From Mobula hypostoma (lineage: Eukaryota), in the NCBI RefSeq assembly GCF_963921235.1, contig NC_086097.1, forward strand, positions 66,590,001-66,654,000: a stretch of DNA of 64,000 nt. Reading direction: 5' to 3'. Position 1 is the first letter of the stretch; each line of letters opens with the position of its first letter. Shown here piece after piece: positions 1-64,000 of this stretch. Under the pieces are notes generated by a model. The model did not search any database, was not told the DNA's origin, and was given only the letters and a program-made list of their open reading frames with translations. A program made the position numbers and the translations under genes.

Positions 1-1379
1 AGATACAGTTGAAAATAACTTCTGAGGTTATTTTCACTGATTCAAAGCAATAAATGTTAGCTTCTGGGTTTCTTAAAGGCTAGAAGCGCTGGAAAGAATA
101 CTTTTTATATCCAATGTACAGAATTAAGTTTTCCCTGAAGTAGTACTCAAAGGGCAACTGCTGTTTATAGCAGATTTTTTGCATCAGAGTTGTGCGCACC
201 TCATGTTCAAATTGGATCCTAGAGCAATCACAGTGCCATTGAAACATGGGAGCAACACCATCCAATTTATGTTCAGACATATCTATGAGAAAGCTGTTTA
301 ACAATGAATTACAAGTGGAAACAGCAACAGGAATAGAATGGTTTCTACCATGCTCATGAACAACATTAATCACATCAGTATAGAGACTAATATCAGGATT
401 AATTTCTGTCTTGACTTCAAAACTCGCCAGGAAGTAAAGAGTAACATCAGCTAGGTGAAATAGCAAATTCTTATCTCCTTCCATGTAGATGAATAACTGG
501 AATGATACAAAAGCAGATTAGCCTAGGGAACTCTGCTTGTCTCGTGTTCTGTATACAAACATGTAACATTGAAATTCTACTGAAGAGGTCCTAGCAATTA
601 GCTTCAAGGTGGACCTTGCACAGAAAAGGAAATAAATAAATGACATAACAATTTTTTTAAAAAAGGGCAGTATTTAGAAGACCTATACAGTATCAGTATT
701 TCTCCTCTGATACTGGAGGATAGCCCAACAACTAAACCAACAAAGTGTATTTTAGTTAAGGAACTTACAGAGATTTCTCTTCTGTGTGTTTCTCCTCTTC
801 AATCAGCCTGTTCAATGTAATAATTGAGATGTGGTGACAATTAGTCACATGGTTCAAGTCTTAAAGGGGTTCACACCCTCTGTTACCACCCCTTTTGAAT
901 GCAGTAAGAGTAATTGTCTTCAGAGGGGACTTAGCAAAGTGCCCCATTGTTGAAAGGACAACTGTTGATCGTAAATTAACAGAAAAGCAAAACACCTGTA
1001 AGTGAAGTTGTGTGTCAGACTAAGAGAAGCCCTGGTTCTTATTCGAGAAATTCTGACAAAGGGCTATAAAATAAGGTAAAGGCATTCATTTTTTTCTATA
1101 TTGGCTTTATTTAATCTTTGTACAAGAAGTTCTAACTTTGCTATTGAAATTGTAGAAGAAGAAGCTTGGTGATGACGTGGAAATTGAAGGATTTAAGGAA
1201 AAAATAATGTTAAAATGCAAATATTAGAGTGGGCGAGACAAGGACACTCACTTAAAATGTTAAGAGTAATGATATAACACAATGGCAAAATCAGAATTTT
1301 TTAAAAATTCCATCAAATAAAGAGTGCTGAAAACCTAATGTGAGCACCTGTTGTCATGCTTATCCGTCCCTGTACTGGT

Positions 1380-1990
1380 GTAACTCAAAGCTGAACATCG
1401 GTGAGCAGCTTATAGTTAAGTGTGGATTGACAACAGCTTCCATCACTTTGCTGATAATTAAAAGTTAACAGATTGAGTAATGAGCTGCAATAGGATTTTT
1501 CTTGCTTTTTATAAAGATGATGCATCTGGACAATGCTGGGTAGATTCAAGTGTAACCACATTGGATTGCTTCTGGAGAAAACTCTTGGGCGCTACACCCA
1601 GGGTTTTGACCTCTTAGGCTTTGCTGTATACTGTGCTCTCAGCAACATATTGAGAGATTAGATTGATTTTAAAGACCAGCTTCTTTGGTGGGGATCTGAA
1701 GTACATGCTAATATGAATGTATGTATGCATCTCTTAATGTCGTCACTACTATTCGCCCGCTGGATCCTGCCATCAATGAGAATGAAATATTTATTATGCC
1801 TTTTGCTCATGTAAAATGTTTAATTGTCTACCACCATTCTTCAGTACATACAGCAGGACTAGTGAGATTCAGTCTAATTGGTTGTGAGATTGTTTAGTTC
1901 TTTAGGGCTGCTCCAAGCTTCTCTTCAAATGCTGCATTGAAGTGCAAGATTACTAATATTTCATTAGGTAGTTTTGGACAAAACCTGCTG
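1380..1990 (-). mobile_element. Very degenerate LINE RT-region remnant (L2/CR1-group, clade uncertain)
   Basis: Stretches such as catcactttgctgataattaaaagttaacagattga and ctttgctgtatactgtgctctcagc resemble antisense LINE ORF2 sequence; no intact ORF. Confidence 0.3.
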
Positions 1991-2173
1991 GTGGAAGAAA
2001 CAGATACAGCTCCTTTAATCTACATTACGATTATGGCTGAACCAATCCTGGCCTCAACACCACTTTTCTGCTCTTTGCCCATGACCCTTGACTCACTTAG
2101 CAGTGGTTCCTGATCAGCATTTGAATACCTGGGTATCCATAAGTCTCACTTTCATTATCAACAGTGCACTATT

Positions 2174-2290
2174 TCAGAATCAGAATCAGAATCAGATTTA
2201 TTATCACCAGCATGTGATGTGAAATTTGTTAACTTAGCAGCAGCAGTTCAATGCAATACATAATATAGAAGAAAAATAATAATAAATAAA
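2174..2290 (-). mobile_element. Rex1/Babar-type LINE 3' tail fragment
   Basis: (CAGAAT)n followed by tttattatcacc...gtgaaatttgtt...gcagcagca...tgcaatacat, i.e. AATAAA plus (ATTCTG)n tail on the minus strand. The same motif recurs at ~2489, 28350, 42855 and 46038, and at 28350 it leads into Rex1 ORF sequence. Confidence 0.65.
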
Positions 2291-2488
2291 TCAATTCAGG
2301 ATACGTATACTGTATTACCTTTAAACATTAGACAAAGGTGGTGTTTGGTGCAGTTCTTGATATATTCCCTGTGTTTGCACATCTTAAATGCAAATCAAAC
2401 AACAATATCATAGACTTGGTTTGGTAACCAGGATAAAGACACTTATGCTTTCATCTGATATGTATATTGTCCCAAACATTCACAGTAT

Positions 2489-3600
2489 TCAGAATCAAAA
2501 TCAGGTTTATTATCGCTGACATTTGTCGTGTGTTACGTACCCCGTAACTGGGTTGCCAAACCAGTAGAAATGGATCACTCAGTTGGAGTCTGGATTACTA
2601 GAACTAAGAAAGTTTTATTAAAGAAACAAGCAACACAGTACTCTAATCAAAAGGATAATGAATGCAACAGTTCAGCAATGATAAACATACATGTACACAG
2701 AATTCAGATAACAGGATCAATCAAGCTCTATCGTTGTCTAGGGGTAAATGACCAGTTTCAAAGTGACGCAAAGTTCAGTTCAGTTCGCAGTAATCGCTGC
2801 CGTGGGAGATGGACAGTGTGGGGGAGGGAGAGAGAGAGCAAAATGAATGAAGATTCAAAACAGCTTCCACACACAGACCTTCGCAGTCAGCTTTCGGGCG
2901 AGTCCTTTGTGATGTCATCTGAGGTCACCGACCATGACCCCTCTGTTTCCAGATACGATCGTTTCTCTGCACTGAACCTGGCACCCAGGCAAGGGTGGAC
3001 ACACACCAGGTTCCCGCCGATTGTACCTTTCCACCCTGTGCGTTTATGGCCCGATACTTCCCACTGACTTGTGAGAGGCGCACCGCTTCCAGGGTCTTGT
3101 TACCTCAGGTGTCGTGTGTGTCCTGCCTTAGCAAACCTGTCCCTTTTCTATCCCCCTGCTGGGGTATCGCCTGTCCATCACTTCAAACAGTTCAGGGTTC
3201 AAAGGGGGAGCCGCTCTTGACAGCTCCCTCCTTCTGTTACTCTCTCTCCCGTCCCTTCATTACACATCTCCAAATGCTGCTCCATTGTTTTCCTTATCTC
3301 TCTCTCTCCTGAAGACAGGTGGCAGACCAACTGCTGATCACACAGAACAGCTAACATCTTAATCTATGTGTATTCTTGTCACACGTGTAATTTGTTGTTC
3401 TGCAGCAGCAGTGCAGTGCAATACATAAAAAATACTACAAATTGCAATAAGAATATGTAAAAAATGCAAAAAGAGAGAAAATAGAGGTAGTGTTCATGGG
3501 TTCATGGACCGTTCAGAAATCTGATAGCGGAGGGAAAAAATTTTTCCTAGAATGAAGAGTGTGTGTCTTTCGGCTCCTGTATCTTCCCCCCTCATCCAGA
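2489..3600 (-). mobile_element. Rex1/Babar LINE 3' end, interrupted by a solo LTR
   Basis: Tail tcagaatcaaaatcaggtttattatc at ~2489. Resumes after 3387 with tttgttgttctgcagcagcagtgcagtgcaatac and gttcatggaccgttcagaaatctgatagcggaggg, the ORF end (..SAIRFLNGP*) on the minus strand. Confidence 0.65.
2531..3383 (-). mobile_element. Solo LTR (Gypsy-like), 853 bp
   Basis: Starts TGTTAC (2531), ends GTCACA (3383), and is flanked by the 4-bp direct repeat CGTG (2527-2530, 3384-3387). It cleanly interrupts a Rex1 tail. tttatt near 2613 (AATAAA on minus) suggests minus orientation. Confidence 0.8.
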
Positions 3601-3609
3601 CCACCTAGC

Positions 3610-5700
3610 TAGTGAGTGCAGTTTCCCTTTAAGAAAGTGAGGCTGCCAGGCTGAGCTGCAGGTAAAACTGAAACACAGTACAGGGCCCTGAGGCTCCCAC
3701 TCCATACCATCCTTCTAGTGACGAATAGTCTCTGAAAAATAAAATTGAAGACCTCAGAGCAAGATTGCAGCACCAGAGGGAAATCAGTTACTGCTGTGTA
3801 TCCTGCTTCACATGGTTGAGTCCCAGCACTGCAGACACGCCACTTCAGCCTGAAGGTTTCAGCTTCCACTTCATGGACCAGACAATGACGCAGGTAAAGG
3901 CGGATACAGCCTTTGTTTTATGATTAACTCATTGTGCTGAGGTGGCAGGTCTGCCTCCATTCTGCTTCCCTGAACTGGAGCATCTGTCAGTCAAGTGTTG
4001 TCCATTCTATCTGCCAAGGAAGTTTTCTGTTTCAACGTGGTTGCAGTATACATTCCACCCCTGGCCAACATAAAGCTGGTACAGGAGGATCTGAGCACTG
4101 TGATCAGCGTCATGAGACAGCACAGCTTGCTGCCTTTATGATCATTGCAAGGCCAGCTTGAAGGTGTCTCTGACCAACTAGCACCAACATGTCACCTGTT
4201 GAGGACACAGAGGAGCCAACACACTTGACCACTGTTACACCACCATCAAGAATGCTTACGGTGCCATCCCATTTCCACATCTTGGCTGTACTTCCACTCC
4301 AGCTACGCAGGCAGAGACTGACAACCACAGCACCAGTGGTGAGGACCATGAAGGTATGGTCATAGGAGGCTGAAAGGTGCTTACAGGGCCTCTGTATCGG
4401 TGGACAGGATTCGTCTTCAGATCTGAACGAATATGCAACATTTATCACAAACTTCATCAAAACCCATGAGGAGAAGTGTGTTCCTTCAAGAACATATACA
4501 TACCCAAACCAGAAGCTTTGGATGAACTGTGAGATTCGTAGTCTGCTGAGGGCTAAATCTGTGGTGTTTGATACTGGAGAACTCTACAAGAAGTACAGAT
4601 ATGACCTATGGAAGGCTAGCTTAAGAGCAAAATAGCAATTCCAAGTGAAATTAGAGATGAAATTGGATGGACATGAGCTATGGCAGGGTTTGCAAACCAT
4701 TAATTCCTAAAAGGTGGACCCTAATCTCACCTATGGCTGTGATGCTTTACTCCCTGATGAGCTAAACACCATTTATGCCCACTTTGAAAGGGAGAATAAA
4801 ACTATACCGGTGCAAATCCCCTTTCGTGACCTTGTGATATCTGTCCCAGAGGCCGGCATCAGAACATCTTTCAAGAGGGTGAACCCTCACAAAGCATCAG
4901 GCCCTGATGGTGTATCTGGCAGGGCATAAAAAATCTATTCCAACCAACTTGCTGGAGTGTTCAAGGACATCTTCAGTCTCTCATTGTGCTGGTTAGAGGT
5001 TCCCACTGCTTCAAAAGGGCATCAGTTACACTGGTATCCAAGAAGAGCAGGGTGAGCTGCCTCATTGACTATTGCTCAGTAGCATCACATCTACTGTGTT
5101 GAAGAGCTTTGAGACATTGGTCTTGGCTAGGATTAACTCCTGCCTAAGGAAGGACATGGGCCCATTACAATAGGTTTACAACAGATGCAATGTCTTTAGC
5201 TCTCCAATCGGCCTAGGACTACCTGTACAACAGCAGTAGTTACGCCACGCTGTCGCTTATTAATACAGATCAGCGTTCAACACCATCATCCACTCAGTAC
5301 GAATCAACAACCTTCAGAATCTGGGTCTTTGTTCCTCCCTCTGCAACTGGGTAGTTGACTTCCTCATCAGGACACCACAGTCAGTGAGGGCTGGAAATAA
5401 TATCTCCTCCTCACTGACAATCAATACTGTTACACCTCAAGGATGCGTGCTTAGCCCACTGCTCTATTCTCCCTGCACTCGTGACTGTGTGGTTAGGCAC
5501 AGCTTAAGCACCATCTATCAAAGTTGCTTGAATTTCCAGCATCTGCAGAGTTCCTGTTGTTTGTGTTTAAACACCATCTATAACTTTGCCAATGACACAA
5601 TTGCTGCTGGCAAAATTTCAGATGGTGATGAAGAGGTGTACAGAAGTTTGATAGATCTGCTTGCTGAGTGGTGTCACAACAGCAATATTGCACTCAATTT
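3610..5700 (+). mobile_element. Degenerate Rex1/Babar LINE ORF (APE + RT)
   Basis: Broken frames give LPLHTILL..SLKNKIEDLRARLQHQREI, AVYIPP, TLDHCYTTIKNAY, YPNQKLWMN, LPDELNTIYAHFE, VNPHKASGPDGVSGR, TPQGCVLSPLLYS and YNFANDT. Confidence 0.85.
5519..5571 (+). mobile_element. Penelope-like pLTR terminal tail micro-insertion
   Basis: gttgcttgaatttccagcatctgcagagttcc closely matches the reverse complement of ~35695-35728. Flanked by duplicated caccatctat (5509-5518, 5572-5581). Confidence 0.65.
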
Positions 5701-5839
5701 CTTATATTATTTACCTTTTGTATCTCGTGTATCACCACATCTAAATTGCTTAATAGCCAGTGGGAAATTTCTGCTAATTCAAGGTATTTTTTAAAAACTG
5801 GAAGGCCATGGAACCATTTTGAAGAAGTTGGGCTGAATT

Positions 5840-7575
5840 GCCGAGGTCTGCTCCACTATTTAGTCGGCTGATTTATTGTTCCTCTCAACCCGATTCTCCT
5901 GCCTTTTCCCTGTAACTTTTGACATGTTTACCAATCAAAAACCCATCACCCTTTTCTTTAAATATACCCAATGATACAGTTAACTGAGGCAATGAATTCC
6001 ATAGATTCACAACCTCTCGCTAAAGAAATTCCTTCTTATCTCTGTTCTGAAGGGCTGCTTTTTTTTATTTTGAGGCTGTGCCCTCTGGTTCTAGATTCTC
6101 CCATCACTAGAAACATCTTCCGGACATCCACTCTATCCAGGCCATTAAATATTTGATAGGTTTCAGTGAGATGGCCCTCTTCTTTCTAAACTCCAGCAAA
6201 TACTGGCCCGGAAACATCAAACACTCCTCAGATGTTAACCCTATCATTCCCAGGATATTTCTCATAAACCATGCCTGGGTCCTCTCCAACAATGGCCCAT
6301 CTTTCCTTAGATTTAGTGCCTAAATTGTTCTCAATACTCTGAATGTGGTCTGATAAATGCTTCAGATTCACTTCCTGTTTTTGTATTCTAGTCTTTTAGA
6401 ATTAATGCTCACATTGCATTTGCCTTCCTAACAACCAATTCCTCCTGCAAATTTAACTTTGGGGATACACTAGGACTCCTAAGCACCTTTGCACCTCTGA
6501 TTTTTAAATTCTCTTTCAATTTAGCATTTATTACCTCTACTAAAGTGCATGACCATACACTTTCCTACACTATATTCCATCTGCCACTTCTTTGCCCATT
6601 GTTCCAACCTGTTCAAGTCCTGTTGCAGTTTCCCTGTTTACTCAACACTATCTGCTCCTCCATCTATCTTTGCATCTTCCACAAACTTTGTCACTAAGCT
6701 ACCAATTCCATCATCTAGTTCCTTAACATACAATGTGAAAAGTAGTGGACCCAACACTGGCCCCTGCAGAACACCACTAACCACCAGCAGCCAAACAGAA
6801 AAAGCTCTCTTTACTCCCACTCTTTGGCTGACTTACAGAAGCCAATTTTCTATCCATGCTTGTACCTTTCCTGTAATGCCACCAGCTTCTTCTATCTTAC
6901 TTAGCAGCCTTATGTATGGCACCTTGTCAAAGGTCTTCTAAAAATTCAGGTTTTAAAAAAAAATCCACTGACTCTCCTTTGTCTGTCTTGTTTGTTAGTT
7001 CCTCAGTGAATTCCAACAAATTTGTCATGCAAGTTTTTCCCTTAAGGAAACCATGTTGACTTTGGCCTCCAAATACCCTAAAACTTCATCCTTAATAATG
7101 GACTCTAACATCTTCACAACCACTCACGTCAGGTTAACTGATCTTTATTTTCTTGTCTTTTGCTCCACTTCTTAAAATAACATCTGCGATTTTCCATTCC
7201 TCTGCAACCATTCCCGATTCTACTACTTCTTGAAAGATCACTGGTAATCCCTCCACAATATCCTTAGCTACTCTGGGATGTTGTCCACCTAGTCCAGGTG
7301 ACTTTTCCACCTTCAGACCTTTCAGCTTCCCAAGCACGTTCTCTTTAGTACAAATGGCTATACTCATTTCGAGCATGTTGCTGATGTGTTCCACAGTGAA
7401 GGTTGATGCAAACTTCTTCTTTAGTTCATTTTCTATTTCTTTGTTCCCAGTTAGTACTTCTCCAGCATCATTTTCCAAATGTCTGATCTCCACCCCTGTC
7501 TCTCTTTCACTCTGTATAGATCTGGAAAAAATCTTTTTGTATCCTCTTTTATATTATTGGTTAGCTTACCTTCAG
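5840..7575 (-). mobile_element. CR1 LINE ORF2 fragment, 5'-truncated and degenerate
   Basis: Minus-strand ORFs with SGVLQGPVLGPLLFTLYVKELDDG, KFVEDAKI and LGKLKGLKVEKSPGLGG; CR1 3'UTR-like sequence near 5850. Confidence 0.85.
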
Positions 7576-7599
7576 GTCTTACCTTCGGCTTATCTTCAG

Positions 7600-7747
7600 T
7601 AGTGTAGCAGTTAGCATAATGCTATTACTGTGCCAGTGACCTGGTTCGATACAGCTGCTGTCTCTAAGGAAGATGTACCTTCTCTCTGTGACTGTGTGAG
7701 TTTCCTCCAGCTGCTCTGGTTTCCACCCACATTCCAAATGCAGGTTA
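7600..7747 (+). mobile_element. tRNA-derived V-SINE-like element (partial)
   Basis: A-box-like gtagcagttagc, B-box-like ggttcgatac, and V-domain-like gtttcctccagctgctctggtttccacccacattccaaa. Confidence 0.6.
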
Positions 7748-10700
7748 TAGTGTCATAGAAACAGGCCATTCACCCCTTCCAGTCTGTGCCGAACCACTAA
7801 ACTACCTAGTCCCATTGAATTGCACATGGACCATAACCCTCCATACCCCTCCCATCCATATACCAAACCAAATTTAATTTAGAAGTTGAAATTGTCCCTG
7901 CATCCACCACTTGTGCTGTCAGCTCATTCCACAATCTAACCTCCATCTGAGTGAAGAAGTTCACTCTCACGTTCCCCTTAAACATATCACCTTTCACCCT
8001 TAACACATGACCTCTAGTTGTAGTCTCACCCAACTTCAGTGGAAAAAGGCTACCTCCTTTTACCCTAACTATACCCCTCATAATTTTGCATAACTAACAA
8101 ATCTCCCCTCAATCTTCTACGTTCTAGGGAAAAAAAATCCTAACCAATTCAACCTTTCTCTATAGCTCAGTCCCTCAAGTTGCAGCAACATCCTTGTAAA
8201 TTTTCTCTGGGCTCTTTCAATCTTATTTACATCTTTAATATAGGTAGGTGACCAAAATACTCCAAATTAGGCCTCATCAACATCTTACACAATTTCATCA
8301 TAACATCCCAACTCCTGTACTCAGTGCTTTGATTTATAAAGGCCAATATGCCAACAGTTTTCTTTACAACGCTATGACAGCGCTTTCAAGGAATTGTGGA
8401 TCTGTATTCCCAATTCCATCTGTCTACCACACTTCACAGTGCCCTACCAATCACTGTGTAAGACCTATCCTGGTTGGTCCTCCTAAAGTGCAAAACCTCA
8501 CACTTGCCTGCATTAAATTTCATCTGCCAGTTTTCATCCCGTTTCACCAGCTGGTCCGGTTCCTGCTACAAGCTTTGATAGTCTTTCTTGTGGTCCAATC
8601 TAGGTGTCATCCGCAAATTTGTTGATTCAGTTTACCACGTGAGTATTCAGATCATTGATATAGGTGTCAAACAGCAATGGACCCAGCACCGATCCCTGTG
8701 GCACTCCACTAGTCACAGGCCTCCAGTCAGAGAGGCAGCCATTTACAACCATTCTCTGGCTTCTTCCATGAAACCAATGTCTAATACAAGGGAGGAGAAG
8801 ATGGCGGCGCGACGCAGCACGCGCGGCCTCTCCAGTGAATGATATCGTATTTGTAAGTAGGATGCCATGCACAATTTTGATTTGATGGAGACAGACGCAA
8901 GAAGCACGGAGGATCATCTGGAGAAACCTCTGAAATGCCCGGTTCGCTGCCACTGCTACTGTGCAATCAAAAATCTCCGGAAGGGAAGGCCCTAAATCCT
9001 CGGCTTTGCCTGTTGCTGGCGGCCAGAGCTGGGGTCGAAGTACTCGGCAGAGATGGTGCTCGGTGTCAGCGGGCTGGTCGGAGGCTCGAAGTTTTCGGAC
9101 GGACTGAGAGTCGGACTGTGGTCGGGTGCTTCCAGGATGCTGCATCGGCACGTTTGCGGCGCTGGAAGCTCATGACAGGAAGAGTTTTCTTCCTTCTACC
9201 ATCTGCGTGAGATAATGGGACTTTTGAGAGACTTTGAGACTTTTTTGTTTTACCATGCCCATGGTCTGTTCTTCATCAAATTATGGTATTGCTTGCACTG
9301 TTGTAATTTATGTTATAATTATGTGGTTTTTGTCAGTTTTTCAGTCTTGGTCTGTCTTGTGTTTCTGTGATATCACACTGGAGGAACGTTGTCATTTAGT
9401 AATGCATGCATTAAGAAATGATGCAATAAAAGAGGACTGCGCGTCCTCATAATCTAATCTAATCTAATCTAATTTACTCATCTTGAATACCAAGTGACCG
9501 AAACATCTTGACTAATCTCCCATATGGGGTCTTTTTAAAGTCCATGCAAAAACCATCCACTGCCTTGCCTTCATTAACTTTCCTGGTAATTCCTTGAAAA
9601 ACTCTAAGATTGTTTAGACATAACCTAACACGTACAAACCATGTTGACTATTCCTAATCAGTCCCAGTCATCAAAATACTTGTATATCTCATCCCATAGA
9701 AAACCTTCCAATAACTTTCCCACTACTGATGTCAGGCTCACCAGCCTATAATTTCCTGATTTATTTCTAGAGCCTTTCTTAAATAATGGAACAAAATTAG
9801 CTATCCTCCAATCTTCAACCATGGTTGAGGATGTTTTAAATATCTCTGCCAGGGCCTTTGCAATTTTTGCACTTGTGTCCCGCAGGGTCTGAAGGAACAC
9901 CTTGTCAGGTCCTGGGGATTTGTCCACTCACCTTAATTTACCTCAAGACAGCAAGCACCTCCTCCTCTGTAATCTGTATAGGTTCGTGACCTTGCTGCTG
10001 CTTTGCCTCGCTTCTATAGACTCTGTGTCCATTTCCCAAGTAAATACAGATGCAAAACATTGTTTTAAGACCTCCTCCTTCTCTTTTGGCTTCATGCATA
10101 AATTAACACTCAGATCCAGAAGACAAATTTTGTCTCTTTCTATCCTTTTGCTCGGAATATACCTGTAGAACCCCTGTGGATCCTCTTTTACCCTGTCTGC
10201 TAGGGCAACCTCGTGTCTTCTTTTAGCCCTCCCGATTCCCTTCTTAGGTGTTCTCTTGCTTTCCTTCTATGCCTCAGCCTCATTTGTTATTGCCTGGTTA
10301 TTCCTGCTATACCCTTTTTTTTAACCAGAGCCTCAAAATCTCTTGAAAACCAAACTTCCCTAAATCTGTTAACCTATTCTGATGGGAACATACAAACTCT
10401 GTACTTTTGAAATTTTACATTTGAAGGCCTCCCACTTAACAACTACAACTTTGCTTGGAAGCAACTTGTTCCAACGCACATTGGTACCTTCAAAATTGTC
10501 CTTTCTCCAATTTAGAATCTCAACTCAACAACCAGACTTATTCTTTTCTATAATTACCTTGAAATTTGTGGCATTATGATCACTGGATGCAAAGTGTTCT
10601 CCTCCACAAACTTCTGTCACCTGACCGGTCTCATTCCCTAACATGAGATCTAGTGTTGCAACTCTCCCTAGTTGGGACTTCTGTGTACTGATTAAGGAAA

Positions 10701-12260
10701 GTTTCCTGGACACATTTGACAAACACTTTCCCATCCAGCCCTTTTACAGTTTGGGAGTCCCAGTCAATATGTGTAAAGTTAAAATCACCTACTATCACAA
10801 CCTTATATTTCTTGCAACAGTCTACAATTGCCCTACAAATTTGCTTCTCTAAATCCCACAGACTCCTGGGCGGTCTATAATATAATCCCAATAATGTGGT
10901 CATACCTTTCTTGTTCCTCAATTCTACCCATGAAGCCTCACTGGACAAGCTCTGAAGTCTGTCCTGGTGGAACACTGTGTGACATTTTCCCTGACAAACA
11001 ATGCCACCCCTCCGGCTCTATCACATCTAAAACAATGGAACCCCAGAACACTGAGCTGCCAATCCTCCCCCTCCTGCAGCTAAGTCTCACTAATGGCTAC
11101 AATCTCGTAACTCCACGTGGTGATCCATGTCCTGAGCTCATTTGCCTTTCCTACAATGTTCCTTGTATTGAAATATACACAGCTCAGGACATTATTTCCA
11201 TCATGCTCAACCTTTTGATTCCTGACTTCGTGTGTAAGCTTAAAAACATCTTACTCCACAACCACTCCACTACCTGTTCTGCCCCCCCCACCCCCCTCCC
11301 ACCATGCAGCATCAGCAAACCTTTCTGCTAGGATATTAGTCCTCCTTCAGTTCTGGTGCAAACCGTCCCTTTTGTGCAATACCTACCTTCCCTGGAAGAG
11401 AGTCATATGATCCAAAAATCTGAAGCCTTCCCTCCTGCACCAACTCCTTAGCCACATGTTAAACCGTATGATCTGTTATGGTTTTTCTATTTCTGGTATC
11501 AGAAGCATGCAGCAATCCTGAGATCACAACCCTGGAGGTCCTGTCCGTTAATTTAGTACCTAACTCCCTGAACTCATTTTGCAGGACCTCATCACCCTCC
11601 CTACCCATGTCATTGGTACCAAGACGGACCACAACCTCAGGCTGCTCACCCTCCCACTTAAGAATGTTGTGGACTTGTAATCCCTGACCCTAGCACCTGG
11701 GAGGTAACAAACCATCTAGGAATCTCACTCTTGTCTACAGAGCCTTCTTTCTGTTCCCCTAACAGCCTGCCTCTTCTTCTCTTTCCCTTCTGAGCCACAG
11801 TGCCAGAGACCTGATTGTTGTGGCCTTGCTCTGCAAGGTCATCCTCCCCACCCAATGGTATTCCTGTTGTTGAGGGAAAAGGCCACAGGAATTCTCTGCC
11901 CTTGCTGATTAATCCCCCTTCCCCCTCCTGACAGTCACCCAGTTGGGTATAACTAGCTCCCTGTATGTCCTGTCTATCAACCCCTCAGCCTCCTGATTCG
12001 AAATTCATCCAGTTCCAGCTCTGACTGCTTAACATGGTCTGTTGGAAGGTGCAGAAAGGCTGTACTTACAGGTCTAGTTGTCAGCGACATTAGAGGTCTC
12101 CCTGCCTTTCCACATCCTGCAAGAGTAGCATTCTGCTATCCTGCCAGATATCCCCACTGCTCTAAATGTGCAATAAGAAAGAAATAAAAAATAAATAATG
12201 AAAAAAAATTACCTAAGGCCTACGCCTCTCTTCACTGAAGCTTCAATGAGCCAAAACCTC
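7748..12260 (-). mobile_element. Near-full-length degenerate CR1 LINE (ORF1 Zn-finger/esterase + ORF2 APE/RT)
   Basis: 3' end NFFTQMEVRLWNEL (7806-8081), [40 protein letters not shown] motifs GLYYRPP/VGDFNFTHIDW/SDHN (10525-10975), and ORF1-like sequence up to a CYSCRMW motif near 12130. Interrupted at 8790-9473. Confidence 0.85.
8790..9473 (+). mobile_element. Non-autonomous non-coding retroposon, copy 1 (YY1-like head, (AATCT)n tail)
   Basis: Begins gggaggagaAGATGGCGGCg. Ends with AATAAA (9425-9430), hairpin gaggac-tgcgc-gtcctc and (aatct)4. Collinear with the copy at 63163-63860; splits a CR1. Confidence 0.8.
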
Positions 12261-12504
12261 AACTCTCCACTCTAACACTGGCCCATTCACACAATGACAA
12301 CTCCATCTCAACCTAACTTCTTTTAATTTGCTTATCGGTTCTTGGCAATCTAATTATGTGCAATCCAATGTCTCCTCAGGAATTATGATGTGCAAAATGT
12401 GCCAACTGCTCCTGCTCACTTGTTATAAATTCTTTCTCCCTCTACGCAACCCGGTGTCTCCGAGACTGTGGTATGCAAAAATCTTTTAAAAGTTTGTATT
12501 TGTC

Positions 12505-13838
12505 CTACGTCCATACTAGACCGGATAAATCCATAACTGAAGCTTTTTCTCTTTGTTTTGACCCGCCCTTTACACTGAAACGGCATTTTCCTCCCCCGAA
12601 AACAGAGATTTTCAGAAACGTTCTCCAGAGTGAATAAATCTGAAAACACCTAATATCCAGTGTAGTGTGTACGGGGTAACTGGCTATTTTTAAAACCGCT
12701 GTCATGACGTGCTGAAACAAATGATGGCGGCAGCACGGCATTTCATTATTTTCTTGTTGTCGTCGTGGCTATCCTTCGAGGTCGAGGATGATGGTCTTCG
12801 TTCTGAAGAAGTGGCCCACAGAGTGAAGACCCCTGTATGTGTATTTGTTTAACGTGTACTTAATGTTGCACTCCAAGAAGCACACGATACTTCACAAATC
12901 AACCAACTGATTCCAATGGCATGGAAACCAGGACGATTGGAGCTGACGGATTTGTTGCAGCCTTCATCCGCCTTCACAGCCATTGAGTTCGAAGTAACTT
13001 CGTTCGTCTGTTCCACCGTTGAGGTCTTGGTTGGATTGTTCTTTGTCAGGGACCTCACCCTCAACCTTACCGCCATGGGTGACCCGACCAGGAGCATAGC
13101 TCCAGACGGCATTGCTCTCAGGATCACAGGGCCACACAAGCTTCTCCATCGCGACAAGATGACAATCCACGGTTGCATGAGGTTGCATGAAGAAAATCCA
13201 TGGAGGTTTTCTTGTATGCAACCTCCAACACCACAACAATATCTGACAATAGATGTGTAACATCCTAATGTTACATTGTATGGAAATACAAGATAACACT
13301 GACGCAGACATGTTTTATACATTTAACAAGGTGCTTTATTAATGTATTGCTTGTGCAAGCATTCAATAGATGCAATCGTCACTTTTTGCCCAGTAACTTG
13401 TTTTATTGCACATGTTAAATACAGCAAAATAATACAGAAAGACATGGCAAAAGTAAAGGCAAACAAATGAGGTAACAGCAAATTTCACTTTTGCCTAGTA
13501 ACAAGCCTTATTGCATTTAGTTGTAGCTGTCGTCCCTTTCATCAGTGAAGAGACTATGGCTGTAGGAAATGTTTCTGGACAAACGTGCACCAAGTCTTTC
13601 CTTTGGCAATTTCCTTTTAAGTTTTTCTACTCTGTAACTGGACAAACGCACACCAAGTATACTGTTTCCTCTTCACTTATTTTCTGTGTGTCCTGTGCAT
13701 GCCCAGTAGGAGGAAATTCACTCAAATATCCATTTTAATGTGGACAGAGGTATTTTTAAAAACACCTAGTGTGGACGCCTGTCATTTTTACGCGAAACCG
13801 GCGTTTTCAAAATTATCTGGTCTAGTGTGGACGTAGCC
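12505..13838. mobile_element. Non-autonomous PIF/Harbinger-like DNA transposon
   Basis: Terminal inverted repeats ctacgtccatactagaccggataa (12505) and ttatctggtctagtgtggacgtagcc (to 13838), with subterminal ..acact../..agtgtg.. repeats; no transposase ORF. Confidence 0.75.
12758..13206 (-). mobile_element. RTE-derived bipartite non-autonomous retroposon
   Basis: Minus strand: RTE/BovB/Expander-like 5'UTR (tcatcttgtcgcgatggagaagcttgtgtggccctgtgatcctgagagcaatgcc..gggtcacccatggc) joined to an RTE-like 3' end (catcatcctcgacctcgaaggatagccacgacgacaac). Candidate 9-bp TSD ttttcttgt at 12749-12757 and 13207-13215. Confidence 0.7.
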
Positions 13839-15024
13839 TTGGAGTACTGTGGAGGCAGAGATTGACAGACTTTGAACTGCAAAGGAGTTGAGGGGCATGA
13901 GGACGATAGTGGTGTTGAGGCCAAGGTTGACTCAAGGTTGACAAAGTAGTGGAACAAGCTCGGTACTGGTTGGCCTACTCTCGTGTTGAGTTCATAGCAG
14001 GAATGCCACGTGTGTAAGTAACTGATTTCATTTGAAACTCTGGAGTCAGAACAATATCCTCAGCACCAGCACTAGCACACCCTCTCAATTTTAATAACTT
14101 TGCCAAGTTTAGCTTTTATTTCTTTAGAATCAGAGCAACAGTCTGTAGAAAGCAATTAGCAACCAATTTCCATGTAATTGATGAATCCTATAAATGGGAG
14201 AGGGTGTTGGAAATAGCTCCATGGCATACAACCTTTTGGGACAAAATTTTATCAGTAGCTTTATTCACATTTTTCAGATGACAGATGGTCAGGGTGGGGA
14301 AAAGACATTACCTTCCTGAATTCATTAAAATAATTGAATACTGTAGCTGCAGCATAATGTTTTTGAAACTATGACCTACCTACAAAAATTATTCTAAATT
14401 AATGAGTAGTGACTTACACAGCATGTGTTTAATTCCATGCTTCACTAACTTGCTGGTTCTGGTCTTGTATCCAATTGTTTATAGTTTACTCAAAGTTCAA
14501 ATCTGTGTCCCCATGTTCTGTGGTATGGTTTTATTGTAAATAAACATTGATACTGCTATCAATTGAAATGGACAATACACGTTTTGGTTTACACAATTCC
14601 TTGTTGATTATTGTGCCATTCATGTGGAACAAATCTAAACGGATTAAGGTATGTAATCAACACCTCGCGGGGAGGAGCCAGCAGAAATTTATCACATACT
14701 GTTTTATTTATTAGTTTCCTAGGATGCATTTGGAAACTATAACCAAAAGAAAAATTCCATTCTGTGGCCATTTCCTGATTAAACACAAACAAACTGAAAA
14801 CCAGAAATAAAGTTCGTTCCTGGAAATGCACAGCAATGGATGTGCATCGTAATAACATCAGGACCCTACTTGCATCAGAACATTAAACGATCTGATGTGC
14901 CGACCAAGCACTTTTTAATATATGCACGGTTTAAAACAAAATTGAAATTTAATGTATAAAGTGGATTATCTATTTTACACTAATTTCAAAGGTATAGAAT
15001 ATTCATAACTGGATCTGTTCCCAA

Positions 15025-15160
15025 TCTTATGAAGAGTCTCATCATGAAATGTTGACTGTTTATTCCCCTCCACATACAGTACGTGCTGCCTAACTTGCTG
15101 AATGCCTCCAGAATTTTGTGTGTATTGCTCACAATTTGCAGCATCTGCAGAATCTTGGGT
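15025..15160 (+). mobile_element. Degenerate Penelope pLTR-derived repeat (decayed hammerhead region)
   Basis: gaagagtctc..tgaaatgttgactgtttattcccctc..tgctgcctaacttgctg..ccagaattttgtgtgt..gcagcatctgcagaatc parallels 54100-54205 and 56630-56760. Confidence 0.6.
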
Positions 15161-15545
15161 TTATTGTTCTCTGGGAGGCACTGTGAGAAGTGAGCAGGGC
15201 AGTAATTAACTTTGAGAAAACCTTAACAAGCTGGTAGAATAGTCAGATTCAGGTAACATTTGGTATAGAAAAGTACAAAGTGCTAGGTTATTTTGCCCCC
15301 CTTCTTTCTTTTTAAATAAACCAAACAGACACACCTCTAAAAGGAGGAGAGGAACCGAAAGATCTTGATGATTTATGTAGAAGGTAGTTTGTAAAAGTAG
15401 TGAACAAGACACCTGACACTTTAAAATAAGATAGAGCAGAAATGCAAATCAACTGAACCTCCATAAATACTGAAGAATTGACTCAATTATAGGCACTATA
15501 ATTTAGGAAAAATCCAAAGGTCTTGGAAAAGATGCCGGTGATTCA

Positions 15546-16109
15546 TACAACTGGAGAATTGTGTACAGTTCTGGTCTCCAAATTTGAAGAAGGACATTCT
15601 TGCTATTGAGGGAGTGCAGCAGAGGTTCACGAGGTTAATTCCCGGGATGGCGGGACTGTCATATGTTGAAAGATTGGAGCGACTGGGCTTGTATACACTG
15701 GAATTTAGAAGGATGAGAGGGGACCTGATTGAAACATACAAGATTATTAAGGGATTGGACACGCTAGCAGCAGGAAACATGTTTCTGATGTTGAGGGAGT
15801 CCAGAACCAGAGGTCACAATTTGAGAATAAGGGGTATGCCATTTAGAACTGAATTGAGGAAAAACCTTTTCACCTAGAGAGTTGTAGATCTGTGGAATGC
15901 TCTGCCTCAGAAGGCAGTGGAGGCCAATTCACTGGATGCTTTCAAGAAAGAGTTAGATAGAGCTCTTAATGATAGCGAAGTCAAGGGATATGGGGAGAAG
16001 GCAGGAACGGGGTACTGATTGTGGATGATCAGCCATGATCACAGTGAATGGCAGTGCTGGCTCGAAGGGCCGAATGGCCTACTCCTGCATCTATTGTCTA
16101 TTGTCTATT
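15546..16109 (+). mobile_element. CR1 LINE 3' end (relatively young)
   Basis: ORF KKDILAIEGVQQRFTRLIPGM..RRMRGDLIETYKII..RTRGH; 3'UTR gggccgaatggcctactcctgc; tail (ctattgt)n. Confidence 0.9.
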
Positions 16110-19100
16110 AACTTCAGTTATGTGCAGAAACTAGAAACGTTAAGGTTGTTCTGTTTGAACAGAACAGGTTGAAAGGGCATCTCACAATCTCACACTGCAC
16201 TCCATTCTGATACAGACTCAATACTTCTGCACAGGTACAGTATTGAAATAGGTTAAATGAGAGATTGTTCCCATTGGCGGAAGGATCAGAATTAAAGGAT
16301 TTAGACAAAGGTAAGAGAACAGAAGAAAATAAAACGTTTTTAGGCTGTGTGTGGAATGTACTGCCAAGGGTGATCGTGTGGCAGATTCAAGGTACTGTTC
16401 AAATGTGATAAATATATGGATGGAAAGGATTTGAAGAGTTGTAGGGCAAGGGTGGAGCAAATTCCACTGCTCTTGTGTTGAACTGCTATGGACCCTGTAG
16501 CCTAATGATATCCCGTGTTGTAAAAATTCTATGATGACGTCCAGGTAGACTGCAGGAATAACTTGCCATAATTTACTCTGCAAAAAGTTTTTCTTGCATG
16601 AAATGTAATGATAAATGTTTAATTCACAAAAACACACATGGACAGCTTGAAATTTCTGGCATGGTCAGGTTTATCAGCAGTAATAGACAGCAATGGTAGC
16701 AGCAGACATCTTTGCCTATCTGTGGATGACATACTGTATATTTAATTGCCCTTTAGAAGGCTCTGTCCTTACTGCATTAAATTAAATTATGTCAGAGACA
16801 CAGCAGGATTTTTTGACTCAGCTACCCACTGCTGTTTCAAAAGCAATTTGTGTTGCCTAGTATTAATTTCAAATTGACTCATGAAAGTGACATTTACTGT
16901 AATGCATTCTTGTTGAGATTCAGCAGCTGCATCATCTGTAAACTCTGGTTCATCTCTGATCTTCCATAACCTACCGTAAGGTACCCAGCTTCATATCTGT
17001 GTCAACTTTCACATTACAGTATTACTGAGGCAAACAGAAACAACCTAGTCGAGGAATAAATGTATGCATTTCACTAGACAGGAATAGGTATTGAAATAGG
17101 TTAAATGATCCGTCATTTAAAAAACATCTCCCTTGACAGATTAATGAAAAGAGCATGTTACTTTCAAAAAAATGAAATTTAAAAAGGCACACCAACTGTT
17201 TCTTATGATTTTACAATGTTGGTGGTGGGGGCACTTAATCACTGAAGAATTTTTTTAATGTAATGATGACAACATGTTGCATGCTCTTTATATTCAGGAC
17301 TGTATTCCCAGCTCTTAAGGTAATCATGACTGACAGTGTTGGGAATAAAGGATTGGATAGAATAGATGCCAGTGGTCTTGGAGGTACATCTGCTGAAATT
17401 CACCCTGGTCCCTGAAACCAGTTTGAACTGATCACTAATGCACATCAGTCTGTGAATCAACAGCAGTTCCAGGCAAAACCAGCATTCATCCTTGTACGTA
17501 CAGTTAAATGCAAAAATAAAAGTTGCAGTCAAGGATTCACTGCTTCTCCACAGGGTGTACTGATTCTCACCTTAACAGTCGCCACCATCCTTTGTGGTGA
17601 CTAAGGCAGGTTCTCGCCTAGTTAACTCCTGCTGGTTCTGGTTGTGCACTGCCTGGTTTGGCAAGAAAGGAAAGATTGAAAAGCTGATAGAACCTACAGG
17701 CTGGAGTGGGGGCTGCAGCAGTGTCTGTGAATGCAGAATATGAATATTAAATATCAGCCCTGAGCGATAGACATTGCTGGTAGGTCAGTCTTCAGACTAT
17801 AATCCTTTGAGTAGTGTGCTGGTACGTTTTTGTATGTGGAAGGATATGGCATTCGGGAATGTAATTACCAGCATTTCTGTGACATGGCAACTTTTGTATC
17901 TGGGTTCTCAGCTCCATGTTCCTGGCGTTGTCCTCCTCGACTTCCTATCTAGTCTCATTGCATGAGTAATGAGGATATTCTGACATTTATAGGCTCAGGA
18001 TATTTCTCCTGCTTTGTATCTTCTCCATTAAGAGTTCCAATGCAGCTTCAAAAATATTGTCAGACGTCCTGCAGTGTTTCCTGGGCCAGATTTACTTTAT
18101 TACTATGGTCACAGTGCCCCTCTCCCTTAAGAGGTGCTTTCTCACTGTGAGCAGAGCCAGCTAGCTTTAACTGGAGTCAGTCACCATTGCTTTTGATTCT
18201 TTGTCGATTTGTCTCAATGGTGAACAATAGAGTTGGAGTTGATGGAACATCAATATTGAACAATAATATTGAAAAAAGAATAAAATGTTTGAAAGCTATC
18301 TACACTATAACGTAAAGGAAACAAAATAAAACTGCAGGTGCTGTAAATCTGAAATAATAATTTTATTTTTTGGATTCTCTATATATCATCATTTTCCTGA
18401 GCCACCACCATAATGACTTATCTGGTCTCCCCCTAACCTCCATCTATCACAATTATTCCCTTGGTTCTCTTCGTGAACTTTGTTTCACCTCCCACTTCCC
18501 ATATTTAATTTCTGACTCATCCAAGTTCTGACGCAAGGTCATCAACCTAAAAGATTATCTCAGTTTTTCCCCCACTTAGCTGCTGCTTGGCCCGTTGAGT
18601 TTTCAGGATTCTGTACTTTTATTTCAATCATCCACTATAATTGCTGTCATTTTCAGGGGCTACTGAATTTACCCTCAGGGATATTTTGATCTACTTCATC
18701 ATTAGTTAGCTACAAGGTGCATTTACTTCAACAATTTCATGGACTAACAATGGTAAACAAATTCAAGTTAGAAGTTAATAATCATTGATTCATAGAACAC
18801 CACAGCACAGAAATAGACCCTTCAGCGCATCTAGTCCATGCTGAGCCATTTATCTGCCTAGTCCCACTGACTTGCATCTGGACCATAGCCCTTCATGATC
18901 TCTGGTTTTAGTTTCATCCAACCTCAGGGGGGAAAATGTGCTTGCATTTACCCTATCTATACTCCTCATAATTTTATAGACATATTTCCAAATCTCCCCT
19001 CAATCTTCTACATTCTGGGGACTAAAGTCCTAATCTGCAGTATTCAATCTTTCTTTATAACAGAGGTTCTCCAATTCTGGCAACATCCTTATACTGTAAA

Positions 19101-19175
19101 TATTCTCTGCGGTCTTTCCATCTTATTTACACCTTTTCCTTTAGGTAGGTGACCAAAACTGGACACTAAGCCTCA

Positions 19176-21702
19176 AAAGTTTCTTCAAATGTAAAACAGA
19201 TATCGGATTGTTGGAAAATGATGCTGGAGAGGTAGTAATAGGGGACCAAAGAAATAGTGGACAAACTGAGTAAGTATTTTGCATCAATCTTCACTAGCAG
19301 TATGCTGGAAGTACAAGATTGTCAGGAGGAAGAAGTGTGTGAAGTTGCCATTACTAGGTTGAAGGTTCTTGGAAAACTGATAGGTCTGAAGGCAGGTAAA
19401 TCACCTGAAACAGATAGTCTACAGCCCAGGGTGCTGAAAGAGGTGGCTGAAGAGATTGCGGAGGCATTAGTAATGATCTTTCAAGAATCAATTGATTCTG
19501 GCAAGGTTCTGAGGAATGGAAAATCGCAAATGTCTCTCCACTCTTCAAGAAGGAAGAGTGGCAGAAGAAAGGAAATTATAGGCCAGTTAGTCAGTGTTTG
19601 GGCAGATGTTGGAGATGATTGTTAAGGATGTGGTTTCGGGGTATTTGGAGGCATGTGATAAAACTGGCTAGAATGTTTTCCTTAAGGGAAAATCTTGCCT
19701 GACCAATCTGTTGGAAATCTTGAAGAAATAACAAGCAGGATAGACAAAAGAGAACAGGTGGATATTGTGCACTTGGATTTTCAGAAGGCCTTTGACAAGG
19801 TGCCACACATGAGGTTGCTAAACAACTTAAGAGTCTGTAGTATTAAAGGAAAGATACTAGCATGGATAAAACAGTGGCTGATTGTCAGGAGGCAAAGAGT
19901 GGGAATAAATTGAGTCTTTTCTAGTTGGCTGCCAGTGACTAGTGGTGTTCCACAGGGTCTGTGTTGGAACTGCTTCTACATTATATATCAATGATTTGGA
20001 TGATGGAATTGATAGCTTCGTGGCCAAGTTTTCAGACAATATGAAGATGGGTGGAGGGGCAGAAAGTTTGGAGAAAGCAGAAAGGCTGCAGAAGAACTTA
20101 AACAGATTAGGAGAATAAGTAAAGAAGTAGCAGACGGAATTCAGTGTCTGTGATGAGGAAGACTAATGCGATGTTAGCATTCAATTTGAGAGGACTAGAA
20201 TATAAAAGCAAAGATATAATGTTGAGGCCTTATAAAGAACTGGTGAGGCCTTGCTTAGAGTATTGTGAGCAGTTTTGTGCCCTTTATCTAAGTAAGAATA
20301 TGATGACATTGAAGAGGGTTCAAAGGAGATTCATGAAAAAGATTCTAGGATTGAAAAAATATTACTTCTAATGTGTAATGACCAGTGTGCACAAAACCTT
20401 ATGCTGTGCAATGTTTTTTCATGTGTGCACTGAATTTTTAAGTGGAAGTAAACCTAAAGCTATTCTAAGGATAATAAACTACCAAGTCCAATTTGTTGTT
20501 CATTGTATAAAAGAAATAAAATAATACACATCAATGAGTCTTATTTCTCATATATGGTACAACAGCATGTAATATCAATATTTTCATGTAATTAAAGTTG
20601 TTTGAAATTGTCAAACAAAACTTATAAAATTACAAAGCTAGTTGACAAAATCTGTACTCTTTACAAAACATACGTTGCAGGCCTATAGCGGGTAATGAAA
20701 AATTTTCTCACCGGTGCTTTTGCACACCGTCCTTATTTGATTTGCTTGCTAAATGACGCTTTAAAAAGTCAAGTTTCCAAATACCACTCCACTCCTTCCC
20801 ACTCGCAAATTCTCCAGAAACTTTTGCATCACAACAATACATGCAGATAACACCAGTTTCTCTATTGCACAGAACTATTTCTTGTAGCTGCACCTCCCTG
20901 ACCTCATGAGCTTTCAGTATAGCAGTTTCTACTGTTTCATTAAGCCATTCTGCTTTAAATAAGCTAGCAGTTCTTTTGCGCTACGTGCCCTTTGATTCTT
21001 TGGAATTCAACATCGTGAATCAATAATTTCTTCAATAAAAACAGTATAAATAAGCCAGTCCTAAAATCTGCAGACAAATTATCACAAATTCCACGTTGTC
21101 AACGCTGTCCGCATCAGAAACTAGAAAATGAAATGCGGTTGTGAACGATTGTGAAATATACTTAACACGCCAGCAAGGTAGAGGATGACAACCTTTTGTG
21201 CACAGATTAAATTCCTTTGTGTGCTAGTAGCAAGAGTTATGTGTGCACACACACCTTAGAGGGAACACATTTAAAGGCTTGTCATAGGAACGTTTGATGG
21301 CTCTGGGCCTCTACTCACTGGAACTCAGAAGGATGAGGGGTTACCTCATGGAAACCTATTGAATGTTGAGAGATCTGAATAGAATGGATGTAGAGAGGAG
21401 AAGTCTAAGACCAGAGGACACAGCCTCAGGGGTGTCCTTTTAGGACGCAGATGAGAAGGAACTTCTTTAGTTGGAAGGTGCTGAATCTGTGGGATTTGTT
21501 GCCACAGGCAGCTGTGGTGGCCAAGTCTTTATGTATATTTAAAGTATAGGTTGATAAATTTTTGATTAGTCAGGGCATGAAGCGATACGGGAAAAGGCAG
21601 GAGATTGGGACTGAGAGGGAAAATGGATTAATCATGATGAACTGGTGGAGTAGACTCAATGAGCTAAATGGTCTAATTCTGCTCCTATATCTTATGGTCT
21701 TT
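19176..21702 (+). mobile_element. CR1 LINE ORF2 fragment nested in an older CR1, itself split by a hAT element
   Basis: LDFQKAFDKVPHMRLL, GLKAGKSPETD and LVRPCLEYCEQF; 3'UTR ..atggtctaattctgctcctatatcttatggtctt. Flanks taagcctca/taggcctca resemble a TSD. Confidence 0.8.
20360..21268 (-). mobile_element. Internally deleted hAT-family DNA transposon with N-terminal TTF-type zinc-finger remnant
   Basis: Right end cttagagggaacac is hAT-type TIR-like; left end is degraded. Minus frame reads KRTASLFKAEWL..GVICMYCCDAKVSGEFASGKEWSGIWKLDFLKRHLASKS. CR1 coding sequence resumes directly after it. Confidence 0.6.
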
Positions 21703-23952
21703 TAGGCCTCAGCAATGTCTTATACAATTTCAATATAACATCCCAACTCTTGTAATCAGTACATTGATTTATGAAAGCCAATGTGCCAAAGCCTTTTTTA
21801 TGATCCTATCTATCTGCCACTTTCATTGAATTATGGATTTGTATTCCCAGATTCCTTTTATACCGCACCTACTCCTCAGTGCCCTTCCACTCACCATGTA
21901 AGACCTACGCTGGCTGGTTCTCTGAAAGTGCATCACCTCACACTCGTTTGCATTAAATTCCATCAGCCAATTCTCAGCTCATTTCACCAGCTGGTCCAGA
22001 TCCTGCTGCAAGTTTTGATCATCTTCCTCATTGTCCACCCCACCCCCAATCTTGGTGTCATCCACAAATGTGTTGATCCTGTTTATCACATTGGTATCCA
22101 GATTGTTGATATAGATGACAAACAGCAACAGACCCAGCACTGATCTCTGTGGCACCCCACTAGTCAAAGGCCTCCAGTCTTTTTTTTTAGAGGCAGCCAT
22201 GTAAAACTCTCTGGCTTCTTCCGTGAAGCCCATGTCTAATCCAATTTCCTACCTCATCTTGAACGCCAAGCGAGTGAACCTCCTCAACCAACCTCACATG
22301 CAAGACCTTGTCAAAGGCCTTGCTAATGTCTATGCAGGCACCAGCTATTGCCTTGCCTTCATCAGCTTTCCTGGTAACTTCCTCAAAAAAACCTCTTAAG
22401 ATTGATTAGACACGACCTACCTCGCACAAAGCCATGTTGGCTATCTCTGATAGGTCCCTATCTATCCAAATACTTGATATCTGATCCCTTAGAACACTTT
22501 CCAATAACTTTCTCACTATGGTCACCAACCTATTATTTACTGGCTTATTCTTTGAGCCTTTCTTCAACAACAGATCTATATTAGCTATCCTCTAGTACTC
22601 TGGCACCGTATCAATGGATAAGGATGATTTAAATATCTCTGTGGGGCCCCTGTAATTTCTGCACTTGCCTCCCACTGGTTCCGAGGGACCACATTGTCAG
22701 GCCCTGGGGTTTTATCCACATTAATTTGTCTCAATACAGCAAACACCTCTTCCTCTGTAATTTGTACAGGGTCCATAACCTCATATTGCCTCACATCTAT
22801 AGAAACTGTATCCATCACCTGAGTAAACACAGATACAAAAAATCCATTTAAGATCTCCCCCATCTCTTTTTGCTCTACACACAGATTACTATCCTGATCT
22901 TCCAGAGGACAAATTTCGTCCCTTACTGTTCTTTTGCTCTTAATATATCTGTAGAAGCCCTTAAGATTCTCCTTCACCCTGTCTGCTAGAGCAACCGCAT
23001 GTCTTCTTTTAGCCCCCTGATTTCCTCCTTAAGTATTCTCTTGCATTTCTTATACTCCTCAAGTACCTCATTTGTTCCTACCTGCCCATACCTGTTATGA
23101 ACCTCCTTTTTCTTAACCAGGGCCTCTTGAAAACCAAGGTTCCCTAAACCCATTACCCTTGCCTTTTATTCTGATGGGAACATACAAACTCTGTGCTTTT
23201 GAAAGCCTCCTGCCTATGTTTCCAGAAAAAAACCTGTCCAAATCCACACTTGCCAGATCCTTCCTGATACCATCACAATTAGCCTTTCTCCAACTTAGAA
23301 TCTCAACCCAAGGACCAGACTTGCCTTTTTTTCATAATTACCTTGAAATTAGTGGTGTTTTTATCACCAGATGCAAAGTGTTCTCCTACACAAACTTCTG
23401 TCACCCGACCTTTCTCATTCTCTAATAGGAGATCTAGTATCACACTCTCTCTAGTTGGGACTTCTAAGTAACTGATTAAGGAAACTTTCCTGACACATTT
23501 GACAAACTCTTACCCATTCAGCCCTCTTACAGTATAGCAGTCCCAGTCAATATGTGGAAAGTTAAAATTACCAACTATTACAACCTTGTGTATCTTGCAA
23601 CAATCTACAATCACCCTACAAAATTGCTTCTCTAAATCCCATGGACTGTTGGGTGGTCTATAATATATTCCAATAATGTTGTCATATCTTTCTTATTCCT
23701 CAGTTCTACCCATAAAGCTTCACTAGGCAAGCTCTCCAGTCTGTCCTGACTGAGTACTGATAACATTTTCGGTGACGTGTAATGTCACCCCTCCCCCTTT
23801 AATCCCTCCTGCTCTATCACATTTTAAGCAAAAGAATCCCAGAACATTGAGCTGTCAGTCCTTCCCCTTCTTCAACCAAGACTCTCTACTGGCCACAATG
23901 TCATAATTCCATGTGCTGATCCATGCCCTAAGCTCATCCCCCTTTCCTACAG

Positions 23953-25570
23953 GCTCCCTGGCCTTTAGCATTATCATAGAAAAGGATAGAATTAGAGAGG
24001 ACGGGAAAAATTTTAATTGGAGAAGGGCAAATTATGAGGCTATAAGGCTAGAACTTGCGGGTGTGAATTGGGATGATGTTTTTGCAGGGAAATGTACTAT
24101 GGACATGTGGTCGATGTTTAGAGATCTCTTGCAGGATGTTAGAGATAAATTTGTCCTGGTGAGGAAGATAAAGAATGGTAGGGTGAAGGAACCATGGGTG
24201 ACAAGTGAGGTGGAAAATCTAGTCAAGTGGAAGAAGGCAGCGTACATGAGGTTTAGGAAGCAAGGATCAGATGGGTCTATTGAGGAATATAGGGAAGCAA
24301 GAAAGGAGCTTAAGAAGGGGCTGAGAAGAGCAAGAAGGGGGCATGAGAAGCCCTTGGTGAGTAGGGTAAAGGAAAACCCCAAGGCATTCTTCAATTATGT
24401 GAAGAAAAAAAGGATGACAGGAGTGAAGGTAGGACCGATTAGAGATAAAGGTGGGAAGATGTGCCTGGAGGCTATGGAAGTGAGCAAGGTCCTCAATGAA
24501 TACTTCTCTTCGGTATTCACCAATGAGAGGGAACTTGATGATGGTGAGGACAATATGAGTGAGGTTGATGTTTTGGAGCATGTTGATATTAAGGGAGAGG
24601 AGGTGTTGGAGTCGTTAAAATTCATTAGGACGGATAAGTCCCCGGGGCCTGATGGAATATTCCCCAGGCTGCTCCACGAGGCGAGGGAAGAGATTGCTGA
24701 GCCTCTGGCTAGGATCTTTATGTCCTTGTTGTCCACGGGAATGGTACCAGAGGATTGGAGGGAGGCAATGTTGTACCCTTGTTCAAAAAAGGTAGTAGGG
24801 ATAGTCCGGGTAATTATAGACTAGTGAGCCTTACATCTGTGGTGGGAAAGCTGTTGGAAATGATTCTTAGAGAAAGGATCTGTGGGCATTTAGAGAATCA
24901 TGGTCTGATCAGGGACAGTCAGCGTGGCTTTGTGAAGGGCAGATCGTGTCTAACAAGCCTGATAGAGTTCTTTGAGGACGTGACCAGCCATATAGATGAG
25001 GGTAGTGCAGTGGATGTGATCTATAGGATTTTAGTAAGGCATTTGACAAGGTTCCACACAGTAGGCTTATTCAGAAAGTCAGGAGGCATGGGATCCAGGG
25101 AAGTTTGGCCAGGTGCATTCAGAATTGGCTTGCCTGCAGAAGGCAGAGGGTGGTAGTGGAGGGAGTACATTCAGATTGGACGGTTGTGACGAGTGGTGTC
25201 CCACAAGGATCTGTTCTGGGACCTCTACTTTTTGTGATTTTTATTAACAACCTGGATGTGGGGATAGAAGGGTGGGTTGGCAAGTTTGCAGACGACACAA
25301 AGTTTGGTGGTGTTGTGGATAGTCTAGAGGATTGTCAAAGATTGCAGAGAGACATTGATAGGATGCAGAAGTGGGCTGAGAAGTGGCAGACGAAGTTCAA
25401 CCCGGAGAAGTGTGAGGTGGTACACTTTGGAAGGACAAACTCCAAGGCAGAGTACAAAGTAAATGGCAGGATACTTGGTAGTGTGGAGGAGCAGAGGGAT
25501 CTGGGGGTACATGTCCACAGATCCCTGAAAGTTGCCTCACAGGTAGATAGGGTAGTTAAGAAAGCTTATA
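23953..25570 (+). mobile_element. Low-divergence internal CR1 ORF2 fragment
   Basis: Overlapping ORFs 23913-24824, 24755-25156 and 25105-25578 (two frameshifts): [76 protein letters not shown]. Confidence 0.92.
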
Positions 25571-25987
25571 TTTCCTGAATCAAACGAAGAACTACAAGTC
25601 ATATGCAGGCATTACTGAGGTTAGCCAACATCCTTGCCTTTCTGATGCGCATAGTTTTACAAGGCCATCTAGTCCCCAGGCCTACATCCCTGATGTGGGC
25701 TAAGCCTAAGAAGTTGAATGCTCCTTGTCCCACTTTGGTTTGTTCTTCACTTGCTGAATGATTAGAAGACCAAATGAAGAAGTTTGAAATAGAGAAGATG
25801 GCATATTGTGGGATATGATGAAGGAGAGGAACTTATTCAATTGTGGAGTGGTTGCAATAGGCATTATCAGATCAAACAGAAAGCTGAGGAGCTGTACTCG
25901 GGTAGGCTGTACTTTGTCAGTTTATTGAATCTTTTTCAGTAGGAGCACATTCTGGCATAATACTGCTAGTGTAGACTTTCCGGTCAG

Positions 25988-26790
25988 CTCAAAGTTCAAA
26001 GTACATGTATGTCACCATATACAATCCTGAGATTTGTTTTCTTGCAGGCATACTCAATAAATCCAATAATCTAATGGAACCAATGAAAGGCCACACCCAA
26101 TAGGGCAGTCAACCAGTGTGCAAATGACAAAAAATTTTGCAAATACAAAATAAATAAATAAATAAATGACAAAGAGTGAGAACATGAGGTGAAGAGTCCT
26201 TGAAACTGAGTCCATGGGTCGTGGGAACCGTTCAGTGTTGGGGCGAGTGAAGCTGAGTGAGGTTATCCCCTCTGGTTCAAGAGCCTGATGGTTGAGGGTA
26301 ATAACTGTTCCTGAATCTGATGGTGTGGCTCCTGAGGCTCCTATACCTTCTTCCTGATGACAGCAACGAGAAGAGAGCATTGCCTGGATGGTGGGGTCCT
26401 TGAAGATGGATGCTGCTTTCCTGCCACAGCATCCTGTGTAGATCTGCTCATTGATGTGAAGGGCCTGACCTGCGATAAGCTGGGCCATATCCACTACTTC
26501 TTGTGGGCTTTTCCATTCAAGGGTATTAGTGTTTCCACACCAGGCTGTGATGCAACCAGTCAATATACTCTCCACCACACATTGTGAAAGTTTTTGATGT
26601 CATGCTGAATCTTCACAAATTTAAGAAGTAGAGGGGCTGCCATGCTTTCTCTGTAATTGCACTTGTGTGCTGGGCCCAGGACAGTTCCTTTGAAATGATT
26701 ACACTGAGGAATCTAGAGTTGCTGACCCTCTCCACCTCTGATCCTTCGATGAGGACTGGCTCTTGGCCCTCAATGACCTGACCATTTTCA
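25988..26790 (-). mobile_element. Rex1/Babar LINE 3' fragment
   Basis: VESILTGCITAWCGN, KAASIFKDP and VERVSNSRFLSVIISKELSWAQH; 3'UTR similar to 60812-61100. Confidence 0.85.
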
Positions 26791-28119
26791 ACAGGCATTT
26801 TAAAACCAGGGAGTTGCCATTCAATTCATTTCTAAGATTCACCTCCTTCACATCATAATTCAGTAAGAACTGAGAACAACATGTTCTCATCAGAGTTCAG
26901 GCAGCCCATCAAAAACTCTTTTTAAAACAAAAACAAAACTAGTTTGCTGCTCATGTCATGACATCACTGGGTAACCAGGTCTCAAGCTCTGAGTAACATG
27001 GGATCTGATCATGCAATACTCTCCTTATTTTGATTCTAACTCAGATCAAGTCTCAATGCAGTTTTCTATCTCTCCTGATCGAATAAATCTAGTGGGAAGG
27101 TTGTGACTTACAAATATCTTTAAAGCCTAGTTTATGTAGGTATTGGACTGGAGTGCTGTTCAACATCCTTCCTTCATTTAATAAAGGCCATTACCTCACT
27201 GGCATTTTCTCTGGGATGTTAATGTGCATGGCAGACACTAAGTGCTTGCAGTGCTTCTAATTTGTCCTACTGAGCTTGTAGGATAGCCTGCAAGACCTGC
27301 TGCCCCTCCTGTGGAAAAATAAGTCCTGAAGATGTGACCTGATATTAATACCAGAGATTACAATTTTTGTCTCCATAGGTGTGCCAAGTGAAACCAACAG
27401 TTAAAAGTAAACAAAGCTATATTTGCATGACCTTGAAATTTTGGATATATTTTCAACTTTATTAGGGAATTTTAATTATGGGTTTATTTGGACTCAAGAA
27501 GAACAACGCAAAGATTCACAAAATTATATTAACAAGTGATGCTCACTTTCCCATTTTCAGCTCGTCATGAAATTTTCCAAAATAGTGTCTCACTTTTTAG
27601 CCTGCCAAGCTAAATTTGATGAAAATCTATTCTCTGTTTCTTAAAAAATGTAAGGGCGTTTGGAGTCGTAACATCGCCAGCATACACATATGCCAGGTGC
27701 AGTCTGATTATTCACTAAACAGTATTCATCTTTACAGTCTGGGTATAACTGGAGAACAAAATTTACTATAAAAGCATTTCTTTTTTCAATCATTTTATGA
27801 TTGATTTAGGTGTTAACATAAAACTATGCAAAAGTCTTCTCCAGCTCAATAATGAAAAGCTACTTGAGAGTATATTGTAATTCAATGTCACCTTTTCGTT
27901 GAAATGGAAGTATCATGTATAGAGAATATGAATTATGTGCATCTAACCAATAAATGGCTTTTGCTGTGAAAATGCAACCATGCATTATTGACTTTAAGGT
28001 TAACCTGTGAATGGGTATGAATTACCACCAGAATTATTATTTGCTTCTTTCTTCTTGCAGCATGCATTTTAGGTTTAATGTTTGTTTAATTTGGAGACAT
28101 TTTTTAAAGCAGTTTCCAG

Positions 28120-28275
28120 TAAGTCATAGAGTCATAGGAAACTACAGGACAGAAACCAGCCCTTCTGCCCATCCCATCCATGCTAAACAATTTAAACTGC
28201 CTCGTCCCATCGTCCTGCACCCAGACTGTAGCCCTCCATACCCCTCCTATCCATGTACCTATCCAAGGTGTCTTA
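28120..28275 (-). mobile_element. CR1 3' tail fragment
   Basis: gtcatagagtcatag..acagaaaccagcccttctgcccatc..ccctccatacccctcctatccatgtacctatccaa. Confidence 0.7.
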
Positions 28276-28349
28276 TCCAGCTTTAGATAACGAGCAATGT
28301 TGCTATCAGAGTCAATTAGCTTTGTCTAAGGAGGAGTTTGGCAAGTTGA

Positions 28350-29800
28350 TTCAGATTCAGTTTTATTATCACATGGAATTTGTTTCACAGCAGTAGTACA
28401 GTACAATACTCTAATATCACTATAAATTACAATAAGAATATTTCAAAACCAAATGGTGCAAAAAGAGATCAAAATAGCGAGGTAGAGTTCATGGACAATT
28501 CAGAAATCTGATGGAGGAGTGGAAGAACCTGTTCCTAAAACGTTGAGTGTGAGTCTTCAGGCTCCTGTACCATTTCCCTGGTGATAGTAATGAGAAGTGA
28601 GTATGCCCTCTGGTAAGGGATTCTCCTTGATGGAGATGACTACCCTTTGCAGCTTTTTCCGATCCTGTGCGGTGGTCCCTCCATACCAGATGGCAATGCC
28701 AAGAGTCAGAATGCACTTCACGGTACATCTGTGGAAATTACTGGAGTCTTTGGTGACATCCCAAATCTCCTCAAAGTTCTAATGAATTATAGCCATTGGC
28801 ATGTCTTCATAATTGCATCAACATGATGGGCCCAGGATAGGTCTTCAGAGATGCTGAAAATGCTCAGCCTTTCCACTGCTGACCCCTCAATGACAGCTGC
28901 TGTGCCTTCTCCCAATTTCCCTTCCTGAAGTCCACAGTCAATTTCTTGGTGGTCTCACAGGTGTGTACAAGGTTGTTGTTGTGACACCACTCAACCGGCC
29001 ATTCTAACTCAGTCCTATACGCCTCCTCATCACCATCAGAGATTCTGCCAATAACAATTGTGTCATCAGCAAATTTATAGATGCGGTTTGAGCTATACCT
29101 GGCCACACAGTCATGAGTGTAGAGAGAGAAGAAGAGTAGGTTACGCACACATCCTTGAGGTGTGCTGGTGTTGATTGTCAGCGGGGAGGAAATGTTATTT
29201 TCAATCCACACTGTTGCAAAAGCCCAGATTTTGAAGCCTGGTGATTAGTGCTGAGCGTACGATGGCATTGAGCACTGAGTTGTAATCAATAAACAGAAGC
29301 CTGACATTGCTGTTGTCTGGGGGTCCAAGGCTGAGTGGACCACCAGTGAAAGTGCATCCACTGTAGACCGGTTGTGGTGGTAGGCAAATTGCAGTGGGTC
29401 CAGTTCCTTGCTCAGGCAAGGGTTAATTCTAGCCAAGACGAACTTCTCAAAGCACTTCATAGTGAAACTGGGTAATAGTCATTAAGTCAGCTGACCCAGC
29501 TCGAATTGGCCAGAGGTATGATTGATGTCCCTCTGAAGCAGGAGGAATTTCGAACTGCAGCAGTGAGAGGACAAACATGTCCTTGAACACTCCAGTGAGT
29601 TAGTTGGCACAGGTTTTCAGTGCCGTGCCAGATACACTATTAGATCCCGATGCCTTGCTATGGTTCACACTCTTGAAAGGTGTTCTGACATGGACATCTG
29701 AGACGGATATCACAGGGTCACTAGACACTGCAGGGATCCGCACAGATATAGAAGATAGTGTTTTTCTTCCTTTCAAAGCATGCGTAAGATGTTGAATTTA
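28350..29800 (-). mobile_element. Rex1/Babar LINE RT fragment
   Basis: MKCFEKFVLARI, LDPLQFAY, VRLLFIDYNS, TPQGCV, IYKFADDTIVIG and RFRNRFFHSSIRFLN. Confidence 0.85.
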
Positions 29801-29929
29801 CCCATCCAGTGAGGGGTTTATTATTACAGCATGTCTCGTATTCAGAATCTATTTGTGAAATGTGAATGCTGTTCGTATGCATGGTATTTAATGGCCATCC
29901 TGAATTTGCTCTGAAAATCAAAACCACAA

Positions 29930-30110
29930 AAGCTGAAAATTTGAAACAAAGACAGAAAATTCTGGTCAGGTAGCATCGGTGGAAGGAAAAACATTTAGTG
30001 TTTCAGGTACAAGACCCTTCATTGGAACCCGTCTGCAACATGAACCCTTTCTCTTTCCAAGTACACTGCCTGGCCTGCTGAGTGCTTCCAGCGTTTTGTG
30101 CTTTTATTTA
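29930..30110. mobile_element. Degenerate Penelope pLTR inverted-repeat element
   Basis: Left arm gtcaggtagcatc..gtttcaggtacaagacccttcatt and right arm ctgcctggcctgctgagtgcttccagcgttttg; same layout as 35716-35926. Confidence 0.5.
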
Positions 30111-30394
30111 TAAATTGTCTTCATTAGGGTAGAGACTTGCTGCCAACTTAAATCCCCTGTGGTCCAGTGCTGAAGCTGTCCCCACAATATTGTTAAATAG
30201 AAAGTGCTGGGGTTATCTTCCACTGTTGAAGGAATAGCAATATATTAACAAGTAAGGTGGAATGATAAGCCGATGCTTATGTTGGGGAATAACTTGAAGG
30301 TAATGGAATTTCCACATTTCTGTTGCCCTATACCTGTTAATTACCTGCTGCTGAAGAAGTTGGTTGCTGCACTGAATCAAGATCAAACACAATG

Positions 30395-30620
30395 AGACCA
30401 TAACATATAGGAGCAGAATTAGGCCATTTGGCCCATCAAATTTCTGCACCATTTCATCATGGCTGATCCATTTTTCCAACCTCCTGCCTTACCCCCATTT
30501 CTCTTCATGCCCTGACTAATCAAGAATCAGTTAATCCCTGCCTTAAATATACCCAGTGACTTGACCTCCACAGCCGCCTGTGGCAATGGATTCCACAGAT
30601 TCACCACTCTCTGGCTAAAG
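30395..30620 (-). mobile_element. CR1 3' tail fragment
   Basis: accataacatataggagcagaattaggccatttggcccatc..ttgacctccacagccgcctgtggcaatggattccacagattcaccactctctg. Confidence 0.75.
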
Positions 30621-32596
30621 GATGTCCCTCTAGTATAGCCAAGGTATTCCTAATGTTGGAGAGGATGATGGATGGGATGTTTGTCAAGTGGACTGCTTTA
30701 TGCCAATGCTGTGTTAACTATCTGAAAATGATGAAGGAGATTTTACCTTGGCTTTCAGATTTTATTTCCTTGCTACAAGGAAGGAGGTAACTTAGCCCAA
30801 AGAGGCTATACCAGCTGTCCATCTATACCCAATTCTATCACCCTGTTACACTGGAAGTCACTTACAGTACTCATTTAATCTCCTACCTGCCATGTAGATG
30901 CTGAATAAATTTTGGAGGTCCAAAGATGAGTTGCCTACTGCAGAACATGTAGCACCTTACCTGTTCTTGTAGAGCTGATGGCCCATATTTTGTCAGGTGT
31001 GTCCACTGCCTGTCCACTTCTCAGATAGCCAGCTAACCCACTTGTACCTGTTTTCAACCCAGACTGCCAAACCTGTGGTGAGGGCTTGTCTGGCTTTGGA
31101 CGTTGGTTACCTAGGGAGCACTCAGCCCAAAATCAGGCACTGCTGAAGGAAACACCGAGTCAACTTTGGGCAGAATGAGAAAGTATATAGACTGACACTG
31201 GGACACTGAAGAAATGCCCTGGCACGAAGCTGGGGACAGCACAGAAGGAGAACCTGGGCTGAAACTGTGGCAGCTCTATAGGAGCACCTGGGCCAACATC
31301 AGCACAATGCTGTGGAGCTGCCTGGAGCACACCTGCCACTTCCTGTGCACTTGACCAGTCAGTATTCTCCATGGATATTGGATAGTAAAGCTGTTATTGT
31401 AATCAGGTCACATGAAAACATGAATCTGCCCGCAAACCCATCAATAGATGGCAAAGCAATGTCACAAAGGTGCTACAGCTTTGGAATCCTTCTGAACATT
31501 CCTGATACTGAGAATCATTTTGTTTTAAATTGACATAATACTTTTAAAAGTAATTTAAAAATAAATGAGTTAATCAAAAAACTCCTTTAAATATTCACAA
31601 ACTTCATACCATGCGAATGAATGAGCACAAGTATGAGTTACTTTTCCATTTTTGATGCCATCCAAGGTGCATGAGGCTTGCGAGTGGCGCATCAGTTCTA
31701 ACCTTTCACAGATCCTTGAGCAGATTCAATATCCAGCACGCTTCCGTCAGCAAGTTTGGGATTTTGATGTTTGAGAACGTGTGTACAAAGGACCAGTCTT
31801 GCTGCTGTTTACATGAGTAAATATCGACTGTTCACTGTAGACATTTACCAGCAATATTCGGCTCAGTATTTAAGCCTAACACTGTGGATGCTGGCCTTCT
31901 AAAATAAAATTAGAGAACGGTCAAAATTCTCAGCATTGCTGTCTGCTATGACTATTAATTTTCATTTCAGTCCAGGCATGAGGGCTGTCCAAGTCTTGCC
32001 GCATTATTTGAGAGATTGAGCAGAACTTAGCAATCATCTCCTCAAAGAACTTGTGATGGAAGGAAAAGTATTATCAGCAGCTAAAGTTGTTTGAGAAGTT
32101 CATGCTGTGATATCCCAGGGCCAGGTATATTGGTCTCCAACGGTTGTTGTCATCTTCATTTGTGCAAGGTACAGTGAAGCCAGTAGAATCATTCACTTTA
32201 ATTTTAATTGTTCAATCAATCAAGTCATTAATTTGCCATCATGTCCTGTTCACACCATATGTGATACTCAGGTGGCAATGAAAGACTTTGCCATCATGTT
32301 TGTTTCGAGCATATGTGATACTTGTGTGCCTCTATTGCTGCGTCTTTCTTTATTGTGGTATTGGGATTGTAAATATAGAATGGATTTGATACATCCAATG
32401 GCAGTGCGTAATCTTGCGCAGTGCAGTTGAATTTTTATGTATCATCGCGCAAGTACCATCTTGAAGATTGAGTTAAAGCCCAGCTGGGTGCATTGTTAAA
32501 TATCACATTAGGCCCTTGTCATTCAGCTTGTTTGAATGCTTCTCACTTTAAATATTAAAAGAATAAATGGAGTTTAGGTGATAACATCAACACTTA

Positions 32597-32990
32597 AGGA
32601 GCGGCACAGTAACGTGGAGGTTAATGTGACACTATAACAGCACCAGCAACCAGAGCTCGGTCCTGCCGCTGTTTGTACGTTCTCCCCGTTACCGTGTGGA
32701 TATCCTCAGGGTGCTCCAGCTTCCTGTCGCATTCCAATTGTTTCGCAAGTGCCCTGACCCATTCCGGATTCACATTAACTCCCCCTTCCCTGTGTCTCTC
32801 AGCTGGCTAGATCCCAATTAACTCAGCAGCTGCCGATACACTGAGCCCTGTCTCTCTCGGGGTCTCCATCACTTCACCATGTACACGTTTGTAAGTTAAT
32901 TGGTCACATGAGTGTAATTGAGCAGCTCGGGTTTATTTGGCCAGAAAGGCCTGTTGCTGAGCTCTATCTCTAAATAACTAAAATAAAATC
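32597..32990 (+). mobile_element. tRNA-derived V-SINE-like element
   Basis: gcggcacagtaacgtggaggtta head; gtttgtacgttctccccgttaccgtgtggatatcctcagggtgctccagcttcctgtcgcattccaa V-domain; CR1-like 3' gccagaaaggcctgtt..ctctatctctaaata. Confidence 0.65.
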
Positions 32991-34618
32991 AGCCTACCCT
33001 GTAATTTTCCATTGCGGAGAAACAATTTCATTGGTTTCTTACCTGACAACTCTGAAGTATTTCTAATTACTGTGCCACTGAGCCAGGGACAGAAATGATG
33101 GATTGTCACTGAGAGAAACTGATAGGATATACCGTGGGAGCTCTGCAAGTCAAGCCAAGACAAGTGTAATATTTGCAGTGTGGTTGCTAGTGTTCACCTA
33201 GTACTTTTGTCAGGTACCCTAGGCCATTTTTTTGGTCCTTAGAGAGTTTTGTGGGCACTGTTTGTAATTCGCCAACATTTTACTTAGTACATACTTAATC
33301 TCTTCCTGCAATCAGTTGGTGAATTTAGTGTTTTATTTGTTCCAGTGTTGATTTCTCACTGTTTAACAATGATTGATCAGTTTACATTTTAAGTGAATAC
33401 GTATGCTTATTTTGTAGTATATGGTGTACTTGGAAATTTGGTGCCATTATACTCAAAAACAGCAGGCCCAACCCCAGCATTATCACTAACTGGGAACTGC
33501 CTGGTTCTGATTAGCATTGCTTCAATTCTTCAAATCCAATTCGAATCAAGACTTCAAAAAATCTAGCATAAGACATACTGCCTTTTGGTCAGGAGACGGA
33601 AAAGCGGGTAGCTAAACTGAAACTATAGAAATGCATCCCCCAGCAGTTCAGAACACTTGAATGCCTGCAATTTGGATTTTTCTAGACAAGGTGAAAAGGT
33701 CTCATTTAAAGGATACAATTAAAAGGTTTGGAATTGTTTCATGTTGGCTTCATTTGGGCATATCTCCAAACAGTTATTTAGATGTAACAGGGCAATAGTG
33801 GTTAAAGTGGCAGAACGAGGGATGAATTACATCATGTTACAAGCAATTATGCAGTAAAACCTGCTTCTGAGTAAGAAGTATATAATTTTCTCTAAATATA
33901 ATGAGAAAGTGTTCCATTCACTCTGCTGTCACCCGATCAAAAAGTGAACATAAACATTCTTAAATTCTAAGCCTGATTGCAAAAGGAGTCTGATTTATTT
34001 AAGAATCCTTTAATCAGAATATCAAATGATAGACTACATGTCTTTACTTGATTACACTTTTGATATTAATACTTAGATATCAAGGAAAGATTAAAGTGTT
34101 GCTTGATATGGATGATTTACACAATTTAGAAAGAAATCTAATTAATTGCCATGTACAGAACTTATCAAAGCTACTGATTTCCTTAGTACCAAAGCAGGCA
34201 ATCAGTGCTTAAACATACCTCATGAGAAAATAACAATGCGTCTCCCTCCACAACACGTACCTCTCCTGTGGACAGGTGGGAATCTAATTCATTCACTTTC
34301 AATAATAATTACTCACCCCTGCTCTCTTGTATTCCCTAGATGCATAGCACCAGCTAGTAATTTCTAAAGGGGTGCTCTATTTGTGTGGGAGCCATATGAG
34401 AACTAAATCTGACGTGGGAATATTTTAAGAGGGAAGGGAGCAGGTTCCAAAAAATTTGGATAATGTTGTAGAAGTACTATTAAAGGGGATGTAAAGTGAG
34501 AAAGCTGCCCTCTGTTGGCAGGAATCCAAGAGGCACTCCAAACACAAGGTCAGAAGACGGTGGGAGAAGTTGGTCGTGGAGACTGAGGCTTGTACAATTG
34601 AGATACAGTTTACAAGTA

Positions 34619-35438
34619 CAGTATACTCCAGTTAATTGGGCCATCGGTTAATCAGGGCAGCCGGTTACTTGGGACAACTCTTAAGGAACTAAAACTAATC
34701 AAGAAAATAGCCAGGATTCCCTTTGTTTATTTGCAACACTATGTCATTTAATTGGGACAGGGGACTGTTGCTGAGCAGTTTCTAACTCACATCAGTCACA
34801 TGCACGTGTGGCCATTAGGCACTATCTCGTGCTTAGAGCGAACACCTTTTTTAATAATGCCAGCTGCTTGTGTTTTGTGTTCAAAAAGCAGTTATTTTTT
34901 CCACTGATAGATAGTGAGAAATAAGCAGTAAGGCAATTCAGAACTGTTTTTCTCACTGTGGTTTCAAGCATTCAGGCTTAGAAGATGCCAGAAATAGCCA
35001 TGAGTGAAAATGAAACAATTTCAATACTCCAACAAGTTAGGAACTACAAAGAATTGTAGTTCCTGACTTGAATGTTACAATGAAAATTATAATTTGGAGG
35101 ATCCAAACATTTAAAGCATTGTACGTAGGCAGTCAATTATCTGCACTAGCTGTCTGCACTGATCTTGTCCACTCACAGTCAGTCAAAAGAACATGGCAGT
35201 GTACACTGGCTGTATTCTTCTATCTATAACTATTAGGAACTAATACAGTTTTATAGTACTATAGTAGTATTGGTAGTGTTCTAACTTGACTACATAATTT
35301 GTTACTCAGTTAAAAGGTCTTTTTTAAAAAAAAAAATCTTTTTAACTATTTCCATGAAACTTCAGCTAACTGGGTCAGCTGCTTAATTGGCCCAAAATGT
35401 ACTGGTTCCAATGTGTCCAAATTAACAAGAATCCAGAG
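34619..35438. mobile_element. Tigger/pogo-like non-autonomous DNA transposon
   Basis: TA-flanked, with diverged TIRs cagtatactccagttaattggg / ccaaattaacaagaatccagag and repeated internal ttaattggg motifs. Confidence 0.55.
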
Positions 35439-35784
35439 TACTTTAGTGTCCTCACAGTAGTAGCTACAATTAATGATAGTGTTAACAATTGTCTCACCAC
35501 ACCTTTTCTTCCAAGGAAACTACTACCTTCTGTACCCAGATATTGGAGCAATTGATTTGTTCAGAAGCTTAAAATTAGCACAATGTTTTTCAGTACTTAT
35601 TACATCACTCATGAAAACTTTTGAAAATAAAATGTGCCAAATACCCTAATCTGTATTTATTAGTCACGGTGTTGCATTTCATTTACGTAAACACGAGGAA
35701 TTCTGCAGATGCTGGAAATTCAAGCAACACACATCAAAGTTGCTGGTGAACGCAGCAGGCCAGGCAGCATCTCTAGGAAGAGGT

Positions 35785-35824
35785 ACAGTCGACGTTTCTG
35801 GCCAAGACCCTTCGTCAGGACTGT
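35785..35824 (-). ncRNA. Minimal type I hammerhead ribozyme motif (short stem III)
   Basis: Minus strand: acagtc CTGACGA agggtcttggcca GAAA CGTC gactgt. Stem I acagtc/gactgt is 6 bp; stem II has a weakened base. Confidence 0.65.
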
Positions 35825-35858
35825 CCTGACGAAGGGTCTCAGCCCGAAACGTTGACGG
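35821..35858 (+). ncRNA. Minimal type I hammerhead ribozyme motif (short stem III)
   Basis: ctgtc CTGACGA a ggg tctcag ccc GAAA CGTT gacgg. Stem I ctgtc/gacgg, stem II GGG/CCC, palindromic ACGT stem III, GUU cleavage triplet. Confidence 0.7.
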
Positions 35859-36319
35859 TACCTCTTCCTAGAGATGTTGCCTGGCCTGCTGCGTTCACCA
35901 GCAACTTTGATGTGTTGCTTGAATTTTATGCTTTGTTACAAATATATCATATTTCACAGATATTTAAATGATGGCATTTTTCCTGCCACTTCTGTACTCC
36001 TGTGGCAAAATTGCATTAACATTCTGAACATCTTACAACCTGACTTCTTCTTCTGATTGAGTATAGATCAATTTACAAGTGGGTTACAGGAATCTAACTG
36101 ATTTGAATATAAGAGCTTCCTGTAGCACAATTGCACAAAAATTCAATGATTTGATAGTCAAAACCTTTGTGATATGTCCAACATATATTTCCACATATTG
36201 ACTGGGACTCTCATACTGTAAAATGAGATGAGATAGAGTTTGTTATATGCGCAGGAATGTTTCCTAAATCAATATATAGAGGTCCCAGCTAGAGAGAGTG
36301 CAATACAGGATCTCCTATC

Positions 36320-39080
36320 AGGGAATAAAACAGGGTAATTGTGTGTAGGGAAACACTTCTGATCATAATTCTGTGAGTTTCAAGATAATTATGGAGAAAG
36401 CTAATGAGTCTCATCTGCTTAGGTTTGGAATCAGTTTTCTTCTCCTAGATTGGTTGCCAGCCAAGGCTGACGAGCCCTGCCCAGCCACCCAGGTATACCA
36501 CCAGACACTTGGTCGTGCCATGACATAGCAAACTCAGTAAGAACAGGAACGCCATGTGAAGGTGTTGCTGTGGGCACAGTAGTGTAGGAGTGGCCATACG
36601 CAAGTGGCCCCCTGCATGACAAGCCAAACAGTTGTCCTATGGCGATCACTACACCTGGAAGGGAGAGGCTACGGAAGACGCTTCACCTTCCTTAAGTGAG
36701 CAGGACGTCCGGCCCGGGATTCACCCGACATTTATGCCAGGTGGTCTGTCTAGGAGAGGGAAAGCTTCAATACTCAACCTACAGCCTTGCGGTTGCCGCA
36801 GTTGTCGCAGCTCACCATGCCATTGTGGAATGTCGCCCAGCCTAAAGTGTGGAATTGGTCCGTGCACACCAATCCACACTATAAACCTATGCAGTTCAGG
36901 TGGGGAGAAAAGTCCAACAGCGATGGAGAAGAGGCAAAACGATAGGTGTTAGATGACACAGTCTCAACTCCTCTATGGTCACCAATGATTGTGCTGTTGC
37001 TCCTAAGGACTCTTCTTCCCTCCTGATCTTCGCAAGCAAAGAACAAGCCATCATCGTCATGGAGAAGGATAGAACTAGTCCTCTGGTTGAGATTCTAAAT
37101 AGCAGAAAGGCCCGTTTTGTTAGCATCAGAAAGGATCTGGCAAGGATGGATTGGGACAGGTTGTTTTCTGGCAAAGGGATGCTTGGTAAGTGAAAGGCCT
37201 TCAAAAATAAAATTTTGAGAGTATAGAGTTTGTGTGTTCCCTGTTAGAATAAAAGGCAAGGAAAACAGGTTCAGCTTAGTTTTTGAAGAATATTAAGGCT
37301 GTGGTTAAAAAGACGATGCGTAGCAGGTTAAGACACCGAGGAACAAATGAGGTGCTTGAGGAGTACAAGAAATGCGTAAGAACACTTAAGAGGGAAATCA
37401 AGGCATGAGGTTGCTCTGGCAAAGAAGGTGAGGGAGAATCCCAAGGGATTTTACAGATGTATTAAGAACAAAAGGATACCAAAGGACAAAATTGATCCAC
37501 TTGAAGATCAGCAGGATCATCTATGCATGGAGCTGAAAGAGATGGGAGAGGATCATAAATTAATTTTTTGCTCTGTATTTACTTGGTAGACAGACAGTCA
37601 ATAGAACTTGAGAGCAGAGTAGTCATAGACCCTGTACACATTATAGAGGAGGAAGTGTTTGACAACTTGAGGCTTACTAGGGTGGATAACTCCCCAGAGC
37701 CTGGCAGGTTGTCCTCTCGGACCTTGCGGGACACAAGTTCGGAAGTTGTAGCGGCTATAGCGGAGGTATACAAAAAGTCTTTAGCCATGGGTGAGGTGCC
37801 AGAGAACTGGGAGGTGGCTAATGTTATTTTGCTGTTCAATAAAGGCTTCAAGAATATGCCTAGAAACTATAGGCTAGTGAGCCTGACATTAGTAGTGGGT
37901 AAATTATTAGAATATATTCTAAAGGACCAGATATATAAGTATTTGGATAGATGGGGCCTTATTAGGGTTAGTCAACATGGCTTTGTGCATGGTAGGCCAT
38001 ATCTAACCAATCTTATAGAGAATTAGAGTTGCATGGGAGCTTTGGTCAAGAATATTCGGTCACTTAGTGTTCAGAATGAGGTAGTAGATTGAATTCAACA
38101 TTGGCCTCTCCAGAGAAGGCAGAGAGTGGTAGTAGATGGTTACTTCTGACTGGAGGCCTGTAACTACGGTGTGCCACAGGTATTGGTGCTGGGTCTATTG
38201 TTGTTTGACTTGTATATCAACAATCTGTTTACTAATGTAGTAAACTGGATTGGCAAATTTGTGGATAACGCCAAGATTGGGGGTGTAGTGGACAGTGAAG
38301 AAGACTATCAAAGCTTGCAAAAGGATCTGGACCAGCTGGAAAAATGGACTGTAAAATGGCAGATGGAGATTAACGCAGACAAGTGTGAGGTGTTGCACTT
38401 TGGAAGGATGACCCAGGTTAGTTCTTACATGGTAAGTGGTAGGGCACTGAGGAATGTGGTAGAACAGAAGGATCTGGGAATACAGATTATTATTTCTTGC
38501 AAGTGGCATCACAGGGTTGTAAAGAAAGCTTTTGGCACATTAGCCTTAATTTGATTTGTGAAGTCTAGGGGTTGAACTGTTACATTGAAGTTGTATAAGA
38601 TGTTGGTAGGGTCAAGTTTGGAGAATTGAGTGCAATTCTGGGCAACTACCTACAGTAAATATATGAATGAGATTGAAAGAGTACAGTGAATATTTACAAG
38701 GATGTTGCCAGCACTTGAGAACTTGAGTTATAACTAAGCGTTTGAAGTACAGATATGGTAAATGCAAATAGGCTTTTTAAACTGAGGTTGGGTGAGACTA
38801 GAATGTGAGGTCATAGATTAAGGGTAAAAGGTGAACTACTTATGGGGAATCTGAGGGGGACATCATCCAGAGGGTGACGTAAGTGTGGAAGGAGGTACCG
38901 TTGGAAGTGGTGTATGCAGGTTTGATTGCAGCATTTAAGAGAAGTTTGTACAAGTATGTGGATGGGAGGGGTACGGAGGGCTTTGATCCTGGTGTTGGTC
39001 AATGAATTTAGGCAGATTTTCAGTTTAGGATAGGTCAGAATGGCTGAATGGCCTGTTTCAGTGCCGTACAGCTCTATGAT
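36320..39080 (+). mobile_element. Degenerate CR1 LINE ORF2, interrupted near its 5' end
   Basis: SDHN-like ctgatcataat at ~36360; DNSPEPG, NYRLVSLTLVVGKLLE, QHGFVHGR, PQVLVLGLLLF and KWQMEINADKCEV; 3'UTR ggctgaatggcctgtttcagtgccgtacagctctatgattct. Confidence 0.85.
36401..37058. mobile_element. RTE-derived composite non-autonomous element
   Basis: Minus-strand RTE 5'UTR motif gggctcgtcagccttggctggcaaccaatctaggagaagaaaactgattccaaacc, a plus-strand related motif gtctaggagagggaaagc..aacct, and a 3' end atcttcgcaagcaaagaacaagccatcatcgtcat. Flanked by atggagaa(a/g)g (36391, 37059). Confidence 0.55.
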
Positions 39081-39919
39081 TCTGTTATCCTTTTATGTTT
39101 GACTGTTACAACCCTTTGCTGTCACAATGATGAGTGAGGGTTGCCGTCTGTAATGATCAAGATGAGAATTGATGACGTTACTCATCTGGCAAATAACCCC
39201 TGTGTCTCCCTGGGATGAACCAGTAATGCAGGTTGAAAGCTGTCTTGCCCAGTCAGAACTTTGAGTGCTGTGGACAAGGATATGGATCATTAAAGAAATC
39301 CATTGAAGAGAGCACCTCCAATGGTTCAGGATTGGTGTGGTCTTTTTGGGCAAAGCTCCCAAGAAGGTTTCAGACATTGATCCAGCACTACACCACCTGC
39401 TGAAAGCCTTGGCTATTAGCTGAGCAGTCAGGGCACCTCACTGATTGCCAAACATCCAAGAAGAGCAGAAGCATCTTTCAACTAACAGTTGAGAATTCTG
39501 AATTTCTTTTAAGACCTTTGCCACTGATTCCTTCCCTATATTTGATAACTTTCAGAATTTGAGCTAGGATGTTCACAATCTCAGTGTTTATAGTAAGCGG
39601 TCTGCTCACAAATCCAGCCTATTACTAAAACTGCTCCTGCCCCCTCCACACCATTGCCAGCACCGCCCAACTAGACTCAACTCAACTGCTGTTGAAACTG
39701 TCATCCACCTCCACATTTTGTATTCCAGTGGACTGCTGGTCACCTCTGTTGTTGTGATTAATGTAAACCTGAAAAAAGCCCAAGTTCAGTTGCTATATAT
39801 TATCTCACACTAAACCTGGCATCCATATTCACCCTCACTACTTCACAATTCAGCAATGCCTCAATTAAAAATGTTCATTCTTATTTTCAAAGTGATCTAA
39901 ATTAATTACAAATATAAAA

Positions 39920-40997
39920 CATAAAATAATTGATTGCATAGGTATTCAGCCCTTCAAGTCAGTATTTAGTAGATGCACCTTTGGCAGCAATTACAGCTTT
40001 GAGTCTGTGTCGATAGGTCTCTGTCAGCTTTGCACATCTGGATACTACAATTTTTCCCCATTCTTCTTTACAAAACTGTTCAAGCTCTGTCAGATTGCAT
40101 GGGGATTGTGAGTGAACAGTCATTTTCAAGTCCAGCCACAAATTCTCAGTTGGATTGAGGTCTGGACTCTGACTTGGGCATTCTAGGACATTGACTTTGT
40201 TGTTTTTAAGCCATTCCGGTGTAGCTTTAGCTTTATGCTTGGGGTCATTCTCTTGCTGGAAAACTAATCTCCCAAGTTGCAGATCTCTTGCAGACTGCAT
40301 CAGGTTTTCCTCCAGGATCTCCCTGTATTTCCCTTCTAACTTCACAAGCCTTCCTGGGCCTGTTGCAGTGAAGCAACCCTACAGCGTAATGCAGCCACCA
40401 AAATGCTTCATGGTAGGGACAGTGTGTTTTTGATGATGTCTGGTGTTTGGCTTATGCCAAACATAGCATTTAGTCTGATGGCCAAAAAGCTCAATTTTGG
40501 TTTCATCGAACCATAAAACCTTCCAGCTGACTTCAGAGTATCCCACATGTCTCCTAGAAAATTCTAGCTGAGCTTTCATGCAAGCTTTATTCAACAGTGG
40601 CTTTCTCTTTGCTACTCTCCCATAAAGATGCAACTGGTGAAGCACCCGGGTAACAGTTGTTGTATGGGCAGTCCCTCCCATCTCAGTCACTGAAGCTTGT
40701 AACTCCTCCAGAGTTGTCATAGATTGCTGGGTGGCCTCCCTCACTAGCCCTTTCTGGCATGATCACTCAGATTTTGAGGACGGTCTGTTCTAGGCAGATT
40801 TATTGCTCTGCCATATTCTTTCCATTTCTTAATGTTTGACTTAACTCTACTCTAGAGGATATTCAGTGATTTGGAAATGTTCTTGTATCCTCTTCCTGAC
40901 TTGTGCTGTTCAATAACCTTTTCATGGAGTTGCTAGGAGTGTTCTTTTGCCTTTATGGTGTAGTTTACGCCAGGATACTGACTCACCAGCAGTTGGA
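39920..40997 (-). mobile_element. Tc1-like transposon with frameshifted transposase pseudogene
   Basis: GRVAKRKPLL, VLWFDETKIELFG, FQQENDPKH, PSQSPDLNPTENLW and AVIAAKGASTKY in ORFs 40379-40744 and 39959-40345. Confidence 0.92.
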
Positions 40998-41250
40998 CCA
41001 TAAGACAATAAGACATAGGCCATTCAGCCCATTGAGTCTGCTCTGCCATTCCATCATGGATGATCCCAGATCCCACTCAGCCCCATCCACCTGCTTTCTC
41101 GTCATATCCTTTGATGCCCTGACCGATCAGGAAACCATCAACTTTCGCCTTAAACGTACCCGCAGGGTTGGCCTCCACCACAGTCTGTGGCAGAGCATTG
41201 CACAGATTCACTACTCTCTAGCTAAAAATTTCCTCCTTACCTCTGTTCTA
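40998..41250 (-). mobile_element. CR1 3' tail fragment
   Basis: cataagacaataagacataggccattcagcccattgagtctgctctgccattcc..ttggcctccaccacagtctgtggcag. Confidence 0.75.
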
Positions 41251-42473
41251 AACAAGGCTAGCATCAATTAAATATTTCAGCCATCTAATTGAGAGCTACT
41301 ATGTTTCACGAACAAATTAAATGTGAAGAATTGATTGTCTGCATTTTAAGCATGACAAATTTATTGTTACTTTCTCCAGTTTAAGAAAGTGTATTAAACT
41401 GGAGAAAGGTGCAGATGATCAATTTTTCTACTTGTAACAATACTCTCTGGTTTGACTTATCCTGGCTTTTTAGGGTGGGATAAAAACTACCTCTCTGCAA
41501 TACTTTCAAAGGAAAGAGGAGATGCTAACCCAGTCAGAAACTTGGCTAATTTTCAGGTGATCTTGTACATTGGACTGCATGGTATATAATTGATGGCCCA
41601 TCCTAAAAAAGTTTACTAAAGGCACCAACTATTTTCATAGTTGGCTTAAAAGAAATAAAGTTGGCAAAGTGCCAGGACTGAATGGGCAATGGTAGGCAAC
41701 TTCCTGACTGTTAAATATGTCTGTTAAATCTATCCATTCATGACGTAGTGAAATCACATTAACGAGATTTAATTCCTTCAGTAGGTAAAAGGGAGAGTTC
41801 AATTGTGAATTTGATATGGTCTGTGTGGATCTTAGAAAAGTTTTTAATAAGGTCTCGTAAAAGTGGACTGATCAGAAAAATTAAACACCATGGGATCCAA
41901 AGCAGATTAACAAATTAGAACTAAGACAGGTTTGTGAAAGGCAATGGTTGACAGACGTTCTTATAGTGAGAAGTGGTGAGTTTCACAGGTCTCTTTTTCT
42001 CATAACTGCTAATGATATAGATCTAACTATAGCAGCATTATAACAGTCTGCACATAACCTAGAGAAGTGTGAGGTAAAGCATTTGGGAAGTGTGGCAAAT
42101 TAAAGGAATGTATAATAAATGGGAGATGGATATTGAATGATTTGGATGATAAAGCTGGAGTGTATGCCCACAGATCCAAAAAAATTGCAGCACAATTGAA
42201 TGATGCAGACAACAAGGCATTTGGGATGCCGCTATTTATTAGCCTGGGTGTATAAGATAAAGGAGATGTATGCAGTTCCAGTATAAATACTAATTCTTCA
42301 CAACTTGACCACCACACACAGTTCTGGCTTTTATTCCTTGGCTAAATGTCATCTATTGCCATAGCTGTGTGTCAAAATTGCCAAAATATATTATAATTTT
42401 TGAATGTTTCTGACAATCAAAAACATATGAAAATTGTTTAAGAATACCCACATATTGAAATATTTTAAAGTTA

Positions 42474-42540
42474 CAGTACTGTGCATAAGTCTTAGGAATA
42501 TATATATGGCTAGGCTACCTAGGACTTTTGCACTGTACTG
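42474..42540. mobile_element. 67-bp Tc1/mariner-type MITE (hairpin)
   Basis: TA-flanked, with TIRs cagtactgtgcataagtcttagg / cctaggacttttgcactgtactg. Confidence 0.75.
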
Positions 42541-43589
42541 TAATGTATTTGTCAACATGGAACTGAGGGCAAGCTTGTGAATCTGGCAGGAGCAAAGGAA
42601 GCTGGGAATGGCAAGGGTGGAGCATCATGGGAGGGGTGTGGAACAAGCGGCAGAGAAGGAGAGCCAGGGTGGAGGGTGGAACAGATGCAGACACACCAGG
42701 CAAGGTCATTCGATTCCAAACTGTTGGTTTACTGATCATTACAGTATGTCACTGTAATGCTTCCCACTCCTTCCCCTCTCCCTTCCCATTTTCCCAACCA
42801 TGATTCGCTTTTCCCTGCCCCCCTTCCCACTCTCATCCACAACAGAGACTCATAGTAGAATCAAGTTTATCATCACTCACATTTGTCATGAAATGTGTTT
42901 TTTATTTACGGCATCAACACTCTACTGGAAGGTAATGAAAGAAGTGAAAACTACATATAACAAAAGTATTGTAATTGAAGCTTTAGAAATCTATGGTTGT
43001 TCTTTATGGTGATTCCATTCTGTTACTTCACAAATAATATTAGTCCTAGAAGATGTTTTTCTTTGCAACAAGAAACAAGTCAAAAAGTACAAAATTGTGA
43101 TGCATGAAATCAAAAATAAAAATGTGTAATTCTGAAAACACTTCACAAATCAGGTAGATTTTGTCAAGAGAGAAAAAGTTATTATTTCACATTTATGACA
43201 CTTTGGTGGACCCCTACCACTTTCAGAAATGTATGTTTTGAGATGCAATATTCTCACTGGTCAGAATTGCAGGCTCCCTGCGCAGATTGTCACCCACTCG
43301 TGAAGATCACCTTTAAAATTTAAAATTAGGGCAGTTTTTGTAGCCCTGTCCCTCATATAGCACTACACCCTATGATGGTCAGATAACAAAAAAAAACACT
43401 GGAAAAGTTTATATGCCAGATCATTTCCATACTTGAAATATACTTTCATTTTGGTAGAAAGCAATGGATTTGAACTCTGCTACCATATGTCATTATGTCA
43501 ATACCCTCTAAGTATTTGGATTCATTCCCACAATACTGTTTTGAAAAAATGGAGTAGTTTTTTTTCCCCCTGTTCAAGACAATAGTGAC

Positions 43590-43805
43590 CTCTCAATACA
43601 CAACATGTTGGAGGAACTTAGCAGGTCAGGCAGCAACAATGGAAGGAAGCAAACAGTTTACTTCTCGGGCTGAGACCATTCAATTGTCCTGATAAAGGGT
43701 AATAGCCCAAAAAGTTGACTGTTTATTTCCCTCCATAGATACTGCCTGTTCTTCTAAGTTCCTCCAGCATTTTGTGTGTGTTGCTGAAGCGTTTCAGCAT
43801 CTGCC
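43590..43805. mobile_element. Older Penelope pLTR inverted-repeat element (decayed hammerheads)
   Basis: atgttggaggaacttagcaggtcaggcagca..aaacagtttacttctcgggctgagacc mirrored by gtcctgataaagggtaatagcccaaaaagttgactgttt..ctaagttcctccagcat. Confidence 0.7.
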
Positions 43806-44194
43806 GAAATTTGCTCATCTCCAACGGTTGCCTCTCAACAAGTAGTACAGAGATTCCAGCATTTATACAACCCTGCTATTGTAAATTGACCTCTCTTTCC
43901 TTCCTATGACACTTTGAAGCCCATTTTCTTAAAAAAACAATTTGAGATGGGCAGAAATCATAAAGACTATAATATAAGTATACCGCTTGCTATTAAATAG
44001 TGAAGGATTAGTGTTGGTCCACCAAATATCTAAACCTATTATGATCCAAATATTTTAAAGCTTTACAAATTTTAAATCCTAGCAAGTGTTAGAATTGAAG
44101 ATCTCGAGTAATATTGCTGCAAGGCATAAATATTTGTTTTCAATTATATCAATTTTTTTATCATTCTATTAAATAATGTAAGTATGTTAACTTC

Positions 44195-44385
44195 TTGTAG
44201 AGGCCAAGTCATTGGATAGATTTAAGGAGGATATTGATAGGTTCTTGATTAGTCAGGGCATCAAATGTTACAGGGAGAAGACAGGAGAATGAGGTCGAGA
44301 GGGAAGATAAATCAGCCATGATTGAAAGCCAGAGAGTAGTCTCGATGGATTGAATAGCCTAATTCTGTTTCTCTGGTCTTATGAT
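44195..44385 (+). mobile_element. CR1 3' end fragment
   Basis: gtagaggccaagtcattggatagatttaagg..gataggttcttgattagtcagggcatcaa..cctaattctgtttctctggtcttatg. Confidence 0.75.
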
Positions 44386-44999
44386 CCATTCAACTGCCCA
44401 AATGATCATCAATGTTTGAAAATCTGTGTTCCTAGAAATGCTTGAGGATTAAAAATTGTTGATGGATTGGGTGTTTAGTCTCAAGTCATGCAAACAAGTT
44501 TTATCTAGCTCTGGTACATTATTTCCTCCTCTGGAATAATGATTCATTCAAAGTTTCCAGCTCAAAGTATACTTGTACCCAATAATTATTCCTAATGAAA
44601 TTCCATCCAGACAGTTCCTGAAAGATACCTCTCCCTTAATGCTTCTTCGTTCCCTATCATGTTACCACCATACCATTCTAGAAGGTGGAAGAATAATCTG
44701 GAACACCATTTGGCTTCCTCATTGGTATTGTGAAAAGCAGCAGGGCTTTGCTGGAATGCATAATTGACTGCCTTAGTTACTAGCCTATTTCTGTAATATT
44801 TCTATTGGAAAAGGGATAAACTAACATATGTTCACATTATCAGAGATACTGGAAATTTCTTGAGTGTCATTAGAGTTGCATTTGCTCAAATGGACAGTTT
44901 TATATTGTACTCTGACTTGTATTCTTTGGGTAGTGGAAAGACTTTTGAGGAGCCTGAAAGTGAGTTTTTCCTCTAAGTATGGCCAGGCTTGAATATGGG

Positions 45000-45645
45000 C
45001 TTGTTAATATCCATGTACGTCAATCACTGAAAGTTGACATGCAGGTCTAACTAGCAATTAGAAAGGCAAATGGTACGAGTACACTAATAGAAAGGGGATC
45101 TGGGGGAAAGAGTAATGAAGACTTATTCCAATTACATAGGATCCTGTAGTAACCACATATGGGATATAATGCTAAGGTATCTTTTCACTTACAAAAGTAT
45201 TATCTGCTTGTGATAGAGGGAATCAAAGGTTTGCCAAATCGATTCCTGGGTTGGCAGGTTGCCATATGCAGAGAGACCATACAAATTGGGTCTATGGACT
45301 GTTGAGCTTAGAAGTGTGTGAGGTAATTTCATTGAGATATATGATCTTCTTACAGGGTTTTACAGCTAAAATGCAGAGTTGATATGTATCCCAGCTCGGT
45401 GCTTAAAATAATTGTTCACAGTCTTAAAAATAATGAGTCACCTATTCAGAAGGGTAAGAATTTTTTTCAATTAAAGACATTAATCTTTTGCATTTCCTTA
45501 TCCTAATTTTCAGTAGAGGCTTAGTTACTGAATATGTCCAAGATAGTGATTAAATTACTTTTGGATATTTAAGGAGAGCTGATGAGATAATGGATCAGGC
45601 AGAAAGGGTTGTTGAGTCTACGAATGCTTCCATTTCTTATGTTTT
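45000..45645 (+). mobile_element. Old CR1 3' region remnant
   Basis: caatcactgaaagttgacatgcaggt..gcaattagaaaggcaaatggt and later CR1-like segments; heavily mutated. Confidence 0.5.
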
Positions 45646-48469
45646 GATTCCTACATACTGGGAAAGGAGAGGGCAGAACAGTGCTGGAAAAGGAAGATTA
45701 GAGGAACCACATCCATCTTCGTATTCAGAGAGCAAATCTTCGAAATGATGCTCTGCAAACACCAGAAGGTGAGATTTCTGTGTTTTAGATGGGGTATTTT
45801 TAGTGAAAGATGCCATCTATTGCAGCCACACTTGCAGTCTCCAGTGTGCTGGAGAGACATGGAGATATAACTTTTCAGGTCAGCTCTCCGTTGTTCTGTA
45901 ACTTTATCACCGAGAGAGATGGAGAGAATGAACTACATTTCATGTTCTATTGCCAAAACTAAAAATTTGGAGAGACTACGGGGCCCAGCTGGATTGTGGG
46001 ACATTTGACAACTAAGCGTGCTGTTTTTTGCATGCAGATTCAGAATCAGGTTTATTATAGCTGACATATGCAGTGAAATACTTTGTTTTGTAGTATGGCA
46101 CAGTGCAACACGTAAAACTTACTGTTCCAAAAATAAATGGTGGACAAGTGATGATGTGTGCTCTTCACCATGCAGGAGCTAGATACTGAATCTGCTTTTG
46201 TTATGAATTCAAAACTGTTTCTATTGCCTCAGTCTCTAACCTGTGTGTGATGTCAATTAATATCCCCACACATCGAGTCAGAGTTTGTGCTAAGAGATGG
46301 TCTCTCTGTCAGTGCTTACTGTTCACGCACCCCACCCAGCACCCTAACAAAAGTCCCACTTATGAGATCCAGTGCTGTGAGCGGGCACTTGAAAAGGGAA
46401 GGATCGCAGGGCAGTGTGTGGGGTGTCGTTGGCTGGGGCACCCAGAGAAAGTAGGCACCTATAGCTGAGCCACTCAGCAATGTCTGACTTGCTGAATGTG
46501 TTTGAATGTTTCAGACAATTGCAAACATTTAAAAAAGAAATCACAAACTATTTTTTAGCTTGTTAAAACTATCAAGGAAAAATATGAAAAGCCAAAAAAA
46601 TTAAAAATAACTAGATTAATAAATAGCTACCAATGTCATCCACGGCCGCTCAAATTTATTGTGGCATTGGGGTGGATGCTCGCTGCACTACTTCCATCTT
46701 GGTGCCAGAGCTCCAGATGGAAGGAGTTTTGAAGTGGAATACAGTTAGTGTCCACCAATAAAGGGCTGATAAAAAGGAAAAGTTGGAAGTAGGTACGTGG
46801 GGTAACATCCATAAACCCGATAGTTTGGCGGCATTTCTCTGTTAGCTGGAACCTGAGGACATAAGGTCTGGGTGCAGTGGAACACATGAAGATTGGGTAT
46901 GAGCGTGATTGATAGCAATGATCTGTAGGTAAATAGTGTGAGTGTGGTGAATTGAGTGGTGTCTGAAGTTGTTTTTGTTAGTGACCCACGACATTTTTAA
47001 ATGTATCACCTAGCTTGATTACTAATGTAACTGCATCACAACTCCAGACCTGGCACTGACTACCATATCTTCTGATTGTACTGCCTTCCAAATATTTACC
47101 TAGAAAGACAATGGCATCCAACATCCCTTCCTCCACCACCACCTTACCAGGGTACAGAACGTTTCTCTTTTCCACCTTCTCTTGCAAAATCCCTTGTGCA
47201 GTGTCCACTGTCCCATCAGTGCTATTTTTCAGAGGTTCTCAGACCTGATTGCATCCTGCAGGCTGCTAACTCCAGTGCCCTCTACTCCCTCCCCCGAGAA
47301 AGCATATTCTCTTTAGCACTGCACTCTAGCTTTAAGCATCCTGGACTGACTTTAATGGAGTGAGGCATACACTGCAATATTCCACGATTGGAGCACCAGT
47401 CATACTGCGGTGTGGTTGCTGCCAAGCTGGATGTTGAAGCTGTTAAGTGAGCAGTATGTTGGTGTGCTACCTACATTGTAATCAATGGGCACTAGTCATT
47501 GTACACCATGAGCCTCACAACTATTTTGAAGTTATGTAATTTACAGCCCCAAATCCCCACCCCACCAGACACAAACACCACTCATCTCCACACAACTTTG
47601 TATAATACATTACAACTCCAATTAACAGAAATGTTTGAAATTAGCTTTTTATCAACCACATAATTATGATATTATAAGTTTTAAAAACAATTGGTCAGAT
47701 ATTGTTCTGAGAAGCAAATGACATCTCACAGACACATTTCATGGGGTTTTGCACTGACTGGGAATCCATTCTGTACACTGCCCTTTCTAAGAACCCTGGG
47801 AGCTCTGCAATCAATTAATGAATTAGATCAAGATAACTTACATGAGGTGAGCAGTCAAAATGGGGAGAGTTAATTTGAATGTCTAATGCTCAAAAACTGA
47901 AATAAAGAGGAAGAATAATGGGATTAAGAAAAAGCAATGAACTTTTAAATTATTTTGTTGAAAATCAAATAATTAACAGCTGTAGGAATGAGATTTCACA
48001 TTTGACAAGTGAATTAAAGTTAATTTTCAGATGTTTTAGCAGAATTACAAATTTAACAAGCAATTAAAACTATTTTCACTTAACTAGACAGGTTTTAATG
48101 TTTCTGGTGATTTTCTAATAGGAAGTCTACCCCATGCATTACATTTCGCAGCTGTCTCCAGTGTTATGCCAGAAGGAATGTGCTGGAGTGCAGAGCAATT
48201 TTGACAGGAAGTTCCTGTTTTTGTGTTTCCTGAGCAAGCCATCTTTATACAGGTTATATTTTAATAAATGTGCTGACAGTCATCCTTTTTTTTACAAAAT
48301 AACATTGACTAGCCATGACTGTACTAAAACATTTAACTACATTCAAATAATTATTGGGAAAACAGAATTGCTTATATATGTAATACTGTACCACTTCCAT
48401 TCATACTTTATCTTCAAATCCAGTACTAGTTAATTTGGTGCCAATCTTTGACAACATGTTGAATCTCCA

Positions 48470-49000
48470 AAATTAAACATCAAAGAAATTGGCCTTTCCA
48501 TTTCTTCATTCATACCAACCATCCTACCTAACAACGCCCATCTCGCAATTTCCCTATATCTCCCTATGCCTTTCCTATCCAAGTGCCCTTTAAAGGTTAT
48601 AATACATCTCCTCTGGTTGGTCACTCCAGATATGCATCACCCTCTGTGTTTAAACCTACCCCTCTGATCTCCTTAAAATTTCTTTCCTCTCACTTGTGCC
48701 CTCTAGTTGTAGATTCTCCTGTGAAAATTATTCTATCTATCCTATCAATGACCTTCATAATTCTTTAACCCTCGATAAGATCATTCCTGAGCTGCATACA
48801 TTCAAGTGAAGGTAAGCTCAGATTGCCCTGTTTCTCTTTATAAATACAACCCAGTATTCCAGACAACAATCTCTTCCGCATTCTATTGCTACCACATTGT
48901 TCCTATAGTGCAGTGACCAAAACACTCTGAGTGTCGGTTTCGGCAATGTTTTGCACAACTGCAACATGAATTCCCAATCTTTTACTCAATGCTTCACAAA
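48470..49000 (-). mobile_element. Old CR1 3' region remnant
   Basis: tgccctctagttgtagattctcc..ctatcctatcaatgaccttcataatt..cctatagtgcagtgaccaaaac. Confidence 0.55.
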
Positions 49001-49227
49001 ATGAAACAAAGAAATTTGAATCCTATAGCCAAACACCATTACTGTTTGAATGTTATTATTCACTTTTAAAAGTTGTTAAGGTAGCATATTATTGAAAACT
49101 TTACATTTTTCTATTACTTAGTGAATTAAATGCTGCATAATTTCATATGGACAAATCCTTATCACAGAGACCGTGCTTTTATTTCAAACTAGGTTTGGTA
49201 ATAAAGTAACTGGAATTAATCTTTCTA

Positions 49228-49485
49228 ATCTATTTTATCTATCTATCTGATACAACACGGAATAGGCCCTCCCAGCCCTTCAAGCCACACCACCCAACAA
49301 TCCCCTGATTTAATCCTAGCCTAGTCACCGAACAATTAACCTAGCAACCAGTAGGTCTTTTGGACTGTGGGAGAAAATCCATGTAGTCACCAGGAGAACT
49401 ACTAACTTCTCTCAGGCAGTGGAGGGAATTGAACCCTAGCCGTTGGTACTGTACAGCCTTGTGCTAACCAGGACGCTATCTCCCT
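49228..49485 (-). mobile_element. tRNA-derived V-SINE-like element
   Basis: gggaattgaaccc (B box on minus), gtgctaacca..cgcta (A box on minus), gtctttggactgtgggag-like V-domain and aataggccct..gccc 3' part. Confidence 0.65.
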
Positions 49486-51249
49486 GATACTTTGCTCATT
49501 ATAAAATACGTAATTGTGGGAGTTTGTAGTTATTATATTAGTTAATATTTACATCAATATTTGTAATAAAATTAGATTGGACAAATGCTAAATTCAGGTG
49601 ACTGTTTGTATGTTTGTTAACACGGATTTGAATTGGTCTGCGAGGTAAAGTGAGGCGTGCACAGTAAATGGCCGAGTTTTTATTTTGCGGCGGAGTTGAG
49701 AGGCCTGGGCTGCCAGCAGGGCCAACACTGCAGTAAAGAAGGCTCTCCTCTCCCCCAAACATTCTCAAACTATTGCTAGCTGGCGAATCCCTGCCCGCAA
49801 CTTCCCCCAACTGAGAAAGCTTTAAGATTTTTAAGTGTTGCAGAATGTCCCCGAAACTTTTATACACTCGAAAGTTTAACAAACATAAAACAAAACCGAT
49901 CCCCTTTTTTTCATAGTTTAACAATCCCTCCGAGTTCAAAGGGGTCACGGATCCTTCGCCAGCTTTAAATATTAACGAATCCTGGTTGAGCTCTGGTCTA
50001 CACGGAGACAGGAGAAACACGAGCTCACCGATTCCGTATTACGGGTGCGCCGGCGGAAAAAAAAACTGGGAGCTGAGCTCCCGTTTGATAGCGTGAGCAC
50101 AAATTCCCGGACTTGCAATTATTTAAACAGGTTAGTGCCAGTAGTTCTGTGTGGCAATCATTAAAATATATTTCTTATGCATTAACTAACAAAGGAGGTC
50201 TTGCGAGTTTCTTTATAATCAACCGCAGTGTAAATTAAAGGCAATGTCTACATGAGGAAGCGTTATCCGTATAAGTAATGCAGCATTTCGCTCACTGAGC
50301 AACAGGATATTTTAAACTTTCCAATAATGCAGCAGAACAGCAACTTTCAAAAATGAGTAATACTTCGAGAGGAAAAAGTGCATATAAACCGCGTTTATTT
50401 GTTTCTACAACAGTGATTTTTGGAGTTCAATCATTTAAATTATTAAAACAATATGAAACTTCTCCACATTTAAATATATGAAGTTTTTACAAAGTAGTTT
50501 CTAGGGATCGTGGTTCCCCTGGCTGTAGTAAAAACGTCACATTCAGGGATCGTCCATCCATAACTGACATGAAAAGAGATTTATTCATGCACAGACTACC
50601 GAACCATTTGGATTCTCAGACTGTGGTGGCTAAGTAGATCAAGAATATGTTTTGAGCTGTTAGGAAAATCAAATGATGTGAGATTACTGCAGGAAAGTGA
50701 CACTGAGGTAAAAGATGTACGGTGGGACGATCATGAAGAAGCGAATTGCTTCTTCGGAAAAATCCATTTTCAATTCTTCTGTTCCAACTTAATTTAATTC
50801 AAAATACCCAAACCCTGGCCAATATCGTATCTTTTTTAGCGAGTAAAGGTGAAGTTGATATAAATATATTTCTGTGAGTGAAAGAGCATGTTGGGTAAGG
50901 CACATCCAAATGTTAATCTGCGGTTCCAGCCGTGTAACAGCGAATATAGATGCCATTCTGATCAAAGTCTTGCGACTGTAACGACATTTTTATGAAAATT
51001 AAACACATGAAACATTGCTAGATTAATGACACGGAAAAGAGAAAGAGCGAACCCAGCAATCGATTACAGTTTGAACATTTAAGTCAGAAATTAAAGTAGT
51101 CATGATACAACCCTATCAAATGTTGCGCCCCGTACTCACAAATAAGGCTCTGCAAACAGTAGTCATGGGTGATTGCTGGTATTTGTTTTAAGAAATTGTC
51201 TCCTAAGGAGGTGGTTGCTTCTGGTTTCATTTTCACAGGGCTATTAAAC

Positions 51250-52084
51250 CATTGCGAGTTTCATGCTTAGTTGTTCAGACAAAGCTTGCAAAGCGCAGAA
51301 ATGATGGGGCTAAAATAAAATCATCGGGAACGGGTCGATGCGCTCGTATCCTGCTTAGCATGGAATCCAGAAAAAAATAATCAGAATTATTAATGACCGG
51401 CTTTGGTTCAGGTGACAGCCTAAATTTACACAGTTGGTCTGAAATAGGCTGCCGTGCAATAAATTATTCTGATTGTACAGCGCATCTTGTTTAATTGTGA
51501 GCCCGTAGATTTCCCACAGCGCTGCCTTTCTGGCATTTAACTTTTACAGTGCAGAGCCGAACGCCGGTCTATGTGCAGTGCTTAGTTATCGCGCATTGTG
51601 TGACAAGCTGTACACGTGACTCGTAATTTGCACCAATACCTGAAGAAATCGGAGAGTTGGCTTTCGCGATTGATTATTTGCCTGAAGCTGCGCTCTGCGC
51701 AGCTCTTACAAAGTCAGCTGCGCACCCACATTACGGGCATTGGATCCACCGGACGATCTCAGGTCTCCGAAAGCGGCGTTGTGCCGTGCGGCGGACAACC
51801 ACGACACCTCTAGCCGCAGTACAATAGTGAGAATTGCCTGGTTGCCATTGCTGATGTTTGCCTGTTAATCGGTGATCTGTTAGATATACAGCAGCTTGTC
51901 TGCGAGAGAAGATCGGGCATTGTCTCCAGACATTTCGCTGGAGCGTCCGACACTTGAGAAGTCGGAATGGTCGGAACGAATAAAAGCAACGAGTTCGAGG
52001 AGATGCCGTACGCATTGCAGGCGAGAAACGAGCAAGCGCGGATTTGAGAAGGAAAGCCTTTACGATAGTTTCTGAGGGTACAGT
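51250..52084 (+). promoter_or_regulatory. CpG-rich putative SSTR1 promoter/5' region
   Basis: Marked rise in CpG density relative to the preceding repeat-rich DNA; E-box CACGTG at 51613-51618. The TSS cannot be determined from sequence. Confidence 0.45.
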
Positions 52085-53179
52085 ATGTTGTCCAATGTCT
52101 CTGCCAACCCAGACGATGCCATGAACGGTGCCAATTTTACTCACAACGGGACTACAAGCGGCGCGTATAGTCGCGCTATCTTCATCTCATTCATCTACTC
52201 CGTCGTCTGCTTTGTTGGATTGTGTGGGAACTCCTTGGTCATATACGTGATCCTAAAATATGCCAAAATGAAGACGGCAACCAACATCTACATCTTGAAC
52301 CTGGCCATCGCCGACGAACTGCTGATGTTAAGCGTGCCATTCCTGGTAACATCGACCTTGCTGAACCACTGGCCCTTCGGCTCGTTGCTCTGCCGTCTGG
52401 TGCTCAGCGTGGATGCGGTCAACATGTTCACCAGCATCTACTGCCTCACTGTTCTCAGTGTGGACAGGTATATCGCGGTGGTGCACCCCATCAAAGCTGC
52501 CAGTTATAGAAGACCCACCATAGCTAAAATAGTCAACCTGGCCGTGTGGCTCCTGTCCATACTGGTCATTCTGCCCATCATTATCTTTGCAGACACGGCC
52601 CCCAACACTGACGGCTCGATCATCTGCAATATGCAGATGCCAAAGCCTGACAGACAGTGGCTTGAGGTATTCGTGGTCTACACGTTTTTAATGGGGTTTC
52701 TCATCCCCGTTGTTGCCATCTGCCTGTGCTATATTCTCATCATTGTCAAAATGAGAGTGGTTGCCCTTAAAGCTGGGTGGCAACAGCGCAAGAAGTCGGA
52801 GAGGAAGATCACCTTGATGGTGATGATGGTGGTGACCGTGTTTGTGATGTGCTGGATGCCATTTTACATAGTTCAGTTAGTGAAGATATTTCTGGGGCGA
52901 CAGAATCTGACCGTCAGCCAGCTCGTGGTCGTCTTGGGTTACGCCAACAGCTGCGCCAACCCCATTCTTTACGGCTTTCTCTCGGACAACTTCAAGCGAT
53001 CGTTCCAGAGAATCTTGTGTCTACGGTGGATGGACAATGTGGTGGAGGAACCCATAGATTACTATGCCACGGCCCTCAAAAGCAGAGCGTACAGCGTGGA
53101 AGAATTCCAGCAGGATCCACTGGAATCGGAGAGCGCCTATCGCAATGGCACGTGTACCTCAAGGACAACCACCCTCTGA
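52085..53179 (+). CDS. SSTR1: Somatostatin receptor type 1 (class A GPCR), single-exon CDS, 364 aa
   Basis: 7 TM segments with GNx[36 protein letters not shown] and the somatostatin-receptor signature [15 protein letters not shown]1-type C-tail [26 protein letters not shown]-glycosylation sequons NVS/NFT/NGT. Confidence 0.97.
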
Positions 53180-53572
53180 GGAATCGCAAAGCGGCTGAGG
53201 AGAACCCGACAAAGGTCCTGTCCTTTGGCTCGATAACTCGATTAGTGGGACAGATTTCTGCCGCTCTGTTATGTTCTCTGGTCGCATCCCCTGCCGTAAT
53301 GCTTTAGGTTGTGAAGAAATATAACTGATGTTTAATAAGGCCGCGATCTCTCGCCTATTTGAACTGTTCAGTCGCTTTTATATGCAGTATATAATATAAA
53401 ACTTCTCTCTAATTCATCTTAAGCTTAATTCAGATAAGAGCTGTCGCGTTTAAACCATGCTGGAAGCTTTGTGTTGATGTTGCCAAGATTCATTTAAACA
53501 TGTTTCTGTGTGTGGACTTCTTCAGAGTCTGCCAGTGATGTAGTATTTCAAACCTGATTGAATTAAAGTTCT

Positions 53573-54199
53573 AAGACTGGGAGACCGCTTTGCTGAACAT
53601 CTACGCTCTGTCCGCCAGAGAAAGCAGGATCTCCCAGTGGCCACACATTTTAATTCCACATCCCATTCCCATTCTGACATGTCTATCCACGGCCTCCTCT
53701 ACTGTAAAGATGAAGCCACACTCAGGTTGGAGGAACAACACCTTATATTCCGTCTGGGTAGCCTCCAACCTGATGGCATGACATCGACTTCTCTAACTTC
53801 CGCTAAGGCCCCACCTCCCCCTCGTACCCCATCTGTTACTCATTTTTATGCACACATTCTTTCTCTCACTCTCCTTTTTCTCCCTCTGTCCCTCTGAATA
53901 TACCTCTTGCCCATCCTCTGGGTCACCCCCCCCTTGTCTTTCTTCCCGGCCCTCCTGTCCCATGATCCTCTCGTATCCCCTTTTGCCTATCACCTGTCCA
54001 GCTCTCGGCTCTATCCCTCCCCCTCCTGTCTTCTCCTATCATTTTGCATCTCCCCCTCCCCCTCCAACTTTCAAATCCCTTACTCACTCTTCCTTCAGTT
54101 AGTCCTGACGAAGGGTCTCGGCCTGAAACGTCGACTGCGCCTCTTCCTATAGATGCTGCTTGGCCTGCTGCGTTCACCAGCAACTTTGATGTATGTTGC
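53573..54199 (+). mobile_element. 5'-truncated Penelope-like element (GIY-YIG C-terminus + pLTR) with 15-bp flanking duplication
   Basis: RLGDRFAEHLRSV..VATHFNSTSHSHSDMSIHGLLYCKDEATLRLEEQHLIFRLGSLQPDGM; ttgaattaaagttct repeated at 53558-53572 and 54200-54214. Confidence 0.88.
54101..54136 (+). ncRNA. Minimal type I hammerhead ribozyme motif (short stem III), core intact
   Basis: agtc CTGACGA agg gtctcgg cct GAAA CGTC gact. Stem I agtc/gact, stem II agg/cct, palindromic ACGT, GUC cleavage triplet. Confidence 0.75.
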
Positions 54200-55574
54200 T
54201 TGAATTAAAGTTCTTCCCCCATTAGTTTCTCGCCGCCTTGCTACACGATGGCCAATGACTCCCCAAAACTAGACAGAGAGGCAGTTTGTAATATTTGTTC
54301 AACTGATGCCTTGTTTCATCAAAAGAAGGACTCTTGTCTTTCATCGCCTATAAAATTATGCTCTTTAGGCAATTAACTTTTTTTTTAATGGCGCTTCTCC
54401 ATAAAAAAACTAATTGGCAAAATGAGGTTTGGTGCACAAGATCTCATTTGAACTTTAAGGCCAAATAATCCGATTTTATTACCGTTCTGCACATTAATCA
54501 AGTGGGAAGTCATTCTGGGAACATAATAACTTTGGCCCATCCAGATGGTGAGCAGTTTCGCTTTACAACTGGTCGTCCTTTGATATCCGCCCCGCCCCCA
54601 TCAGCGTTAAATACAACTCTGCACGGTCGGGACAGATTTTTAAAAATTTAGTTAGGGAAATTAATTTGCTAAGGAAATTCAATTAAAGTTGATTGCAAGT
54701 AAATTAGACACGGACTTCGAAGTAAAGAGAGCTTTATTCACGATATCGTGGGGACTAGAACTCCAAATAATAGAGCACTGCTCCTTTTATAGATGTACAA
54801 ATCGATTGCAAAAGCACAGACTGTACGATTAGCCCTGTGAATTACAAAGTTATAGCTAGGTTCACATGCAGTTCTCTTGTTATAAGCGATACCCATAGCA
54901 ACAGCCCATTTTTTAAAAAAAATCAGTCTTGTGTACAACTTTGTATAAACAGTTTGTCTCATTCCCTTGAGACTAATTCTTACAAGGTAAGTATCTGCAA
55001 GCATGGATTCTAAGATTGGATCTGCTAAAATATAAGGCCATATCTCCCACAAACTAAGCTGCAAACTGGTTTCCTTATTCAAAAACCAATATTAACCCCT
55101 GTCTATCAAAATATTTAACTCACACTATTTTCCTCCACGTTTACAATATTAAGATCTAAAACGTGTTTGGAGGACGAGTCCGTGCTTTTGTCGATACCTG
55201 ATGATTTGCGTGTGAGCGGGTGAACAAACAGAAGAATATACTGACTACATACTTTTTACCACATTGCAGCCTCAAAAAGTCAGCAGACGTGACAACTAAT
55301 GTATGGTTCGGACTGCCGATCATTTGACTGGAAAGTGATAACTCCCTCCAATGCTGCTTTCTTACTGCAAACGCCACGTATGTCCCCCCCCCCCCCCCAT
55401 TCCCTTTAGGAAGACTACTGCTGAACTAATAAATTGACAAACATCCTCCCTGAATTATTTGGCTGTGAGAAACTCTGGCCTTTGGCCGAATTCTTGCAAC
55501 GTTCCTCTAGTTAGTAAGTATGAAAAGGCACAATCAAATTCATGTTAAAATTTACTGGAGAGAATACATAATCT

Positions 55575-56762
55575 CTTTTCCCATCTCTGACACTTTTCTC
55601 CCTTTCTTTGTCTCCCATCTCTGGACGTCTTTACCAACCTTCTGATTTTTTCAGTTATCTTGACTGTACCTCTTATAGAAATGATATTCTCTGCTCTCAG
55701 TTCCTCCGTCCTCGCCACATCTGTTCTCCATTCCAGAACATCTGAGATGTCCTTTTTTTTCAAAGAACGGGGTTTCCCTTCCACCACCATCGATACTGCC
55801 CCTCACCCGCATCTTTTCCGCTTCTCGCACATCTGTCCTCACCCCATTCTCCATCCGTCACAACAGAGATGGAGTTCCACTTGTCTTACTGTCCCACCAT
55901 CTTCTGTATCTCGCACAACACGCTCCGTAATATCCGCGATCTCCAACGGATGCCATCAGAAAGCACAACACCGCCCTCCCCCCACCCCACGCTTTTCAGA
56001 GGAATCCCTGTCCACTCTTCCTTCCCCGCTTACACCTCTCCGGACACTTACCTCGCAGCGGAGCAAGTGCTACACCGGCCCCTGCACCCCTCCCCCTCCC
56101 CCTCTCCCTCTCCCTCCCCCGCTCCCTCTCCCTCTCTCTGTCGGCAGCCGGGGCTGCTGGTGCGGCCTCTTCTACATCGGCGAGACCCGACGCAGATTGG
56201 GGGACGGCTTTATGGCGCACTTTTGTTCTGCCCGCTGCTAAAGACTGAATTTTACAGTGGCCCAACTCAGTTCGACTTCCCATTCCCTCTGCTGCCATGA
56301 TGAGGCCAAACTCAGGTTGGAGGAGTACACCTCATGGTCCGTCTTGGTAGCTTGCAACCTCGCGTCATGAACATCGATTTCTTCCCATTCTGGTTACCCT
56401 CCCACTCTTACTCTCTCCTCACCTGCCCATCACCTGCTTCCTCTCTCCCTTTTTTCAGAGGTCCACTATCCTTCTTCGGCCCTTTATCACGTTCACCTAT
56501 CACCTCCCAGCTTCCTCCTTCATTCCCCTCCCCCACCCACTTACTTTCCTCCCCTCACCTGGCTCCACCCATCACCTGTCAGCTTCCCCCACCCCCACCT
56601 TCTTGTTCTGCCTTCTGCTCTCTTCTTTTCCAGTCATGATTAAGGGTCTCCGTCGAAACATTGTTTATTTCCCGCCGTCGATTCTGCCCGACCTGCTGCG
56701 TTTTCCCAGCATTCCCTGTGTGTTGCTGAAGATTACCAGCATCTGTAGAGTCTCTCGTGTTA
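55575..56762 (+). mobile_element. Degenerate Penelope-like element (RT C-terminus, GIY-YIG endonuclease, pLTR)
   Basis: SQFLR..HICS, TSEMSFFFKERGFPSTTID, GLFYIGETRRRLGD and RLGSLQPRVMNIDF; decayed hammerhead cagtcatgattaagggtctccgtcgaaac near 56631; tail ccagcatctgtagagtctctcgtgtt. Confidence 0.85.
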
Positions 56763-57389
56763 ATATCCGTCATTAATTTCCTTGATGAAACAAGGCAGTA
56801 AATCCTTCGGCATGGGACACACTAGTGATTCATATCCCAGCTGCAATCTCCAGCACATCTTGATGGTCACTGATGTAATATTGCCTGGCAGGGCCTCTCA
56901 GGAAAATCTTGTTTAAGGAATGCGTTCGCTTAAAAATTGATGGTGTGTGGCTTTTTATTTTGCCCCAATGTGCCCTGCGAATGTTGGCCACCCGAGTGGA
57001 TCGATCCGTTCTGTGACTAAAATAAATAGCACTTTTATGTTCCGCGGAGATCGTCGTTAACTTCTTTAACATATAAATTCAAATACTGGTATGCATTTAA
57101 TATAAACCCGCAATAAATTTGGGGTGCATCCTTTTCCTCTGGGGTGGAGTGTTCGTATTTTAACAGCATCCGTGCAGCCGCGTGTTTCCTGGAAACGAGG
57201 TTTACTCATCAGATCAATGTCAACATGACTACGTGGTTTGTGTTCTCTATTTAATTTATCGCGCCTGTTGGCATATTTGCACAGCTAGTAACTAAATGAC
57301 CACGTTTTCTGTATGTCCCAGTCACTGTAATGTCTATACAAATCTATAGGAAGTATCCAAGTCAGCCAGAGGGTTACAAAGTACAGTAA

Positions 57390-57580
57390 TTCACACAACT
57401 CAGCTGGCACGCAGAATCATTCCGCTTGAGCGATGAACAGTCGACGTTTTGGACCGAGACCCTTCACCAGGACCGAAACATCAACTGTTTGTTTCTCTCT
57501 CTCAGTGCTGCCTGATCTGGAGTTCCTCCGCCGATTTGCGTGTGTGGCTACAGATCTGCAGCAACCACTGTCTCTTGTAT
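57390..57580. mobile_element. Penelope pLTR inverted-repeat remnant downstream of the CLEC14A stop codon
   Basis: aacagtcgacgttttggaccgagacccttcaccaggac followed by cgaaacatcaactgtttg..tgctgcctgatct..agttcctcc..gatctgcagcaac. Confidence 0.7.
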
Positions 57581-57828
57581 CTCCTCTTGAAATACCTAGG
57601 CATATATATGATTCAATATACAATGGGAAAGTAACAACAGGCACTATTTCTGTCGTCCAGCCTTTTTAGACGTGTCTAGTATTATTTGCGTTTCCTTTAC
57701 AACAAAGGTGCTGGCCACTTTTAACGACCATTACACTTTAAAGAAAGATTTACCGCACATGTAAGTGTATGTGGGCACTGGGCCAGTTATGGGTCACAGC
57801 TTTAAACAGAGCATCTCCGTGTGGTTCC

Positions 57829-59154
57829 TCACTGTGCTACTGAAACACTTATTTCACCATTTTCCTTGGGTAAGTTAAATTCTTTTTCACTCGCTGGAGG
57901 AGTTTCCACGTAATGGTTTTCATTTGTGACATTTATGGTAGTATCCGCTGGGGCGTTTTCTTCGTCTTGGAGCGCAGAATCTACATTTTTTGTTTCTATT
58001 CGAAATGCCTCTAGTTCCGTTTTATGAGCACCTCTGTTCTCCCGCTTCATGATAATTATAACCGCAACTGCAACCAGCAGCATCAGAGCTAGTACCCCAA
58101 TAATAACTTGGTAGATCAGGAAGGGCGTGTTTGAGCGAGCCGCGCTCTCTGAGCCTCTGACACCTGAAGGAAAGGTGGTCGCGGAATTGTCAGCATAGCC
58201 GGTCAAAGGTATTGATGAAGCGGGCGCTGATACAGAGGTAGCAGGGGAAATAGTATTGGCAACTGGGATCTCAACTTTCAGGAAAGTCTCGTACGACACG
58301 TTGAAACTGGCTCGGAAGTCTGCCTCGGAAACGCATCTGTACAGATGAAGGTTGACCAAGAAACCCTTGTCACAGAAACAGAAATCCTCTTCGGCCGTCC
58401 GAAAACATCTATTTTGACAAAAGTCATTTTTTGTAATTTCCCCACAGTTGTTGCATAGAGATTCCAAGTTTCCCGAATATAACCATTTAACTTGCCCCCG
58501 CTGTAGCCCACATCTCACAGCGACTGACTTGCCATTTCTACAAGTAATGAACGCCACCGAATCTCTGGGTACACGAGGAAAGAACTGGCTTAGAGTGTGT
58601 AAAGGAAGTCTATAAGCGACTGTTCCCCTGTCAGTATTTAGGCTTTCGCACAACTGATACTTACAGATGAAACCTTCGCTACTTTTGGCGTTGCACGCTA
58701 AAGCATTCCACTTGAGTTGTATTCGTGTTGTAAAGTTTGCCACAAGTGCCACGCATCTCTCGTGAGTGCAGGTTTGCTGTGGTTCTTCAATCCAGAGGTT
58801 GTAGACCGAACTGTCATTCCCGCTGACCCATGTAAATCCTCGCAGCGGCTCTTCGGCGATATAGCACTGTTTGACCTTCTGGTGAAGTCCAATCCACAGG
58901 TAATGCAGCTGAAGCGAAGCATTCGCATTTCTTTCTAAAAGCTGCCGAATGTTCTCTGCTTCGCGCTCACTCTCCATGGAGGTAAGAACTCCCTTGTTAA
59001 CTTCACACCTCTCCTTTGCCAGGGCAAAGGGAACTCCATCCCAGTGCAAACTGTAACAGGTCCCACCGTTGCAAAACTTTTGTGTTTGGGAGAGAACACC
59101 AGACTTTTCCAAGTAGTTCTGGAGCCAAAGCAAAACGAAGAACAAACGAAGCAT
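57829..59154 (-). CDS. CLEC14A: C-type lectin domain family 14 member A-like type I membrane protein (group XIV CTLD), single-exon CDS, 441 aa from first ATG
   Basis: Signal peptide MLRLFFVLLWL; CTLD with CYSLH, LWIGLH..C...PLRGFTWV and EEP..TC...RCVAL..W....C...GFICKY; sushi-like region (VAYRLP..P..SVAFITC); one EGF (CQNRC..CFCDKGF..C); S/T/P-rich stalk; TM. Convergent with SSTR1 as in mammals. A single EGF argues against THBD, CD93 or CD248. Confidence 0.85.
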   Translation of the reverse strand: MLRLFFVLLWLQNYLEKSGVLSQTQKFCNGGTCYSLHWDGVPFALAKERCEVNKGVLTSMESEREAENIRQLLERNANASLQLHYLWIGLHQKVKQCYIAEEPLRGFTWVSGNDSSVYNLWIEEPQQTCTHERCVALVANFTTRIQLKWNALACNAKSSEGFICKYQLCESLNTDRGTVAYRLPLHTLSQFFPRVPRDSVAFITCRNGKSVAVRCGLQRGQVKWLYSGNLESLCNNCGEITKNDFCQNRCFRTAEEDFCFCDKGFLVNLHLYRCVSEADFRASFNVSYETFLKVEIPVANTISPATSVSAPASSIPLTGYADNSATTFPSGVRGSESAARSNTPFLIYQVIIGVLALMLLVAVAVIIIMKRENRGAHKTELEAFRIETKNVDSALQDEENAPADTTINVTNENHYVETPPASEKEFNLPKENGEISVSVAQ

Positions 59155-59189
59155 GTCAGCTGTCCCCGAAGGTGTTTGCTTTCTCAAAT

Positions 59190-59345
59190 CCAAAGTTTAT
59201 AAAATAGTTAGCTTTGACTACACTTGATGTGCACTTCCGCTGGTCGCAGATCTAACTGAAGTACTCCCCAGCTCCGAGGGGAAATCTGACAAACGCAGTT
59301 CAAATTGTATATCCGGTGACTTGAAGGCAGGAAATAGGAACTTTT
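59190..59345 (-). promoter_or_regulatory. Putative CLEC14A core promoter
   Basis: TATAAA on minus at 59196-59201, about 42 nt upstream of the ATG. ETS cores: CGGAAGT (minus, 59233-59239), CAGGAAAT (59328) and TAGGAACT (59335). Confidence 0.5.
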
Positions 59346-59814
59346 GGTAGGCACACTTTAAAGGGACACTCAGCAAAAAAAAACCCGGTAGACATGGAGG
59401 CAATGTTTTGCTAGTCACTGCTAAATGGGCTGGATTGAACATAAGAGAAGGTGGAATAGATTTTTCTTTTTATTTAAGGAACCAATGGAATCAGTGCAGG
59501 ATATCAGAAATAGTTAAAATGGCCAGGATTGTTAGTGGATAAAGTAAGGCAGATAATAAACGATCCAGAGTTCATACAAATTGGTGCAAATATAAATTGA
59601 TGGTAACTACACCATATTGTGTCGGATCGGCCAGGCAAGTGGTATCTACTGAATTGATATAACTGACTGTTACAGGAAGGTGTATAGTTCCAGTCAAGTT
59701 TTTATTCCAGAAAGTATAAATAGATGAATGAATCAATTAGATAAGCAAACAATAATGGAAAGTCTGGATTGCTGATGTTCTTGAGCCTTTTTTAGTATTG
59801 GACAGATTAAAGTG

Positions 59815-60810
59815 TGGATATGCTTAACAAGATAAAAGAGTCTATGGTATTACAGGAAAGTTACTAGCATTGATAGAGCATTGGCTGATTGGCAGGGGGC
59901 AGAGTGGGAATAAAGGGAGCCTTTTCTGATTGGCTGCTGGTGACGTGTGGTGTTCCGCAAGGGTCAATGTCGGGACTGTTTCTTATTACTTTGTATGTCA
60001 ATGATTTGGATGATGGAATTGATGGCTTTGTGGCCAAGTTTGCAGATGCTATGAAGATAGGTGGAGGAGCAAGTAGTGTTGAGGAAGCAGTGAGGCTGTA
60101 GAAGGACTTGGGTAGATTAGGAGAATGGGCAAAGAAATGGCAGATGGAATATAGTGTTGGGAAGTGTATGGTGATGCAGTTTGGTAGAAGCAATAAAAGC
60201 ATAGACTATTTTCTAAATGGGGTGAAAATTCAAAAATTTGAGGTGCAACGGGAGTCGGGAGCCCTCATGCAAGAATCCCAAAAAGTTAATTTGCAGGTTG
60301 AGTTGGTGGGTGAGGAAGACAAATACAAAGTTAGCAATCATTTCAAGAGGACCAGAATATAAACAAGAAGATAATGCTGAGGTTTTATGAGGCATTAATC
60401 AGACCAGATTTGAGCATTGTGAACAATTTTGAACCCCATATCTAAGTAAGGATGTGCTGATATTGGAGAGAGTCCAGAGGAGGTTTACAAGAATGATACC
60501 AGGAATATAAGGGTTAATGTATAAGGAGTGTTTTATGTCGCTGGGCCTGTACTATCTGGAAGTTAGAAGAAAGAGGGATAATCTCATTGGAACCTATCGA
60601 ATATTGAAAGAACTTGATAGAGTGGATATAGAGAGGATGTTTCCATCAGTGGGAGAGTTGTGGACCAAAGGGCTTAGCCTCAGAATGGAAGGACGACCCT
60701 TTAAAACAGAGATGAGGAGGACTATCTTTTGCCAGAGGGTAGTGAATCTGTGAAATTCATTGCCACAGATGACTGTGGAGGCCAAGTCATTGGATATATT
60801 TAAAGTAGAA
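59815..60810 (+). mobile_element. CR1 ORF2 3' fragment
   Basis: FSDWLLVTCGVPQGS, VAKFADAMKIGG, WAKKWQMEYSVGKC and FCQRVVNL. Confidence 0.85.
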
Positions 60811-60811
60811 G

Positions 60812-62340
60812 ATCAAAGTTAAAATTAAATTTATTATCAAAGTACATATGTCACCATATACAACCATAAGGTTCATTTTCTTGAGGGCATACTGAAAAAA
60901 TCCATAATAGAATAATAACCATAATAGAATCAATGAAGGACGACACCAACTTGGGCATTCACCTAGTATGCCAAAAACAACAAACTGGGCAACAACAAAA
61001 AGAAAAAAATAATAATGAATAAGCTATACATATGGAGAACATGAAATGAAGGGTCCTTAAAAGTGAGTCCATAGGTTGTGGGAACACTTCAATGATGGGG
61101 CAAGTGAAGTTATCACCTTTGATTCAAGAACTTGATGGTTGAGGGGTAATAACTGTTCCTGAACCTAGTGGTGTGAGTCCTGAGGTACTTACTCCTGATG
61201 GCAATAGCGAGAAGAGAGGATGGCCAGGGTGGTAGGAATCCCTGATGATGGATGCTGCTTTCCTGTGACAATGCTTTGTGTAGATGTGCTCAATGGTGTG
61301 GAGGGCTTTACCCCTGATGGACTGGGCCGTATCCACTACTTTTTGTAGGATTTTCCATTCAAGGGCAGTGGTGTTTCCATGAGGCTGTGATGCAGCCAGT
61401 CAACATACTGTCCACGAAACATCTATAGAAGTTTCTCAAAATTTCAGATGTCATGCCAAATCTTCGCAAACTCTTAAGGAAGTAGTGGCGCTGCCGTGCT
61501 TTCTTTGAAATTGCACTTAAATGCTGGGCCCAGGACAAATCCTCTGAAATGATAACACAGAGGAATTTAAAGTTTTGATTCCTCTCCATTTCTGATCCTC
61601 CAATGAGGAACACCTCATGTACCTCTGGTTTCCTCCTCCTGAATCTCCTTGGTCTTGCTGACTTTGAGTAAAAGGTTGTTGCTGTAGCACCACTCAGCCA
61701 GATTTTCAGTCCCCCCTCCCATATGCTGATTCATCACCAATTCGGTCTATGACGTGGTGTCATCAGCAACCTCAATATGGCATTGGGGCTGTGGTTAGCC
61801 ACACAGTCATAAAAGTAAAGTGAGTAGAGCAGGGGGCTAAACACCCAGCCTTGTGGTGCACTCTTGCTGATGGAGGTTGTGGTGGAGATGTTGCCGATCC
61901 GAACTAACTGGGGTCTGCAAGGGAGGAAATTGTGGATCCAGTTGCACAAGGAGGTACTGAGACTAAGGTCTTAAAGTTTATTGATTAGATTTGAGGGGAC
62001 GATGGTATTGTAATCAATATAGAGCATCCTGATGTATTCATCTTTGCTGTCCAGATGTTCCAGGGCTGATTGAATAGCCAATGAGATGGCATCTGCTGTA
62101 GACCCATTGTGCCTCTATGCAAATTGGAGTAGATCCAAGTTGCTTCTCAGGCAGGACTTGAGATGTTTAATTACCAACCTCACAAAACACTTCATCACTG
62201 TAGATGTAAGTGCTACCTGATAATAGTCATTGAAGCCGGTTACTACATTCTTCTTAGGCAGCGGTGTAAGTGAGGCCTGCTTGAAGACAGTGGGTATGAC
62301 AGACTGCCAAAGGGAGAGGTTAACAATCTCAGTGAATACT
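60812..62340 (-). mobile_element. Rex1/Babar LINE 3' fragment
   Basis: [48 protein letters not shown] and KAASIIRDSYHPGHPLFSLLPSG. Confidence 0.85.
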
Positions 62341-62346
62341 CCAGCC

Positions 62347-64000
62347 CAGCCTTTCTCAATCTTTTTGACCCTTGAAATAATTTTCAGGCCTCAGGGAATC
62401 TCTGTATAAAAATTATGATACTTACAGCTCACAGTACATTGTAGCGTACTCAGTAAGTTGTAAATATAATAATCCAAAAATAATTTTCAATGCTCTTTTG
62501 AGTAGAGAATCAATTTTTAGCCAAACTTTCTTGAAAAACGAACAGGTAGTTAAGCTTAGCTTATCTTTCTTGAAATTAATCTCTTTCTTTTCCTTTCGTA
62601 AATTTTATAAACTCATAAGGCAAATAACTGGCTTAAACCAAAATAGGATTTAATTTTTATAAAGATAGACTTTATAGATTTAATTTAAAGAAAGGTTGCA
62701 AATTGATTTTAATTCTTGCTGTTTACAACGTGAATATTTATTGACAATGTTGAATAGTAATGTTACTAAAAACCATAAGCCAAAGCAATATGAATAAAAG
62801 TATAGCCTATGACAATTTTATACAAGACTTTTTAAAAACATTTTCTTACTACATGACATGATCAGGCTTTAATACAGGCCTAGCATGTGAAACCTGTGCT
62901 TGTTTTTTTTTTCGCTGCAATTCTGGGTCGAACTTGAGATAAGCACACATGGATTTCACCTTTAACTGAAATGAGATGATTTCTATCCTTGTTCTTGATG
63001 CTTGTTAAACAAGAGAAAGCTTGCTCATACATGGAAGAAGTTGACAACTAGCTAAATGTTCCTTGCTTTCCTATAAATGGCAGGATACTCTTCTTTCACA
63101 GAAATCCAGAACTTGTCCAGGGGCAAATCAGTAAATCTCATCTCAAGTCAGTAAATCCTCCCGGGAGAGGGGAGAAGATGGCGACGCGACGGCAGCGCGT
63201 GCAGCCACTTCGGTAATGAATATCTGTTATCTGTCAAGTAGGGGACCATGCACAATTCTGATTTGATGGAGACAGATGTGAGAGCACAGCGGAACATCTG
63301 GAAAACTTCTGAAATGCCCACTTCGCTGCCACTGCTACTGTGTGGTAACCGGAATCTCTGGAGCTGAAGGGCCTGAAATCCTCGGCTTTGTGTGTTTCAG
63401 TGGCCGGGGAGAGATCGAAGGCGCTCAGCAGAAGATGGTGCTCAGGAGGCTGTATCGGAGAGGCTGGTCGGAAGCTTGAAGTTTTCGGATGGATGGACTG
63501 AGTGTCAGCTGGGGTCGGCTGCATCCAAGGTATTGGCAAGTTGACGATGCCTGGAGGTTTATGGCAGGGAGTTTCTCCCTTTTGCCGCCTGCTATTGGGG
63601 ACTCGGGAGTCGATCGACTCGGGACTTTGAGACTTTTTTTTACTGTGCCCATGTTCTTTATCAAATTATGGTATTGGTTTGCACTGCTGTAATTATATGT
63701 TATATTTACGTCATTCTGTTAGTGTTAGTCTTTGGTCTGTCCTGTTTTCTGTGATATTACTCCGGAGAAACATTGTATCATTTCTTAATGCATGTATGCA
63801 TTTCTAAATGACAATAAAAGAGGACTGAGTGTTCTCATAATCTAATCTAATCTAATCTAAAGTGTACTTTCGGACTGCAGCTCACAAAATTCTTCCTCTT
63901 TTCTCAAAGTCAAATTCTTAGGCTGAGCAGGAGATTCAGAGAAAGGGTCCTCACATAGTCATACACGTGTTGAAAGGGAGGAAAAATACTGTATCAATTT
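62347..64000 (-). mobile_element. hAT (Charlie/Buster-like) transposon 3' part, runs off the window
   Basis: End cagcctttctcaatcttttt. Minus-strand peptides FTDLPLDKFWISVKEEYPAI, YEQAFSCLTSIKNKDRNHL..VCLSQVRPRI..KQAQVSH (hAT dimerisation domain) and NLTLRKEEEFCELQS beyond 63860. Confidence 0.8.
63163..63860 (+). mobile_element. Non-autonomous non-coding retroposon, copy 2 (YY1-like head, (AATCT)n tail)
   Basis: gggagaggggagaAGATGGCGacgcgac..; AATAAA, gaggac-tgagt-gttctc hairpin and (aatct)4 tail. Collinear with 8790-9473; splits a hAT transposase. Confidence 0.8.

Follow-up and report, generated by a model that had tools for sequence, protein, structure and literature searches.

A hammerhead-bearing palindrome in Mobula hypostoma as a probable head-to-head insertion of a Penelope-like element

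The window, i.e. the whole 64,000-nucleotide stretch of DNA analysed here (Mobula hypostoma, assembly GCF_963921235.1, contig NC_086097.1, positions 66,590,001 to 66,654,000 of the forward strand), was scanned with Pfam in 150 of its 156 long stop-to-stop frames. The scan returned transposon fragments, a G protein-coupled receptor (GPCR), a C-type lectin and a short ALKBH8_N match (61362-61730, minus strand, E 4.7e-9) that may be an exon or repeat-derived. The receptor and the lectin resemble SSTR1 and CLEC14A, which adjoin in mammals. Within 15 kb of the palindrome studied here, Pfam found only transposon fragments in the long frames, a search that short exons escape; Tc1/mariner-type transposase fragments (DDE_3 and HTH_Tnp_Tc3_2; Pfam) lie on the minus strand at 39962-40762. 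The features of interest are listed below. Element coordinates are counted from 0 at C3 of the hammerhead core.

35670-35684, plus strand: target DNA resembling the untailed end of the element, its last 4 bp (35681-35684) repeated at 35923-35926 (empty-site join and flanks)
35685-35926, no strand assigned: single insertion of 242 bp in which two pLTR ends of a Penelope-like element (PLE), each 5'-truncated, stand head to head, its boundaries ambiguous by the 4-bp duplication (empty site in related organisms C and D; arms match the PLE reference)
35685-35822, minus strand: tailed arm, element -4 to about +133 (blastn against a natural copy encoding reverse transcriptase (RT), 94.8%, -4 to 129 at 35822-35689)
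35685-35715, minus strand: PLE tail, in the tailed arm only, likely the stretch between two RT start sites (sequence; 3'-end classes; PMC11167929)
35823-35926, plus strand: untailed arm, element -3 to about +102, in which 2 nt are deleted (blastn, 90.6%)
35821-35858, plus strand: minimal type I hammerhead motif, GUU triplet, no monomer stem III (sequence, pattern match; predicted cut after 35853)
35785-35824, minus strand: minimal type I hammerhead motif, GUC triplet, closing pair of stem II broken (sequence; predicted cut between 35791 and 35790)
52076-53179, plus strand: single-frame 7tm_1 receptor (GPCR) gene (Pfam)
53574-54206, plus strand: untailed sister solo copy with GIY-YIG C-terminus, 3' region and intact hammerhead motif (matches the reference copy at 98.1%)
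57829-59196, minus strand: single-frame C-type lectin gene (Pfam)

The original prediction described a palindrome of ~210 bp with a 1-nt centre, and this is real: arms of 93 nt each (35729-35821 and 35823-35915) are 94% complementary around a centre at 35822, and an outer complementary block (35716-35731 with 35911-35926) is reached across a 2-nt indel. The two ~105-bp arms are thus complementary as described, whereas their symmetry does not hold, since the left arm runs on for ~30 nt past the palindrome, to 35685, and this extension is the PLE tail. The long hairpin expected of a transcript is borne out by the predicted RNA fold (-199.5 kcal/mol, z = -24.9, none of 200 shuffles equally stable), and a read-through transcript, if made, is predicted to sequester the sense motif in a hairpin of ~105 bp. 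In four presumed RNA runs the palindrome is covered only by short repeat-derived pieces, with no unique flank junction spanned among the matches listed, which speaks neither for nor against transcription of the locus. A separate small inverted repeat, with 17-nt arms and 4 nt between them, lies within another repeat at 35033-35070.

Pattern matching found the predicted back-to-back hammerhead motifs, one per strand, and a single further match in the window, at 54105 (chance mean 0.00). The plus-strand motif reads CUGUC-CUGACGA-A-GGGU(CUCA)GCCC-GAAAC-GUU followed, after the predicted cut, by GACGG; the minus-strand motif reads ACAGUC-CUGACGA-A-GGGU(CUUG)GCCA-GAAAC-GUC followed by GACUGU. Stem III of both is only the palindrome ACGU, as originally stated. 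The predicted layout holds on both strands as far as the core is concerned, but in the minus motif a G10.1·A11.1 mismatch (35799) stands where a pair should close stem II. The plus motif has G10.1-C11.1 at this place and the family often has G·U: among 180 arm columns position 11.1 is T in 110, C in 66 and A in 3, so that many members carry G10.1·U11.1. The proposal that the centre completes stem I is correct only in that the centre adds or replaces 1-2 pairs; the stem is otherwise largely native to the element, as seen from AGUC/GACU in the intact copy at 54097-54142.

A scan of 33000-39000 with Rfam covariance models, a check that had been proposed for the motifs, gave no hammerhead family at E<=10, only sub-threshold matches to miRNA-like hairpins. 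The motifs were therefore read by eye against the published description of minimal metazoan PLE hammerheads (PMC4209133), which they fit, as had been claimed. Both strands carry the CUGANGA and GAAA core, a UH triplet, an extra base after position 9 and palindromic 15.2-16.2. As in the published motifs, the core is type I, the extra base lies between 9 and 10.1, stem I has 4-5 bp and the palindromic 15.2-16.2 takes the place of a stem III. Dual motifs on opposite strands, 100-700 bp apart, are also reported in PMC4209133; by contrast, the cores of the palindrome are just 7 nt apart, stem II has 4 bp, many family members carry G10.1·U11.1 and the minus motif carries G·A. The minimum-free-energy (MFE) structure of the monomer is not a hammerhead, and monomers are predicted to misfold; the cofold of two motifs retains stem I, and its MFE structure is not a dimeric hammerhead. 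Minimal PLE hammerheads are described as dimer-dependent (PMC4209133; review PMC6765202, with PMC5785218 among its references), and by analogy the motifs here, which had been called dimer-type, are predicted to cleave as dimers only.

Both arms match the pLTR of a Neptune-type PLE by blastn to an RT-coding copy (94.8% and 90.6%), which confirms the pLTR origin that had been suggested. The family is large: one 32-mer of the arm has 44,054 exact matches in the 3.48-Gb genome. Translations of the longer copies L199 and L124/L133 contain a GIY-YIG domain (E 5.5e-5) and an RVT_1 domain whose match (E 9e-7) falls slightly short of the curated cut-off, in the order RT, C-x3-C-x2-C linker, GIY-YIG, upstream of the pLTR. 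A Zn-finger-like cysteine motif between RT and endonuclease is common to Neptune and Nematis (PMC8557442); the linker, taken by itself, points to one of these two clades for the family. L199 is a partial tandem: a copy of -317 to +130 precedes a ~3.45-kb unit that closes with this repeat again. The family thus shows features of endonuclease-bearing (EN+) PLEs, namely: RT with a C-terminal GIY-YIG, partial tandem pLTRs, a 30-40-bp tail at one end, inverted 5'-truncated copies, and target duplication with an empty site.

The window holds other PLE sequences. The sister solo copy is flanked by a 15-bp duplication (53558-53572 and 54200-54214) and includes GIY-YIG C-terminal residues at 53571-53810, an 80-aa piece for which a Pfam search gave no match. 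This copy, with its intact sense hammerhead motif, follows the GPCR stop codon on the same strand at a distance of ~400 bp and may lie in the 3' UTR of that gene. A 41-bp piece of the family, little beyond the tail (+90 to +130, 97.6%), is found on the plus strand at 5523-5563, and a related PLE open reading frame (ORF) survives in older, diverged fragments (67-80%) on the plus strand at 55670-56382.

One contig each of the related organisms C and D, whose flanks are ~92-95% identical, joins 35680 directly to 35923, so the palindrome is one 242-bp insertion with a 4-bp duplication. The left junction of the insertion is present in organisms A and B. Duplications in the family are typically 11-17 bp, and the clean 4 bp found here are likely the residue of a staggered cut of ~15 nt; their shortness may reflect the resemblance of the target 15-mer to the untailed end of the element.

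In order to place the locus within its family without bias for the centre, we took the first 100 of the 44,054 listed 32-mer places, which gave 92 anchored insertions. It should be noted that this sample is confined to the first 5.5 Mb of a single contig and, owing to the exact 32-mer required, favours young copies. Head-to-head pairs make up 38 of the 92 insertions, or about 40% (39 were called, and one, L069, was spurious and dropped), which agrees with the original mention of inverted pLTRs. An 11-17-bp target duplication surrounds the whole pair in 29 of the 39 called pairs. Arm lengths span 50 bp to 1.9 kb without a break, and junctions lie anywhere between positions beyond -1000 and +82; the 242-bp palindrome is the short end of this continuum of inverted pairs. 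The ORF-less layout with no spacer had been read as the mark of a distinct element. The same layout occurs with RT- or endonuclease-coding arms, in spacer-less palindromes of 3.9 kb (L135:2673-6574, 95% between arms) and 2.3 kb (L138:2592-4925, 98% between arms). In these two, long perfect inverted repeats persist in the genome.

Counting only gaps of 0-11 nt between cores, we found both cores head to head at 732 loci. The centre of the palindrome, aggac-w-gtcct (exact 29-nt match), recurs at only 37 of these, a count that had been proposed as a check on a shared origin. Centres are heterogeneous, with 31 kinds among the first 50 of the 732 listed loci; varied centres had been named beforehand as a sign of independent integration by-products. 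Fifteen same-centre loci, the palindrome included, comprise five haplotypes, one of them a divergent family (L045). Both arms share a haplotype in all 15, outer ends differ between loci, and the orientation of the centre is T in 9, A in 5 and unset in 1. A centre found in five haplotypes and in both orientations must have arisen repeatedly, and its recurrence is explained by where arms end: 33 of 130 arm 5' ends fall at -10 to -1 (3.3 per base), compared with 1.3 per base at 0 to +9 and 0.5-0.7 at -20 to -11 and +10 to +29. No fixed centre, fixed ends or single lineage emerges, and the proposed propagating hairpin-ribozyme element is not upheld. This 5'-end hotspot coincides with TCAGTT at element -10 to -5 (54094-54099 in the window), at the end of a polypyrimidine tract; we take TCAGTT to be initiator-like. 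The stretch also resembles a splice acceptor. A spliced upstream exon was considered as the source of the hotspot and rejected, as solos ending there adjoin unrelated flanks or their own duplication, with no common exon.

Arm 3' ends fall into two classes, at about +80-105 and +120-144, and pairs combine them by a strict rule. Among 130 distinct pairs (26 of them retrieved with a tailed query), 112 have one tailed and one untailed arm, 14 a tailed and a short arm, 2 an untailed and a short arm, and 2 are borderline untailed pairs; none has two tails. The unbiased subset of 37 pairs divides into 33 tailed/untailed and 4 tailed/short. Solo insertions are tailed in 28 cases and untailed in 26, so independent choice would give ~25% double-tailed pairs. 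Partner arms agree at subfamily sites (110/112, 108/111, 105/113, 99/105 and 93/103, vs. 0.52-0.77 when shuffled) and do not agree at two CpG-decay sites, which indicates one template followed by independent decay; private variants are common to both arms at 16 of 253 rare-variant positions. The junction positions of partners are also correlated (Spearman 0.65) and lie within 10 nt of each other in 15 of 38 pairs, vs. 8.0 shuffled (p = 0.0004).

The two hammerheads appear to be passengers, because the pLTR always carries one. Non-CpG substitutions amount to 9/500 in the core vs. 59/4072 elsewhere in the arm, with no sign of selection on the core. A footprint of cleavage in vivo was sought at element +28, the predicted cut. 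There, 521 arms have their 5' end, compared with 192 at +29, 169 at +30 and 158 at +31, and with 85 at +26 and 81 at +27, two counts that need an intact CpG. The 49 sampled +28 loci are 38 pairs, 6 solos and 5 substitutions or indels in longer copies, and GAC/GACT microhomology was scored in 17 of the pairs and read by eye in about 8 others. At +29, solos number 5 of 17 once one of the first 18 listed loci, itself partner arm to a +28 locus, is set aside; at +31 they number 3 of 20. Scaled up, these samples give ~64, 56 and 24 solos at +28, +29 and +31. We thus rejected the footprint: the approximately threefold peak is mostly due to microhomology, part of which comes from stem I itself, and a small real excess may remain.

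Taken together, the palindrome is best explained as one insertion of a Neptune-type PLE, with two 5'-truncated pLTR ends head to head that likely arose from both target strands priming on one RNA (probability roughly 0.88). That it is a by-product of one insertion event and not a self-spreading element is very probable; twin priming as the formation step is inferred from the family statistics and somewhat favoured. In this mechanism, a staggered cut would let both target strands prime cDNA on the same RNA, one at the distal RT start site (about +130) giving the tailed arm, the other at the proximal site (about +95) giving the untailed arm. Both cDNAs would extend towards the 5' end of the RNA, often halting 1-10 nt upstream of the hammerhead core, and their ends would then be end-joined head to head, often through 2-4 nt of microhomology. 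The PLE protein of the green anole, from a Poseidon-clade rather than a Neptune-type element, is a predicted dimer that cuts both strands and extends them, using two RT start sites on either side of the tail; the hammerhead is dispensable for insertion in vitro (PMC11167929). We give even odds to a stricter version, in which a dimeric RT-endonuclease sits on both start sites of one RNA and extends both target strands, the cell end-joins the two same-polarity cDNAs, and self-priming is replaced as the origin of PLE palindromes. Such a model would explain in a single step why pLTRs are inverted, why the tail is one-sided and why junctions correlate, and if it is true the -10 to -1 hotspot marks the 5' end of the RNA beside the initiator-like TCAGTT.

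Fold-back copying or gene conversion would likewise be compatible with the correlated junctions and the private variants common to both arms. Under fold-back, the first cDNA would prime its own second strand, or self-prime on an antisense template, with later deletions at the centre randomising the junction; head-to-head palindromes of rotifer PLEs were read as self-priming (PMC3846280). Symmetric junctions, including -319/-328 and -1043/-1059, and the frequent joins through stem-I microhomology GAC(T) (17 of 49 sampled) suit this reading. However, an untailed arm offers no template for a tail, and in 17 of 33 pairs it is nevertheless the arm that extends further 5', against 8 pairs for the tailed arm; simple fold-back copying cannot yield such pairs. 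Solos without a tail equal those with one in frequency, and some carry their own long duplications. About +95 therefore acts like a start site, and fold-back needs an extra deletion for each such solo and each untailed-longer pair. We thus regard fold-back as unlikely. A non-autonomous hairpin-ribozyme element spreading as a unit would agree with the exact centre common to 37 loci, the short, ORF-less, duplication-flanked pairs and the 97% identity over about 230 bp of the most similar copies. It is highly improbable given the same 37 among 732 near-centre pairs, the variety of centres, haplotypes, orientations and outer ends, and arm lengths that are continuous up to 1.9 kb; in its hairpin transcript the RT start sites would presumably be buried too.

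Two independent insertions, the second into the first in opposite orientation, are hardly credible. PLEs are indeed prone to land within or next to earlier copies (review PMC6765202), and the arms at the locus differ at 6 of 88 positions and by an indel, but in 29 of 39 cases a single duplication encloses both arms, partner arms agree in subfamily, no pair is double-tailed and the empty site lacks both arms. Use of the locus by the host, as a hairpin RNA (endo-siRNA or ADAR substrate) or a ribozyme switch, would draw on the very stable predicted hairpin and on the likely thousands of such loci, a number extrapolated from the 32-mer count and the share of pairs. The orthologous site is nevertheless empty in two relatives, arms and cores decay at background rate across the family and one of the two motifs is damaged, and this reading is very improbable too. 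The locus is ordinary, and inverted PLE insertions of its kind likely number many thousands.

Among PLEs, the combination of inverted pLTRs and a tail on one side has been described before (PMC3846280, PMC8557442; also PMC8969392 and bioRxiv 10.64898/2026.07.22.740005). As in the EN+ PLEs of PMC3846280 and PMC8557442, a 5'-truncated inverted copy is joined directly at the 5' end with a palindromic junction, a tail of 30-40 bp is found at one end and a target duplication encloses the unit; here, in contrast, both arms are too short to retain an ORF. The Mobula family has duplications of 11-17 bp vs. 8-10 bp in the rotifer examples of these two sources, which give the tail as optional or often one-ended in the parts accessible, whereas the present analysis counts the one-tail rule and the sharing of template. 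In PAc, the Poseidon element of the green anole (PMC11167929), a hammerhead likewise lies shortly upstream of two RT start sites bracketing the tail, with both target strands cut and extended as proposed for the Mobula family, which differs in its Neptune/Nematis-type cysteine linker.

In L1 twin priming, both target strands prime and an inversion results within one target duplication, an arrangement that the pairs share and that L106 and L121 resemble. The inverted part of L1 is a different, upstream stretch, whereas both PLE arms usually repeat the same pLTR. A literature search combining Penelope-like, twin priming and inverted found nothing relevant in a field that left most subscription papers outside. 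Non-LTR retrozymes (bioRxiv 10.64898/2026.07.22.740005) are also ORF-less, PLE-derived and equipped with a type I hammerhead, but they are same-strand tandems of at least two units; the palindrome, an inverted pair with one motif per strand and no same-strand tandem units, was therefore rejected as a retrozyme. The L040, L153 and L160 junctions do contain the hammerhead region copied again in short tandem units of 30-55 nt, like seeds of retrozyme-like same-strand arrays.

The locus has a described PLE layout, and the useful addition is the family statistics on the integration mechanism. The origin of the inverted repeats and one-sided tails of PLEs is still called unresolved in PMC8557442. 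The Mobula family gives countable rules that separate twin priming from self-priming, namely: never two tails, the same template, correlated junctions and 11-17-bp duplications, and the two mechanisms are testable with the existing in vitro PLE system. For Mobula hypostoma itself, the pairs mean a genome that contains many near-perfect hairpins, 100 bp to 2 kb in length, which could be a source of double-stranded RNA if transcribed.
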